DNA from: Adineta vaga
Lineage: Eukaryota > Animalia > Rotifera
Assembly (NCBI GenBank): GCA_021613535.1
Contig: CP075493.1
Coordinates: 620,001-684,000, forward strand
Length of the DNA stretch: 64,000 bases
Direction: 5' to 3'
Shown here: one piece after another, positions 1 to 64,000 of the stretch
Layout of the letters: the number at the start of each line of letters is the position of its first letter
Numbering within the stretch: the first letter of the stretch is position 1
Translations under genes and position numbers: made by a program
The notes under the pieces: model-generated
Told to the model about the DNA's origin: nothing
The model's input: the letters and a program-made list of their open reading frames with translations, nothing else
Database searches by the model: none

Positions 1-1330
1 CGTGATTTGTCGTTCTGCCAATTAGCTGATTCATATATTCGGGAGAACCACATTATCATCACCAAATAGCAAGCATTGAAATAGAACGGAAGTTGCTTTG
101 TAAGATCCATCAAAGCGGTCAATATCATCGCGAAGCGATATAAATGTGATTGTCGAAGTTTTTCGTATTTCTCCAACCATGAACGTGAAGAGATATCTCC
201 ATGTCGTTCTGCCAGCCACATTTTCAGATAAGCATCAGCTTCACCCAGCTCCTGTACTTTATCCAGTAAACCCTGTACGTTTTCTTCGAAATTAGTTGTA
301 CCTTCTCCTTCTTCGACGATTTCACTGATGATATCGTCGATGGTTTTTGCATCAACATGATACCGTCGCTTATTTTGCTGAGCGAAGGAGTCGGAGTTCT
401 GGCTGCGATATACGGGTCCTGTTGGTATAGCACGTTCCGTATTGAATTCTGGTGATAGAAGCTCATCTACCAGATTACGATTATTATTTATAACCCATTT
501 ATTCCGAAATGCCTGTTCATATAGTGGCTTAATCGCTTTCTGATACAAAGCAGCGATGGACTGGAAACGAAATTCTTTTAGTGCCGGTTCCTGTCGTCTC
601 ATACGTCTCCTTTAATTATTTTTTTCGGCCAGTGGACGAAGAGAAGTGTAGACTAAGTATAATTTGTCGGCCATATCTTTTCGAACAGTCTCATCCTCGA
701 CGTTTAGGAGCATGCTTTCGATCTGAAAACGTGTTTCAAATTCAAATGAGTTTTCGAGCATATCGATAGTTTTTGACGTAAATATCTCATTGCCTTGTAA
801 AGTATCAGACGAGTCGTAGAGGACGAAGCGCCGGATGTTATCAAGAGTAAACGGTGCAATTGGAATTGGCACGTCGATGTCGTCATTTACTTGAGTTTCG
901 CCGGTCGCAGCTCTCCAGTTCGGAAAAAGCCAATTACCAGTAGTGAGGTGCCTTTTCGGCAGTGCAAAGTGTGGCCTTTCTCCTAGTCCACGTAACATGC
1001 ATTGAACATAGTGCAGATGAAGCATTTCCTCTCGTGCTACAAGAAGAATACTTTCTTTCCATGCTCGAGCGCGTTCGAATTGGATGGCAGCGCGCCTATT
1101 ATCACCTACACCGGCAAGCTTTTCAAATTCGTGTGGAGTCGTTTTGATCGTGCTAGCCGTGTAAAGATAAGCATTTAACAAACTATGTTCCAACTGAGCA
1201 GCTTTCTGCAGTAGAGATACTAGACGTCGATAGTCATCATTTCTGCAGAACTCGATAACTGACGAATCTAAATGAAGTAGCAGAGAACATTGGTAATGAT
1301 CACTGAGAGGTTGTAGGCATACCAAAAAGA
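1..1330 (-). pseudogene. Ferritin-like domain protein (bacterial VioB-C/ferritin-like family), pseudogene; runs off the window
   Basis: ORF 612..1364 has LLQKAAQLEHSLLNAYLY and VAREEMLHL. The same frame continues past TAA (612-614) as RRRMRRQEPALKEFRFQSIAALYQ. After a 1-nt frameshift at about 498-501 it gives IDDIISEIVEEGEG and QSHLYRF, the later motifs of this family. No intron seen; true start uncertain. Confidence 0.75.
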
Positions 1331-1966
1331 TAAGAACATATATAATTTGATTGACTGATCTCAAGGGTAGAGCCGTTATGTCTAAACGGCTTTTGATCGA
1401 TTTTGGACAGTTCGCAAATCACCCGTGAAGAACTGACAAAAGGGTTTATACAGGGACAAATACAAGAACTTTTTTATACACCTTACTAACGAAACCTGTT
1501 TCCCAGAGTGCAGTAGCTCGTGTAAGTTGCAAAGCTGCTCAATCAACTTTACCGGATGTTTCAGAAGTCTCTTCCGCTTATACTTTTCTTATATCTCTCG
1601 TAATTAATTTTACTCTACCGACTGATTTCATTTTAAATGATGAATGAAGACAACACGTTTTTATCTATTTGGACAAAACTCGAGAAGTCCTTTTCAGAGC
1701 TGATAAAATCGTGATATCTCCAATAGATGGACTGGTCATTTCTTTTTCATTTAACCCTCAAATACACTCCTGAAGTCTATAGAGATCCCAGAGGAGAATG
1801 TGCCGTTCGAAAAGTTGACTACGTTTTCGTTTCACATCAACCATTAACAAATGAAATCAGGTGTTAATAGTAGTACATGTTAACGCCTCTTACGACGTGT
1901 GAGTAGAAAAAAAATTCAAACATGCTACGCTAAAAGTTGCGTAGTTCACAGGGATGTATTGGAGGG

Positions 1967-3319
1967 TTAGCAAGCATCATAATGGAATGTTTCAAAAGAT
2001 AAAAGTGGCACCTTACTTTGAGCATCACACACTTCATCGTGCTTCTTCGTGGCAGGAACGAATGGACCTTTTTCGCTAAAAACGATGCAGTTTTTGCTAT
2101 TAGAATCATTTGTTGTATCATAAGACCATGCCACACAGTCGAACAGTGAATCGCAGTATTTCATACAATTTGCAAGTGTCTTCGTCTTGAATATTTCATT
2201 ATTATTGATTGTTTTGAAATTTCGGAGGAGATTACTTCGTACTTCCACATATGGCTTATGGTTTTCACCTATAATACGGTTTCCATGGCAAATGTAATTA
2301 TAATTTTAAAAATTGAAGGAAACACATACGGTTAGTTTGAGGAGACAATATTTAGTATGTCCCAATGAGCCTCTGCTAGGGATGTACAGTTTATATTCAC
2401 CAGCGTTCATGAGCGTAAATGTGTCTCTATCTCAAATATGTCAGAAATTAGAATTATGAATCATATTAAATTTGTATATAGTTTTAAAAAATTATCTTAT
2501 TGTGGGAAACCGAGCTGAATCGGTCCCCGAGTATTCGAAAATTCAAAGCCGTTTTCGAGCGATGCACAGGAGCTATTTGAAATTTCTCACAAATGTCTCA
2601 CTAGTCAACAACTGAAATCAGGGTTCATCAGGCTTTCTGCATATGATAGTTACAAAAGAGACACTTGCGCTCACTAGTGTGGATACCAGCAGTGCACCTC
2701 TATCTTTAAACTCATCCTCATAACCGAATACCACTCCATATTAGAAGCTCTCTCTAAAAGATTGTATGTTCCAGACATATCAGAAGCTCTTCTTCTTTAC
2801 AAGCTTTTCGAGACTTTCTAGAGAACTTTTATTAGTGTTATGAGAGTAAAATTTCGTTAAATATAAATTCTTAATCTAAAAACGTGTTGAATTCTTAGGT
2901 AACCGAATTAAAATTCGAGAAACTTTGGTTCCCAAAATGCCAGATAAATCATAGAACATAATAGAAAATCCCTCCGACGATTTTCGACTCCGAATTGTCC
3001 ATAAGGCCTTTGGGGCTTCTGATTTCGAGAGGGATTTACCACTTCTGACAGATTGTACTGAATAAGGATAATGTCATCTTTTCAATCAAACGATGTTGTG
3101 GCGCTACGAGAAGTAGTTCTTATACTCACACTCTATACAGGACTGATGTTTTGCGAGTTCTGCATGATTCCGACTTTGTTTATGACGAATAAATGAACGA
3201 ATAGCTGGCTCGTCTAATTTCATGCCATTCCACCTTTTAGTACGAACTAAATTACACTGAAGAATCGATAACAAAACGATGATAAGTAGGTTAATTGATA
3301 CGAAGACTGATAGTTTCAT
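1967..3319 (-). CDS. Secreted PAN/apple-domain protein, 2 exons (3319..3130, 2268..1967), about 163 aa
   Basis: Signal peptide MKLSVFVSINLLIIVLLSILQC. Phase-1 donor T|GTGAGT at 3129 and acceptor TATTATAG| at 2269 join in frame (CIEC-ENHKPYVEVRSN). Exon 2 has the PAN pattern CMKYC...CVAWSY...C. Confidence 0.7.
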
Positions 3320-4898
3320 ATTCTTTCAACAAAAAGAAATGAAATAATGGACGACTAAATAGCAACTAGTTCACTTGAGAAGAATGTGCAAATTGTACTT
3401 TGGATCATGTGCATACTCTACACAGCGATCCGCACGGCTAGTTATGTGATGACAAAAAAAGGAAGAACGAAAGAAAGAGTGATGAAGGTGACGCAATGAG
3501 ATAGGGAGAGAAAAAAATGTTTTCGTTTTGCCTTCCCTTAGCAGTAATCGACACGCATAAATGTTTTTTAGAATAAAATATAGTGATCTTTCTTTTCTAT
3601 CACTCAATCACTTCTTTAATTAATACAAAGGAGAAGCAGCGAACACCGTAAAAGTAAATCCGTAGAATAAGAAACGGAAAGGGTATATGATTTTAAGAGT
3701 TTATGAACAAAATGATCCAAGGCGATAAAAAGGATTTTTGGTAATCATCAAGTAAGACTAAGGGTATTTGAATATTCATTGAAAAGTTGTACCGTTTATT
3801 GATTTAGTTTTGAGTGGTTTTTTAATCTACCCTTGAGGCACTTACACTCAACCGGTTTGCCAATCGACCGTATCATGGTTGTCTTACTTGCTAGAAGGAC
3901 AAATAGCCGCAAAACTACCATATAGGGTTGTAAACTTTCAAAAAATCCCAATATGACGCGGGTTATATTACTTAGACGTCAAAACATAGCATTCTTCATT
4001 GGCTCGTGGAGCTGAAAAAAAGAGAAGAAAACTGATATCTCTCATAGGGAATACTATAATCACTGAGTTTCGAGTGTGACCTATTCACAGAATATTTTGA
4101 ACTAAACTAAGTTGACGCAGAAGGATAGATAAAACGGAATCACTGATTTTTCATCGATGATAAGAGGGGCGCTTCTATCGTCCTCAGTGTGAAATGAATC
4201 ATCGTTAAAGCTCAACACAACACCCATACCCACCCTTTTCGCTGGTGAAAAAACATTTTTCTATTTGTTAAACATAAACAAGTACTTTTGAAATCTTGAG
4301 TGTGGGTGCGGGTGTGGATTAGAGAGGAAGAACACTTACACTCTAGATGGCAAAAGGCGAGACTTCAAATACTTCAGGTAGTATTTTGAAACAAGGTGAG
4401 TTATAGATGCAGTATGAGTGAAGTCTCGCTTTTCCCCCCTTGCCGACACCCACAACCTCATGACCAAATAGGGCGCTTTCATTTGAAATCAGAGAATCGG
4501 AACGATGAACACAGGAACAGATGAATACGCAAGAGTCTAAGTGTGAGTGAACGCGAAAATCGAGAAAATATAACATCGATATGTTCCTTTATCAATATCG
4601 ATTCATATATGCCTTGGTTTGATTTGGTTTCGTCAATATTGTGGCTGAAAACAGTCGAGTGCTCATCATTCCTGCGCTCATCGTTCACCAACCCATTTAA
4701 TAGTTACCTCGCATACGATTTACACGTAATAAAAAACAGCGTCACCATATGACATCACTGATAAAATTTTCTTGTTCTATTTGTTGTTGAAGAAAGTGAT
4801 GTCATCTTATTTTTAGATTTCATCAGACATTATTTTCTTTTTATATGAAATTAAAAGGCCGATTTAAACCTTTAACATTCTAATAAAAACATTTAATA

Positions 4899-6089
4899 AT
4901 GGTTGATAATTGTAACAAAATGCGAACAATTCTTATTGTGGGTGGTGGATTAGGTGGTTTGGCTCTAGCTTAACTACTAATACAAGAGTGTTTACCTTCA
5001 TTAAAAGTAGTTTTATTCGAACGTGATGTCGAGGAAAATGTTCGTGATCAAGGTTATTGTATAACAGTAAATGAAATGGGCATTAATGTACTTAAACGTA
5101 TATTAGTTCTAAATGATATTTTCTCCGATGAATTAACTATGTCTCAGAATCAATATAAAGTGAAACTTGCTGACAAAAATCTAAATATAATATTTGATAT
5201 AGCAGCAGAAAAATTGAAAATAATTGAACGAGCAACTTTACGACGAAGTCTTTTGAAAAACATCGATGTTCGATGGAACAAACGATTTGTTTCCTACAAA
5301 ATGCTCGATGATGGCGTCGAAGTCTATTTCGAAGATGGATCATCAGTACAAGGAACATTACTTGTTGGTTGTGATGGAGCTAAATCACTTGTTCGAGCTC
5401 AACTTGTACATAATCTAGAACGAGAAGATATGGGAGTCGTCTTCGTATCATCTACTATTCAATCAAATCAAACGTTAGGTAAAGTGCGACAGTTAATAGA
5501 AAATAGTCTTGTACAAGTTCTTGGAGAACAAAGCCATTCTTTATTTCTCATTTCTGTCGACAATTTGTGGTTTTGGTCTCTTTCATGGGCAAATGAGGAA
5601 ACAGGAGAAACAAGTATTTCTTCTAGTGAATTACTGAATAAAGTTCGTACGAATTTCAATAATCCAGAACTCGTTCGTTTAGTGGAACCATTATTATCAT
5701 CATCAGAACGTTTCGATACTTTACGTCTTTATTCTTCTCCATGTTTAAAAGTAAATCCATTTCCAAATAATTCTCGAGTTACATTATTGGGCGATGCTGC
5801 TCATTTGATGACGATTCAACGTGGTATGGGAGCGAACACAGCCTTTGCCGATGCATTTGATCTGGCTAATGTTATATGTCTTGGTCCAACTCAATCTTCT
5901 CTTGCTGATTATGAAGAGAAAATGTTTAGACGCGGATTTCAAGCCGTTCAAGATTCATTCAATAGCACTCGCATGCTACGAATGTCCGGTAGACAGGCTA
6001 ATATAAGGAATTATATTTTTTGGTTTCTCCACTACATGATGGCATTCAAAAACATTGTCCTGGTGCCGTTTACATTCTTTTGGAAATGA
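4899..6089 (+). pseudogene. FAD-dependent monooxygenase (salicylate hydroxylase/TetX-like group A flavoprotein) with in-frame nonsense codon
   Basis: ATG 4899/4920 gives MRTILIVGGGLGGLALA* with TAA at 4971-4973. The same frame continues LLIQE...FERD...RDQGY into ORF 5076..6089, which has LLVGCDGAKS and VTLLGDAAH...RGMGANTAFADA motifs. Intronless. Confidence 0.8.
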
Positions 6090-6568
6090 GTAGATCATAT
6101 TTATATTAGACTTCTATTATTTATGATTGTACGGTTATTTCTTTTATACTCGGTAATCTTGAGGGTGTAGGTGGTGTTTCAATTTAACCCACACCCACTC
6201 TCTATTTATGCCTGAATGCTGTTATCTTACGACATCTATACTGTATCGATTATCTAAATTCTGCATAGGTCTATAACTGCTGAATGCAAATAAAGAATGA
6301 TTTAATTATGCACAATTTTTCTTCAAAATAAAAACAATGTTTACACGTTTCTTTTTCATTTCGTTAGTTTTATTGAAACTATAGGTTCTTTTCTTTTCAT
6401 ATTTGTAAAACCATCTACACCAACTTATCATCTCCTTATTTATCTGACGAAGTATTCTTATATTAACAAAAGTTCTATCGATATAAAAGGTAATTCTGCA
6501 CATTGCTTTTAGTCATGGGATCTTTGATAACACGGTCGTCAACAGCAGAACTAAAGAACGTTATAAAT

Positions 6569-7219
6569 ATGACAGATAAGAAGAAATTTATTCCAGCATT
6601 AGGTTATGATTGGCTGACAAAGTTCTATGACTGGACAATTAAATTAACAATGCCGGAAAAAAAATTCAGAACAAAACTCGTTGACAAATTAAATCCTAAA
6701 TCTGAAGAAATTATTTTAGAATTTGGATATGGAACTGGACAAAATTTAATTCTTGCCAATCAACGAAATAATAAATCAACATTTATTGCTCTTGATATTG
6801 ATCCAAAAGTGAAAGCTATTGCTGAGTGTAAAATGAAACAACATGGTTTTGACATATCTCTCGATATATATGATGGAAAAATCTTTCCATACGCTGACAA
6901 TTCATTTCATAAAGTATTTAGTTCGTTAGTTTTTCATCAACTTGACAGAGAAACGAAATTATTTTGCTTAAAAGAAATCTTTCGTGTTTTAAAACCAAAT
7001 GGACAACTTATTATTGGAGATTGGGGACAAGCGAAATCAAAAACTATGAGATTTGCTTTTTATTTTGTTCAAATTCTTGATGGCTTTCAAACAACTAATG
7101 ACAATGTCAATGGTCTTTTACTTAAATTTATCGAACAAATAGGTTTCAAAAATGCTAATGAAGTTGATTTTATCAACACTAAAATCGGAACATATTCATA
7201 TTATACAGCAACAAAATAA
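6569..7219 (+). CDS. Class I SAM-dependent methyltransferase (UbiE/Methyltransf_11-like), bacterial-type, intronless
   Basis: Motif I ILEFGYGTG, then ALDID, FPYADNSFHKVFSSLVFHQL and EIFRVLKPNGQLIIGDW. Likely start MTDKKKFIPALGYDWLT at 6569. Confidence 0.85.
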   Translation: MTDKKKFIPALGYDWLTKFYDWTIKLTMPEKKFRTKLVDKLNPKSEEIILEFGYGTGQNLILANQRNNKSTFIALDIDPKVKAIAECKMKQHGFDISLDIYDGKIFPYADNSFHKVFSSLVFHQLDRETKLFCLKEIFRVLKPNGQLIIGDWGQAKSKTMRFAFYFVQILDGFQTTNDNVNGLLLKFIEQIGFKNANEVDFINTKIGTYSYYTATK

Positions 7220-9788
7220 AATTATAAAGAAAATAGTAATTATTCATGGATGAACTGATGACCGAGTAAAATTTACAGAAAAGAATAATAAGCAACATTT
7301 TTCTTCACATCAATCACTAAACAATATCATAAACATGAAAGACATATGATTAATTAAATAAATATCTCGAGCATTTTGATGAATTATATTTCCATTAATA
7401 GATATACTTGATGACAGCGCATATAGACATGCATTGATTCGATGTAAAGATAAAATGAATATCTTTGAAATAGTCGATTGAACTAAAGCGTAGTATAATA
7501 GAAATCAAATATAACTCTATACACAATCTAATAACAACATCAAAGTATAACATTTATACAAAAATTAGTTGTCAAAAGTATTAACTATAGTGTAAAAACA
7601 TTGGAGAAAGAGAATTGATAAAATATAGATTAACATTAATATAATAATGATCAGTAGAAAAATAATATCTATTTTTTTCATAATTATTCTAAGAAAAAAT
7701 TTAAAAAATCATAGTTAATCGTGGAAAATACTTGACAATATAGCATCATCATCGATAAACATGTTAGGATGAAGATGAAAATATTCACATCACTCGATGA
7801 TTACCATCGATTTCGATTTCTAATTGCATTGAAACGTAAGTACCTTCAAAAATTTCATTTTCTACATCACTATACTTTTGTTCAAGTGTCGGATGCAGCT
7901 GATGATCACGGATCAACAGCAGAGTTCTAATAACACTGAAAATTACGTATTCGACGACGAACAAGTACAACCGTTTTGGAAAACACAATATGAAGTGTTC
8001 AGAATAAAGATTTGCAAACCGCTCATATATAAGATCAAGAGCTGAAAATATAGGAATAGTTAGAACTCGATGAGTTTTATCTACCAACCCATTCATTCTC
8101 ATTCACATCCTCTCACTCTACCTTTGTTTCAACTGTATTTTTGTAGGTAACGGGAAATTTATAAACGAATATTTTGTATTAAAAAAAATTCTCTCTGACT
8201 AATAAATGTCGCTCATGACTTTTCTCTTTCTCTTCTTACTGCTTTAAAAACAGCGTCATATTTATGGAGAAGCAAGCAAAACGAATCATTAATGATATTC
8301 TGTTAGTATTATTCATTTTTCTTTTCTTATTGAGAGAACGAAAAAAAAACATTAGATTTTCAATAATGTCAATTTCGTTAATGATTTAAAATGAATCATA
8401 GAGGGAATTTCTTTAACAACAGAAAATAAACAAATCGAGGGTGTATAAAAAGAAGAATTTTATTTCTTTTCCTACATTAATAGATTGAAGCAATATATAA
8501 TTATCAAGTATATTCAAATATTACTTATCGATATAGACTAAACATGAACTTTGATCTAAACAAAATCTGATTATTTTCATTCGACTACAAAAATTGGCAC
8601 ATGAATCACAGGATTTACAAATGATAATATTGAAAAGTATGTCGAACATTTGATATTACTAAACTATGATATAAGGTGTTGATATTATGTTAACTAAGTT
8701 GACGAAACATCCGAGTTTATGTGTTTCGTCATATTTTTATTATTTATTCGTTTTTTCAAAGTCAATATTATTTGAATGATTACCCACAACTACATTATAA
8801 CTTCGATATTCTTAAATCGTATGATGACAAATCTACTGTAAATCAAAATCAATCAGAACAAAAATAAGATTATATTCATCTTACGTGAGTAATTCTTAAA
8901 AATTCATCTATAGTCGAGAAATATAAAAGAGCACTTGAATTCGAGATACGAAGGAGGATTATTATCACAGATAATGTAAAATTCAGTTTAAATATCAACA
9001 TATGTCACTTTATGACGCTAATTTACTCGATATGCTTGGAAAAAATAACTGGAATTTATCATTCATCAGAACAGAAAGCGATTGTTTTATTCAAAAAAAG
9101 CAATGTGTTATTTTTATTCACAACATACGTTAAATAATGTATTATTTTTCATACATTTTGCTTTTTCGCGTCACATTTACAATTCTGACACAAAAATAAC
9201 CAAACTAAACAAATTTTTCCCCCAGAAAAACTTTATTTTCATCCCCACAAATTATGCAAATAATCCTTTTTTTTCAATTCTCCATCAACGATGTGACTGC
9301 ATGTCAATAGAAATGATTTGCTACGTTTCTACAAGCAAAGAACTGTTTTTTTCTTGACTTATATCGATAGACAAATTATCGACAGGTTAGATGAGAAACT
9401 CTCTATCTCTCAGACAAAACATGCTTTTTCTTTCAGCAACTATCAACATTGTGCGTGTAATATAAATTTCATTCCGAAGATTTTCATACGGATTAAATTA
9501 TACGAAGAAATTTTAGGTACCTTTGAGGACGATGTTATTAATTGAGATATAACTCTTATTTTACAGAAATAATAAGGGACGATCATTTGGAGTTTTTCTT
9601 ATCAGGTAATTTAGCAACGACATTGGAAGATGAAAACTATATACAAAAGTATATGCGAAATGATAGTTTCAATTAGAATAGAGAGTTTGGACTAATCTTA
9701 AACTAAAGCTAATGCTAATGCATAATTTTTCATTAGATGGAAATTGAAATTCGATCTCATTCATTTTTTATCAGTATTTTTATGACAT

Positions 9789-10106
9789 AATAATAATAAT
9801 AATAATAACGTCCCATAGGCTATTCGCCCGTTGGGGCCGGCCGCGGTTATTATTAGTATTTTTTCCACATGCAGCCGGGTTCTACCGTCTTTTCTTTTTA
9901 CGGACGGCGGTATCTGCACCCTCTTCCGTCCAACATACTCACTAAGCGTGTAGCCAGTATGAATGACTCATGTGGAATGAGTCATGTTTAGACAACTTAG
10001 CCGTTAGTGACTTGTCTAGGGTCATTCCATGGATGATGTTACTGAGGTTTGAACACAGTACCTTGAAGTTACGTGTCGAACAACGTAACCACTCAACCAT
10101 GGCGGC
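9789..10106 (-). mobile_element. tRNA-derived SINE with (TTA)n tail and 14-bp TSD
   Basis: Minus strand has A box TGGTTGAGTGG, B box GTGTTCAAACC, a CORE-like TGACCCTAGACAAGTCACTAAC and a (TTA)n tail. Direct repeat TATTTTTATGACAT at 9775-9788 and 10107-10120. Confidence 0.85.
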
Positions 10107-10314
10107 TATTTTTATGACATGACTGAGATAAAGAACCCACACTCTTCGCCTGAGTTCAAATCTACCATTTCCGTGTTAAAAATTAATCTTTTGAAATTTG
10201 TTGATATTGATGATTATGTTTTAGATAATTCTTTAATAATAATCTATACATCATCGTAAAAATTGTTCATACTTGTTTTTTAAGTTTTGATAATTATTTG
10301 TAAACTAGAAGTAA

Positions 10315-13300
10315 ATGAAAGACCATAACAACAAGAGAAGAACGGTGATAACTGATGACAACCCTTCAATTTCACTAACAGCAATTACACACATTAATGA
10401 TGAACCACTCGAGTTTGATAATTTATCTCAGTATATTGATGAAGACGAAACAATCGACCAGAGACAAGTAACAGTAACAATGAATTCTGCTGATATATCG
10501 AACAATTCTACCAATAATAACAATCTTCGAATTGTAGATGTAACTGCTGATCAATCAAATGTAACTCTCGCACATATCGTTAATAATATTCAAGGAGATT
10601 TAGGTCCTATTGTAGGATATTCTAAAGAACCTTTACTGCCACTTGTCAAAGCATGTGCTCCGTTGACCAATATCATTCACAATTTATCATTCTATGTAGA
10701 AATGGCACTCAACGCAACTCCAGAAGAACCATCTGATGGACTGACAATTGATGAAAGTGCTGCAATTCGTCTCTACACGATGGAATGGAAACGACCACAT
10801 CGAAGTCTTTATTCTATGCTTAATTACACTCTCAACAACGATCGCAAGCATCTACCATATTATTTCAAATATATGAAACTATTCTTAAGTGGTTTAGTCA
10901 AATTACCATGCAGTCCAACATTAGCCGTTTGGCGAGGAGTGACTAAAGATTTAAGTGCAGAATTTCCAGCTGGTACACTAGTAACTTGGTGGGGATTTTC
11001 ATCATGCACAACCTCGTTGACTGTGCTGAAGAATAACATGTATTTGGGCAATAGTGGCAATCGTACATTATTCTCTGTGGAAGCGATTAATGGTCGAGCA
11101 ATACGTGCTCATTCACAGTATGTTACTGAAGAAGAAATTCTTCTTCTACCTGGCACTCATATGATAGTTAAAGCACAATTAAATCCAGCACCTGATCTTC
11201 ATATTATTCATTTGAAACAGATTATACCGGACGAAATATTATTGGAACCGCCATTCAAAGGTACTTGTTGAATATTTTTTATCATTTATTTCAAATTAAT
11301 TCTATTTCTACACTTCTAGGTGCACATATTTATCAAGAAATTAAGTAAGTCTAATTTCATCTTGTACTTTTTATATTTTGAATGGATGTTTTTATTATAT
11401 TTACAAGACGCCAATGGTATCGAATGAAAAGATACATTATTCCACTTCTCTTATTGATTGCTATTGCCATTGGAGCAATCATTCTTGGTTCTATTTTAGG
11501 AACAAAATCTAACAACACTTCGATAATTAACAGCAATCCAGCAGGTACGATTCTCAATATTATTGTCAGTTCAAATGTTTTTTTTGATGATGTATTTTAG
11601 TATCTGTGTGCGACAAGCCATTTGAATATAAAGATTTTTATGATATTGGTAAATATCCAGTTTCTGCAACATTCGGCAAATTTACCAACGATGGAAAACT
11701 AGACGCCATAATAGCCAACAGCGACGACAACATCATCACTATGATGCTTGGAAATGGAGATGGAACCTTTGTCTTTCCAGCCAAATATGTAGTTGGTATG
11801 TCTCCATCATCTGTAAAATCAGCTGATTTTAACAACGATCACAAAATGGATCTGGTAGTCACTCACGGTGATGATAACACCATTAGTGTGTTACTTAACA
11901 ATGGAAATGGACTCTTTCAGACTCCAACATTTTATACAGTTGGTCTTGCTCCACAATCTGTTATAGTGAATGATTTCAACAATGATGACAAATTGGATCT
12001 AGTAGTAGCCAACTATTTTGACTACACTGTTAGCGTACTACTTGGCAATGCAGATGGAACCTTTCAGACTCAAACACACTACAGGGTTGGTGTTTATCCA
12101 CGATCTGTTACATCAGCTGATTTCAATAACGATAAAAAAGCGGATTTGGTAGTAACGAACTATAATGACAGCACTGTTAGTGTGCTACTTGGTAACGGGG
12201 ATGGAACCTTTCAGACTCAAACATCCTATACGGTTGGTCGTTCTCCAGAATCTGTGATATCAGCTGACTTCAATAACGATAAAAAAGCGGATTTGGCAGT
12301 GGCAAACTTCTACGCGAATACCATCAGCGTGCTACTTGGTAATGGAAATGGAAACTTTCAGACTCAAACATACCATGTGGTCGGTTCGTTCCCAAACGCT
12401 GTGATAGCACATGATTTCGATAACGATACAAATATGGATTTGGCAGTGACCAACTGGAACGACGGAACCGTCAGTGTACTGCTTGGCTACGGCAATGGAA
12501 GCTTTCAACCTCATATGGACTATCGGGCTGGTCAGACTCCAGGATCTGTAATATCAGCTGATTTTAACAATGATAGCAAACTGGATCTTGCAGTGACGAA
12601 CTACTACAATAACAGTATGACGGTACTACTTGGAAATGGAGATGGGACCTTCCAGAATCAAACGTACTATACGGTTGGTGTGTATCCAACTGCTGTAATA
12701 TCAGCTGATTTTAACAATGATAGCAGACTGGATCTAGCAGTAACGAACTATAATGACAGCACTGTCAGTGTGCTGGTCGGCACTGGGAATGGAATCTTTC
12801 TGTCTACAACGAACTATACAGTTGATAGCTATCCAGGATCTGTAATATCAGCTGATTTTAATAATGATAATAAATCGGATCTAGCAGTCACCAACTACTA
12901 CAGCAGCACCCTTCTCGTGCTACTTGGCAACGGGAATGGAGCTTTTGAGAATCAAATGTATTATACGGTTGGCGGGTATCCAACCTCTGTAATATCAGCT
13001 GATTTTAATAATGATAGGAAACAAGATCTGGCAATGGTCAACTATGCTGACAACACTACCAGTGTCCTACTTGGTTATGGAAATGGAACCTTTGAGCCTC
13101 CAATAGTCTTTTCAGTTGCTGGTGGACCACAATCTGTAATATCAGCTGATTTCAACAAAGATGGCAACGTAGACCTAGCAGTGGCAAACTCCTACAGCAA
13201 CACTATCAGTGTGCTACTTGGCAATGGAGATGGAAATTTTCGTAATGCAATGAACCTTTCAGTTGGTCATGGGCCACGATCTGTAATATCAGGTTATTTC

Positions 13301-13675
13301 AATGGTGATGACAAACTGGATTTGGCAGTGGTAAACTTCTACGAGAACACCGTCAGTGTGCTACTTGGCATTGGAGATGGAAGTTTTTTGGCACCAGGAA
13401 ACTATAGGGTTGGTAGTCGACCAACCTTTGTGATATCAGCTGATTTTAACAATGATAACATACAAGATCTGTTAGTAGCCAATTATAACGACAGAACCAT
13501 CAGTTTATTGCTTGGTAATGGGAATGGAACTTTTCAAAATTCAATCAAATATGGGACTGGAAAGGGACCATCCTTTATAATATCAGGCGACATCAACAAC
13601 GATACTAAATTGGATGTGATTGTGTTGAACAAAGATTCTGCAGACTTGTCTGTTTTTCTAAACGTCTGCAAGTAA
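10315..13675 (+). CDS. Type II membrane protein: R-S-E ADP-ribosyltransferase domain, TM helix, 14 FG-GAP repeats; exons 10315..11260, 11320..11344, 11408..11544, 11601..13675 (about 1060 aa)
   Basis: ART motifs AAIRLYT, VWRGV, FSSCT, TEEEILLLPG. Three short GT-AG introns (phases 1, 2, 1) join in frame through GAHIYQEIK-RQWYRMKR and the TM segment IIPLLLLIAIAIGAIILGSILG. These lead into 14 repeats of about 49 aa with consensus SADFNNDxKxDLAVxN...SVLLGNGDGTF. Confidence 0.85.
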
Positions 13676-14375
13676 TTATAATGATCTATGACTTCCAATT
13701 TATTGACGAAGTAATAATAGACTATAAGGAAATATCACTTTTCCGCTAGTTTTGTCCACATTTTGATGTGATAGAAAACTTCAGTATCTAAATTTGTATT
13801 TACGAACCAACTCATTTTTTTTGTCTCTTTTTCTATTAATTTCTCTTGAATGTGAATTTACATAATTAAAGTTAATTTTAAAATTAAATAAACTTCCAAT
13901 GTTAACTCTGAAATTTAATTTGATAACAGCATATCACAAATTTTCAATATTCGATATGACTTTCAGGTTGATATCATTTTGGCATAGACTAATTTCCCCG
14001 ATGGCGTTACGTGATCGATAAACAGATTAAATTGAAGGTAGCGTGGCTAAAAAAATATTGTACATAGTTATATTAGAGACAAAAATGGCCTCTTTAGTAA
14101 TACAACAGCAAACGCTACGTTGTCAAACAAATTTTGAGTTTCGTAAGATTTGTAATAATCTTTAACAAAAAAAATTAGACAATTGTTTCGATTAGAAGAG
14201 TATAGGATCATTTGATAGAATTTAATAATTAACATCGAGAGAAAATTAGTTGATGGACGTTATATATATACAGTGGTGTGAAAAATTATAGAATCACTTC
14301 ACTGTGTATCGTTTTTTTAAATTAAGACGGTTTCGATTTCGATTGTAAACTATATACAGTATAAACTCTAATAAT

Positions 14376-14604
14376 TGTTAGCGATCATGATATGCTCGCT
14401 TCTCTTCTCTTTTGTTCTGTCTTTTTACAAAGAATGTTATGGTAGATAACATTCTTTCGGGAGTCTGTTTTGTTCTTCTTAATGTTCGATGTGAGAAGAT
14501 GGATTCATTCTTATCTGCCCTTTTTTTCGAATAAACATCGGTGAATCCAAGAGTCTCTCATATTTCTCATCCACGGGATATCATCTTCTTACTGAGAGCT
14601 CACA
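14376..14604 (+). repeat. 5' LTR
   Basis: TGTTAGCGATCATG...GAGAGCTCACA; contains AATAAA. One visible mismatch to the 3' LTR (TTCTGTCTTT vs TTCTGCCTTT). Confidence 0.95.
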
Positions 14605-14607
14605 TTT

Positions 14608-14625
14608 TGGTGCCGTGACCCGGGA
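14608..14625 (+). promoter_or_regulatory. Primer binding site, tRNA-His-like
   Basis: TGGTGCCGTGACCCGGGA lies 3 nt after the LTR and is complementary to the 3' end of eukaryotic tRNA-His(GUG) (...GTCACGGCACCA). Confidence 0.8.
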
Positions 14626-14676
14626 GAATTGTTTTGATTACAATCAACTCAATTCAGTTAAATTTATAATCGTTCC

Positions 14677-16356
14677 ATGTATTCTCACGACGAAAACGAC
14701 GAGAATCCACCTAAACAACTCCTTGAACCACTAACTCGTTTTCAACCTCCACCATCTCTTTCTTCTTCTACATTTATGGCAACAACAACACCTACATCAG
14801 TAAAAAAACCTTATCAAATTACATTTTCTTCACGTGATGAGGAAATAGCATATACACGTAAACTTTTGGATTATTGTTCAACTTTTAATGGTGATCCTGA
14901 ACGACTTACTACATGGTTGAAAGAAACGAGCGCTTTTCTTCTTCAAGAAGGTTATCCTGAAACAGATCATCCATATATCATGCGTCATCTTTTGATTGAT
15001 GATGCTCTTGATTATTATCTAGCTCATGAAGATATAATTTTTAATTTTTATGATCTTCGAAAATTATTTTTGCATAAACACCAACTTCTAATTCCTTTAC
15101 GTACCATTTCCACTCTTGAATCGATTGGATCTTTACCATTGAACGATATACCGTCAATGCTAACTTCAACTCAACTTCCACCTAAACTTACAGATTCTGT
15201 ACCTACTACTCAAACAACATTTTCGTTTAATCAATCAATGGATGAATTAACACAAAATGATATTCGAAAAACTATTATTGAGGATTTACAACGGAATGCT
15301 CCAAAATTTACTGGAGATAATCGACAAGATGTCATTAAATGGCTTAAAAATATCGATAATAAATTTGAAACAGCTGGTATCCCAGATATTAAAAAATTCG
15401 ATTTTATTTCACAACTTCTTGATAAAGGTGCTCTGGATTGGTTCTATGAACACAAATATAAATTTAATCATTCTTGGTCGACTTTTGTCGAACAATTCAA
15501 GTCCACATTTGATTCTCCAAATCGTGCCCGTATCGCCATGCAAAAACTTCAATCGTATACTCAATCTCCACAACAAGATGTTCGTAGTTTTTGCAGTGAA
15601 ATGCGGAAGCTTTGTCTCGAAGCGGATCCAGAAATGAGTTACACAATGAAATTGGAATTATTACTAGCAAAAGTTCATCCAAGTTATCGTTTGGATTTAT
15701 TGAAACAGAAACCCAAGGATCCTGATGAATTTGAAATAATGGCCAAAGATTTAGAGAATACATATCTCGTTTTAGCAGCAATTGAACAAAATGTTCCATC
15801 CAATGATTCATTTCCACCTGCACAAAATAATTCACCATTTAATACATATTCAAATCCATCTTTTCAACGATACCAACGTCCATTTTCTAATCCTTCTCAA
15901 CAATATGGTTATCGTTCTTATAACCCTTCTCAAGCTTCTTCATTTACACCTGCTGCTCGTCCATCTGCTCCATCATCGTCATCATCATTTCGTCGACCTT
16001 ATCAACCTCGATCTGGTCGTGGATTCAATAATCCTCGTTTCAGTAATCCTCGTTTCAATAATTCGCGTCAAAATCTTTTTGCTTTTCAACCATCAATGTC
16101 GTCGGCTACAAATCTTCAATCATCACCATCTTCAGACAATCTCACTCCGCTTATGTCTGTCTCTGCTACAAGTGTTCCATCAACATCATCACCATTATCT
16201 ACTACGCCTTCATCATCTGCTCCATCATCATCATCTATTACATCTCCGTCATCTATTACATCTCCGTCATCTGCTACATCTCCATCATCTTCATCTATAA
16301 TTCGTTGTCAACTATGTTCTAATGATGGTCATTCTGCTCGCGCATGTCCTTTCTAA
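14677..16356 (+). CDS. gag: Gag polyprotein
   Basis: Capsid-like motifs PKFTGD...WLK, ALDWF and QSPQQDVRSF; Ser/Pro-rich linker; terminal CCHC knuckle CQLCSNDGHSARAC. Confidence 0.92.
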   Translation: MYSHDENDENPPKQLLEPLTRFQPPPSLSSSTFMATTTPTSVKKPYQITFSSRDEEIAYTRKLLDYCSTFNGDPERLTTWLKETSAFLLQEGYPETDHPYIMRHLLIDDALDYYLAHEDIIFNFYDLRKLFLHKHQLLIPLRTISTLESIGSLPLNDIPSMLTSTQLPPKLTDSVPTTQTTFSFNQSMDELTQNDIRKTIIEDLQRNAPKFTGDNRQDVIKWLKNIDNKFETAGIPDIKKFDFISQLLDKGALDWFYEHKYKFNHSWSTFVEQFKSTFDSPNRARIAMQKLQSYTQSPQQDVRSFCSEMRKLCLEADPEMSYTMKLELLLAKVHPSYRLDLLKQKPKDPDEFEIMAKDLENTYLVLAAIEQNVPSNDSFPPAQNNSPFNTYSNPSFQRYQRPFSNPSQQYGYRSYNPSQASSFTPAARPSAPSSSSSFRRPYQPRSGRGFNNPRFSNPRFNNSRQNLFAFQPSMSSATNLQSSPSSDNLTPLMSVSATSVPSTSSPLSTTPSSSAPSSSSITSPSSITSPSSATSPSSSSIIRCQLCSNDGHSARACPF

Positions 16357-19300
16357 AATTGGAGTCAGTGTCGGATGGTCCTGTCTCCTCCATTCCCGAT
16401 TCTAATCCATCCAAACCATTTCTTCTTTATGCTACTTTAATTGTTAATGATTCCCCATTATATACTCTTGTTGATACTGGTGCATCTTCCACTTGCATTA
16501 GTTTATCTACTGTTCAACGATTATCAAATGTTCATTATGCTGATCGCCATTCTCGTTCTTTTATCTTAGCCGATGGAGTTATTCCTCTTAACAGTACTGG
16601 TTTAGTTGAACTTTCTATGAATTTTCCTTCGCAATCTATACAATTTTATGCATTAACTGTTGAGAAACTTTGTGTTGATCTTATTCTGGGTATGGATTTT
16701 ATGATTGCTTTTCATGCTCTTATTGATATACCTTCTCAACATTTCTCTCTTAAAATCGCTAACCAACGTGTTATTATTCCAGTTGATGATCCGTTACGTC
16801 GTTCACTGGTTCGCATTCATGCTAGTCACTTTACTGTTATTCCTCCTCAATCCAGTGTCAATGTTATGATTTGGTCTCCTGTTTCTTATTCATCAGCTTA
16901 TTTCATTCCAGTTTCTACTTTTCTTGAACATCCATCTTTATCATCTTCGCAAACAACTATTCAAATTCAACATCATTCTTCATTTCTTCGTGTTTCTAAT
17001 CAATCTTCTGTTCCACAACAGTTACCACGCCATTTTTGTTTTGGATATTTACTTGGCACTCAAGTTCGTCAGAAGAATTATTTTGACCAACTTGCTACAC
17101 TTTGTCGTGGTCAAAATGAAAAGAAAAATTGCCAATTGTTAATTGATGCTACATTACCTCAGACTCTTGCTGTATCAACAATCTCGTCTTCACCTGTTAG
17201 CCGTATTGATCCTGTTTCACTACCATCTCATTTACAACCGATTATGGATTCTTTAGTCAAACATCTGAGTGATCAACAGCATCACCATCAACTTTTTTCT
17301 CTTCTTATACAATATTCACAACTCTTTGATAATTCTCGTCATAATATCTCTGATATCGTCATTCACAATGTGTTCAATACTGTACCACATGTACCACCTG
17401 CTTTTCGTCCTCATCGTAATCCGCATACTCGTGAAGAAACTCAACGTCTTATTGATGAGTTTCTTGATGCTGGTCTTATTCAAGAATCTAACTCACCATA
17501 TGCTGCACCAGCTTTTATTGTTTCTCGCAAGGACAATCGTCCTGGCCGTCTTGTTGTCGACTATCGTGCTTTAAACAAACTTACCATTCCTGATGCTAGT
17601 CCACTTCCCCATGGGGAAGATTTGTTACAAGAATTAGGTAAGGGTTATCATTACTTTAGCAAACTGGATCTGAAGTCCGGCTATCATCAATTTCGATTAC
17701 CACCTGCTGATCGAGCTAAAACAGCATTTGTTGTTTCTCAAGGTCATTATGAATATTTGGTTCTTTCGATGGGTCCTCAAAATGGACCAGCTGCTTTTCA
17801 GAAAACAATGAGTCAAGTTCTAAAACCATGTCGTGAATTTTGTCAAGTTTATCTTGACGATATTATTCTTTTCTCTCGGACGTTCGACGATCATTTACGT
17901 CATTTACAGATGGCTCTTGATACACTTGCGCAAGCCAAACTGGTACTTAATGCTACTAAATGTGAATTAGCTGTCGAAAAAGTGGTTGTTCTTGGTCATA
18001 CTGTATCTGCCACTTGCATTACGCCTACGAATGATGCTATACATGATATTTTAGACTTAACAGAACCTCGTACCTTAAAACAAGCTAATAAATTTATTGG
18101 TGGTCTTGCTTATTATCGCAAATTCGTTCCACAATTTGCTGAACTTGCTGCACCAATTCATAAAGTAACTAATTTAACCAAACCTCGTCGTCACCTTTTC
18201 AAATGGACTACTGAACAATCTACTGCTTTTCATACTCTTAAAAAGTTATTAACAACTGCGCCTCTTTTCCTTCGATTTCCTGTTGATGGTTATCCTCTTC
18301 ATCTAGCTACTGATGCCAGTGGTCTAGCAACTGGTGGTGTTTTGTATCAAGATATTCATGGTCAACGCCATAATCTTTTTTATCATTCGAAGCTTCTCTC
18401 TCCGGCTGAACAAAAATATTCGGTTCCTGAAAAGGAAGCCTTGGCTATTTTACATTGTCTTCAACGAATGCGAACTCTTATTCTTGGTCGAACTGTTTAT
18501 ATTCATACTGATCATTGTCCACTTTGTGGGATGCTACAAAAACCCGTTAATAATCGTCGAATTGAACGTGTGGCTAATTTAATTCAAGAATATCAAATTG
18601 CCGAAATGAAACATATTGATGGTAAAGACAACTGTCTTGCTGATTACCTTTCTCGTTCTTTAGATGATCCTCTATTTGATATTCCATATGGTCTTGAGAG
18701 TAAACGTAACATGGAGGATATTTCAACTTCTCCTTCATTTCAACACGTGGATCAAATTTCGGCTATGACTTTACGTCCTCGTTCAAAACCAATTCAATTA
18801 TCTCCATCTGTTGTCCCTGATCTGGACTTAATTGATTCGGATGCTTCTTCGCTTAGTTCATCCGAATCATCTACTTCATCTTCATTGCCTTTTACTACTA
18901 CTCCTTCACCAAATTCATTTGAGGTTTCTATCTTAACACATGAACAACATAATGATCCAGAAATTCAACCTCTTTTTCAACAACTTACTGATCGTACTGC
19001 TTCACCCTCTTTAACTTCTTCTTTTATTCTTAAAGATAATCTTGTTCATAAACTTATTTCTCGTACATCTACATCTACTCGTAAAACCGCTGTCCCGTAT
19101 TTACCATCTTCGATGGTCAAATCTCTTCTTATTGCAACACATGATGATCCATATCAAGGTGGTCATTTTTCTGTTGATAAAATGTTTGCTAAGCTTCGTT
19201 TTCGTTATTGGTGGCCTCGTATGCGTTATAACATTCAGCACCATGTACGTGCTTGTATTCCTTGTCAACAATTCAATTTCGCTCGACAGAAATCACCGGG

Positions 19301-20177
19301 ACATCTTCATCCTGTACCACCTACTGCTGTTCCATTTGCTATTATCGGTATGGATTATTGTGGTCCTTTCGTTACTTCTTCTAATGACAATAAATATGTT
19401 CTTGTTATCACTGATTTATTCACACGCTTTGTTACAGCTGTTGCTTTACCGGCTAATACAGCTGCTCTTACAGCTTTAACTCTTTTTCGTCATATTTTCT
19501 GCAAATACGGTATTTGTTCTACTCTCATTACTGATCAAGGTACCCATTTTAATAATCAACTCATGAATGCAGTTCAACATCTGCTTGGGTATAATCATAT
19601 CTTTAGTACACCATATCATCCACAGTCGAATGGTATTGTCGAGAGGTTTAATGCGTCTATGGTCGTCCAAGTTTCAAAACTCCAACAACAACATCATAAT
19701 AACTGGGACGAGTATCTCGACGCTATCGTATTTGCTTATAATATTTCTCAACACAAAACCACTCAATTTTCTCCATTTGAATTGTTATTTGGTCGTGCTC
19801 CACAACTTCCGATTGATTCTGCACCTCGCACCTTTTCTTTTGTTCGTCATAATGATCATTTCATTCATCTTCAACAGATACTTCACACGTTTCATCAACA
19901 AGCTAATTCTAATATTCTAGATCAACAATCTGCCACAAAACTTCGCTATGATCGTAACCGTCGGGATCCTCATTATCAATTGGGTGATCGTGTCTTTACA
20001 AAAATTTTTACTGGTCGAACTAAGCTCGATCCTCGTTATTCAGCTGATCCTCAAATCGTTGTTCGAGTTAATCATCCAACATACATCGTTCGTCATCTTT
20101 CAACTGGTGTTGAACGTTCGTATCATGTATCTGATTTACGTCCTGTGATTTTAGATCCTGACGAGCTACCTTCTTAA
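16344..20177 (+). CDS. pol: Pol polyprotein PR-RT-RNaseH-IN (-1 frame relative to gag)
   Basis: Protease LVDTGAS; RT LDLKSGYHQ and YLDD; RNase H LATDAS and EKEALA; integrase HHCC zinc finger, MDYCGP, TDQG and GIVERFN. Gypsy domain order. Confidence 0.96.
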   Translation: MSFLKLESVSDGPVSSIPDSNPSKPFLLYATLIVNDSPLYTLVDTGASSTCISLSTVQRLSNVHYADRHSRSFILADGVIPLNSTGLVELSMNFPSQSIQFYALTVEKLCVDLILGMDFMIAFHALIDIPSQHFSLKIANQRVIIPVDDPLRRSLVRIHASHFTVIPPQSSVNVMIWSPVSYSSAYFIPVSTFLEHPSLSSSQTTIQIQHHSSFLRVSNQSSVPQQLPRHFCFGYLLGTQVRQKNYFDQLATLCRGQNEKKNCQLLIDATLPQTLAVSTISSSPVSRIDPVSLPSHLQPIMDSLVKHLSDQQHHHQLFSLLIQYSQLFDNSRHNISDIVIHNVFNTVPHVPPAFRPHRNPHTREETQRLIDEFLDAGLIQESNSPYAAPAFIVSRKDNRPGRLVVDYRALNKLTIPDASPLPHGEDLLQELGKGYHYFSKLDLKSGYHQFRLPPADRAKTAFVVSQGHYEYLVLSMGPQNGPAAFQKTMSQVLKPCREFCQVYLDDIILFSRTFDDHLRHLQMALDTLAQAKLVLNATKCELAVEKVVVLGHTVSATCITPTNDAIHDILDLTEPRTLKQANKFIGGLAYYRKFVPQFAELAAPIHKVTNLTKPRRHLFKWTTEQSTAFHTLKKLLTTAPLFLRFPVDGYPLHLATDASGLATGGVLYQDIHGQRHNLFYHSKLLSPAEQKYSVPEKEALAILHCLQRMRTLILGRTVYIHTDHCPLCGMLQKPVNNRRIERVANLIQEYQIAEMKHIDGKDNCLADYLSRSLDDPLFDIPYGLESKRNMEDISTSPSFQHVDQISAMTLRPRSKPIQLSPSVVPDLDLIDSDASSLSSSESSTSSSLPFTTTPSPNSFEVSILTHEQHNDPEIQPLFQQLTDRTASPSLTSSFILKDNLVHKLISRTSTSTRKTAVPYLPSSMVKSLLIATHDDPYQGGHFSVDKMFAKLRFRYWWPRMRYNIQHHVRACIPCQQFNFARQKSPGHLHPVPPTAVPFAIIGMDYCGPFVTSSNDNKYVLVITDLFTRFVTAVALPANTAALTALTLFRHIFCKYGICSTLITDQGTHFNNQLMNAVQHLLGYNHIFSTPYHPQSNGIVERFNASMVVQVSKLQQQHHNNWDEYLDAIVFAYNISQHKTTQFSPFELLFGRAPQLPIDSAPRTFSFVRHNDHFIHLQQILHTFHQQANSNILDQQSATKLRYDRNRRDPHYQLGDRVFTKIFTGRTKLDPRYSADPQIVVRVNHPTYIVRHLSTGVERSYHVSDLRPVILDPDELPS

Positions 20178-20357
20178 ATTTCATTTTCGATATTCAATTC
20201 TTTTATCTCTAACATTTTTTTTCTTTCTGCCACTATTTCTATACATATTTTTCATTTTCATTTTCAACATTCTCTTCTCTGCCCTATGGTGTTTCGTTCG
20301 TGCTGGTGTTCGTCGTATCTTAACTTCGTTTCTCGTTATTCATCTTGGCTCTGTATT

Positions 20358-20999
20358 ATGAAGTTTAGTATTTCTTTGGTGGTATTTATCATTCTTATGT
20401 TAGTTTTTATCCCTTCGTTGTCTTTTGCCACACTACGTTCATGGTTTTGTGGCACTTGTCAAGTTTGTCAAGCATGTCCATCGTGCACTCCTCAAGTTAA
20501 TGTGTCTCCTACTTGCGAATGCCATGAGAATCTTAATAATTGCAATTGTCGTTGTCTCACTCAACAAAACTTGCATGACTCTCATTCTCAATGGTATTCA
20601 AATATTGGAGCTACTTACAACAACACAATTGTTGCTCAAATGAATAATCATTTTCAAAAACGTCAATTATTGTTGTGGTTAATTATTCTTTCTCTTTTTA
20701 ATTTATTTCTTTTATTTCTTCTCGGTGCTTTGGTCTTCTTTGCTCCAAATCTTCTTGGTCGATGGACTCGTTGGAAGTCAAACTCTCGTGTACAACGTCG
20801 CAAACGTCTCATGCAACAATTGAATTTGGTCGAACCCTCTGTATCTCATATTGAATTATGTTCATCGGATCCCCTTTCGGCTATTTCTACTCATTTAACC
20901 AATCAAAATCAAGTAATGGTCAATCTCGTTAAAGAAATACAATCTCTTCATATTCCATCTACATCTTCTACTGCTACTACCGTTTCACGTATTACTTGA
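20358..20999 (+). CDS. Retroelement ORF3: small Cys-rich type I membrane protein in the env position (about 213 aa)
   Basis: Signal peptide MKFSISLVVFIILMLVFIPSLSFA; ectodomain with CGTCQVCQACPSC...CEC...CNCRC and N-glycosylation sequons; TM LLLWLIILSLFNLFLLFLLGALVFF; polybasic RWTRWKSNSRVQRRKR. Lies between pol and the PPT. Confidence 0.8.
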   Translation: MKFSISLVVFIILMLVFIPSLSFATLRSWFCGTCQVCQACPSCTPQVNVSPTCECHENLNNCNCRCLTQQNLHDSHSQWYSNIGATYNNTIVAQMNNHFQKRQLLLWLIILSLFNLFLLFLLGALVFFAPNLLGRWTRWKSNSRVQRRKRLMQQLNLVEPSVSHIELCSSDPLSAISTHLTNQNQVMVNLVKEIQSLHIPSTSSTATTVSRIT

Positions 21000-21066
21000 A
21001 CATTCAATTTTGTTCTCATCGTACTTTTTCCGTTTTTCTTGCTCTCTTTTTTTCATTTGCGATTGC

Positions 21067-21077
21067 AAGGGGGGAGG
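21067..21077 (+). promoter_or_regulatory. Polypurine tract
   Basis: AAGGGGGGAGG immediately precedes the 3' LTR. Confidence 0.9.
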
Positions 21078-21306
21078 TGTTAGCGATCATGATATGCTCG
21101 CTTCTCTTCTCTTTTGTTCTGCCTTTTTACAAAGAATGTTATGGTAGATAACATTCTTTCGGGAGTCTGTTTTGTTCTTCTTAATGTTCGATGTGAGAAG
21201 ATGGATTCATTCTTATCTGCCCTTTTTTTCGAATAAACATCGGTGAATCCAAGAGTCTCTCATATTTCTCATCCACGGGATATCATCTTCTTACTGAGAG
21301 CTCACA
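21078..21306 (+). repeat. 3' LTR
   Basis: Near-identical to 14376-14604. Confidence 0.95.
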
Positions 21307-23735
21307 ATAATGAACATCTCTCCTATATGAAAACTCCCTTATACTGAACACCTTCCGGTCCCCTCGAGCGAATTTTGCTAGTTTTGAACCTCTCCTATAT
21401 GAAAACCTCTCGATTCTGAATGTGAACGCTTTTTTCTGGGTCCCCACCATGTAAATCGACCCTCTGTAATATGAACATTGACATATGGCGCCGCCTATCG
21501 TCTAGTTAATACTATGTATTCAGGTAGAGACTTGAAAATTATATGGCAGTACGAGCATGAGTTAAGAAGTAAAACAAAACAAAAAAAAGTTTAAATCGAT
21601 CAACAAGAACTGGAGTTATAAGCAAAACACGTCAAAAAACCAATCTTACAATAAAGTTGCAATTCACTCATATATATATATTCTTCAGTTCCAGCTTGAA
21701 AGGTGCAAAATGTTTAAGTATTCATTAGTTATCAATAATCGAATACTATGAAAAAAAAATTATATGAAATAATGGAAAAGTCGTAAAAAATTTCACAAAA
21801 GTATTTGACCATTGTCTTGGAAAGTATTATGATTGTTTATTAAATACTATATTTTAAAATGTGAAAATTCGATTTTTTATATAAACATAACTTTCTTTCT
21901 GCAATCTTATAATGTTCAGTTGTAATTACACTAGACCTTTTGCTTCAGCATATTATAATGTGACCATCGTATGATGATTTCAGAATACATTGCCTAGTAT
22001 AGGATATATTGCAACTTTTAGCGACTAGCTTAAGATTTTAAACGAAAGTTATTTATATGGTTTAGATGAACAAAAATTTTCTACCGAATAATATATAAAC
22101 TGTATAAAAATTACTCAATAAATTGCGAACTCATTTTTTTCATATATTGAATTTTGAGACCATTGATAACGGCTAAAGCGCGAATTATCGAATAGGCTGA
22201 AAATTGTGGAACTTATTACTATTATTGACCCCTATAATTGCTGAAAGTTTCAGGCCAAACAGTCTTTGCTTTCTGAGTTTCCTCAAAACCACCCTGGTTC
22301 CAATTGCCCTATGATATCAAAGAAATATCAGTATTTGGAGGTTCATCATTTTTAGGGCAAATTTCAAGATCCCAAATTTTTTATTGCATTAGCGTGTAAT
22401 ACTAGGATAGCAGTCTTTGCAAAAAAAGTTTGAGCAAAATCGCTCGAGCTGATCGGGAGAAATCATATTCATAAGATGGACCTCTTTTGGGTCTATATTG
22501 AGACTAGAGTTAGAAATGACGATAATACTTTTTCACAACATATCTTTTATCAAATAACATGGTTGTGTTCCCCGTGTTGAGATCTATCTTTGGTAAAAAT
22601 TTCAGGTCTCTATCACGTGGTGATGAAGAGATATTGTAAAAATAGTGCTACCCAAAAAAAATCAAAAATTGATAAAAAGGCATTTTGGGACTTTTCAGAC
22701 GAAATATCGTATCTCAGCCAAAATTCAAGCTTTAGGGCTAAAAATTTGGATCTATACCTAAAACAATGTCCTCTACAAGATCAGCTAACTCCTATCTTGA
22801 TCTGAGAATATCGATTGAGTAGCTATATTGAGAAATTGGTTGTCCTTCTCGTGCAGTGACTCATATTTGTTATTAGATGATTCACTGGTATTATTTTTTT
22901 GTATTTTTTCTTACATATTCTGTATATTAGTATTTACTTAGCATGAAAAGAAATGCTATCCATATCTCTGTACGTCTTTTTGACTTCTCCTTATAAATGG
23001 CGAATATATATAAATAATCCATTGTTTGATATTTTATGTATATTTAAATTCAAGCAGGAATGTTTTTTTTTCGAAGAGAAATGATTTTTATTATAAAGAG
23101 ACGCGGTTAGAGCATTCTCTATGTACAAAAGGCAATTGACGTCATGGAAGAAGTATCATCCTAGCTCTATTTTTTAGCAACAGTTCCATGTTTAAATACA
23201 AGTAAATACATTTGTTACTTGGTTGATCCATATCTCTCTAGGATTTTTGCACTTCTCTTTGAAAAGTGAGAAATGGATGGACGACTTCATTATGAATCGT
23301 TTTCGTTTCGGCTTGAATGACTGGAGGATCTTTGTAAGATAAAAAAGTATGTATGTTCGAAAAAGAATTTCTCCTTGACTTTATATGGATTAAGCATTTC
23401 TGCTGGTAATGGAACAGTTTCTCTCTTTTTTGGTGATATGGTCCAACTCTCAAGAAACCCTATTTGTAATAAATGATAATCCACCATAAACCGAACAAAT
23501 TCAGTGTGAGTTTCGTGACCGGCATGTTTTTGAAAAGAGTTTGGCTGATTCATGATATTTTTATGTTTTAATGTCAGCTTGGTATTTAAGCAGACGTGTT
23601 GTTGTCCAACATCAGCTCTTTCAGATGTTAAAAGTCGCAGGTTTTGTTTTAAACTGGCCAACTGCCTTTTTATTTTGAGAAATACACAATAGTTTAATGA
23701 GTAAATTCCGAACTGACCAAAAAAAGAAACTTATG

Positions 23736-24629
23736 TTACTTTTGAATGACACCAATTTTGCTCAAAAAATCCAAGGTAGCCCGTGCAACCTTCTCCGGAG
23801 CCTCGACGTGTGGATAATGTCCTGCTTGATCCACCATGGCTATTTCCACCAAACTACTTTTACTCAAATTAGATGCCACAAAAGCTGCCTCTTGTGCAGG
23901 ATCTGTAAAATCCGGATCTTGGCTGCCCATAACCAAAAGGACTGGTACTGTGACAGTGCCAATCTTAGCCCAAGCATGTTCTTTCGTGGCTCTGATCATG
24001 GTGCCAATGATGCCAGCATGAGCACAATTAGATAACATCTTTTCCTTTACGGCTGCGGTATAGTCAGGCAAATCCGTTGGAGGGCTCACAAAAAAGCTTT
24101 TGAAGGCGGATACCCACGCTGGTTGCCCCCAAAGTCGATTGAATAGGAGGTGACTGATGGGTCTAAAATACGTGTCTTTCGGCATGTCTCGAAAGAATCC
24201 TCCGAGTGTTACAATCGCCGCGATACGATGCGGATGTTCTGCAGCGACCGTGATGGCAGATGCAGCCGAGAGAGAATTGACGAAAAGAGTCACAGGTAAT
24301 GTGATGTTGGACGCGTCAAGAACGGCGATGATATCGCTAGCGATGGACTCGATAGAGTAGGTATTGAACTCGGTGCCACTGTCGCCGACACCTCGCATGT
24401 CCTGTGCGATGACTCGGAAGCCGGCGGTTTGTAGTAACGGCGCTAAGAATCGGTAGCTGTGTCGGAAGTCGCCGATGCCGGGAACACAGTAAGCAATTGG
24501 CATAGATGGAGGAGCGTTAGGGTTCGAATCTTCGAATGCAATTGTCGAGGAGTCGACAGGCAACTCGGTGAATGACCCACTAGAGAACAGGCGAGGCAAA
24601 GTGACGTAAATTTTATTGGTTGGTATCAT
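23736..24629 (-). CDS. Alpha/beta-fold hydrolase, microbial-type, intronless
   Basis: Oxyanion region CVPGIGD, QDMRGVGDS, nucleophile elbow FVNSLSA, acid MGSQDPDF, His AGHYPHVE. Visibly more GC-rich than the flanks. ATG at 24629. Confidence 0.85.
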   Translation of the reverse strand: MIPTNKIYVTLPRLFSSGSFTELPVDSSTIAFEDSNPNAPPSMPIAYCVPGIGDFRHSYRFLAPLLQTAGFRVIAQDMRGVGDSGTEFNTYSIESIASDIIAVLDASNITLPVTLFVNSLSAASAITVAAEHPHRIAAIVTLGGFFRDMPKDTYFRPISHLLFNRLWGQPAWVSAFKSFFVSPPTDLPDYTAAVKEKMLSNCAHAGIIGTMIRATKEHAWAKIGTVTVPVLLVMGSQDPDFTDPAQEAAFVASNLSKSSLVEIAMVDQAGHYPHVEAPEKVARATLDFLSKIGVIQK

Positions 24630-25029
24630 CTTTTGCAAATTGGGGGACGTTTACGTTTACTTTTACGTATGTAATTGTTCAGTGATGATTTATACTATCT
24701 GCATCTGAAAACTTTGAAAGAGTAAGCAAAATCCCGTTGATTGTATCGAGACAAGAATCTTTTTTTACTCATTAAAATGTGCACTTTTTACGCATAAAAA
24801 CGTCGTTTTTTCATTACTTGTCTGTCTATGGTATATCACTACCCAGGCAGACGAGCAAGAAAGTGCGAGATGTGTACTTACATGGCATAGAAAGAGAAAC
24901 CAAAAAGCAACCATGTGATGTAAGAAAAAACAAAAAGTAACTTTCATAATATATCGATTCACTGAACTTTAGATTGAAGAAATAAAAATTATCTATAGTA
25001 TTATATTAGTTCCATCCGTCAACGCTTAC

Positions 25030-25427
25030 GAGAAATAGAAAAGAGAAAAAAATACTTAATGTATCAAGACGAAGGACACAATGACGACAAAATGGAAAAA
25101 AACGGAAACAGAAACATATTTATACTAACGCGATGATGACTAACTTCTTCTGACTTGATTGTGCTCAGACAGGCAAGTAACGAAAAAAAAACGATGTTTT
25201 TACACGGAAAGGGCGCACATTTTAACGCGTTAAAAAAAATCTTTTTTTGAAGGAAAGCAAATCTAAAAGCATTAGTTGTTACCAATTCTCTTTTTTCCTT
25301 GCTTGACTGATTGGATGCACTAGAAAAATAAATTCTTTTTTGACTCACCATTTTATTCGTCCCATCTGTGGACGATCAGGAGAAATAGAAAAGAGAAAAA
25401 AAATCTTAATGTATCAAGACGAAGGAC
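25030..25427 (+). repeat. About 48-bp direct repeat pair 350 bp apart
   Basis: GAGAAATAGAAAAGAGAAAAAAA..CTTAATGTATCAAGACGAAGGAC at about 25030-25077 and 25380-25427. Confidence 0.75.
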
Positions 25428-27507
25428 GAGTGCAAAGGGGAACAAGCGTACTTCTTCGTACTCTCGGTACTTCTTGATACGTCTTCGTACTTCTACATTC
25501 ACCTATTTTTTTTATCACTCTTATACTTTAGATGGATGTTGATATTATTGCATAAATTTTAATAGTTATGCCTAAATAACATTTGAAACATACAAATAAT
25601 ATAAAATCACACGAAAATAAATAGAAAATAAAAACAGACTGGATACAGTAAACCATAATTTATTACTCTCTAAAAAAACGGTTTCATAATAAACTATTTA
25701 TGGTTCTAGCGAAAGTGGCTTGAACCAAGATGGATTAGTTTTTCAACCCCGCTTAATTAATGCAAATCTCGAATGGTTTTTCTCATCAAAAAATAATAAT
25801 ACAACCAGGCAGCAAGTGTCACTAAAGTCGTTAATATAACAGTTAACTAGGGATGCAACGATGATGCTCATTAATCGGATCGCTGATATTCACAGTTACT
25901 GACCATACGCATCGATTATCACCCATATTTTTTCAGTACTTTTTTACCAGTTCTAGAAATTTGTGGATTTGAGAAATTCCTTGGAGGAGGGTATATCTGG
26001 AAAGTAACAATATTTTATAAAGTTTGACCAACGATTTTTCGCGTTAAGGAGTCTGAATCACAAGACCGGTTCTCAAAATTTGTGAACTTGGGAATTTCAG
26101 TTTAGAATGGGTATTTTTCGGAAACTACGATATTCCATATACTTATAAGGGTCACACATATAAATAAGATTATACACAGAAATAACGGATTACATAGGAA
26201 TAAGGGGATAGATATAGATATTAGGAGTTAAGCATAGAATTATGGGGGTTAAATGTAGTATGAATTAGCAGTACTAGTGTAAGTGAGTTTGATGGACTGC
26301 TTCTTATCAGGGTGGAACCATTTTTTGCTAGAAACTTAAAAGGTTCAGTATGAAACCTAGTTTTTAAAAAGAGTATGACCATAGTCTAACGGAAGACCTT
26401 CTATTTTAAGTTTAATTCAGATTTGGTTATGTTTTTTTAATGAATCTATGCAGGATGACAAAATGTTAGATTGTAAAAACAATTCCTTCGATGTTTCTGG
26501 ATTTGCGTTGTGTTGCGGTAAAAAAACGAAGCTTTTGATGATCCGATAAGTATATTAGTATAGACGTTAATCAACTAATATACACAAGATATTTTGCTTA
26601 TCTTTAATTCTTTCTTTTCCAACAATTAACACTTCGTTCAACTTTAACTATTTCTTTTTTATATTTATTAAGAAAATGTGCATCTCAATTTGCGATATTT
26701 TACATTCGATCCAAGCTGAATGAATCATCAAAAGCAGACTCTATTTTTCGTTAGTTTTCTTTAACATAAATTTTAATAATATATGTAACTCGTATCCATA
26801 CAATTAAATGTTCAAAAAAGCACTGGTACTCTCTTATTTCTCTATAGCTGTGAAGATCTTTTGTAATTAATATAATATCTCACGTAAAAGTGTAAATATT
26901 TTTTATTGTTCATAGAAGAAAAACATATGATTGCATTGTTGTGCTCGTAATAGAATATAATTAGATTGAACAAAAGTGAAAGAGTTTGACAAATAACTAA
27001 GAATGCAAATAAAAATGTTCTACTAAATGGAATTTCAAACGAATGAAAAGCATCATTTTCATAATCTATAGTTTCATTTATATCGACTGAGATTTTATCT
27101 TAAAATAAAAAGAATAATGTTAATATTGGAATTATCTTCTTTTTTTGTTTCTTCGCGTGTGAATATTTTTCAATCCTTAGTTAAGATGAGGATGTAGGTA
27201 TGCTGTTCTTTTCTGATTAACTTAAGAGAGATAGTGAAAGAAAAAGGGAAATTCCAAGTTTTTATTGAAAACGTTGCAAATTTGGTTTTCAAAGTTTTAA
27301 AATCTTGTTTATATTCAATGTATTCATGAGATTAAACTTTTAAAATGTATTTTCCGAATAGATTGCGATTATTTTATATATTAGGTTGGCAAGAAATTTT
27401 TTGCGCTTTTTTCTCAAATTTTCTTGAACATCCGAGAAAGTTCTAGAAGTTTCCATATTAAGAGTATATAAAGGGGGTACAAATGTCTTTCGAACAACAA
27501 CAAAACT

Positions 27508-29318
27508 ATGGATATGGATGTTGATCTCGAATTAGAAATGAAGATATCACGTAGGGAGCTCCGAGTGCTTTTGCTTGATGAATTCCGTTTGGGTCGCAAA
27601 GCAACGGAAGCAACACGCAACATATGCAGCACAATGGGCAAGGATGCACTCTCTATCCGCACAGCACAACATCGGTTGAAGAATGGCAACTTCGAACTCG
27701 ACGATTTACCTCATACCGGAAGACCATCAGAGGTGGATATGGACCATTTAAAGCAGCTTATCGAAGAAGATCCTAGGTTGACTACGCGGTGTTTATCAGA
27801 GCGACTTGGGTGCTCTCATACTACAGTGGAAACACATCTGAGCGATTTAGGTAAAACGTGGAAATATGAACTTTGGATACTACATCATTTGTCATCGCAT
27901 CAGCTTCAACACAGAGTTGATGCTTGCATGAAATTAATGACGTCTCACCGCAACTACCAATGGCTCCGCAATCTTATTACTGGAGATGAGAAGTGAGTGT
28001 TATTCCCTCGACTGTAAGGAGGGTCATATGAAAAAAATAAATTTAGTTTGTCTGTTTGTTTGTAAATTTGTGTCAGGGTCAAAGGTCAAAAACACATTTT
28101 TTTTAAATGGTCGCAAACGTTGAAAACTGATAGTAGGATGGGGCTAGGTCTAGTGGGAGTGAGTTGGGTGAGACCATGGGTGGTAGTATGAAGCTTGGTG
28201 GAAGTTTAACCATGGGTTTGGCTGGCGGGTGAGGGTGCGGGGTCAGGTGGTGAAGTATAGCTTGAATGGTGGGTTGTTGTTCCCTCGACTGTAGGAAGGG
28301 TCTTATGAAAAAAAATAGTTTGTATGTATGTATGTTTGTGTCAAGGTCAAAGGTCAAAAAAACATTTTCCTGAAAAACAACAGAAAGTCAAAAGATCGCC
28401 ATTGAAAGTGTATTCAAGCGTCACCGAAACAGAGTGTCATCAGCTCCGTGAATGTCCTATCATGGCGGTGGCGATGGGTGTCTCCACAAGTGCCGTATCA
28501 TGGCCGCGTCGGTGGATGGTTCCTCACGTGCTCTATCATATGATATAGCGGTATCAATAGATTCCAGTTTGGACCTGTGGTTGTCAATAGTTTTTGATGA
28601 GCGAGCGTGGATAAGATTTGATTGATGCATGGTTTGAGGTTGGGTCGGATTTTCAAGTTTTATATTCACCCACGCTGAAACTCAGATGTCTTTTCTGTCT
28701 AGAATGAGAGAGTGCGTAGAAAAAGCTGTCCCTTCTGTAGTCGAGGGTGAAGTGAATCGGCACGACGAGCGTTACTTGTATGTTAACCACACGCGCAAGC
28801 GGCAGTGGCTGGGAGCTGGAGAAACAGGTATAGCAACGCCCAAAAATGATCTTTACCCAAAGAAGATCATGTTGAGCGTATGGTGGGGTGTCAAAGGGAT
28901 TATTCATTGGGAAATTCTTCCAGCTGGCTGCACCGTCACTGCTGATCTCTACTGTCAGCAATTAGATCGAGTTGCAGCAAAACTTCATGGAAAGCAAGGC
29001 AGGATTTATTTTTTGCGTGATAACGCCAGACCTCACATTGCAAAGTCGGCTCGTGAAAAATTATTGAAGCTCGGATGGATTACACTTCCGCATCCATCCT
29101 ACTCTCCTGACTTGGCCCCAACAGATTACCATTTGTTTCGTTCTCTTTCTAATTATTTGGGCGAGAAAAAATTCAACGACGAGAACAACCTCAAAACGGA
29201 CCTGACCAACTTCTTCGACCAAAAGTCTCAGGACTTTTAAGAAGGCGGAATCCTTTCTCTGCCAGAGCGCTGGCGACAAGTCATAGATAGTAATGGAGCA
29301 TACATTGTTGAAAGTTAG
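27508..29318 (+). pseudogene. Mariner transposase pseudogene (nonsense codons at 27994 and 29238; insertion at 28002-28777)
   Basis: HTH region and ITGDEK*V, resuming LYVNHTRKRQW after the insert. Then KKIMLSVWWG, DNARPH, YSPDLAPTDYHLF and F*EGGILSLPERWRQVIDSNGAY. Confidence 0.92.
28002..28777 (+). mobile_element. Non-autonomous Helentron-associated element (HINE/DINE-1-like) with duplicated 5' end
   Basis: Subterminal inverted repeat CCCTCGACT (28005) / AGTCGAGGG (28739); GTTT/GTCT microsatellite near the 5' end; 3' segment AAGTGAATCGGCACGACGAGCGTTACTT. Inserted at a T-rich site with no long TSD. Second 5' end copy at about 28280-28370. Confidence 0.75.
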
Positions 29319-31692
29319 TTGTATTTTTAAAGTTAAAAAATAAAAAGAAGTTTTTGGAAAAAAACGCAAAAAATTTCTTGCGAACCTAATATATAGATAT
29401 AGATATAGAGCCGGTTAGGCATTTTATTAGGCTACATTCGAACAAGTCATATGTATGGTCAAAAAGGGTTCGCTTCTTTTGGTTAAGTCAGACTGCATTT
29501 TTGCTACAATAATATAATTGAAATTCTTTCTATACTGTAGCGAATGTGGTTTCGAACGAAACTTCACTTACATCCTGAAGAATGAAGTAAAACTTCGCAA
29601 AAACCCGTCTTTTTCTCTTCCAATGATACTTACACATTATTTTTCTCAATATTTTTAATAATCAGATTTTTAATATTCCACTTGTTATCAACTTCTCTAA
29701 TATTCATTGATAGATAAGCGACATGTGCTAGACGAAGAAAGATTATTTGATTGTAATCGTGACGAAAACTTTTTTTCAATGAATCCTAAATGATCCCAAC
29801 AATAACATTTTTATTAATAGATTAGTAACGAGATTTTATTTTAACGCACAAATTCTTCTAAACTTCAGTTATAATTTGAGAAAACAATGAATTTGATAAA
29901 GATTTGTTTTTGGTCTAACCTTTATATAATGAATAAGATCCATTTCAGATATATAGAAAATCGTTGTATACTTGCTATTAATCCATATGATTTCCATTGA
30001 TTATTTTTATCTGGATGAAAATAAGACGAAGAATAAATCCTCAATTGATAATAATTTTCAGTTGTTAAATCTAAATCAAAACTCATATTTAACAATCGAT
30101 ATTGTAATAGTGGTACAAGACTACTAACATCCCTCTTGTTTTACAGAGACAATGAAAGGTGATATCTATCGCCTACACGAGAATCATTTTGACAAAGTTA
30201 CTTAATGTTGATAGGATACCAGGATCCTCTTACTATCCTCTGTAGAGCAGAGCCGATGTCCTATATTCACCACTGTATTCTTTGAAAGCATCCCAGACAT
30301 TTATTAATTGAAGGACATTTTTGTCGAATAAAAGTTCGAATTATTTGCTAAGCGCAGTACATAAATGCTGTGTCATGAATTATACGGTTTGATATAACAA
30401 CCATATTGTGATGAAAAGTACCAAAATTGATCACAATCCATGTAGATCGTCGCCTGTTTTTTATTTCAGTATGCAAATTGAATTTCCTTTTGTATTATAA
30501 GCGAAGAGTTTTCAGCGAATTCCATGTGCGCTACAGTAAATGTATTATAGGATATGAAATTAGTTTAAGATTTTTTATATATTCTCTTTGATGATGTGTA
30601 ATGAACTATCAAAGCGTTGTAATTCAACATGATTACTAATGTTAATTCATAGCGACCAACCAACATTGCATTTTAAATCAGTATTTAATTTCATCGAGGA
30701 GAATCAAATCCGACACATTTATCGCGTCGATGGCTATAGTACTCTTAAAATAAGGTCGATATTTTGATGCAGAATACACATCCAGACTTGTTGCGGCCAA
30801 TCTTCTTGCGGTTTCAAAAGAATAAAATTTTGAATGAGATACTTTTATATTAGGTTATTTACGTAAGCCGAAATGTATCGTAATGTATCTTTTGTCTAAA
30901 TTCATTTTCACATCTATTTCAATTGTTGAAAACAATTCGTAGATTTTCTTTTCGATCTATTTACGGTTAGAATCAAACTGTTACGTTTGTATATAGAAAG
31001 ATGTTTTCAAATGCATTCTAAAAAGAGTAAACATATTCATTCATCTACTTTAATGATAATTATAAACACGTATAATTGATTGTAATCGATCGTTTATTAG
31101 TCAAATTGAATGGTTAATGATCTTTTATAATGATTGTGATGATTTTTGATGGAAGAGATGTATGTACTGATGGAACTACGCCTTTATTTATTTCTTCCAC
31201 TTAAATCACGTCGCTTTGATACAAAACGCCTGTCTAGATACTCGTCCATAATTAGAAGGAAAGAAAAGGTAATATCAAAGTACATCAACATGTACCGAAG
31301 TATGGACAAACAGCATGCGTACAGCGCATGTGAGCGTGAGCGTCGCAATGATATAAAAGAAGTAATTTCGGGTGATCAATTACAAACGAATAGAAAAACC
31401 ACTCAAGGGAGTATTAATGTGTTACAGACAATAATAACTAACGAGTACGTAGGTATAGACTATAATAATATTTAATAATGTGATGTACCTACCGTTTGAG
31501 AGACAGAATTTTACAGCTGAGTGAGAAATAAAAAACTAACTACACGATTTTCTTTATAAAAGTAAAGATGAATAAATATATAATAGAAATAGAATTTTTT
31601 TTCTAAATGACACATTTGAGTAATTAATTTTGTCTGTATTTTCGTTCACTCACTCTACAAATTTGATTTCAATAGATTTGATAACAACGAAA

Positions 31693-33438
31693 ATGGTGAC
31701 TAAATCAACAGAAATACCAATTGAACATATTGTTTCTATTTCATCAAAGTATACTCCGGATAAAATTGTTGAGACGTTAGTTTTAAATGGAAGACAAGGA
31801 TTATTTCAACGAATGATTGATTCATTCAAACGTCCATTGCCAATTGAAAACGTTTCGATCGAAATGAATGGAACGAACGAAGGAGATAATCCACTAGATA
31901 CAAATGAAAGTGGTTTACGTCGAACATTGAACAATCGACATTTGCAAATGATTGCAATAGGTGGATCGATCGGTACTGGTCTCTTTGTCGGTGCTGGTTC
32001 TGCTCTTGCGACTGGTGGTCCTGCTGCACTTGTTCTTGATTTTGCCATCATTGGTTTTATGCTTTTCAATGTGTGTATGGCACTTGGTGAGTTAAGTGTT
32101 GCTTTTCCTGTGTCTGGTTCGTTCACTGCTCATGGTTCGCGCTTTATCGATCCTGCTTGGGGATTTGCTATGGGTTGGAATTACGCTCTCAGTTGGTTAG
32201 TTCTTATGCCTCTTGAAATAACAGCTGCCGGGCTCGTTATCGACTATTGGTCAACATCGGTTAATATTGCTGTATGGATAACTGTATTTCTTATCGTACT
32301 TTTTATTATCAACCTGTTCGGTGTTCGAGGCTACGCTGAAATCGAGTTCGTTATGTCTGTTGTTAAAGTTATCGCTATTCTTGGTTTCATCGTTCTTGGT
32401 ATCGTTCTTGTAGCAGGAGGTGGTCCAAATCATGAGTATTTAGGAGGAAAATATTGGTCTAATCCAGACCCATTTGCATACGGATTTAAAGGAGTATGTT
32501 CTGTTTTTGTTGTTGCTGCTTTCTCTTTTTCCGGCACGGAATTGGTTGGATTAGCAGCGGCTGAAACGACCGATCCTCGAAAAACTATTCCTCGAGCGAC
32601 AAAACAAGTTTTTTGGAGAATAACAATTTTCTACATTGTCTCGTTAACACTTATTGGTTGTTTGATACCTTATAATCACCCACGCCTTATGAGTGGATCA
32701 TCAAGCTATGATGCGTCCGCATCACCATTTGTGATTGCGATCGAAAATGCAGGCATTCGAATATTACCTTCCATATTTAACGCTGTGATTCTTTGTTCTG
32801 TTATTTCGGTAGGCAATTCCGCTGTCTATGGAGCATCTCGAACACTTTGTGCACTTGCCGAAGTAGGTCAGGCACCGAAAATACTCACTTATGTTGATCG
32901 AAAAGGTCGTCCACTCTCTGCTGTCGCTCTGTCGATTTTTCTGGAATTAATTGCTTACATTAACTGTGCAGGTGTTGGTTCTCAAGTTTTTAATTGGTTA
33001 CTTGCATTATCTGGATTAGCAAGTTTTTTCACTTGGGCTTCCATATGTGCTTGTCATATTATGTTTCGACTAGCATGGAAAGCACAAGGTCACAGTTTAG
33101 ATGAACTCGCCTTTGTAGCACCCTTTGGTATAGTAGGAAGTTGTTTTGGTCTTCTACTTAATATTTTATGTCTCATTGCTCAATTCTATGTAGCTGTTTT
33201 TCCAATAATTGGTCCTTCAAGTATCGAAGCATTCTTTCAAGCCTATCTTGCTGCACCTATTCTTATTTTATGTTATGTCGTCTGGAAAGTTTGGAAGAGA
33301 ACACCATTTATGTGGCCAAAAACCATAGATCTCGTAACGGGAAGACGTTTACTCGATACACAACAAGTGATTGACAAAGAAAGAGCTGAGCGTATGACTT
33401 GGCCTATATGGAAAAAACTATATTTTCACTTATGCTGA
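31693..33438 (+). CDS. Amino-acid permease, fungal YAT family (GAP1-like), intronless
   Basis: LRRTLNNRHLQMIAIGGSIGTGLFVG, RFIDPAWGFAMGWNY, AAFSFSGTELVGLAAAE, KQVFWRI, SPFVIAI. Ends in Cys (FHLC*), like the fungal FWC terminus. Confidence 0.92.
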   Translation: MVTKSTEIPIEHIVSISSKYTPDKIVETLVLNGRQGLFQRMIDSFKRPLPIENVSIEMNGTNEGDNPLDTNESGLRRTLNNRHLQMIAIGGSIGTGLFVGAGSALATGGPAALVLDFAIIGFMLFNVCMALGELSVAFPVSGSFTAHGSRFIDPAWGFAMGWNYALSWLVLMPLEITAAGLVIDYWSTSVNIAVWITVFLIVLFIINLFGVRGYAEIEFVMSVVKVIAILGFIVLGIVLVAGGGPNHEYLGGKYWSNPDPFAYGFKGVCSVFVVAAFSFSGTELVGLAAAETTDPRKTIPRATKQVFWRITIFYIVSLTLIGCLIPYNHPRLMSGSSSYDASASPFVIAIENAGIRILPSIFNAVILCSVISVGNSAVYGASRTLCALAEVGQAPKILTYVDRKGRPLSAVALSIFLELIAYINCAGVGSQVFNWLLALSGLASFFTWASICACHIMFRLAWKAQGHSLDELAFVAPFGIVGSCFGLLLNILCLIAQFYVAVFPIIGPSSIEAFFQAYLAAPILILCYVVWKVWKRTPFMWPKTIDLVTGRRLLDTQQVIDKERAERMTWPIWKKLYFHLC

Positions 33439-34339
33439 GCATATGTATATTTTGCGGGAGACGGACAGTTGCTCGTTAAAAGATATTTCGAGTTTAATGT
33501 ATAAATAAGAGAAAGATGTTTTTATTATTAATAAATATTAAGTGAATAAAAAGAATCTACATAGATATTAAATTGTACAATCATCTGTTCATAATGATTC
33601 ATTTGAGGGTGTGGGTGAACAAAATGGAATCTTTTCCCGCAGTTTATCATCATCAAGTAGCATTTAGTTAAGTTTTTCTGATAGGGAAATAAAATAAAAA
33701 CAACATTTTCTTGGAACTTATTAAACTATTTATACAAAAAAATTCGTCGTGATTGATTTCAAGTCGAGTATCGTTACTTTCACTCTGAAGACAAAGAGAA
33801 CGAAAAAAATAAGTTTTTTGTTTTTTCTTATAGATAAACATGTGATTAACACGAGAATTAATCTAGAAGATTGTTCATATCTATAACAGACTAAATTACA
33901 TCTTTACGGAACATAAGATTTACTGATATTTATGAAATTGAATCTGAGTATGTCTTCTCCGAAATACAAATTTGTCCATGTGATTCAGTGAATTGAAAAT
34001 GGAAATAACCAACAAACTTTTGTTTGAGTATGATTTTCTTTTAATGAAATATTTTTTTGTAGAACCTGATTCTGAATCTGGTTTATTTATTGGATGTTTA
34101 GGGACAGTATTTTTATTATATTTAGTTTAGTTTTACTTATTATTGAATTATTTAAAGATTTTTGAATGATAAACATTTTTTATCAAGAAGATTTACAGTA
34201 AATGTTCTCATATAAGTTTAATAGAAAGAATAAATATGAAAAGAAGTTATGATAAATAAGATGAAAAAATGTAAATAGAAAAGTTTTTCTTTGTATTTAT
34301 TTAAAAATCAGATTTGAATTTCTCTTGTTTTTGATAGAT

Positions 34340-34587
34340 GAAAGGATTCATCTTCGTGTACAAAGATTTGTAAATACAATTCCAGGTGTTAATGATGAAA
34401 AAACAACGAGATTTTTTTATTATTGGTAAAATATTTCGATTTATTGTATTTACATCAACGCAAGTAAAGTACAAAAAGTAGGAGTTGGTTTTGGAAATAC
34501 TTTATTTAAAATTGAAATTCCGTCGGGATGTAAACAAGTTCGAGATATTGCAAATATCTCATGTTTTTCTATTGAACAAGAATATGG
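34340..34587 (+). pseudogene. Fragment of an ADP-ribosyltransferase domain
   Basis: Frameshifted translation FIIGKIFRFIVFTST / SKVQKVGVGFGNTLFKIEIPSGCKQVRDIANISCFSIEQEY carries the STS-like and ExE motifs. It is cut off by a telomere-like palindrome. Confidence 0.6.
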
Positions 34588-34849
34588 TTGAGGGTGTGGG
34601 TATGACTGATACTCTTCTCTTCACCCCCACCCACCCATCCACCCTCAATTATCCATAGATCAAACTTTTCTGCTGTATAACTTGGATCTCTTATAGATCA
34701 ACAGCTGACTACATATAGATTAAAATCGACGACATGATACAGATTTCGAAAAAGACAAATGTCTGAGATAAGATATTTGTCAATGAAAAAAAGACAATAT
34801 ATACTAAAATTGAGAAAAAAGTATTGATGATATTAATCTTTTGATTTCT

Positions 34850-35495
34850 AATACTAAATTCTTGTACGAATACGTCGAAGTGTTTGTTGAACAACATTAT
34901 CAAATTGATTTTGATATGTTTTAGATGGTAAAAATGAAAGAAAATATCCCGATAAAAATAACCAAGAATTATTTGATGATTTCATACAACCACTTATAAA
35001 TGAGATAATAAGATGTGGTAAACCTAATAATACTAAAATAAAGTGAAGTTATAAAATGATGTTGATGTTGTTTAAATTGTAATTTTAAATGTTCAATATA
35101 TAATAATCTTGGTTGAATAGTTGAACGATGACGAACAATTGAAATAATAATAATTATTGTTGAAAATAAATTAATTATAAATGAAATAAAGTTATAAACG
35201 AATTATAAATATTAATTGAAAATGAATATTGAACAATACACCAAATTCTTTTTTCATCAATATCAATATCTTCAATTAATTGACGATGAAATGGATCATG
35301 AAGATGAGTTAAAATTGAAAAGAAAAATATATTTATTATTATCCATTTTGCTATTTGTTTACTTTTATTTTGATTAAATTTTACACCTTGTTTAACTGTT
35401 CTAACACGTTCAATAGAAATAAATACATCAATCCAATCATTAATAATTAAAAGAATTTTAATTATCATATCTAATAAAATACAATTGAAATTAAG
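34850..35495 (-). pseudogene. Rhodopsin-like 7TM C-terminal fragment, degraded
   Basis: NCILLD...ISIERVRTV...LTHLHDPFHRQL...RIWCIVQY...FITLFH. Further TM pieces occur in shifted frames; truncated at a telomere-like palindrome. Confidence 0.6.
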
Positions 35496-35719
35496 GGATA
35501 GGTGTGGATGTGAATAATTAGTCAATACCCATACATCCACCCTTCAATACATACGTAGCTGAACGCAAACGGAGATGGAAGCGGATCCAGTGGATGAAGA
35601 ATCATGTAATTTCTGGTTTTCGAAAACTGATTGAAAATATTTTAATTTTGAAAAAAGAACGTTTTATTTTAGCGGCAAATTTCGACAGTCTTGATATGAC
35701 ATTTCTGCAGAGATTGAAA

Positions 35720-36700
35720 CAATTTATTTACAAGTTTAATTTATTTCCATCTATTCCTCCATGCCATCGATGAACATCAATTGAAAAATGAAACAATTTC
35801 AACAAAATTATTTATTCTTTTATTAATTTTAATCATAACAATATTATTATTATTATATACATCATTATAACAACAATAACAAAAACCGTGAATATTAAAT
35901 CATCAAATATTGAACAATATTTCGAATTATATTCTGATTATTCTCAAACATTAACATGTCCATGTACAAAAATCTCAATAGATTATGAAAATATTCTTCA
36001 AATAGAATATTCATTTCATCAAATATGTCAAAGTGATTTTATATGTGAAGTTTGGATATCATTTCTTGCTTTTTTTCGTTCACATTATAATTGGTGATAA
36101 AATTAAATAAATTTCATTGGAATAAATATGTAAGTGCATTTGTTATATCTTATTAATGATTATTTACAATGATACAAGAAACAATACAGAAGGAAATGCT
36201 TTATTATCTGTTCAAATGACAAATTATGAATTCTATAAAAGAAATGGATCGATATCAGTTCATCCATCAATATATGAGAATTGTAGTTGTGTCTATTGAT
36301 CATTATATATTAGTTCATCTGCTTTTTATAATTATACAAATTATACGATCATATTTAATATAATGGGAATTTATGTTGTATATGTTATTTTACTAAATCA
36401 TTACTTTTATTAAATTTACAATGTTTATATTATAAATCTTGTGTTCATCAAATTCAATCATTTTATATATGGATGCCATTTATGGAAGCGAAAGAACTTG
36501 AGAAATCCATTTCAAATATTTATTGACAAAATTCATCTATTCAAGAATTAATTAATCAATTATCTATGAAAACTATTTTAGAATAAATGTTATCCTATAC
36601 TATGTATTTATATTATTACAAGATTAGTTGGTGGAGTATAGTTACTATTTTCAAAATAATTCTACTAAGAATTATGGAATTATTTCGACGTTCTATATTA
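35720..36700 (+). pseudogene. Degraded member of a Cys-rich two-TM protein family (ENaC/degenerin-like layout) common in bdelloids
   Basis: ISTKLFILLLILIITILLLYTS TM segment, then YSQTLTCPCTKISIDY...HQICQSDF and later NCSC and LVGG pieces, with many frameshifts. Confidence 0.4.
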
Positions 36701-36891
36701 ATAAAATAAAATATATTTTATTTGTTGTTTTGTATAATTCTTTTGATAAAATATTTCGATTTAAAAATATAGATGTCTAATCATTATTTATAAGAAAAGC
36801 AAAAGCTTAATATTAAATTTTATTTTATTAACAAATTTTTTAATACAATTATTATTGATTAGAAGAAGAAGAAGAAAAGAAACAATTTTAT

Positions 36892-38016
36892 TTAAAAATT
36901 TGAAGAGACATGATTTTCTTTAATTAATTTCAATTGAATTTGTTTTGAAGAATTGTTCATTAATAGAGAAGTTTCTTGTTTATTTCTTTTTAATGACGAA
37001 TTTTCATGAATTGTTAATCTTCGATCTACTGATAGAATTAATTGAATATGAAATATTCTCGATAAAATTTCTAATAAAGTTTCTCGAAATTGATAACTAA
37101 AAAAATAATTCATTAAAAAATTTGTTGAAATATTTAGAATAAAAATAAATTCTCCAAATAATTGAAAGAATATAATAAATCGATTTGAAAAAAAATGAAT
37201 TTGATTAAATAAATATAATAAACGTAAAAGAATTAATGAAGAATGACATAAAATAAATAGAAGAATATTTATTATAAGCATTAAAATTATATAAGAATCA
37301 TCAGGATTTCTTATATTACTTTTTATAACACATAAACTTTGTTTTCGACGTTTTTTTTCTTTTAAATTTTCAATTATTTTTATATTTATATAAATTAAGA
37401 GAATTAATGGAATTAAATAAACAAATGGAATTCTTAAATAAATTCGTGTATATTTAAATGATTTTTTACCGAAATTTGTTAAATGCCATTGATTTGTTAA
37501 AGAATTATATTCTTCTTCGAACCAAAGTGGAAATGATGAAATTATCGAAAAAAAATAAATTAAAAATATTATAATTAATGTTCCCGTTTTTGTCAAATAT
37601 TTTTTCGATTTTAATGAATATTTTATTGATATAAAACGATCAATTGATACAAATATTGTTAAATAAATTATTGATAATAAACCTATATGAAGAATTGGAG
37701 TTGATGGAATACGTCGTAAAAAGATTTCAATTTTTAATAAAGTTTTTTCTTTTTTATAAGAATAATAATCAAGAATTGAAATAATTGATATCGTTGGAAA
37801 GAATAATAATAAATATATTATATATGAAAATGATAATGCACAAAAATAATAATTTGTTCGTCTTTTACGTAATGATGATGATAATAAAACAATTATTGTT
37901 ATTATATTTCCAATAATACCAAATAAACTCAAGAATATTCCAATATAACCAACAAATATTAAACGAAAATAAAGAAAATTCTCTTCATAATCAGTTATTG
38001 AGAAACGATTCGTCAT
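36892..38016 (-). CDS. Class A GPCR (FMRFamide/peptide receptor-like), single exon
   Basis: Seven hydrophobic segments; GIIGNIITIIVL, SIDRFISI, NISTNFLMNYFFSYQFRETL. Confidence 0.85.
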   Translation of the reverse strand: MTNRFSITDYEENFLYFRLIFVGYIGIFLSLFGIIGNIITIIVLLSSSLRKRRTNYYFCALSFSYIIYLLLFFPTISIISILDYYSYKKEKTLLKIEIFLRRIPSTPILHIGLLSIIYLTIFVSIDRFISIKYSLKSKKYLTKTGTLIIIFLIYFFSIISSFPLWFEEEYNSLTNQWHLTNFGKKSFKYTRIYLRIPFVYLIPLILLIYINIKIIENLKEKKRRKQSLCVIKSNIRNPDDSYIILMLIINILLFILCHSSLILLRLLYLFNQIHFFSNRFIIFFQLFGEFIFILNISTNFLMNYFFSYQFRETLLEILSRIFHIQLILSVDRRLTIHENSSLKRNKQETSLLMNNSSKQIQLKLIKENHVSSNF

Positions 38017-39048
38017 TTATTTCAAATGAAAACTATCTTTAAGAAAAGAAAGAAAATCTTTTTTCTTCGAATGAATAATTATCTGATCTTTTCTTATTTG
38101 TCAATGCTAATTTTCTTTCAAAGAAACATCTTGTCTTACGAAGAAAAGATTCTTTTTCTTTCTTATTTCTCAAATTTCATTAAAAAAAATATCAAAGATA
38201 ACTATCAAACATCTTTCAAATATAATCTGATCAATTTCTCATATTTCTATTCCAATGATTTCATAATAAAATAATTATCTAAATAACAAAAACATATACG
38301 CATTTCTATATAGATAAGTTCAATTAGTAAACACAATTGTGTTTATAGTTGTATTCTAAATGATTTTGATTTATTTTGTAATATTCCGAAATGTGGAACA
38401 ATTCGTATTAAAAGAATTCACAGCTGTTGAAAATAAACACTGTGTCATATTGAGACATACGAGAAGAGAAATAAAATAAAAGACTTACAAGAGGTTTTAT
38501 ACGTGTAAGTTTCCTTAACACTATCGAATATTCTTATTAGATTGAAATAAACATTTCAATTCAAAGTGAATTTCGAGAAATGAAACAATAGTGTGGTTGA
38601 TATGAAATAAAAACACTTAATGACATGTTTGTATTTTTGATCATAAAAAAAATATCGTCATAGTAACAATCAAAATATTGAAAAGATTGCCCATTTAATG
38701 ATTCACTTTATATTTGATAATATTTTCAAATAGGAAAAAATATAATCATTAAAGGTTATGTAAATAAATTTTTCTTTTTCTCAAAACATGTTTATATTAA
38801 CAATAAAATAGAAAAAAGAATATTTGATCACATTCTTATACTGAGAATTTATTATAAAGGAAAAGAATAATCTCTGAGCAACAGTAATCTGGCAACGCTT
38901 TTCTTTTATTTTTCTTTCGTTTCTGTTGTTACCTCGTGTAATCGATTACATTTTCATAATATTTTTTGTTTTGTCAACTCTTGGAAACCTATATAAAGAG
39001 TAACTTGATTATCACATCACTTTTTTCAATATATTTTTTGATTAAAAT

Positions 39049-40143
39049 ATGGGTTGTTGCTGTTCAAAATCTGAAGTTGCACCAAGTCGTTCAGATGAAA
39101 AATATCTCGTTGTTAATCAACCAAAAAAAGTCGAAACAAATGATCGATATAATAAAATAGGTATTAGTACAATTGATCCTTCATTATTAATCAAAGGTTA
39201 TGAAAATGAATCTGTTAGTTCGTTAGAAGAAGCTCTTCAACCATTTCATGGAAAAATATCTCATTTAAATGAACAAATTCAAGAAGCAAAATCAAAATGT
39301 CATTATCCATCAGAACATAATTTAACTCATGATGAATCTGCTGCACTTTATCTTTATTTAAATCAAGATAAAGGTGATACTGTTTATAATAATCTTCAAC
39401 AATCTTGGAATACAAATAATCGAACACAAATGGAACCATGGTTTAAATATTTAAAATTATTAAAAAATGCTTTAAATAAATTACCTGATGTTAAAAGTGA
39501 AGTTTATCAAGGAATATCTTATGATAAATCAATAGAAAATATACTTCGAACAAAAAATACATCATTATATACTTGTATGGGATTAAGTTCACCATCAATT
39601 GAAGAATTAAAAAAAAATCTTCAAAATAAATCTGATTCAAAAATGCTTCTTGTTGGTTATAGATCAGTTGATGGAAAAGATGTTACAGGTTATGGACCGA
39701 GTAATCAGAAAGAAACGTTTATTTGGCCAGGTATTAAACTAACTCAAGGAAAACAAAATGAATTGGATAAATCTGGTTCAATAACTTTTCATTTAACTGG
39801 AAAAAAAAGTAAAAGTTTATTTTGAAAAAACGAATGAAAAATTTTCTTTTCTTTTAGAAATTCAAATTGAAGTTAAAAAAAAAAAGAAAAAGAAATTCCC
39901 GAAGAAATTCATTTCGTATGTCCAGCAAATGATTGTGAAAATGCTTGTCGTGGTCATCATGCTGAAGGACATTGTTATGGTTTTGAAAGACTTTTACATA
40001 AATGTTCACATCATTGTGGTCCAATTAATAGATGTGCTATTTGTAAAAAAGATTCTGCTGATTTATGTGAATGTAAAAGATGTCATAAACGATTTTGTGA
40101 TCATTGTGCTTATCAATCTATAAGAATTGAACCGCGTGAATAA
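39049..40143 (+). CDS. N-acylated ART-like protein with C-terminal Cys/His-rich zinc-binding domain; exons 39049..39808 and 39858..40143 (apparent 1-nt frameshift in the A11 run at 39875-39885)
   Basis: MGCCCSK acylation motif. ART-family segments GYENESVSSLEEAL, LTHDESAALYLY and PWFKYLKLLKNALNKLP match the gene at 10315. Exon 2 reads CPANDCENACRGHH...CAICK...CECKRCHKRFCDHC. TATA-like TATATAAA at about 38990. Confidence 0.7.
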
Positions 40144-40731
40144 ATTAGAATTATTTAAATATAGATTTATTAATCAGATTTTTTGAAAATTGATGATTCA
40201 TTGATTATTATTTGTTCAAATAGAAAGGGTAGATCAGATGAAGAATGTCTTCTCCTCGTTCACCTTTATTTTCTCTTCTTTATCGAACCAGCAAACATAA
40301 AAAAGTAGAAGAGAGAACATCAACACATAGAAAATTAACAAAAAAAGCATTGAATGAAGTTAAGTGCATGTATTATTTCTTATTGTTGGATTTCGGTAGT
40401 GAAGGTTTCTTAATAATATCATCAATGTGAATATTTGGATTTGTTCCTTGTCCTTCATTGGGCAATGGTACATGGATATGGACGTGACAGTTGCTATCAC
40501 TTTTGGAACCTCGACTGTCCAAACTTTGACTTCCGTCCGATTTTGACATATTGTCTCCCATCTGAATGTGGCAAACGTATTTCCGACGTAGATCTTCAAA
40601 AGAAATAAAAGACAGTAATCTCTCCTATTTAGAACACGTAGAGCAGGAAAACGATTAGTGAGGATTTTCTACAGAAGAAATACATGGTTAGCAGCGATTA
40701 TAGAATAACAAAGAGAATAGAAGAGGTAAGA

Positions 40732-41381
40732 AAAGTTAGCAACACATTCGAGTATTTTTTGTCAGGATTCGCCTGTAAACTTGTGCTGGTCTCCGAAAAG
40801 GTTGTGTTGGGTGCAGAATTTAATTCACTATCGAATGACGCCAATTTCACTAGGGTTCACCGTCCAAAAACTAAAGTTTCCGACGAAAAACCGGTATTTT
40901 CACCCATTTTTTGGACTCAAAACTTTTGTATTTCATGTCCGGATTCGCTTGAGAACTTGTGCTGAGTCTAAGAATTGTTGTGTTGGATTCAGAATTTAAT
41001 TCTCTATCAAATGATGTAGGTATTAGGGGGTATTACCGGAGGTGAGGGTGTGTGGGTGTGACGATTTTTTCTCTCGGTGAACCTCTTGAAAAACTACATC
41101 ATTTGATAGAGAATTAAATTCTGAATCCAACACAACCATTCTTAGACTCAGCACAAGTTCTCAAGCGAATCCGGACATGAAATACAAAAGTTTTGAGTCC
41201 AAAAAATGGGTGAAAATACCGGTTTTTCGTTGGAAACTTTAGTTTTTGGACAATGACCCCTATTAAAATTGGCGTCATTCGATAGTGAATTAAATTCTGC
41301 ACCCAATACAACCTTTTCGGAGACCAGCACAAGTTTACAGGCGAATCCTGACAAAAAATACTCGAATATGGTGCTAACTTT
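40732..41381. mobile_element. Foldback/MITE with about 290-bp inverted arms
   Basis: 40732-41018 is the near-perfect reverse complement of 41094-41381 (the ORF track shows mirrored peptides). The short spacer contains GAGGGTGTGTGGGTGTG. Confidence 0.88.
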
Positions 41382-41550
41382 ACCTACGTGAAAAGAACCA
41401 CTGTGTAGTGCAGAGAGAAGATTGCTAGTCTAGGAAGAAAAACCTATGAATGCATTTACACAGAATCAACATAGGAATAAACACAACATAACTGCAGATG
41501 TCATTATGAAAGATTATTCCGTTCAATGAAAATATCAAATGATGTAGATG

Positions 41551-41745
41551 CTAGGGGGAAAAAGCGCTACTCCAATACTTCGCCCATACTCCATTGTACT
41601 CCACTATACTCCATCTCTACTCTAGAAAGAGAAAACAGTCGATATTTCAGTTTTACAAAATATGTTGGAGTACGAGTGGAGTAGGGTGGAGTATCGTTGG
41701 AGTATTGTAGAGTATCGGAGTACGGAGTATCGCTTTTCCCCCTTG
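41551..41745. mobile_element. hAT-type MITE (195 bp) with 8-bp TSD
   Basis: Imperfect TIRs CTAGGGGGAAAAAGCGCTACTCC and GGAGTATCGCTTTTCCCCCTTG; internal TACTCC/GGAGTA subterminal repeats. TGTAGATG duplicated at 41543-41550 and 41746-41753. Confidence 0.82.
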
Positions 41746-42468
41746 TGTAGATGCAACACAATGAAAGTGGGAATTTTCACATTTCTTTTGTATTTATCAC
41801 AACGTTTTTGATAACAAATACTTAACTGTGTGTTGGTGAAAACAGAATAATAAACATTATCGTAAAGTAGGAGGAGAGCAAGAGAAAACGAACGTTATTC
41901 GTTTGCTGTCTCACCAAATGTATTTTTCCATTTATTAATCTTCCATAAAATAAAAAGGAGACTGTATATGTTTCATCTTTATTACTTCATCGAGCATACA
42001 CTAGGATTTTGGATTGGTGTGAAGCTAGCTCCGTCGTGTTAGCTTCACACTGATGGATTTTGGTAGGATACGTAAAAGGAAAGAAACGAATTTTTTTAAT
42101 CCAATATTTCGTATCACGCGTCAATGACATTTATAGTAAGGGTAAAAAAACGTTAGTTTTTCATAAAAAAAGTTTGCGAAGAGAAAGTGTAGATGAATTC
42201 TAGCTTTTCTTATATTAAATGTCGAATCGATACTTCCAATTGTTTTGACGAAAGTTTTCCCCATTCTTATAACTCTATTTTTCACATGACAGTAGTTTTT
42301 TTTTGAATATATTTAAATATTTCTAATCATTTTCTCAGATCTTTAGGCGGATGATGGACAGAACTTCTTTCTCTCTATTTTTATTCAATTTTAAAATTAG
42401 TTTTTCTGCACTTCGGTTCTACATGATTCTATTAAAGCGTTGATTTCTTTATAGATATTACAAAAAAG

Positions 42469-43059
42469 ATGGGTACATCACAATCACAATCACAAGATGC
42501 CGATGAGAATGTAGATTTGATAGAAGTGTATTTATTATTCAAGGAACTCAGTGCTAATAAATACACAACCAATCAAATTGTATCTCATCATACTTGTCTG
42601 TTCAAATGCAAAGATGGTTCCTTCTACCACACTGAACTGGATGTGATTACAAAAGGTGGACCTTGTCAATTACATTTTGGTCAATACAACTTTCTAACAA
42701 TGCCTATCTATTACAAGCCTTTAGGATTAACACGAAAAACATTAAAAAATATCATTGCTTGGGTAACAAAGCATAAGTCTGCTGGCACGTCTTATACACT
42801 TATATTCAATGATTGCCAAGTTTATGCACGTTCATGTATGGAATTTCTCGAACTTTTCAAAATTCCTCCGAATCTTCTTGATTCACTTGGATTAAGTCAA
42901 CATCCTATGTTGAACACTATTCTCGGTAGAACAACGATGCCGTTTTCAATGATCACCAGTGGCGTAGGCCAACGTGTTGTGTTGGACACTATTCTTGATA
43001 AAACACTGAATATTCGACAAGCATCCTCACCATCTGAATTATCTTTATCGTGGAATTAA
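42469..43059 (+). CDS. Permuted papain-like (PPPDE/DeSI-like) peptidase, predicted N-myristoylated
   Basis: MGTSQS N-terminus; His motif SHHTCLF and Cys motif YTLIFNDCQVYA (YxLxxNxC). Confidence 0.65.
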   Translation: MGTSQSQSQDADENVDLIEVYLLFKELSANKYTTNQIVSHHTCLFKCKDGSFYHTELDVITKGGPCQLHFGQYNFLTMPIYYKPLGLTRKTLKNIIAWVTKHKSAGTSYTLIFNDCQVYARSCMEFLELFKIPPNLLDSLGLSQHPMLNTILGRTTMPFSMITSGVGQRVVLDTILDKTLNIRQASSPSELSLSWN

Positions 43060-44039
43060 TAACACTTCTACGTATTTATAGACTAATCTGTTTTTTTAAT
43101 CATGAATAAAATGTCATTGTCTGTATAGTCAAATAAACAAGAACTTTGTTGTTCTTGTATTTTCTTTTTGTTCAACATATGTTGAAGGAGTGGACGATAG
43201 TTAATAGCAGCTCACACTCACATCTTCCTGAGAAAAAGAAAATCTTTATTTTTTAATCAAAAAACAAATAATTGAGATATTAATTTAACTTTAGAACAAT
43301 AAATAAGTTTGATTAAATTGTAAAATATTTTTTTCATTTTCTTGAATTGATTGATAACATTTTCTCAAAATGAAAACTGTTGTTGAAGTTGAAAAGAATA
43401 AAAACTTTGAATTTTGTCGGTGAGTATGAGTATAGATGAAACTACAGAGCCCACACCCACACCCTCAAAAACAACATTTGATGATAGAATTTTACAATCA
43501 AGTTTTGACAATTCGTATTTAAAATGATTGATGTCATTTGACAAAAGATCTAATCGATATGAAGAGTTGAATAGAAATGGATAGATAAATAATATACAAT
43601 AGTATAAAAGCTTTCAGCGCAATCCCTTGCGGGATTAAAAATGTGAAATACGATCAAATTGTGACAATTTCGATCTTATTGATTTTTGATGAATGTTTTC
43701 TGTCATATTTCAATAAAGAAATGTGGATCATTCTAGATAAAAAAGATCAAATTCTTAGACAATTGGAGCAATTTTTTTATGCATTTTTGTTTTTCAATCT
43801 TCAATATTATAAATCTGAACATCGGTCAGATTTTTATTTTTTGAATTGAAAGTAACCGACAGATTGATTGATGCTAATAGTAATAAGACTGATTCATTTT
43901 CGAGTAGATCTTCTTCAGATAAATGTTGATTATTAGATTCTTGTAATAATTGCTTCAATTTTTCTTTTTCAGTGATCAGTTCTACTAATTCATTATTAGG
44001 AGTATTGATAGTCAGTTTGATTTGATCTTGTTGAACATC

Positions 44040-44240
44040 TTTTTGTGTACTCAAAAAGTGAGTACACTATAGAATCGGTCAGTGCGTTCGGCCGTCCGGT
44101 CGTTTACACGATAACTCTTTACAACTACATCCGATTGAGCTGAAATTTTCTACACAGAATTGTTTCATCAATATCTCGGTCGAGTTCGAAGATGAGCTTA
44201 ATCGGTTGTACCATTGCTGACTTGCAGAAAAATTTCCCAA
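44040..44240 (+). mobile_element. Copy of a dispersed non-autonomous repeat (HINE/DINE-1-like 5' end)
   Basis: Begins TTTTTGTGTACTCAAAAAGTGAGTACACTA (hairpin), then CGGCCGTCCGG and CCGATTGAGCTGAAATT. Homologous to 55457+ and to 53936-54155 (-). Confidence 0.7.
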
Positions 44241-47200
44241 TATCTCTATATAAAGTAGCATACTTCTGTCTGTTTGTCTGCCCTTTTGCTATCCATTCAG
44301 TTCCTGTAACAGCTAAGATCGCCAAACTTTCCATTGCGCTTCCCTGGGTCTAGAAAAAGGTCACAACGTGGTTGGCAGCATCAGAATGAGGGTCAGCAGG
44401 GAGACCTTGGTGACTTTTACCCAATTCTTCTTTGTATTATTTCACTTTACCAAAGTCATTCTAAGTGTGCTAGTTGGTGAAAGTCTAGAAATTCTCTCAA
44501 AACATAATTTTTTTGAATTCGAAGGTAATCGCGGCGCCAGCGGTGGCGATGGGGGCTTAGCCGTCCTTGAAGACAAAGTCCTGACCCGCCGCTATTTGAA
44601 GGCCTCAGATGAACATGATCTAGGTATCAACAATATGTTGCTGAGAACAGATTTGAAACTAAAGATGAGCACAGAACAGGATGGCCATGGGGTTCCGTCC
44701 TGTCCTGTCTTGCAGGACAAATATTCACAGGACGACAGGACAAACAGGTTTTCATGTATAAGTTCTATTTGTAAGTTTTGAAGATAAGGTGTTTTCGTGA
44801 GTTCTGTTTATTAATGAACAAGAACAAGAGGGAAAGAAACACACGTATATAGATACGATATAGAGAGAAGAGAGAGAAGAACTAGATGGCGCACAGTGTA
44901 CGATATACGAAAGAGAACAAGATACACGCACGTATATATAGGTATATGTGTTGGATAATTCCTTCATATATGTGATCATATGAATAGGGAAAAAACTTCA
45001 ATGTAAGTATTTCGGAATTGTCCATACTAACACTATTTTCTAGAGTGTAGGTGTGGATGTCGGCGTGAGTGAATACAAGAGGCCCATATCCACACCCCGC
45101 TCACATCCACACCGCACCCATACCCACACCCACACCCACTTCCTGCAATTCAAGCGAGGAAAATATCAAAATAAAAACGAACATATAGTTTTACAATTCA
45201 TTTTTTAATATAATAAAAATAAAGAAAAGAAGAGATATACCAATAGCATTGTTTTTTAATCCGTGTGAATCGAATATTTTCAATAAGAAAAAAGGTCGAC
45301 AGATAGAAAGATATGTGATCATTTTATTCTTTTGACCGTATTTATTTTTCTTTCAAACTACAATAAGATTACGTTTTTGTTAAATAACATATGATCATAT
45401 TGATTGTGAAATTAGTATACTCATGAATAGCCAAACTTCTATTCACATATAACATATGTCATTACCTTAACCATGTTTGGCGTTGTCTCTTTGTTTTTTG
45501 TGTGTCTGTACGCTGTCACATCTTTCTATTGATTGATATCTCTATCCACATGAATAAATAATCGAACATATCTATCCATATTTCATACTTTATTCATTCA
45601 CTAGACAATGATGATTTTTTTGTTACTTTGAGTATTTTGTATTGAATTGTAAAGAGTAAACTTTTACTATGAAGCAATCGATTAAACCAAAAGATGATAT
45701 AGAAAATCAAACTAAAATATTAAGGTAATATAATTTTTATCGACAATTTGAATATAATTGAAGAGTCTTTTCTTATTTCAAGAAAAAAACATAAACTTCC
45801 AGTGAGTATGATAATAATAGGATTATTGATCTTTGGTTTGATTCCTGTTTTCATATATATATATAAATCGAAGGGTGGGTGTGGGTGAGGATTTACACCT
45901 TATTGTTACCCACACCCACACCCATCAGCTAATGATGCTAATAGAGATCAATGTTCCTGTGCATATTGTTCAAAATCTTCCTAAAAATTTTCATCGAAAG
46001 GACTATCTAAACACAGAACCAAACGCAACTTGTAAAAGCTCTCATTTTCTTTTCCATTTAATTGAAAGTTACATGATACTGAGATTGCATATCTCTCCAC
46101 ACCATATGACTCACCTGACCCAAAAGCAACCTAAATTTTATTTCCATTAAACGTTGGATTAAATCTTAAACCTAACTATATTATCTCACTAACTTATATT
46201 GTCTCTTTTTTTGAAATCCATAGAAATAAAATTCAACGTTCGTAGTCATGAAAAATGCATTTTATTTCACGATCGCCATCTAAAAAGATATCATGTATCG
46301 TTTCTTCTGATCCCATATCTAACCACAAATCTCGTTGCATACATATTACAAGAACTAACATTATTCATTCTAGTTTGCGTAGAGAATATATTGCATCATT
46401 CTCTAACCAAAAGGTTATTAAGAACATTTCACTAAATGTTCCTGTTTCTCTCTCTCTCTCGTTCTTCTCATATATTTATATATATATATATATATGTATG
46501 TTCCATCCTGTTGTTGTTGTTCTTCTTCTTCTTGCTCGTCTTGTTGTCTTCTAACTTCTCCTACATCATCGTCATCCTATTCTGTTTCTGTTGTTTCTGT
46601 TTCTATCGTTCTGTTTACAATAAACAAGAACTCATGTTACACGTTATCCACAACATTTACAGTTTGAAATAGGAAGTCTGTAATTGTATTAAATAGTTTC
46701 GATTTGATTCTTTGAATCGAGTTAGAAATATAAGCCATCTGATGAATCGTCTAGCCGGGATGAAACCTTGATAATGGCGGCTAATATCACCCTGATCCTC
46801 ACTCGTACTCTACTTGACTGATCCAAACCTTCAAGAACGAACAAGAACAGAGGGGCAGAAGATATATATGGAGGAATGGAAGGAAAAGAATCTATGACAC
46901 ATCACACAAACAGAAGGACAAATACAATGCGTGACACACATGTATAATGATGGGAAAAGACCAATACGTCATGTGTTGGAAAAGCCCTGAACACTTTTTA
47001 TTGATCAAGTTTTCAAGAGAATAAGTCGATATAATTCTTATAAGTAGGAAGGAAAAAGTTGATACGAGCATATATTTTTTCTCTCTAATCTATTTTGATA
47101 ATGAGATCAATAATCTTTTCCTTTTACTTAATTATATTCGGATTTCATAAATCTGACTTTTTGAAATTTTGATTCGATTTGACTGATGTGAGCCGAATGA

Positions 47201-47382
47201 AAACGATTTCAATCATTGGAAACTCCAGTTTTTCTAATGCTCAGACCATTCGCCAAAGCTACGCATAATTAATCTTCGTTTAATGGTTATTATAAAATGA
47301 CAATGGAACATTGTTGAACTATGATTGATTTTACTGTCACTTAAAATGAAACTTTATTTTGTCTAAAATAATCATGTGAAAA

Positions 47383-50300
47383 TTATGAATAATGAGGCAA
47401 AATGTTTTCCGGTCGGTCGCAATTGGCTATACAACCATTATCTAAAACAAGTATGCGATCACTTCGAGCTACTGTATTAAGCCGATGAGCAATTGTTAAA
47501 ATAGTTCGATTTTGAAATTTTTCAGAGATCACTTTTTGGAGTATTCTTTCTGTGTGTGAGTCAACATTGGCAGTCGCCTCGTCGATCAACAATATTTTGC
47601 TTTCTTTAAGTATGGCTCGAGCAACACAGATCAATTGACATTGGCCAGCACTTAAATTGCTACCAGATTCCGCGACCGGTAATAAAAGACCATCATTATG
47701 TGCTAATACCATCGTTTTAAGTTGAACCGCTTCGAGTGCCATCCAACATTGTTCATCAGAAGAACGATTAAACGGGTCGAGATTATATCGAAGAGTACCA
47801 TTGAATAACACCGGTTGTTGAGGAATCACGCTAAGATGCGAACGAAGATGGTTGAGTGTGATACGACTAATGTCAATATCATCAATTAGAATAAATCCAT
47901 CAACAGTAGAACGGTCGACAAGACGGAAAATACCTTGAACTAGAGATGACTTTCCAGCACCTAAAAACAATAATGTATATAGATCAGGAAGAAGATATTT
48001 AAGAAGTCCATTTCTATCTTGTTTCAGCTCTCGACACAATCCATTTTCATCATAAAAAAATCGAGATAAGTCAATGAAATCAAGAAATATAAGCATTCAG
48101 AGAGAGCGAATTTATAATTGCTTTTTGTTTCCATTCAGAAGTTATGTACTTTAATCAGAGTAGAATATAAATGAGTCGATACGTAGTATGTTGTACAATT
48201 GGTTTGTGAATAGACAAACGAAAAGCGATCATTAACCACCAACTCTGAACATTCACATTCCTAAGGATGAATTTTATGTACAAAAAGATCTGCCACCAGT
48301 AAACTTGTCAGTTAATCGATTAGAAAATATTCAAATAAAATATGATTGCACAATCTATTCGAAAATGTACAACCAATGACAGATCTCAACACTTATCCAT
48401 CAAAACTTATCGATGAAATAATTAGTACACTACTTCAAAAGTTAAATGAGTTAAAGTCACACGTGAAATTATCCAAAACATAAAGCACCAAAACTTTGAG
48501 AATCGGTTCATTGAAAAACTAAGTTATGACTATGCTAATACGCTTAGAAAATGTTAGTCAATACTTTTTTCAACTTATCGAAGCTTTTGCAACAAAAAAA
48601 GGAACTAGCATCCATGCATCGTAAATTATTTCTTTGCATTGCGTTTCATTGTTTTTCAGATTAAAACTGAAATTATATCATGGAAATAGTTCTCATACAT
48701 ATTTGATCTACGATACATTTTTCCAAAAAAAAAGAACTTCGAAATTTTTTATCAATTCTTTTCTCCAAACATAATTTTTGTCATTAAAACAACCACACGT
48801 CCATGCACATGTAAGCTCTCATATGTATAGAGCGATGTGGATAAGTAGTATCACGGATTGTATGTGACAGAACGAGAAAAAGATGCTCGTTGTGGATCTC
48901 GAACCCACACCTTCTGCTATCCGGGCAGATTTCCTATGCCAGTTGGACTAGAAGAGACATCTAATTCTCTTACAGCGTCACTATGCAATATCTCTAACGC
49001 TAACAGCACATCAATAAAAAGCAGGGCTGCCATTCCTTATTTTTCGAATGGGGTACATTCCTTTTTAGATTTTTCTGTACGTCGAGCACTTTTGATTAAT
49101 TAAGATTCACTTTGTACGAATGAAAAAAAATCATTACATTTCATATGACAATTCAATCTTATTTGTAATTCAGCGGCAACCGTTTCAACTGACATTGAAT
49201 TTAGAATAGGTATTCATACATGCTTTGTACGCGTGAATACGCCTTGTATACAAGGGGAATTGGAACTTTCAGCGCAACAGTGTTCAGCACATGGAATTAT
49301 CAGTACACTGAATCTACAACGTGAAGAAGAATGAACGTGACGGCGTGGGTAAGAGTGTGGGTGGACATGCTTGTGGGTGAGGGCATGTAGTTGTAGATGT
49401 TTGAGGATATGTGTGAGGATATGGCTGTGGTTGTGGTGAGAATGAGACTGAGTGTAGTTGTGCGAGTGAATCGATTTGGGCGAGGGTGAGCGATAAATAA
49501 ACTAATCAATTTTACATCTACACTCGCAGGGACTTCCACATCCATACCTGATGTTGATTTTTCTTCGTGTTCAACATAGCTTATTTTCATTAGAAAAGTA
49601 GAGTATCGCATCGCAGACTTAAAAGCCAAAATGGGATGCAAAATTTTATGAGGTACAAAACGGGGAAATGGGGTATTGTACCCCAAAATGGCGTACAGTC
49701 GACAGCCCTGATATAAAGTGCACGATATTCCTGTGTAGAATCGATGGAATAGAATTAAAAATTTCGATCGAACACATAATCCGAGCATTCATAACAATTT
49801 CAATCAATTTAAAAAATAGAAGAGGCTTTTAGAACTTATTTAGATCACAAGAAGTTCTGTCAAAGGCTTCACATTGCAGAAATTTTTAGCAAAAACACAC
49901 GTAAAATTTGGAAATAACATGCTGAATAGTGTTTAGGATAAACAGAAGTAAAATCAAACATTGTTCGAAGTCTAAAAAACATACCTGTACGTCCTATTAT
50001 GCCGATTTTCTCTTCAGGCAAAACACACAGGTTGATACTTTTAAGTGCAGCTTCAAGCCCAGGCCTATAGCATAGCGAATAGTTTTGAAATTCGACTTTC
50101 CCATAATTTGGCCAATCGCTTGGTGTTTTTACCAATCTCTGTGAACCACCATTATCTTCTTCAGGTTCTAGTTTCACATACTCATCAATACGTTCGATAC
50201 TGGTCATTAAATGTTCTGCATCCATTAATTGCCGTATGCTTGCGTGAAATGATTGTGAAATATTGACACTATAGGTTAGTCCAAGTGCGGCTGCAGCTGG

Positions 50301-53192
50301 TTCAATATGCTGTCTTAATATAAGTAAAATTACAGCATTGAACGATGAGAACAGCATCACTAGAAGATCCAGATGAAAGCAAAACCAGTAGGTCGCACCC
50401 ATCATCGCCAACTGTGCACGGGTATTTGTATCTATTTTATTTGAAAACGCTTCCATAAAATCGTTTTCAGTTTTGAATGCACGAATGGTAATCAAGCCAT
50501 TTAAAGTTGACGCAAACTGCGTATAAATAGGGCTCCGTGAAGTATTTTCCAATCGTTTAAGCTGATAACTCGGTCGTTTGTAGTAACGGCAGATCATCCA
50601 GAATAATGGTGCTAATGGAATGAATGTAATTAAAACCCATGGATTTACAATACTCATAACGACTACTGAACCTATTGCCATCAATATCAACTGAATAGCA
50701 TCGAATAATGTTGCAGGTAACAGTTCGTCTACCACATGTTGATCAGCACTTGCACGATTGAGTATGCGACCACGTGGAGTACTATCGAAAAAGCGCATCG
50801 ATGTATACAATACTGCACGCAACATATTATTATGCAGTCTATCTGATCCCTTCAAGATAAGATAGAAAAAAAATTTAGCACGTACTAAAGCCATAAGCAC
50901 TGTAGCAAATATCAGAACAGTATAGACCATTGATCTCTGCTTTTGTGAATCGGTACCTAATGGATTTGACCATAGACGAAGCCAATAATTGGTGCTATCA
51001 TAAAGTATTTCACCAGTTATGAGAAGAAAAATAAGTAGACCAAATCTGAAATGACGTAACGGTGGTACAATGAAGAGAGAGCTGCATAGAGACCATTTTG
51101 TGCCACCTTCTAAGGATGCTTCGTCAGTAATAATTGACTTTTTATCAACACTTGACTGTTTTATTTCGAGCATGCTTGCTCTAATTGGCTCATTCTCCTT
51201 GTTGTCTTGATCTAATTGGTTGATCTTCTTAAATTCATCAGGCACTTCATCAAAATGGCCTTGCATTAGAATACGACCATGTTTAAGGAGAATCGCATGG
51301 TGTGCTTCGGCCAGAAACTCCGTTTGATGTGTGACTATGAGTCGAGTTTTCTTTCCCAAAAGCCCATGAGGACCGATGCATCGATCATAGATTTGTGTGG
51401 CCACTGTTCGATCAACAGAAGAAAATGGATCGTCAAGAAGATAAGTATCCACATTAACATATAATGCACGAGCTAGTGATACACGTGCTTTTTGTCCCCC
51501 ACTTAAGTTGACACCATTTTCGCCGAGCATTGTCAAATCGCCACTGGGTCCAAAAGCAGCGAGATCAAAGTCAAGACAACATGCATGTAGCACGCTATTA
51601 TACCGCTCTATATCATATGGCTTTCCTAGGAGAATATTCTCGCGAAGAGTGTCAGCAAATATCCATGGAGATTGAGCGGCATAAGAAAAAGTACTATTGT
51701 TCAAATGTAATTCACCATTGGTGAGATTCATCTCACCGAGAATAGCTGCAAGTAATGATGATTTACCAGAACCGACTTGTCCTATGATACCAACTAACAT
51801 ACCAGGTTTTATCTCGATATTTAATGATGATAAGCAGTCAACAGAATTATCCCATGAGAACGATGCATTACTCATTGTGATTGCACCATGTTTTTGTTCA
51901 ATTTGAGGCATCAGTACTATTTGCTGCTTTATTGTCGGCAAACGCATGAACCCATCGATTCTTTTTGTTGCTGTTAGCATTTCGCTTAATTTTTCGATAG
52001 CCTGGGGAAAATAACGCGCGACAGACATTCGCATTTGACCATAGAACGCAAGTGCCGTAAAAATATCAACAGTTTTAAGTTCATAACCGGACAGCCAGGC
52101 GCCGACAAATGCAGTTAATGAAATTAGGGGTACTGAAGCAAAGAATATGGCCATATTGAGTGCACGCAAGTAAGATGATTTTTGAATGCTACAAAATTCT
52201 TCCTTTCGCAAACGAAGTACATAATCTTCCATTGGTTTCTCCCAGTTATACATTTTGATGATCCAACATCCGCTAACAATTTCATTAAAGGCATGCACAC
52301 GTTTATCGACACATGCCGCTGTGGTAGCACTATACCGATTAAATTGGCGACTAAAGAGCATTTGTGTAGGGATTAATATGAAAAATATTGTATAGGAGAG
52401 CAATGCTGGCACAATTCCAATTATCCACAAAAGACAAACAAATACAAGAAAAGCCTCAAGTGGTGTTTGCCATAAATAATTAACACGTCCAACAAAACCC
52501 TCAAGTTTAGTTACATCATGAGCAATAAAATTAATTATTTGCGCTGAACTTGTTTTCTGAAGTGATGATGTATAGATTGATAATATGCGTGAGTACATTA
52601 TTGACATGAGTGCATTGCGAACTCTTAAACTGATTCTATTGGAACGAAATAAAAATTGATAATTGCTAGATGCTTCTATAAAGGTACATAAAAATAGTAC
52701 AACAACATATAAATAAACAACGGTAGTTGATATGGTTGTCACCGATGAAGACGTTTGACTGTCATGGATAAAGTTAATAATTTGACGAACAATCAATACT
52801 TTTAGGATTCGAACTATTGTTCGAGGCAACAGTGGAAGTCCAGATAATACAATTGGCTTCCAAAAAGTGCGAACAATAATGTTCCAAGTCGTAGCTGTTG
52901 CCCAATCATGTGCTAGCATTTCATTTAATAATGTTGAACTTTTGTCCGGATGAGATAAACCGTCGAGATCATCATCCATTAATGGTCGCTTAAAACTCAA
53001 CGAAAGTAAGGGACGCATCCAGCACCAACATATTAAAGACCACCATCGAGTCCATGATGCCTCTACCCATTCAAGACGGGATGATTGTCGTTGACGAAGA
53101 TTCAAATCATCATATGAATTTTGCTTGTTTTTGATTAGCAATTCTTTTTCATCGTTAGTTAAGCCAAAGCTATCTCTAGAAAATAATGCCAT
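47383..53192 (-). CDS. ABCC4/MRP4-like ABC transporter; exons 53192..49985 and 47960..47383 (about 1261 aa)
   Basis: TMD1; NBD1 (GQVGSGKSS, NLSGGQKAR, LLDDP); TMD2; NBD2 with Walker A GRTG|AGKSS split by a 2-kb phase-1 intron (G|GTATGT ... TTTTTAG|GT), NLSAGQ and IDEATANVD. Confidence 0.92.
48884..48958 (-). repeat. tRNA-like sequence (SINE head or tRNA pseudogene) in the ABCC intron
   Basis: TAGTCCAACTGGC A-box-like motif, stem-loop TCTGC-CCGGATA-GCAGA and GGTTCGAGATCC B box. The acceptor stem pairs poorly. Confidence 0.55.
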
Positions 53193-53935
53193 ATGATTAT
53201 ATTTTTGTTGGAACGTCGTCACTTTTTTGACAATTATTAATAAAAATATTAGCAATATTTCAATAATGAGTTAATATCTAAAATTATAATGTTAAAGCTA
53301 TTGATTCAAAAAAATCACTCTTCTGGAAGAAAAAATATCACTTATGAAAAGATTCTGTAAATCTGAGACTCAATTTCTTTCTAAAATAAATGCGGAAACT
53401 TCGGATTTTATCCGAGAGTTATGTGTACTGCAAAAAGTGTATGGGAGAGATGAACCATTCTAGAATGTCATCACATTAAAATTACCGCGAGAAATTTTTC
53501 GATGAGCAAGATTTTTCATGTTGAGTTATGAATGAATTTTTGTATTGGAATCTATCGGAATAACGGTCATATGCAACCTCATGAATCCATAAAAGATCTA
53601 TGACAGATACACATATCAGCATTTTCGTAATAGATCATCAATATCAATAGATTTGGAGATCAGGTTTTTCCATTTTGATAGCCCTTCTGACTAGCTACAA
53701 AACCAAGCATTTGGAAAAACCCCAAACTACAGATCATATGAAACGTATTTATGCAATTCGGTGTTAAAATACAGTTTTTGCACATTTTGAGACCTTTTTT
53801 AAGCATTTTTTCCTTAGTGAACTATGATTTGACTGAAAACCAATATCAGATTCGGAGTCAGCGTTAAAAACTGAGTCGATTCATATATGTTTTAAATAAT
53901 TTTGAGAGCAAATGTTTTTTCAAAACAACCCTGTA

Positions 53936-54155
53936 TCCCTCCTCAGGGATGGTCTGGTCAAAAATGACAATTTTTTTGATAAGTCAGCCATTTCTCGAGA
54001 GATCATTCTCATCTTCTTCTCTCGACCGAGATATTGATGAGACAATTATGTGCACAAAGTTTCAGTTCAATCGAATGTAGTTGTGACGAGTTATCGTGTA
54101 AACGGACGGACACACTGACCGATTATGGTAGTGTACTCACTTTTTGAGTACACAA
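53936..54155 (-). mobile_element. Copy of the same HINE-like repeat, reverse orientation
   Basis: GTGTACTCACTTTTTGAGTACACA at 54131-54154; CTCAGGGATGGTCTGG matches CCAGACCATCCCTGAG at about 55661. Confidence 0.7.
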
Positions 54156-54929
54156 TTAGGACACCAACATTGGGCTCACTTTTCAATCAGGCTGCGCAGG
54201 TCATTCTACGAGCTCCCAGACTTATTCTTCCGTAACTTTATAGTACTCAGTGTACAGTTTAAAACTATATGAGTCAAACTTCTGTAGACCCAATTTTGCT
54301 GTAATTCGACTTTTCTCAAGATCGTTATTTTGGCCAAAATCAATAGTTTGGTGAAGGTCCCCTGTGCGACAGGAACTAGCTAGAAAGCTGAATTTTTTAT
54401 CAAAGAGATTACTCATTGAGATCTCTCTGTGATTAAAATTTTAACTCTATAACGCAATCCGTTCCTGAGAAACGTATATGCACAAAATGACAAAAATGGC
54501 AATTTTGTCCTGTACTTGGTGTGACGCTCTCGCTTACATGCGCTGTATGCATGCTGTTTCTCCTCACTTCAGTACACTTTGATGTACTTTGGTATTACCT
54601 TTCCTTTCCTTCTATTGACGGATGAGTATATAAGCGTGTGTTTTGTATTATATCGATGCGATTTATGTGAAGAAGAAATAAATAAAGCGTACTATCATCG
54701 GCCCACACATCTCTTCCATCAAAAATCGTCACACTTGGTACTATTGGTCAGCTTATCAATACCTTTGGACTGAATTTTTTTATACAACACAGAACTACAG
54801 TATCTATTTATAATAAAAATTTCAGCTTAAACGGATGTATTCGTGAGAATGTGGGTGTCACAAAAAAATCACGAAAATGCACTTTTTTGGCGAGGGTGCT
54901 CTCAGTAAAACTTGAATATCCCAAGAACG

Positions 54930-55071
54930 GTAGATTATGTTTTCAAAAGGATTGCGCAGAAATTCATCAAACACTTGTCCCTACAACATATATAAAACTC
55001 AACCAAATCGGAAATCATCGATTGAGCAGTTACTGTGGAAATCGGTCGTGGCTTACATGGAATGGCTCTTA
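54930..55071 (+). repeat. End of a non-autonomous DNA-transposon family, copy 1
   Basis: GATTGCGCAGAAATTCATCAAACAC...GGTCGTGGCTTACATGGAATGGCTCTTA; homologous to about 60440-60572. Confidence 0.6.
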
Positions 55072-55456
55072 TTTATGTATATTTTCTCCTTACTGGCATG
55101 AAATACATGGCTTTTTAATAAACTGACTTGAATATTTACATATACGGCTTGTATTATTTGTGGAGATGAAACGATGTGTTACGTGGCATAGCAGCTTCGC
55201 AAAATGATATTTGCCATATAGTGCGGCGTTTTCACAAGAAAGAACCAACTTGTTAATGAAATAGGAAAGAAACAAAATCAATGAAGCATGAATGAATGTG
55301 CGAAGAGCAGCAAGTAGCATTTATGAGTCTCTATTCATCACGTACCACATATTGGGTGGTCATGTGGAAAGAAATGAAATTTGCCATTGATAAAATAAAT
55401 ATAAGCATTGAAATGTAAGGTGCACGTAAAGCAAGCTTAAAGTTAAAAATATGTCG

Positions 55457-55720
55457 TTTTTGTGTACTCAAAAAGTGAGTACACTACTAAAATCGGTCAG
55501 TGCGGCCGTCCGGCCGTTTATCCGATAAATTTCGAAAGGACAGTCGGATTGAGCTGAAATTCTCCACACAGTTTAGCCTCATTAATATCTCAGTCGAGTT
55601 CGAAGATGAGACAGATTGGTCAAGAATTGCTTGAGTTCTCGTAAAAATACTGAAAACTGGCCAGACCATCCCTGAGGAAGAGTACAGGCATTTTTTGGCC
55701 AAAGTTGTTTTTTTCGTCAT
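55457..55720 (+). mobile_element. Copy of the same HINE-like repeat
   Basis: TTTTTGTGTACTCAAAAAGTGAGTACACTA...GGATTGAGCTGAAATT...CGAGTTCGAAGATGAG, as at 44040. Confidence 0.7.
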
Positions 55721-56861
55721 TTTCACAGGATATATCAGTCTGTTGGGCTTCATGTGCATTACCCTTCCGTCCTCAAGTCCTGAGAGTGAATGTGGGTGAT
55801 ACAAGTGATCTGGGTGAAATTTCATCCAGATGGTTTTATGATAGGTAAACTCTCCAAACTTCGTATGGTGGTTTCCTAGGCACGATATAACGTCGAGAAC
55901 ATGTTGAAACATGAGGAAGGAGTGTGGATGACGATGAGGGCGAGGTTAACCTGGGCGAAGTGTCAGTCAAGATGTTCCACGTAGATAACGTCACCATAGT
56001 TTCTCAGGTGGTTTCCTCGGTCTAGAGAAACGTCCATAAATTGTTGGCACAATAGTGAAGATAATAAGTTCACCTATGTAAAGTTTTATGGTAACAGACA
56101 AGATGAAAATACGTGGTATATGCATAAGCCAGGTAATTTATTTCATATGAGGAAAACTGAGTGCACTGCTTGAATTGTTTAGTACGTCTGCTCATCCGTT
56201 CATAGACGTGATAATTCCTAAAGTATTGGTACAGTTCGGATGAAATTTTCTACGGAGTATCGCGACAATGATAGATCAATTGAGTTTGAAGAAGCGCCTG
56301 ATCAGCCGAACCATTTGTGAGTTATTGATAACAGTGGTATTTCGGTATGACTTTATTATGTTTTCTATCTGATATACTTTTTGCAGTACACATAACATTC
56401 GGATAAAATTCGAAGTTTCCGCATTTATTTTTATACATCATTCGATAGATTATGTGTTGCTGATTACGAATATCCCATCCCCATCTTGAGGGTGTGAGTG
56501 TGGGTGTGGGTGAGATTGTGGCTATGCTCTTAACCCACACCCACACCCTCAAGATGCGAGAGTACTTAATTATCATTGGAAAATGAGAAAAAGAGTTATG
56601 TTGGTTGGAGGAGCGTAGGTAATTGCAGAAACAAAGTCTGTATGTTGTTTTGAAGTATTTGAAGAAGGGGTGGATGCATTGGAAAACAAGATTTGTTAGG
56701 TGTAGGTTTTTTTGTGGAATAGAGTATTGATAAATAAATATCGTTGTAGAACTCTTTCTATAATATCCCGGGGCCAAAATAAAGTTAAGTGTTGCACTTC
56801 ATTTTTACACCACTAATTACACTATATCGGAAAAACAGAATATATCAAAAGATGCAGCTTG

Positions 56862-57612
56862 AAAAACACTACATATTTCGCAAAACAATTGGTTTTGTAG
56901 TTGCACTTTTCGTTTTCAAAATGAACGAAACTGAAAAGCGCCATAAAGTGAATAGGAAAGAGCAGGCCTCTCAGTATTCTTAAGACTTCTTCTCTATTAT
57001 TCGTGTGAGTAAAGCTGTTTACTATCAGAAAAGATAGCGCTTGAAATTCTCTACAAAACCGTGTATGACTTGGTCTAAAAACTATTTTATATACATTTGA
57101 AAAAAATGAAAAGTAAAGACATACAAAAGACTGTAATAGATGTAATGAGTCATCACGCAGTGCATCAAATTGTTTATCACTAACTTCACCCTATTATGGA
57201 AATAAAATACAGTAAAAGATACAGCGTAAAAAGCTCTACAATTTACATAAGATAGTTTATTTTAAAATTACACTTTTTGCTTTTAAAATGTACAAATTTC
57301 GAGTGATCAAATTTTTACAGTATGAAAACGGTATCTTTCTTCGTAGAAGATGATTTTATTTTCTTTCGTATGCTGTCTTTTTATAATTGTTCTTTCAAAA
57401 TTGTAGAGCTTTTCACGCCGCCTCTTGTGGTGTATTTTGTTTTCTTTTTAATAAAGTCCATTAGGCTATGGAAAGATGAGATAAGAAAACAGTGCGTCAA
57501 AATAATTGTTTTTTTCGGAGTGCGAAAAACTAGTGCCTCATAATTTTGTTTGTTTTGAAAGCGAAAAGTGCAACTACAAAACCAATTGTTTTGCGAAATA
57601 TGTAGTGTTTTT
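56862..57612. repeat. Inverted repeat pair (about 60-bp arms) with a nested shorter inverted repeat
   Basis: 56862-56921 is the reverse complement of 57553-57612 (about 1 mismatch). Inner pair AAAAGCTCTACAATTT (about 57229) / AAATTGTAGAGCTTTT (about 57398). Confidence 0.75.
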
Positions 57613-57785
57613 AAACAAAAATATTTGCTTTCGAACGGTGAAAATCTTTTATTTTCATACAATTACAACGCTATGGATAGGTTTATAGTATTAACAAGAA
57701 AAATGATGAGAACTAGTGTAATGTCAAAGGCGGATAGCTTCAGAGGCGCGCAGATGTGTAAACAAAAAAAACAGGGACATTGCTG

Positions 57786-58862
57786 TCACTTGGTAAGCGA
57801 TAGTTCCTGTTGTTCGAGTGTTTTGAGTGATGGTATAGTAATTGTCACTTTTGATTTTCGCGGATGTTTGAAACGAATGTAACCTATCAGGAAAATGATC
57901 AGTATAACTAATACTCCTATTAATATAATGTTGAAAGTGATTGTCGAATGGATTTTAAATTGTCCCCAAAAAGGATCTCAGGAGCTTGTGTAATGTTACT
58001 CATCAGGTCAATTATATTTTGAATGTGTGACGGAATGTACGGTAATTTCTCCCATTTAGTATTGTTGTTAATTAAGGAGTGCAAATCAATAACTTCTCCA
58101 GCTACAGGATTAATTGTATAGTTCTGATAGAGAACAAGTTTTGAATTGGATTGGACTGAAAGCCCCGACAAGTAAAATAAGTCACATGACAAACCCATCG
58201 AATCTTTGGTAGTAATTAAGGCAATTGGAGGTAGGGTGAACGCATGGTTGTCCATTGCCTTATAGTGGTCGAAATCTGGGTGGGTAGCTGTGTGACATTT
58301 TGTAGTCGAGTTTGTGGAGATCGCCCAATAATGCTCAATTTTACGTACAAATACTGACTCCAGATAAGGTTCAATGCGGCATGATCTTAATGATGTATCT
58401 GCTAAAACTTCATAAATGCACGTGTCTTCAAGGTCTTTTCGGATAGCTGGCGTTATGCGGCATGATGTCATCACTTCAAAACAACAAGGTTCCGCCTCCT
58501 CTCCGGACCATCGAACAAACTCATGAGAATCCGGACGAATTCCTATGAAAGCTGGCATTTGAGCAAGTCTAACACATCTATGTCCATGTTTGAACGGAAT
58601 TGGTATCGGGTCATATACAAAAAATGGTTTTTCGTCATAGTTTGAAGCTGCAACGTGCGAGGTAAACACTAACTCTCCGATGATTGCCCCATATGTCGAA
58701 GCTCTTAATTGGATGGTAGGGACAAAAGAAATCTCTTGACGAACGAGTAGCCGAGTTGCTAAATCAACCATTGATATCGAGCTATTTTTATCTTCGAATG
58801 AGATATTTGTAGCTTTTATGACATATTCAATAGCTTTCGGTATATCGTCGTGATGAATAAAA
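57786..58862 (-). pseudogene. C-terminal part of an env-like (class I/F-type) viral fusion glycoprotein, 5'-truncated, one frameshift
   Basis: Cys-rich ectodomain (VYDPIPIPF...CCFEVMTSC...TCIYEVL...SC...KC...SCD) with several N-glycosylation sequons. A 1-nt shift in the T/G run at about 57964-57972 restores WGQFKIHSTITFNIILIGVLVILIIFLIGYIRFKHPRKSK...LTK* (TM plus basic tail; stop at 57786-57788). Confidence 0.65.
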
Positions 58863-59408
58863 CAACTTGTGTATGAAGAAGATTCTTTTTCAACAGACAG
58901 TATCTCAGAAATATTCCCCAGCAATACACGATAAATCCGTAAACCATTGTACGCCATGATTGAAATCGTTCGGTCGAAGATTGAATGCAATTTCGAACAA
59001 CTTCAATCAAATCTCATCCCGATACCATTGATGGAACAAACATTTCGTATTGATATCGCCGATATGCTACCAAAAGATAAGAAACCAAGATCAAATTTGA
59101 AAACAATTCTATCGATTAAGCGACGTGCATTACCACTTGTGCCTGCATTTGCTATCACGATACATAAAAGGCAAGGTCAAACTTTGAGTAATGTTGTCAT
59201 TGATTTAAAACTACCAAGCAAAACTGATGATATTGCCGCAATTTATGTACCATTGTCACGTATGAAACGTCTGGCTGACTTAATCATTTTAAGACATTTC
59301 GATTACAAAACTTTATTGATGAAGCCAGCAAAATCGCAACTTGCGGAGTCGGAAAGATTAGATAAACTATATACAGAAACACAACTACGCTTTGCTCAAT
59401 GCTTCTGA
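58860..59408 (+). pseudogene. C-terminus of Helitron/Helentron PIF1-family helicase, 5'-truncated
   Basis: Motifs LPLVPAFAITIHKRQGQTL and IYVPLSR. The frame extends upstream through a nonsense codon to KQLVYEEDSFSTDSISEIFPSNTR*IRKPLYAMIE at about 58860. Confidence 0.85.
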
Positions 59409-59631
59409 CGATCTTTATTTGTTTTGTTTAATTTTGCACGTGACTGCTAGTACTCATGATATTGTAAGATCCCAATGAAAAATAAGTTTTATCCTCATTG
59501 ATTTTATTTAAAAAATCGAGTATTTTTTGTTTTCGAAAGTTAATAAATAATTAAGCAAGAGTACTTCAATCGTTTCCTCATATGTAAAGTTGCTAGGTCA
59601 CTTCGTCTCACTATTGCGACACTAAAAGAAT

Positions 59632-59689
59632 GTCTGTCCTCCACAGTCGAGGGTTAAGTGAGTCGGCACGACGAGCGTTACTTCTTGTT
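59632..59689 (+). mobile_element. Helentron 3' terminus (subTIR plus terminal segment)
   Basis: AGTCGAGGGTTAAGTGAGTCGGCACGACGAGCGTTACTT nearly matches the 3' end of the insertion in the mariner (28739-28777) and lies about 230 bp after the helicase stop. Confidence 0.8.
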
Positions 59690-60039
59690 ACTTGAAATGT
59701 TATTTTTGATAAAAACAAATTTTGAATAAAATACAATATTTTATAAGAGATTTTCATTTGTTCAACTAAGGTTCAGTTTTGGGGTGTTGAGTAAAAAAAA
59801 GTTTTCAAATTAAGAGAAATGAATGTCATCATGGTGTTCCTCGTACAAAATCACCTAAATTTTAAAAAAAAAAGCTAAAAATATTTTGTCAAAAGCATGC
59901 ACCATGATAGACTATGTCAAAAACCCTCTGAAAGACGACCTCCGTTCTCAGCCGTTTCTAGAGGTTCCACGCTGATTTTTTGTGCGGTTGCATTCCATAC
60001 CTAGTACTATCGGACGGCGAAAACTAGACTCCAAACGGA

Positions 60040-60572
60040 CTTGTTTCTTAGCAGAAAACCGACCTGCAAAACCCGTTTTTTTAGAATAGTTTTCTAAACG
60101 GTCCAGATGACTTAGAGGTCTGAAATTTTCAGCAAAGATACATCTCTTAGAGATCTATCAATGCTAAAATTTTCAAGTTTATATCTTATACCAGACAAAA
60201 GTTATAAGGGTCGAAAGCTGCTGAAAAATTCAATTTTTTAGTAAATTATTGAGAGGGCTGCAGAAACCTAACGGTTCAAGCTTTTCAAGCGAAACTTTCA
60301 TCAAAAATCAAACATACTAAGGTACACATCTGCACAAAATTTCAGCTGAATCAGCCCAGCCATTCTTGAGATATTGACCCATTGGTACCCCCAATTTTTG
60401 GTGCTTCACGCTTTCGTGAAATGCTTATAAAATCCGAACGGATCAAGATTTTAAAAATCGGATTGCGTCAGAATTCATCAAACACCTTCGTCTATGACAT
60501 ATAAAAAATTCAGCAAAATCTGAGGATCTCGATGGTGCAACTTAGGTCGTGGCTTATATGGAATGACTCTTA
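60040..60572 (+). repeat. Non-autonomous DNA-transposon family, copy 2
   Basis: Repeated TGAAATTT/AAATTTCA motifs; ends GGTCGTGGCTTATATGGAATGACTCTTA like 55045-55071. Left boundary approximate. Confidence 0.55.
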
Positions 60573-61211
60573 GGGAAAATTTGATTTCCCACTACACCAA
60601 TCGATGGTTCTTAGATTTAGGTACATTTCTTCTAGCAAGTGTTTTCTGAAACTCCGAACTTTCTCTAGCGCCGACATCTTTTTTTCTGATCATCCAGAAA
60701 ATCCCATGTATTTTTGCTTGTGCGATCGAATAAGGAGAGAAGAATAGCTGGTGCGATGAATTAATGGCAAGTGACTAAATCGCATCACACACTTTTTTCG
60801 ATTAAAACCGAAAACCAAGTACGAAGACATCGTGCGATCTAAATGAAACACACACCAGTCGATAGAGCTCGAGGAGATGAATCCAATGGTCTAGGTTCCA
60901 ACGAGAAATAAGTAATTTTAATGCGTTGAAATGCAGGTTTTTACAGAATTTTATATTTTTTTGCTGGAAATGATGTAATTGGGGAAGAAAAATAGATGGT
61001 AAAATGTAATTGGGAAGAGCATGGAACGCGAGAAAAATCGAAGTAGGTCCGATTGTAACGGCCCGTGTTCAGTCAAATCTCAAGCTAATTTGATGAAAAA
61101 CATGTAGTTCGATAGAGAAATGTTTGTTCTACTCCGCTTTTCAAAAATCAGCTCAAACGGATGTTGGAGAGCGGAGATATTGGAGTTTTATTGAGAGATT
61201 TTAAGAATCTC

Positions 61212-61446
61212 GAGGGTGTGGGTGGATGTGGGTGTAGGTGGATGTGGGTGTGGGTGTAGATATGAGTGAAGAAGATATACACACACCCACACCCTCACCC
61301 TCACCCACACCCACACCCTCACCCACACCCTCACCCACACCCACACCCACACCCTCACCCTCACCCACACCCACACCCTCACCCACACCCTCACCCACAC
61401 CCACACCCACACCCTCACCCTCACCCACACCCACACCCACACCCTC
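61212..61446. repeat. Interstitial telomere-type array: G-rich arm followed by an expanded (CCCACA/CCCTCA)n arm
   Basis: GAGGGTGTGGGTGGATGTGGG... then about 27 hexamers mixing CACCCA and CACCCT with 60-bp higher-order periodicity. TGTGGG and TGAGGG are reported bdelloid telomeric repeats. Confidence 0.85.
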
Positions 61447-61864
61447 ATTTCTTCCATTCGTCCAGTGAACGCGCTATGCAGCGTTGCTTTCCTATATTTT
61501 TATCTCTAATGTGTGAAAACGCCGTTTTCGCCGTTATCTATCTGCGTGGATGGTCACTTTATTTTACGTTGCACGCATCGCTTGCGTTCTCCACTGGGTG
61601 ATGTTATATATGCAGCGAAGAACGCAAGAAATGCGACACAAGGTGCTCGTTGCGATACTTGTGCGCATTTTATTTCAGTGTATAATTTTTTCTATATGAT
61701 ATCATCATTTTAATCATGTAAGATGTTTAGAAGTGTTGTAGATTTTCTCTAGATAGAAACAAATCTATATAAATAGTACGTATCAAGCTTCAGCTGTTGA
61801 CGAATACCGTCCTGTTTGACGATTGAAACGTATTTCGAGAGTCGTTTATATACTATTTTAAAAA

Positions 61865-63931
61865 ATGATCAAAAACGAGGGCGTCAACGAAGTTCAGTTA
61901 CATGAATTGACACGATGGAAAAACTCCGATTTTCAAACCGACGTAGAGGACAATTATGTCTCCGATGAGAAGATTGTGATTATTTGTGGCTGTGGTCGAA
62001 GTGGAACGACACTATTGCGGGTTATGTTGGATACTCATTCTCGTATAGCATGTGGTCCCGAATCACAATTGTTTTTACCATTAAAAATAGAATTAAATGA
62101 ATTGTCGAAGAAGTTTAATATTGAATTAGAAATACTTGAAAGAATGCTCAATACGTCTAACAGTAAAGTGAAATTTATTGAAATTTTCATTAAACTTTAC
62201 TTACAAAAAACAAACAAAACGATTTGGGCCGACAAAACATCAAGAAACATTCATCGGCTAGCATATATTTTGAAACATTTTCCCAATGCTAAAATAATAC
62301 ATGTGATACGGAACGGTAGAGATGTAGTAGCATCTTTGAAAACGCATAGAAAACGAATGATTTCTGATGGGAAACTAATCCCTACTGGATTTATTATGCC
62401 TTTGCAAGACTGTATCGATCGATGGTTACTATCTATTCGCGATGGTCTACCTTTTCGAAATAATGCAAATTACATGGAGGTTCAATACGAAGCGCTTGTA
62501 TTCAATACAAATCAAACATTAAAGAATATTTGTCAATTTATTGGTGTTGAATTTGAACAAACGATGATGAACTACTATGCCATTGACGATCATTCAAGAA
62601 ATCCATTTAATTTTCCGCAAAATACTGAAGCCACAAGACCTATATCATCAGAATCGATTGGTCGATGGAAGCGAGATTTAAACGAAACTGAACTAGAACA
62701 GGTCATGTTACAGATAGATCCAGTTATAGAAAAAATTGGTTATCTACCAACTAACAATAGTTTCGACGTCGATAGGAAACCATATTTGGCTATTCCAGTT
62801 ATTGATGCTCCCATTGTAGAAAAAATCATCGAAAATGACATGAATTTTATAAAAGAACATGTGTTAAAAGCTTTTACGATACTCAAGACAGATGAATCTC
62901 ATATGACACAACCTGCAAAACATTATCTACAAAGAAGATCTGCAACAAGTGGATGTGATCGAATTATTGCAATGCCATATTATCTTGAAGGACAAAATGG
63001 TATAGCAGGAATAAAATGGATAGGAAGCAACGAAAATAATTCTTCGATTGGAATAAATCGAGCTAATTCTATTCTTATATTGAACAATATAAAAACTAAC
63101 GCTCCAATATGTATTATGGATGATGGAGTAATTAGTTCAATGAGAACATTTGCCATTTCAATCATAGCAATCGAAATGTTCGTACCTTTACCAAAAAAGA
63201 TTGCATGTATTGGCATTGGAAAATTAGGTCGAATGCATGCAGTAATGTTATCTAAATATTTTCCAACGATTGAAAAAACGTTCTGCTTCTCTAACAAGAG
63301 CAATTTTGATGATATTGTTAGTGAAAAAATTATTAAATGTAATAGTTGGTTGGAAGCTATACAACAAGCAGAAGTTATTGTGACAACTACTACAGCAAAT
63401 GAACCATATATTAAAGCTGATGATATTCACGGTGATAAATTATTAATCAATCTATCATTGATGGATTTTGATTTGAGTGTTTTTCAAAAATCATCCGTAA
63501 TTATTGTGGACAACTGGTTTCAATGTACTCAAGCAAAGAAAGTTTTCAAACAAGGAGTTGATAGTGGAATTATTCAACGACATCATGTTATCGAATTTGG
63601 AGATTTAATTGTAGAAAAAAATACAAAGAATAAATATCCTAAAAATGGAATTATTATGGTTAACGCTTTGGGGATGGCAATTGAAGATATTATTGTCGCT
63701 CAGGCTGTCTACAATAAATTAATGTTTATGTCTACAATAAAGCCTAATTACTTTTATATGGACAATCGACAGAATCCTTTGACTGATCCAGCAGTAAGTG
63801 ACACAATAAATACATATAATCCCTATAATAAGTTAATTGAAAAACTTGAAAACGATAAAAATTTATTACAACAACATGTTCAAATGCTTAAACAAGAGAT
63901 CGAGACTCTGAAAAAGTCTTCTCTGCCATGA
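61865..63931 (+). CDS. Fusion protein: PAPS-dependent sulfotransferase + SbnB-like (ornithine cyclodeaminase/mu-crystallin family) dehydrogenase + C-terminal coiled coil; intronless
   Basis: Sulfotransferase 5'-PSB GCGRSGTTLL, WADKT and 3'-PB IRNGRDVVAS. SbnB-like QPAKHYL, DRIIAMP, GIKWIGS, RANSILILN, ISSMRT, Rossmann IGIGKLG, VDNWFQC and GMAIEDI. TATATAAA at 61766-61773. Confidence 0.88.
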   Translation: MIKNEGVNEVQLHELTRWKNSDFQTDVEDNYVSDEKIVIICGCGRSGTTLLRVMLDTHSRIACGPESQLFLPLKIELNELSKKFNIELEILERMLNTSNSKVKFIEIFIKLYLQKTNKTIWADKTSRNIHRLAYILKHFPNAKIIHVIRNGRDVVASLKTHRKRMISDGKLIPTGFIMPLQDCIDRWLLSIRDGLPFRNNANYMEVQYEALVFNTNQTLKNICQFIGVEFEQTMMNYYAIDDHSRNPFNFPQNTEATRPISSESIGRWKRDLNETELEQVMLQIDPVIEKIGYLPTNNSFDVDRKPYLAIPVIDAPIVEKIIENDMNFIKEHVLKAFTILKTDESHMTQPAKHYLQRRSATSGCDRIIAMPYYLEGQNGIAGIKWIGSNENNSSIGINRANSILILNNIKTNAPICIMDDGVISSMRTFAISIIAIEMFVPLPKKIACIGIGKLGRMHAVMLSKYFPTIEKTFCFSNKSNFDDIVSEKIIKCNSWLEAIQQAEVIVTTTTANEPYIKADDIHGDKLLINLSLMDFDLSVFQKSSVIIVDNWFQCTQAKKVFKQGVDSGIIQRHHVIEFGDLIVEKNTKNKYPKNGIIMVNALGMAIEDIIVAQAVYNKLMFMSTIKPNYFYMDNRQNPLTDPAVSDTINTYNPYNKLIEKLENDKNLLQQHVQMLKQEIETLKKSSLP

Positions 63932-64000
63932 TCACAATTTTGATACTGACTTTGATAAATGAACTTCAACTTTTCTCTAAATTCCATATCTCGCTTCTAA

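What the first reader, a model, noticed from the sequence alone, without database searches (positions are those of the whole stretch)
61865..63931. Sulfotransferase fused to an SbnB-type diaminopropionate-forming enzyme in an animal genome: candidate N-sulfo-Dap (monobactam-like) chemistry
Seen: one uninterrupted 688-aa ORF with intact PAPS-binding motifs, followed by a domain with motifs I recognise from S. aureus SbnB specifically (DRIIAMP, GIKWIGS, ISSMRT, VDxWxQC, GMAIEDI) rather than generic mu-crystallin. It has a TATA box and host-like AT content. Established: SbnA/SbnB make L-2,3-diaminopropionate (Dap); in the sulfazecin monobactam pathway SbnA/B homologues and a sulfotransferase produce N-sulfonated Dap for beta-lactam closure; bdelloids carry horizontally acquired NRPS genes. 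Inference: this fusion could be part of an undescribed animal pathway for a sulfonated Dap-containing defence metabolite or siderophore. I do not know this architecture from the literature. No SbnA or NRPS partner is present in this window.
Basis: partly seen in the sequence, partly recalled or inferred. Interest (0 to 1): 0.85.

Follow-up and report, generated by a model that had tools for sequence, protein, structure and literature searches.

The report
Bacterial sulfotransferase–SbnB-like fusion gene in rotifer
An animal genome (bdelloid-rotifer-like) carries an intact, apparently transcribed gene taken whole from bacteria; it joins a sulfate-transferring enzyme to a close cousin of the SbnB enzyme, and it belongs to a rare uncharacterised bacterial family where the sulfotransferase has replaced SbnB's usual partner SbnA, so its product is unknown and probably not the proposed sulfonated diaminopropionate.

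Summary
Window 61865-63931 (+) is one 688-aa ORF with a PAPS-type sulfotransferase (ST) domain and an SbnB-like OCD-family domain.

The SbnB likeness is genuine. In trees the domain falls in a clade (A) that is sister to siderophore-type, SbnA-paired SbnBs (support 98/94). A second SbnA-paired SbnB clade lies outside both.

The architecture is not an animal invention. About 25 prokaryotic proteins have the same fusion. In candidate-phyla bacteria the two enzymes are adjacent genes, usually beside a TauE permease.

In clade A the ST takes SbnA's place:
- 19 of 28 clade-A loci have a fused or adjacent ST, and none has SbnA.
- 62 of 73 siderophore-type loci have SbnA, and none has an ST.

The host genome has no SbnA (its best hits are cystathionine beta-synthase exons), no TauE and none of the bacterial cluster partners.

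The gene is single-copy, AT-rich like the host and intronless. Both domains are under purifying selection (dN/dS about 0.15). RNA-like contigs from three studies begin at 61739/40.

Verdict: a horizontally acquired member of an uncharacterised ST + SbnB-derived enzyme module. The substrate is unknown. The scan had noted this same stretch once before, in an overlapping window.

The parts
61740..61864 (+). Inferred 5' untranslated region; RNA-like contigs begin at 61739/61740
   Evidence: Contigs of runs X9, X8 and X16 (three studies) all start at 61739/40. None covers 61001-61738, whereas DNA run X1 spans 61453-64000. The RNA nature of these runs is a guess made by the tool.
61766..61775 (+).
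   Evidence: Sequence read, compared with the contig starts.
61865..63931 (+). Complete 688-aa ORF including the stop codon: sulfotransferase + SbnB-like fusion, no intron
   Evidence: No splice joints in the laid contigs. The host's annotated model P0002 is truncated and starts at M204.
61865..62764 (+). N-terminal PAPS-type sulfotransferase domain (aa 1-300), including a family-conserved N-terminal segment (E14, W18, D22)
   Evidence: Pfam PF13469/PF00685. Best solved relatives are TPST1/2 at 69 bits, then the CurM/OLS sulfotransferases. Invariant columns.
61988..62011 (+). 5'-phosphosulfate-binding loop GCGRSGTT (aa 42-49)
   Evidence: Invariant or nearly invariant in 23 sequences; aligned with TPST GVPRSGTT.
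62309..62335 (+). 3'-phosphate-binding stretch RNGRDVVAS (aa 149-157)
   Evidence: R149, D153 and S157 are invariant; aligned with TPST RDGRASVHS.
62798..63718 (+). SbnB-like OCD-family dehydrogenase domain (aa 312-618)
   Evidence: TIGR03944 221.7 bits; 4M54 154.9 bits; trees; 39 residues invariant in both clade A and siderophore-type SbnBs.
63212..63229 (+). Rossmann dinucleotide-binding motif GIGKLG (aa 450-455)
   Evidence: G450, G452 and G455 are invariant in clades A, B and S.
63290..63292 (+). Ser476 at the end of Rossmann strand beta-2, where SbnA-paired SbnBs have Asp
   Evidence: Fixed difference S476->D against both clade B and clade S. S. aureus SbnB has Asp at this position.
63782..63928 (+). 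C-terminal extension of about 50 aa that looks coiled-coil-like, absent from all prokaryotic relatives and shared only with the 76%-identical copy P0001
   Evidence: Alignment A1, columns 701-764.

Best explanation
The gene is a horizontally acquired, intact and apparently transcribed member of a rare, uncharacterised prokaryotic two-enzyme module. In this module an enzyme descended from SbnB (an NAD(P)-dependent dehydrogenase acting on the C-N bond of an N-carboxyalkyl or alpha-amino acid) works with a PAPS-dependent, TPST-like sulfotransferase in place of the PLP enzyme SbnA. The fusion was already made in prokaryotes and was taken up whole.

Shown: domain identities, conserved catalytic motifs, phylogenetic position, the partner swap, absence of SbnA, single copy, host-like composition and purifying selection on both domains.

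Inferred: the two domains act in sequence on one small amino-acid-type metabolite. One step is redox chemistry at a C-N bond, of the same kind as SbnB but on a different substrate and possibly with NADP(H). The other step is O- or N-sulfonation. The result would be a sulfated or sulfamated amino-acid derivative. Bacteria export it (TauE/TSUP permease, ABC, AI-2E or MatE neighbours) or hand it to amide ligases (GH3/CapK-like, ATP-grasp, or A-T NRPS-like neighbours). In the rotifer, which has PAPS like any animal (established knowledge; not checked in G000) but none of the bacterial partners, the fusion would act alone on a host metabolite.
For: Identity.

Pre-existing fusion or gene pair in prokaryotes: about 25 fusions at 40-49% identity; L012, L016, L018: fusion + 542-575-aa unknown + GT4 + flippase + CapK-like; L019: separate adjacent ST and OCD genes; TauE-ST-OCD cassettes in candidate-phyla bacteria, one inside a ribosomal-protein operon.

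Phylogeny: careful tree with clade A 100/100, clade S (Ralstonia staphyloferrin-type, B. cereus) 99/94 and A+S 98/94.

Partner swap: clade A n=28, with ST fused 10, ST adjacent 9, SbnA 0, TauE 7. Clade S n=73, with SbnA 62, ST 0, TauE 0. Control loci L112-L114 have sbnA immediately upstream. A PALP-OCD fusion cluster exists with the same layout. The partnered ST domains form one clade (aLRT 100).

Catalytic competence: 39 residues are invariant in both A and S, and all are present in the window protein.

Different substrate or cofactor: S476 in place of Asp, plus S-invariant H, D, K, N, R, H, R and E residues that are not kept in clade A.

Host integration and constraint: single copy at 0.68 Mb of an 18.1-Mb contig. 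The stretch occurs in runs of 9 studies. RNA-like contigs start at 61739/40 with no joints. dN/dS is 0.147 (ST part 0.16, SbnB-like part plus tail 0.14) and GC3 is 25-29% in three eukaryote-like copies. A Rotaria protein fragment is 86% identical.

Ligase and exporter neighbours.
Against: No substrate or product is known for any family member, so the mechanism is inference only. The ST's nearest ST-only relatives sit in polysaccharide-type loci, and the proteobacterial fusions sit next to a glycosyltransferase and a flippase, so the acceptor could be a glycan rather than a small molecule. A few clade-A members (L111, L118, L122) have no ST nearby, so the pairing is not obligate. The Ser476/NADP inference is weak because the basic residue that follows is not conserved in the rotifer copies. 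The RNA-like runs are not certified as RNA, and none bridges 62072-62283. The candidate-phyla genome G003 shows no APS kinase, so its PAPS supply is unexplained.
Confidence: 0.6

Rival explanations
1. One reading: the fusion makes or uses L-2,3-diaminopropionate by SbnB chemistry and N-sulfonates it, feeding a monobactam-like or siderophore-like metabolite.
For: The domain is truly SbnB-type, sister to staphyloferrin-type SbnBs. It shares 39 invariant residues with them. S. aureus SbnB even scores higher with the clade-A profile (276.8 bits) than with the clade-B profile (242.3 bits). Some ST-less clade-A members lie beside NRPS-like A-T(-TE) or ATP-grasp enzymes.
Against: No SbnA in the host, none in 28 clade-A loci and none over the cutoff in carrier genomes G001-G003; G003 has no such PLP enzyme at all. 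The SbnB equivalog cutoff is not reached. Polar residues invariant in SbnA-paired SbnBs are not kept. There is no NRPS in the window. The rotifer HGT-biosynthesis paper does not mention such a gene.
Confidence: 0.1
2. Leaving-group model: the sulfotransferase replaces SbnA's use of O-phosphoserine by making an O-sulfated hydroxy-amino acid such as O-sulfoserine. The SbnB-derived domain then uses bound NAD(P)+ in a redox-neutral cycle (oxidise, eliminate sulfate, add an amine, reduce) to give Dap or another beta-substituted amino acid without PLP.
For: The ST occupies SbnA's exact slot, either the upstream gene or the N-terminal domain. Precedents for an activating partner and for sulfate as a leaving group: the DabA kinase ahead of SbnA/B-like enzymes (PMC10906522), and CurM-type sulfotransferases among the solved relatives. 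OCD itself runs a redox-neutral NAD+ cycle (established knowledge). A TauE-type sulfur-oxyanion permease is adjacent in candidate-phyla cassettes. Amide-ligase neighbours suggest an amino-acid building block.
Against: Purely mechanistic speculation with no biochemical data. No enzyme of this family is known to catalyse beta-replacement. ST-less clade-A members exist. The ST's closest solved relatives are tyrosine sulfotransferases, not amino-acid-hydroxyl sulfotransferases.
Confidence: 0.1
3. Glycan-modification model: the module decorates a polysaccharide or glycoconjugate with a sulfated and/or amino-acid substituent. In the rotifer it would modify a host glycan.
For: The proteobacterial fusions lie in a conserved cluster with a GT4 glycosyltransferase, a Polysacc_synt flippase and two GH3/CapK-like ligases. 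The nearest ST-only relatives lie beside Wzy_C, flippase, AMP-binding and other ST genes.
Against: The candidate-phyla cassettes and the lone fusions (L098-L101) have no glycan genes. None of the cluster partners was found in the host with the queries used. An SbnB-type amino-acid dehydrogenase has no known role on sugars.
Confidence: 0.15
4. Contaminant DNA or a decaying, non-functional relic.
For: Short-read DNA contigs do not bridge from the gene across the upstream microsatellite to host genes. The host annotation calls only a truncated 485-aa model. The expression evidence comes from low-depth contigs of uncertain library type.
Against: The gene lies 0.68 Mb into an 18.1-Mb contig. It is present in runs of 9 studies from 2013 to 2025. 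GC3 is 25%. It has a C-terminal extension found only in the eukaryote-like copies. Related copies occur in a Rotaria assembly and on eukaryote-like contigs. dN/dS is 0.15 in both domains, with all invariant residues kept.
Confidence: 0.03

Closest known systems
[quoted passage not shown]
   Same: Same OCD-family fold and subgroup. It is the best solved hit (154.9 bits; 276.8 with the clade-A profile). The motifs DRIIAMP, GIKWIGS, SSMRT, VDDW.Q and GMA.ED are shared, and 39 residues are invariant in both groups. The two are sister clades.
   Different: No SbnA partner anywhere. The score is below the equivalog cutoff. Ser replaces the NAD-binding Asp. About ten polar residues invariant in SbnA-paired SbnBs are not kept. 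It is fused to or paired with a sulfotransferase.
SbnA-SbnB (PALP-OCD) fusion proteins of Pseudomonadota
   Same: Two-domain layout of about 640 aa with the SbnB-type domain at the C-terminus and its partner enzyme at the N-terminus.
   Different: The N-terminal partner here is a PAPS sulfotransferase, not the PLP-dependent SbnA.
Sulfazecin pathway (sulG/sulH Dap synthesis plus a sulfotransferase and NRPS)
   Same: It combines SbnB-type chemistry with a sulfotransferase in one pathway (PMC10906522 for sulG/sulH; the sulfotransferase step is from my own knowledge).
   Different: That pathway has SbnA (SulH), separate genes and NRPSs. None of these accompanies the fusion family. Whether the sulfazecin sulfotransferase is related to this ST domain was not tested.
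Protein-tyrosine sulfotransferases TPST1/2, and the CurM/OLS polyketide sulfotransferases
   Same: They are the best solved relatives of the N-terminal domain (69 and 45 bits). The PAPS-binding loops and the aligned Glu (E66) and Lys (K124) positions are conserved. Their catalytic role in TPST is from my own knowledge.
   Different: Only about 25-30% similar. The acceptor is unknown. There is no membrane anchor or PKS context.
DabABC (threonine kinase + SbnA-like + SbnB-like) for 2,3-diaminobutyrate
   Same: A third enzyme activates a hydroxy-amino acid for an SbnB-type pathway (PMC10906522).
   Different: The activation is by phosphorylation and still needs the PLP enzyme. Here the partner is a sulfotransferase and no PLP enzyme is present.
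Horizontally acquired biosynthetic genes of bdelloid rotifers (Nowell et al. 2024, PMC11258130)
   Same: A bacterial-type metabolic gene that is intronless, adjusted to host composition and located near a chromosome end.
   Different: It is not an NRPS/PKS, and the gene family is not mentioned in that paper or its supplements. Regulation under pathogen challenge was not tested.

Membership tests
SbnB equivalog (NCBIfam TIGR03944; ACEGA dehydrogenase) | Whole-protein score at or above the curated cutoff of 326.9 bits | tested here: not met
   221.7 bits. Prokaryotic clade-A members score 211-251 bits.
SbnB equivalog (NCBIfam TIGR03944; ACEGA dehydrogenase) | A partner SbnA (PLP enzyme, TIGR03945) adjacent or elsewhere in the genome to supply ACEGA | tested here: not met
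   Host: no hit over the cutoff, and the best exons are cystathionine beta-synthase. 0 of 28 clade-A loci against 62 of 73 clade-S loci. None over the cutoff in G001-G003.
SbnB equivalog (NCBIfam TIGR03944; ACEGA dehydrogenase) | Phylogenetic placement within the radiation of SbnA-paired SbnBs | tested here: met
   ((A,S),B) with A+S at 98/94. The root rests on only two distant outgroups, and S. aureus SbnB itself could be placed only by profile scores.
SbnB equivalog (NCBIfam TIGR03944; ACEGA dehydrogenase) | Residues invariant in SbnA-paired SbnBs, including the NAD-binding Asp at the end of beta-2 | tested here: not met
   39 core residues are kept, but S476 replaces the Asp. S-invariant H/D/K/N/R/H/R/E positions (at window residues 362, 391, 545, 555, 556, 576, 589, 557, 595) are not kept.
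SbnB equivalog (NCBIfam TIGR03944; ACEGA dehydrogenase) | NAD+-dependent conversion of ACEGA to 2-oxoglutarate and L-Dap | not testable with these tools
   Needs an enzyme assay. Reaction as described in PMC9485241.
OCD/mu-crystallin superfamily (PF02423) | Pfam gathering score and the Rossmann GxGxxG motif | tested here: met
   92.8 bits against a cutoff of 24. G450, G452 and G455 are invariant.
PAPS-dependent sulfotransferases (PF13469/PF00685) | Pfam gathering scores, the 5'-PSB loop and the 3'-PB motif | tested here: met
   107.5 and 64.5 bits. GCGRSGTT and R149/D153/S157 are conserved and align with TPST.
Protein-tyrosine sulfotransferase (TPST) family | Tyrosine in a peptide as the acceptor | not testable with these tools
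   Only distant similarity (69 bits). Not filed as a TPST.
Sulfazecin-type monobactam pathway | Co-occurrence of SbnA, SbnB, NRPS modules with a Dap-specific A domain, and a sulfotransferase | tested here: not met
   SbnA is absent and there is no NRPS in the window. A genome-wide search for Dap-specific A domains was not done.
Horizontally acquired gene of a bdelloid-type animal genome | Nearest relatives prokaryotic; embedded in a host chromosome; host-like composition; conserved among related hosts | tested here: met
   Physical linkage rests on the assembly only.
Horizontally acquired gene of a bdelloid-type animal genome | Transcription in the host | tested here: inconclusive
   Contigs of three RNA-like runs start at 61739/40 and cover most of the ORF. 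However, the library type is a guess, depth is low and 62072-62283 is not bridged.

The most novel reading that the evidence does not exclude
The sulfotransferase + SbnB-derived module is a PLP-independent route to L-2,3-diaminopropionate or another beta-substituted amino acid. The sulfotransferase activates a hydroxy-amino acid as its O-sulfate, standing in for SbnA's O-phosphoserine. The SbnB-derived domain then uses bound NAD(P)+ in a redox-neutral oxidise, eliminate-sulfate, add-amine, reduce cycle. Bdelloid rotifers would have acquired this self-contained two-step pathway in a single gene.
Probability: 0.1. Interest if true: 0.85.

Novelty: new variant of a known kind. Interest (0 to 1): 0.55.

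Why it matters
SbnA/SbnB is the textbook route to diaminopropionate for siderophores and for antibiotics such as capreomycin, zwittermicin and the monobactams. This analysis shows a sister lineage of SbnB that has dropped SbnA and is instead locked to a sulfotransferase, as a fusion or as an adjacent gene. The two parts descend together from a single origin.

The module occurs in minimal-genome candidate-phyla bacteria, once inside a ribosomal-protein operon. It also occurs in Pseudomonadota and a cyanobacterial MAG, and, by horizontal transfer, in bdelloid-type rotifers. There both domains have stayed under purifying selection.

The chemistry is unknown and is likely to involve a new sulfated or otherwise unusual amino-acid metabolite. 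The single fused, intronless animal gene is a convenient construct for expression and assay.

For the scan, the result also corrects two points. The architecture is not an animal novelty. The monobactam/N-sulfo-Dap idea fails its own test because no SbnA exists in the genome.

Tried and rejected
1. Bacterial cluster partners in the host: the 575-aa unknown protein and the CapK-like protein gave no match with those single-protein queries, and TauE (PF01925) gave no match.
2. First reading of tree 1, "clade A lies outside true SbnB": rejected after S. aureus SbnB scored higher with the clade-A profile and after anchored Ralstonia and Bacillus sbnB genes joined clade A as its sister.
3. Intron at 62072-62283, the gap in RNA-like contigs: rejected. 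There are no GT..AG ends, the contig ends vary between runs, and the stretch encodes invariant residues.
4. TATA box at 61766-61775 as the promoter: it lies downstream of the observed contig starts.
5. L015 (the 60% copy) as a close relative of the host: its GBP neighbour is only 38% identical to host sequence, so the organism is unidentified, though the contig is AT-rich and gene-sparse.
6. Literature: no paper links a sulfotransferase to an OCD/SbnB fusion, and nothing appears in the rotifer HGT paper or 200 of its supplement files. The SbnB structure paper is not held, so ligand-contact residues could not be mapped.
7. A polyadenylation signal AATAAA is not present within 1.3 kb after the stop codon, so the 3' end is undefined.
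8. One Pfam call included a mis-framed ORF for L020 and gave no ST hit there; it was ignored.
9. The cystathionine beta-synthase candidates were searched exon by exon by reference.
That step was left out.
Full report
**Observation.** The window holds one uninterrupted ORF at 61865..63931 (+) of 688 aa. Pfam finds Sulfotransfer_3 (aa 38-231, E 1.5e-30), Sulfotransfer_1 (aa 38-280) and OCD_Mu_crystall (aa 331-619, E 2.6e-26). In NCBIfam the SbnB model TIGR03944 is far ahead of every other OCD-family model (221.7 against 79.5 bits or less), but it stays below its equivalog cutoff of 326.9. Among solved structures, S. aureus SbnB (4M54) is the best match to the C-terminal domain (154.9 bits). CmnK scores 76 and generic OCD, CRYM and AlaDH entries 60 or less. 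The N-terminal domain is closest to protein-tyrosine sulfotransferases (69 bits), then to the CurM/OLS sulfotransferases. Its PAPS-binding loops are conserved. Only the 'TATA box' is doubtful, because TATATAAATA at 61766-61775 lies inside the transcript-like contigs.

**Genome setting.** The window is C1:620001-684000 of a 100.8-Mb assembly in six contigs, and the gene is single-copy. ORF GC is 32.4% and GC3 25.4%, which is host-like. The host's deposited gene model (P0002, 485 aa) starts at Met204 and so misses most of the sulfotransferase domain. The stretch occurs in sequencing runs of nine studies of the same organism.

I laid four runs on 61001-64000. The DNA run has a contig over 61453-64000. 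Three small, RNA-like runs from three studies have contigs that all begin at 61739/61740, cover most of the ORF, show no splice joints and leave 61001-61738 empty. This is what a transcription start about 125 nt upstream of the ATG would give. The caveats are that the library type is a guess, depth is low and no contig bridges 62072-62283. That gap is AT-rich coding sequence without intron boundaries.

**The architecture is prokaryotic and older than the transfer.** A search with the whole protein finds about 25 proteins of 616-675 aa with the same two Pfam domains. The closest are P0001 (76%) and P0003 (60%). These lie on AT-rich, gene-sparse, eukaryote-like contigs, and a Rotaria protein fragment is 86% identical. 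The remaining proteins, at 40-49% identity, are on gene-dense prokaryotic contigs.

Among species-representative genomes, the full-length form is in a Geminicoccus MAG. The split form (two adjacent genes) is in a Synechococcaceae MAG and a Nomurabacteria-binned MAG. An exhaustive search of 1.84 billion representatives lists only four or five full-length fusion clusters, so the fused form is rare.

The window protein and P0001 alone carry a C-terminal tail of about 50 aa that looks coiled-coil-like.

**Neighbours.**
- In Pseudomonadota the fusion heads a conserved cluster: fusion, a 542-575-aa unknown protein (74% identical between two lineages), a GT4 glycosyltransferase, a flippase and a CapK-like enzyme. 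By language-model features the unknown protein resembles GH3/CapK/AMP-binding amide ligases.
- In candidate-phyla bacteria the unit is TauE permease + sulfotransferase + SbnB-like gene. In one genome it is inserted between ribosomal protein genes L5 and S14.
- Other fusions stand alone.
- A few clade-A genes have no sulfotransferase. They lie next to an NRPS-like A-T-TE protein, oxygenases and a MatE exporter (L122), an A-T didomain (L117) or an ATP-grasp enzyme (L111).
- No SbnA appears in any of these loci.

**Phylogeny of the SbnB-like domain.** A first tree split the family into clade A (all fusions, the sulfotransferase-adjacent genes and the rotifer sequences; aLRT 100) and clade B (proteins that their sources name SbnB). 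I first read this as 'clade A is outside SbnB'. That reading did not hold.

S. aureus SbnB carries clade-A residues at several discriminating positions. It also scores higher with a clade-A profile (276.8 bits) than with a clade-B profile (242.3 bits). I therefore fetched functionally anchored sbnB genes:
- a Ralstonia solanacearum megaplasmid, with sbnA, sbnB, two IucA/IucC genes, SbnG and TonB receptors;
- a B. cereus plasmid, with sbnA, sbnB and an NRPS;
- a B. wiedmannii plasmid.

With these added, a careful tree (LG+C20+F+G4; UFBoot/aLRT) gives clade A 100/100, the anchored siderophore-type clade S 99/94, A+S 98/94, and clade B outside both at 78/70. Clade B is also SbnA-paired, as the Pedobacter control shows. 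So clade A arose from within SbnA-partnered SbnBs.

The rotifer-like sequences form one group (99-100). It is sister to the sampled prokaryotic clade-A members rather than nested in any of them, so the donor is unresolved.

- Of 28 clade-A genes (some loci redundant), 10 are fused to the sulfotransferase and 9 have it adjacent. None has SbnA within 3 kb, and 7 have TauE. Most of the 9 without any partner are at contig ends.
- Of 73 clade-S genes, 62 have SbnA adjacent or fused. None has a sulfotransferase or TauE.

The sulfotransferase sits where SbnA sits in canonical operons: immediately upstream, or as the N-terminal domain. Bacterial PALP-OCD fusions of about 640 aa have the same layout. 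The partnered sulfotransferase domains form a single clade (aLRT 100; the 35 partnered rows plus P0028). This fits one origin of the pairing and co-inheritance of both parts.

**Test of the Dap reading.**
- In the host genome, the SbnA model finds nothing over its cutoff. The two best places are exons that score 131-135 bits for cystathionine beta-synthase against 65-75 for SbnA.
- Carrier genomes G001 and G002 have only CysK-level hits. The 0.6-Mb genome G003 has no hit at all.
- The known reaction needs ACEGA made by SbnA (PMC9485241; PMC10906522).
- Thirty-nine residues are invariant in both clade A and clade S, and all are present in the window protein. The catalytic scaffold is therefore intact.
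- There are fixed differences, including Ser476 where all SbnA-paired SbnBs have the Asp typical of NAD binding. About ten polar residues that are invariant in clade S are not kept in clade A.

I infer the same class of C-N redox chemistry on a different substrate, possibly with NADP(H). The cofactor inference is weak, because the basic residue that follows Ser476 is not conserved in the rotifer copies.

**Selection.** Between the window gene and P0001, dS is about 0.98 and dN/dS is 0.147. It is 0.16 in the sulfotransferase part and 0.14 in the SbnB-like part plus tail. Both domains are therefore kept by selection in the eukaryote-like lineage, whatever the truncated annotation suggests.

**What it most likely does.**
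- Shown: it is a bacterial two-enzyme module acquired whole. It is intact, constrained and probably transcribed.
- Inferred: the two activities act in sequence on one amino-acid-type metabolite, combining SbnB-like C-N redox with PAPS-dependent sulfonation. In bacteria the product is exported or passed to amide ligases.

Three rivals remain open. The second is a leaving-group model, in which the sulfotransferase replaces SbnA's phosphoserine activation and the SbnB-derived domain runs a redox-neutral beta-replacement; this is attractive but speculative. The third is a glycan-decoration role, suggested by the proteobacterial clusters and by the contexts of the sulfotransferase-only relatives. 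Contamination or decay is unlikely.

**Known or new.** Horizontal acquisition of bacterial metabolic genes by bdelloid rotifers is well known (PMC11258130). That paper and its supplements do not mention this family. No paper in the library links a sulfotransferase with an OCD/SbnB enzyme. The enzyme family itself, an SbnB sister clade coupled to a sulfotransferase instead of SbnA, appears undescribed. I rate it a new variant of a known kind.

**Other notes.** The scan's notes contain the same reading of this same stretch from an overlapping window, which is not independent support.

Noticed in passing
window 61188-61601: A long hexanucleotide-type microsatellite that reads as (His-Pro)n, (Thr-Pro-Ser-Pro)n or (Trp-Val-Arg-Val)n in different frames. 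Short-read contigs break here (repeats skipped at 61272-61452).
   Followed up: partly
window 47383-53255 (-): Large ABC transporter. One 1128-aa ORF has two ABC_membrane stretches and an ABC_tran domain, and a further ABC_tran ORF lies at 47383-48096. This looks like a full-length eukaryote-type transporter 8.6 kb upstream of the fusion. ABC exporters also flank the ST/SbnB-like pair in L019 and sbnAB in Pedobacter (L112), but no link was tested.
   Followed up: no
window 57920-58990 (-): A 356-aa ORF with a weak Baculo_F (envelope fusion protein) hit (E 9e-4). An earlier scan note (s1-494670) calls this region an env-like gene next to a Helentron helicase.
   Followed up: no
L104 5106-7798 (metagenomic candidate-phyla contig): The three-gene cassette (sulfotransferase, SbnB-like gene, TauE) is inserted inside the ribosomal-protein operon between the L5 and S14 genes, which is an unusual insertion site.
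   Followed up: partly
L122 400-10528 (metagenome contig JACCDN010373031.1, GC 34%): A clade-A SbnB-like gene without a sulfotransferase sits in a small cluster: TauD-like dioxygenase, Asp/Asn beta-hydroxylase, fatty-acid-desaturase-like protein, MatE exporter and an NRPS-like A-T-TE protein. This is a candidate pathway for an unusual amino-acid building block.
   Followed up: partly
window 62474 (Met204 of the ORF): The deposited host gene model (P0002, 485 aa) begins at this internal Met and omits most of the sulfotransferase domain. Conservation and dN/dS argue that the full 688-aa ORF is the real product.
   Followed up: yes
L012 11899-13626; L016 12511-14139; L018 11848-13509: A conserved 542-575-aa protein with no Pfam family (74% identical between two lineages) is translationally coupled to the proteobacterial fusions. 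By language-model features it resembles GH3/CapK/AMP-binding amide ligases.
   Followed up: partly
P0028 (638 aa, metagenome): Its sulfotransferase domain falls inside the SbnB-partnered ST clade, but it is fused to a different domain (PF21360) instead of the SbnB-like domain.
   Followed up: no
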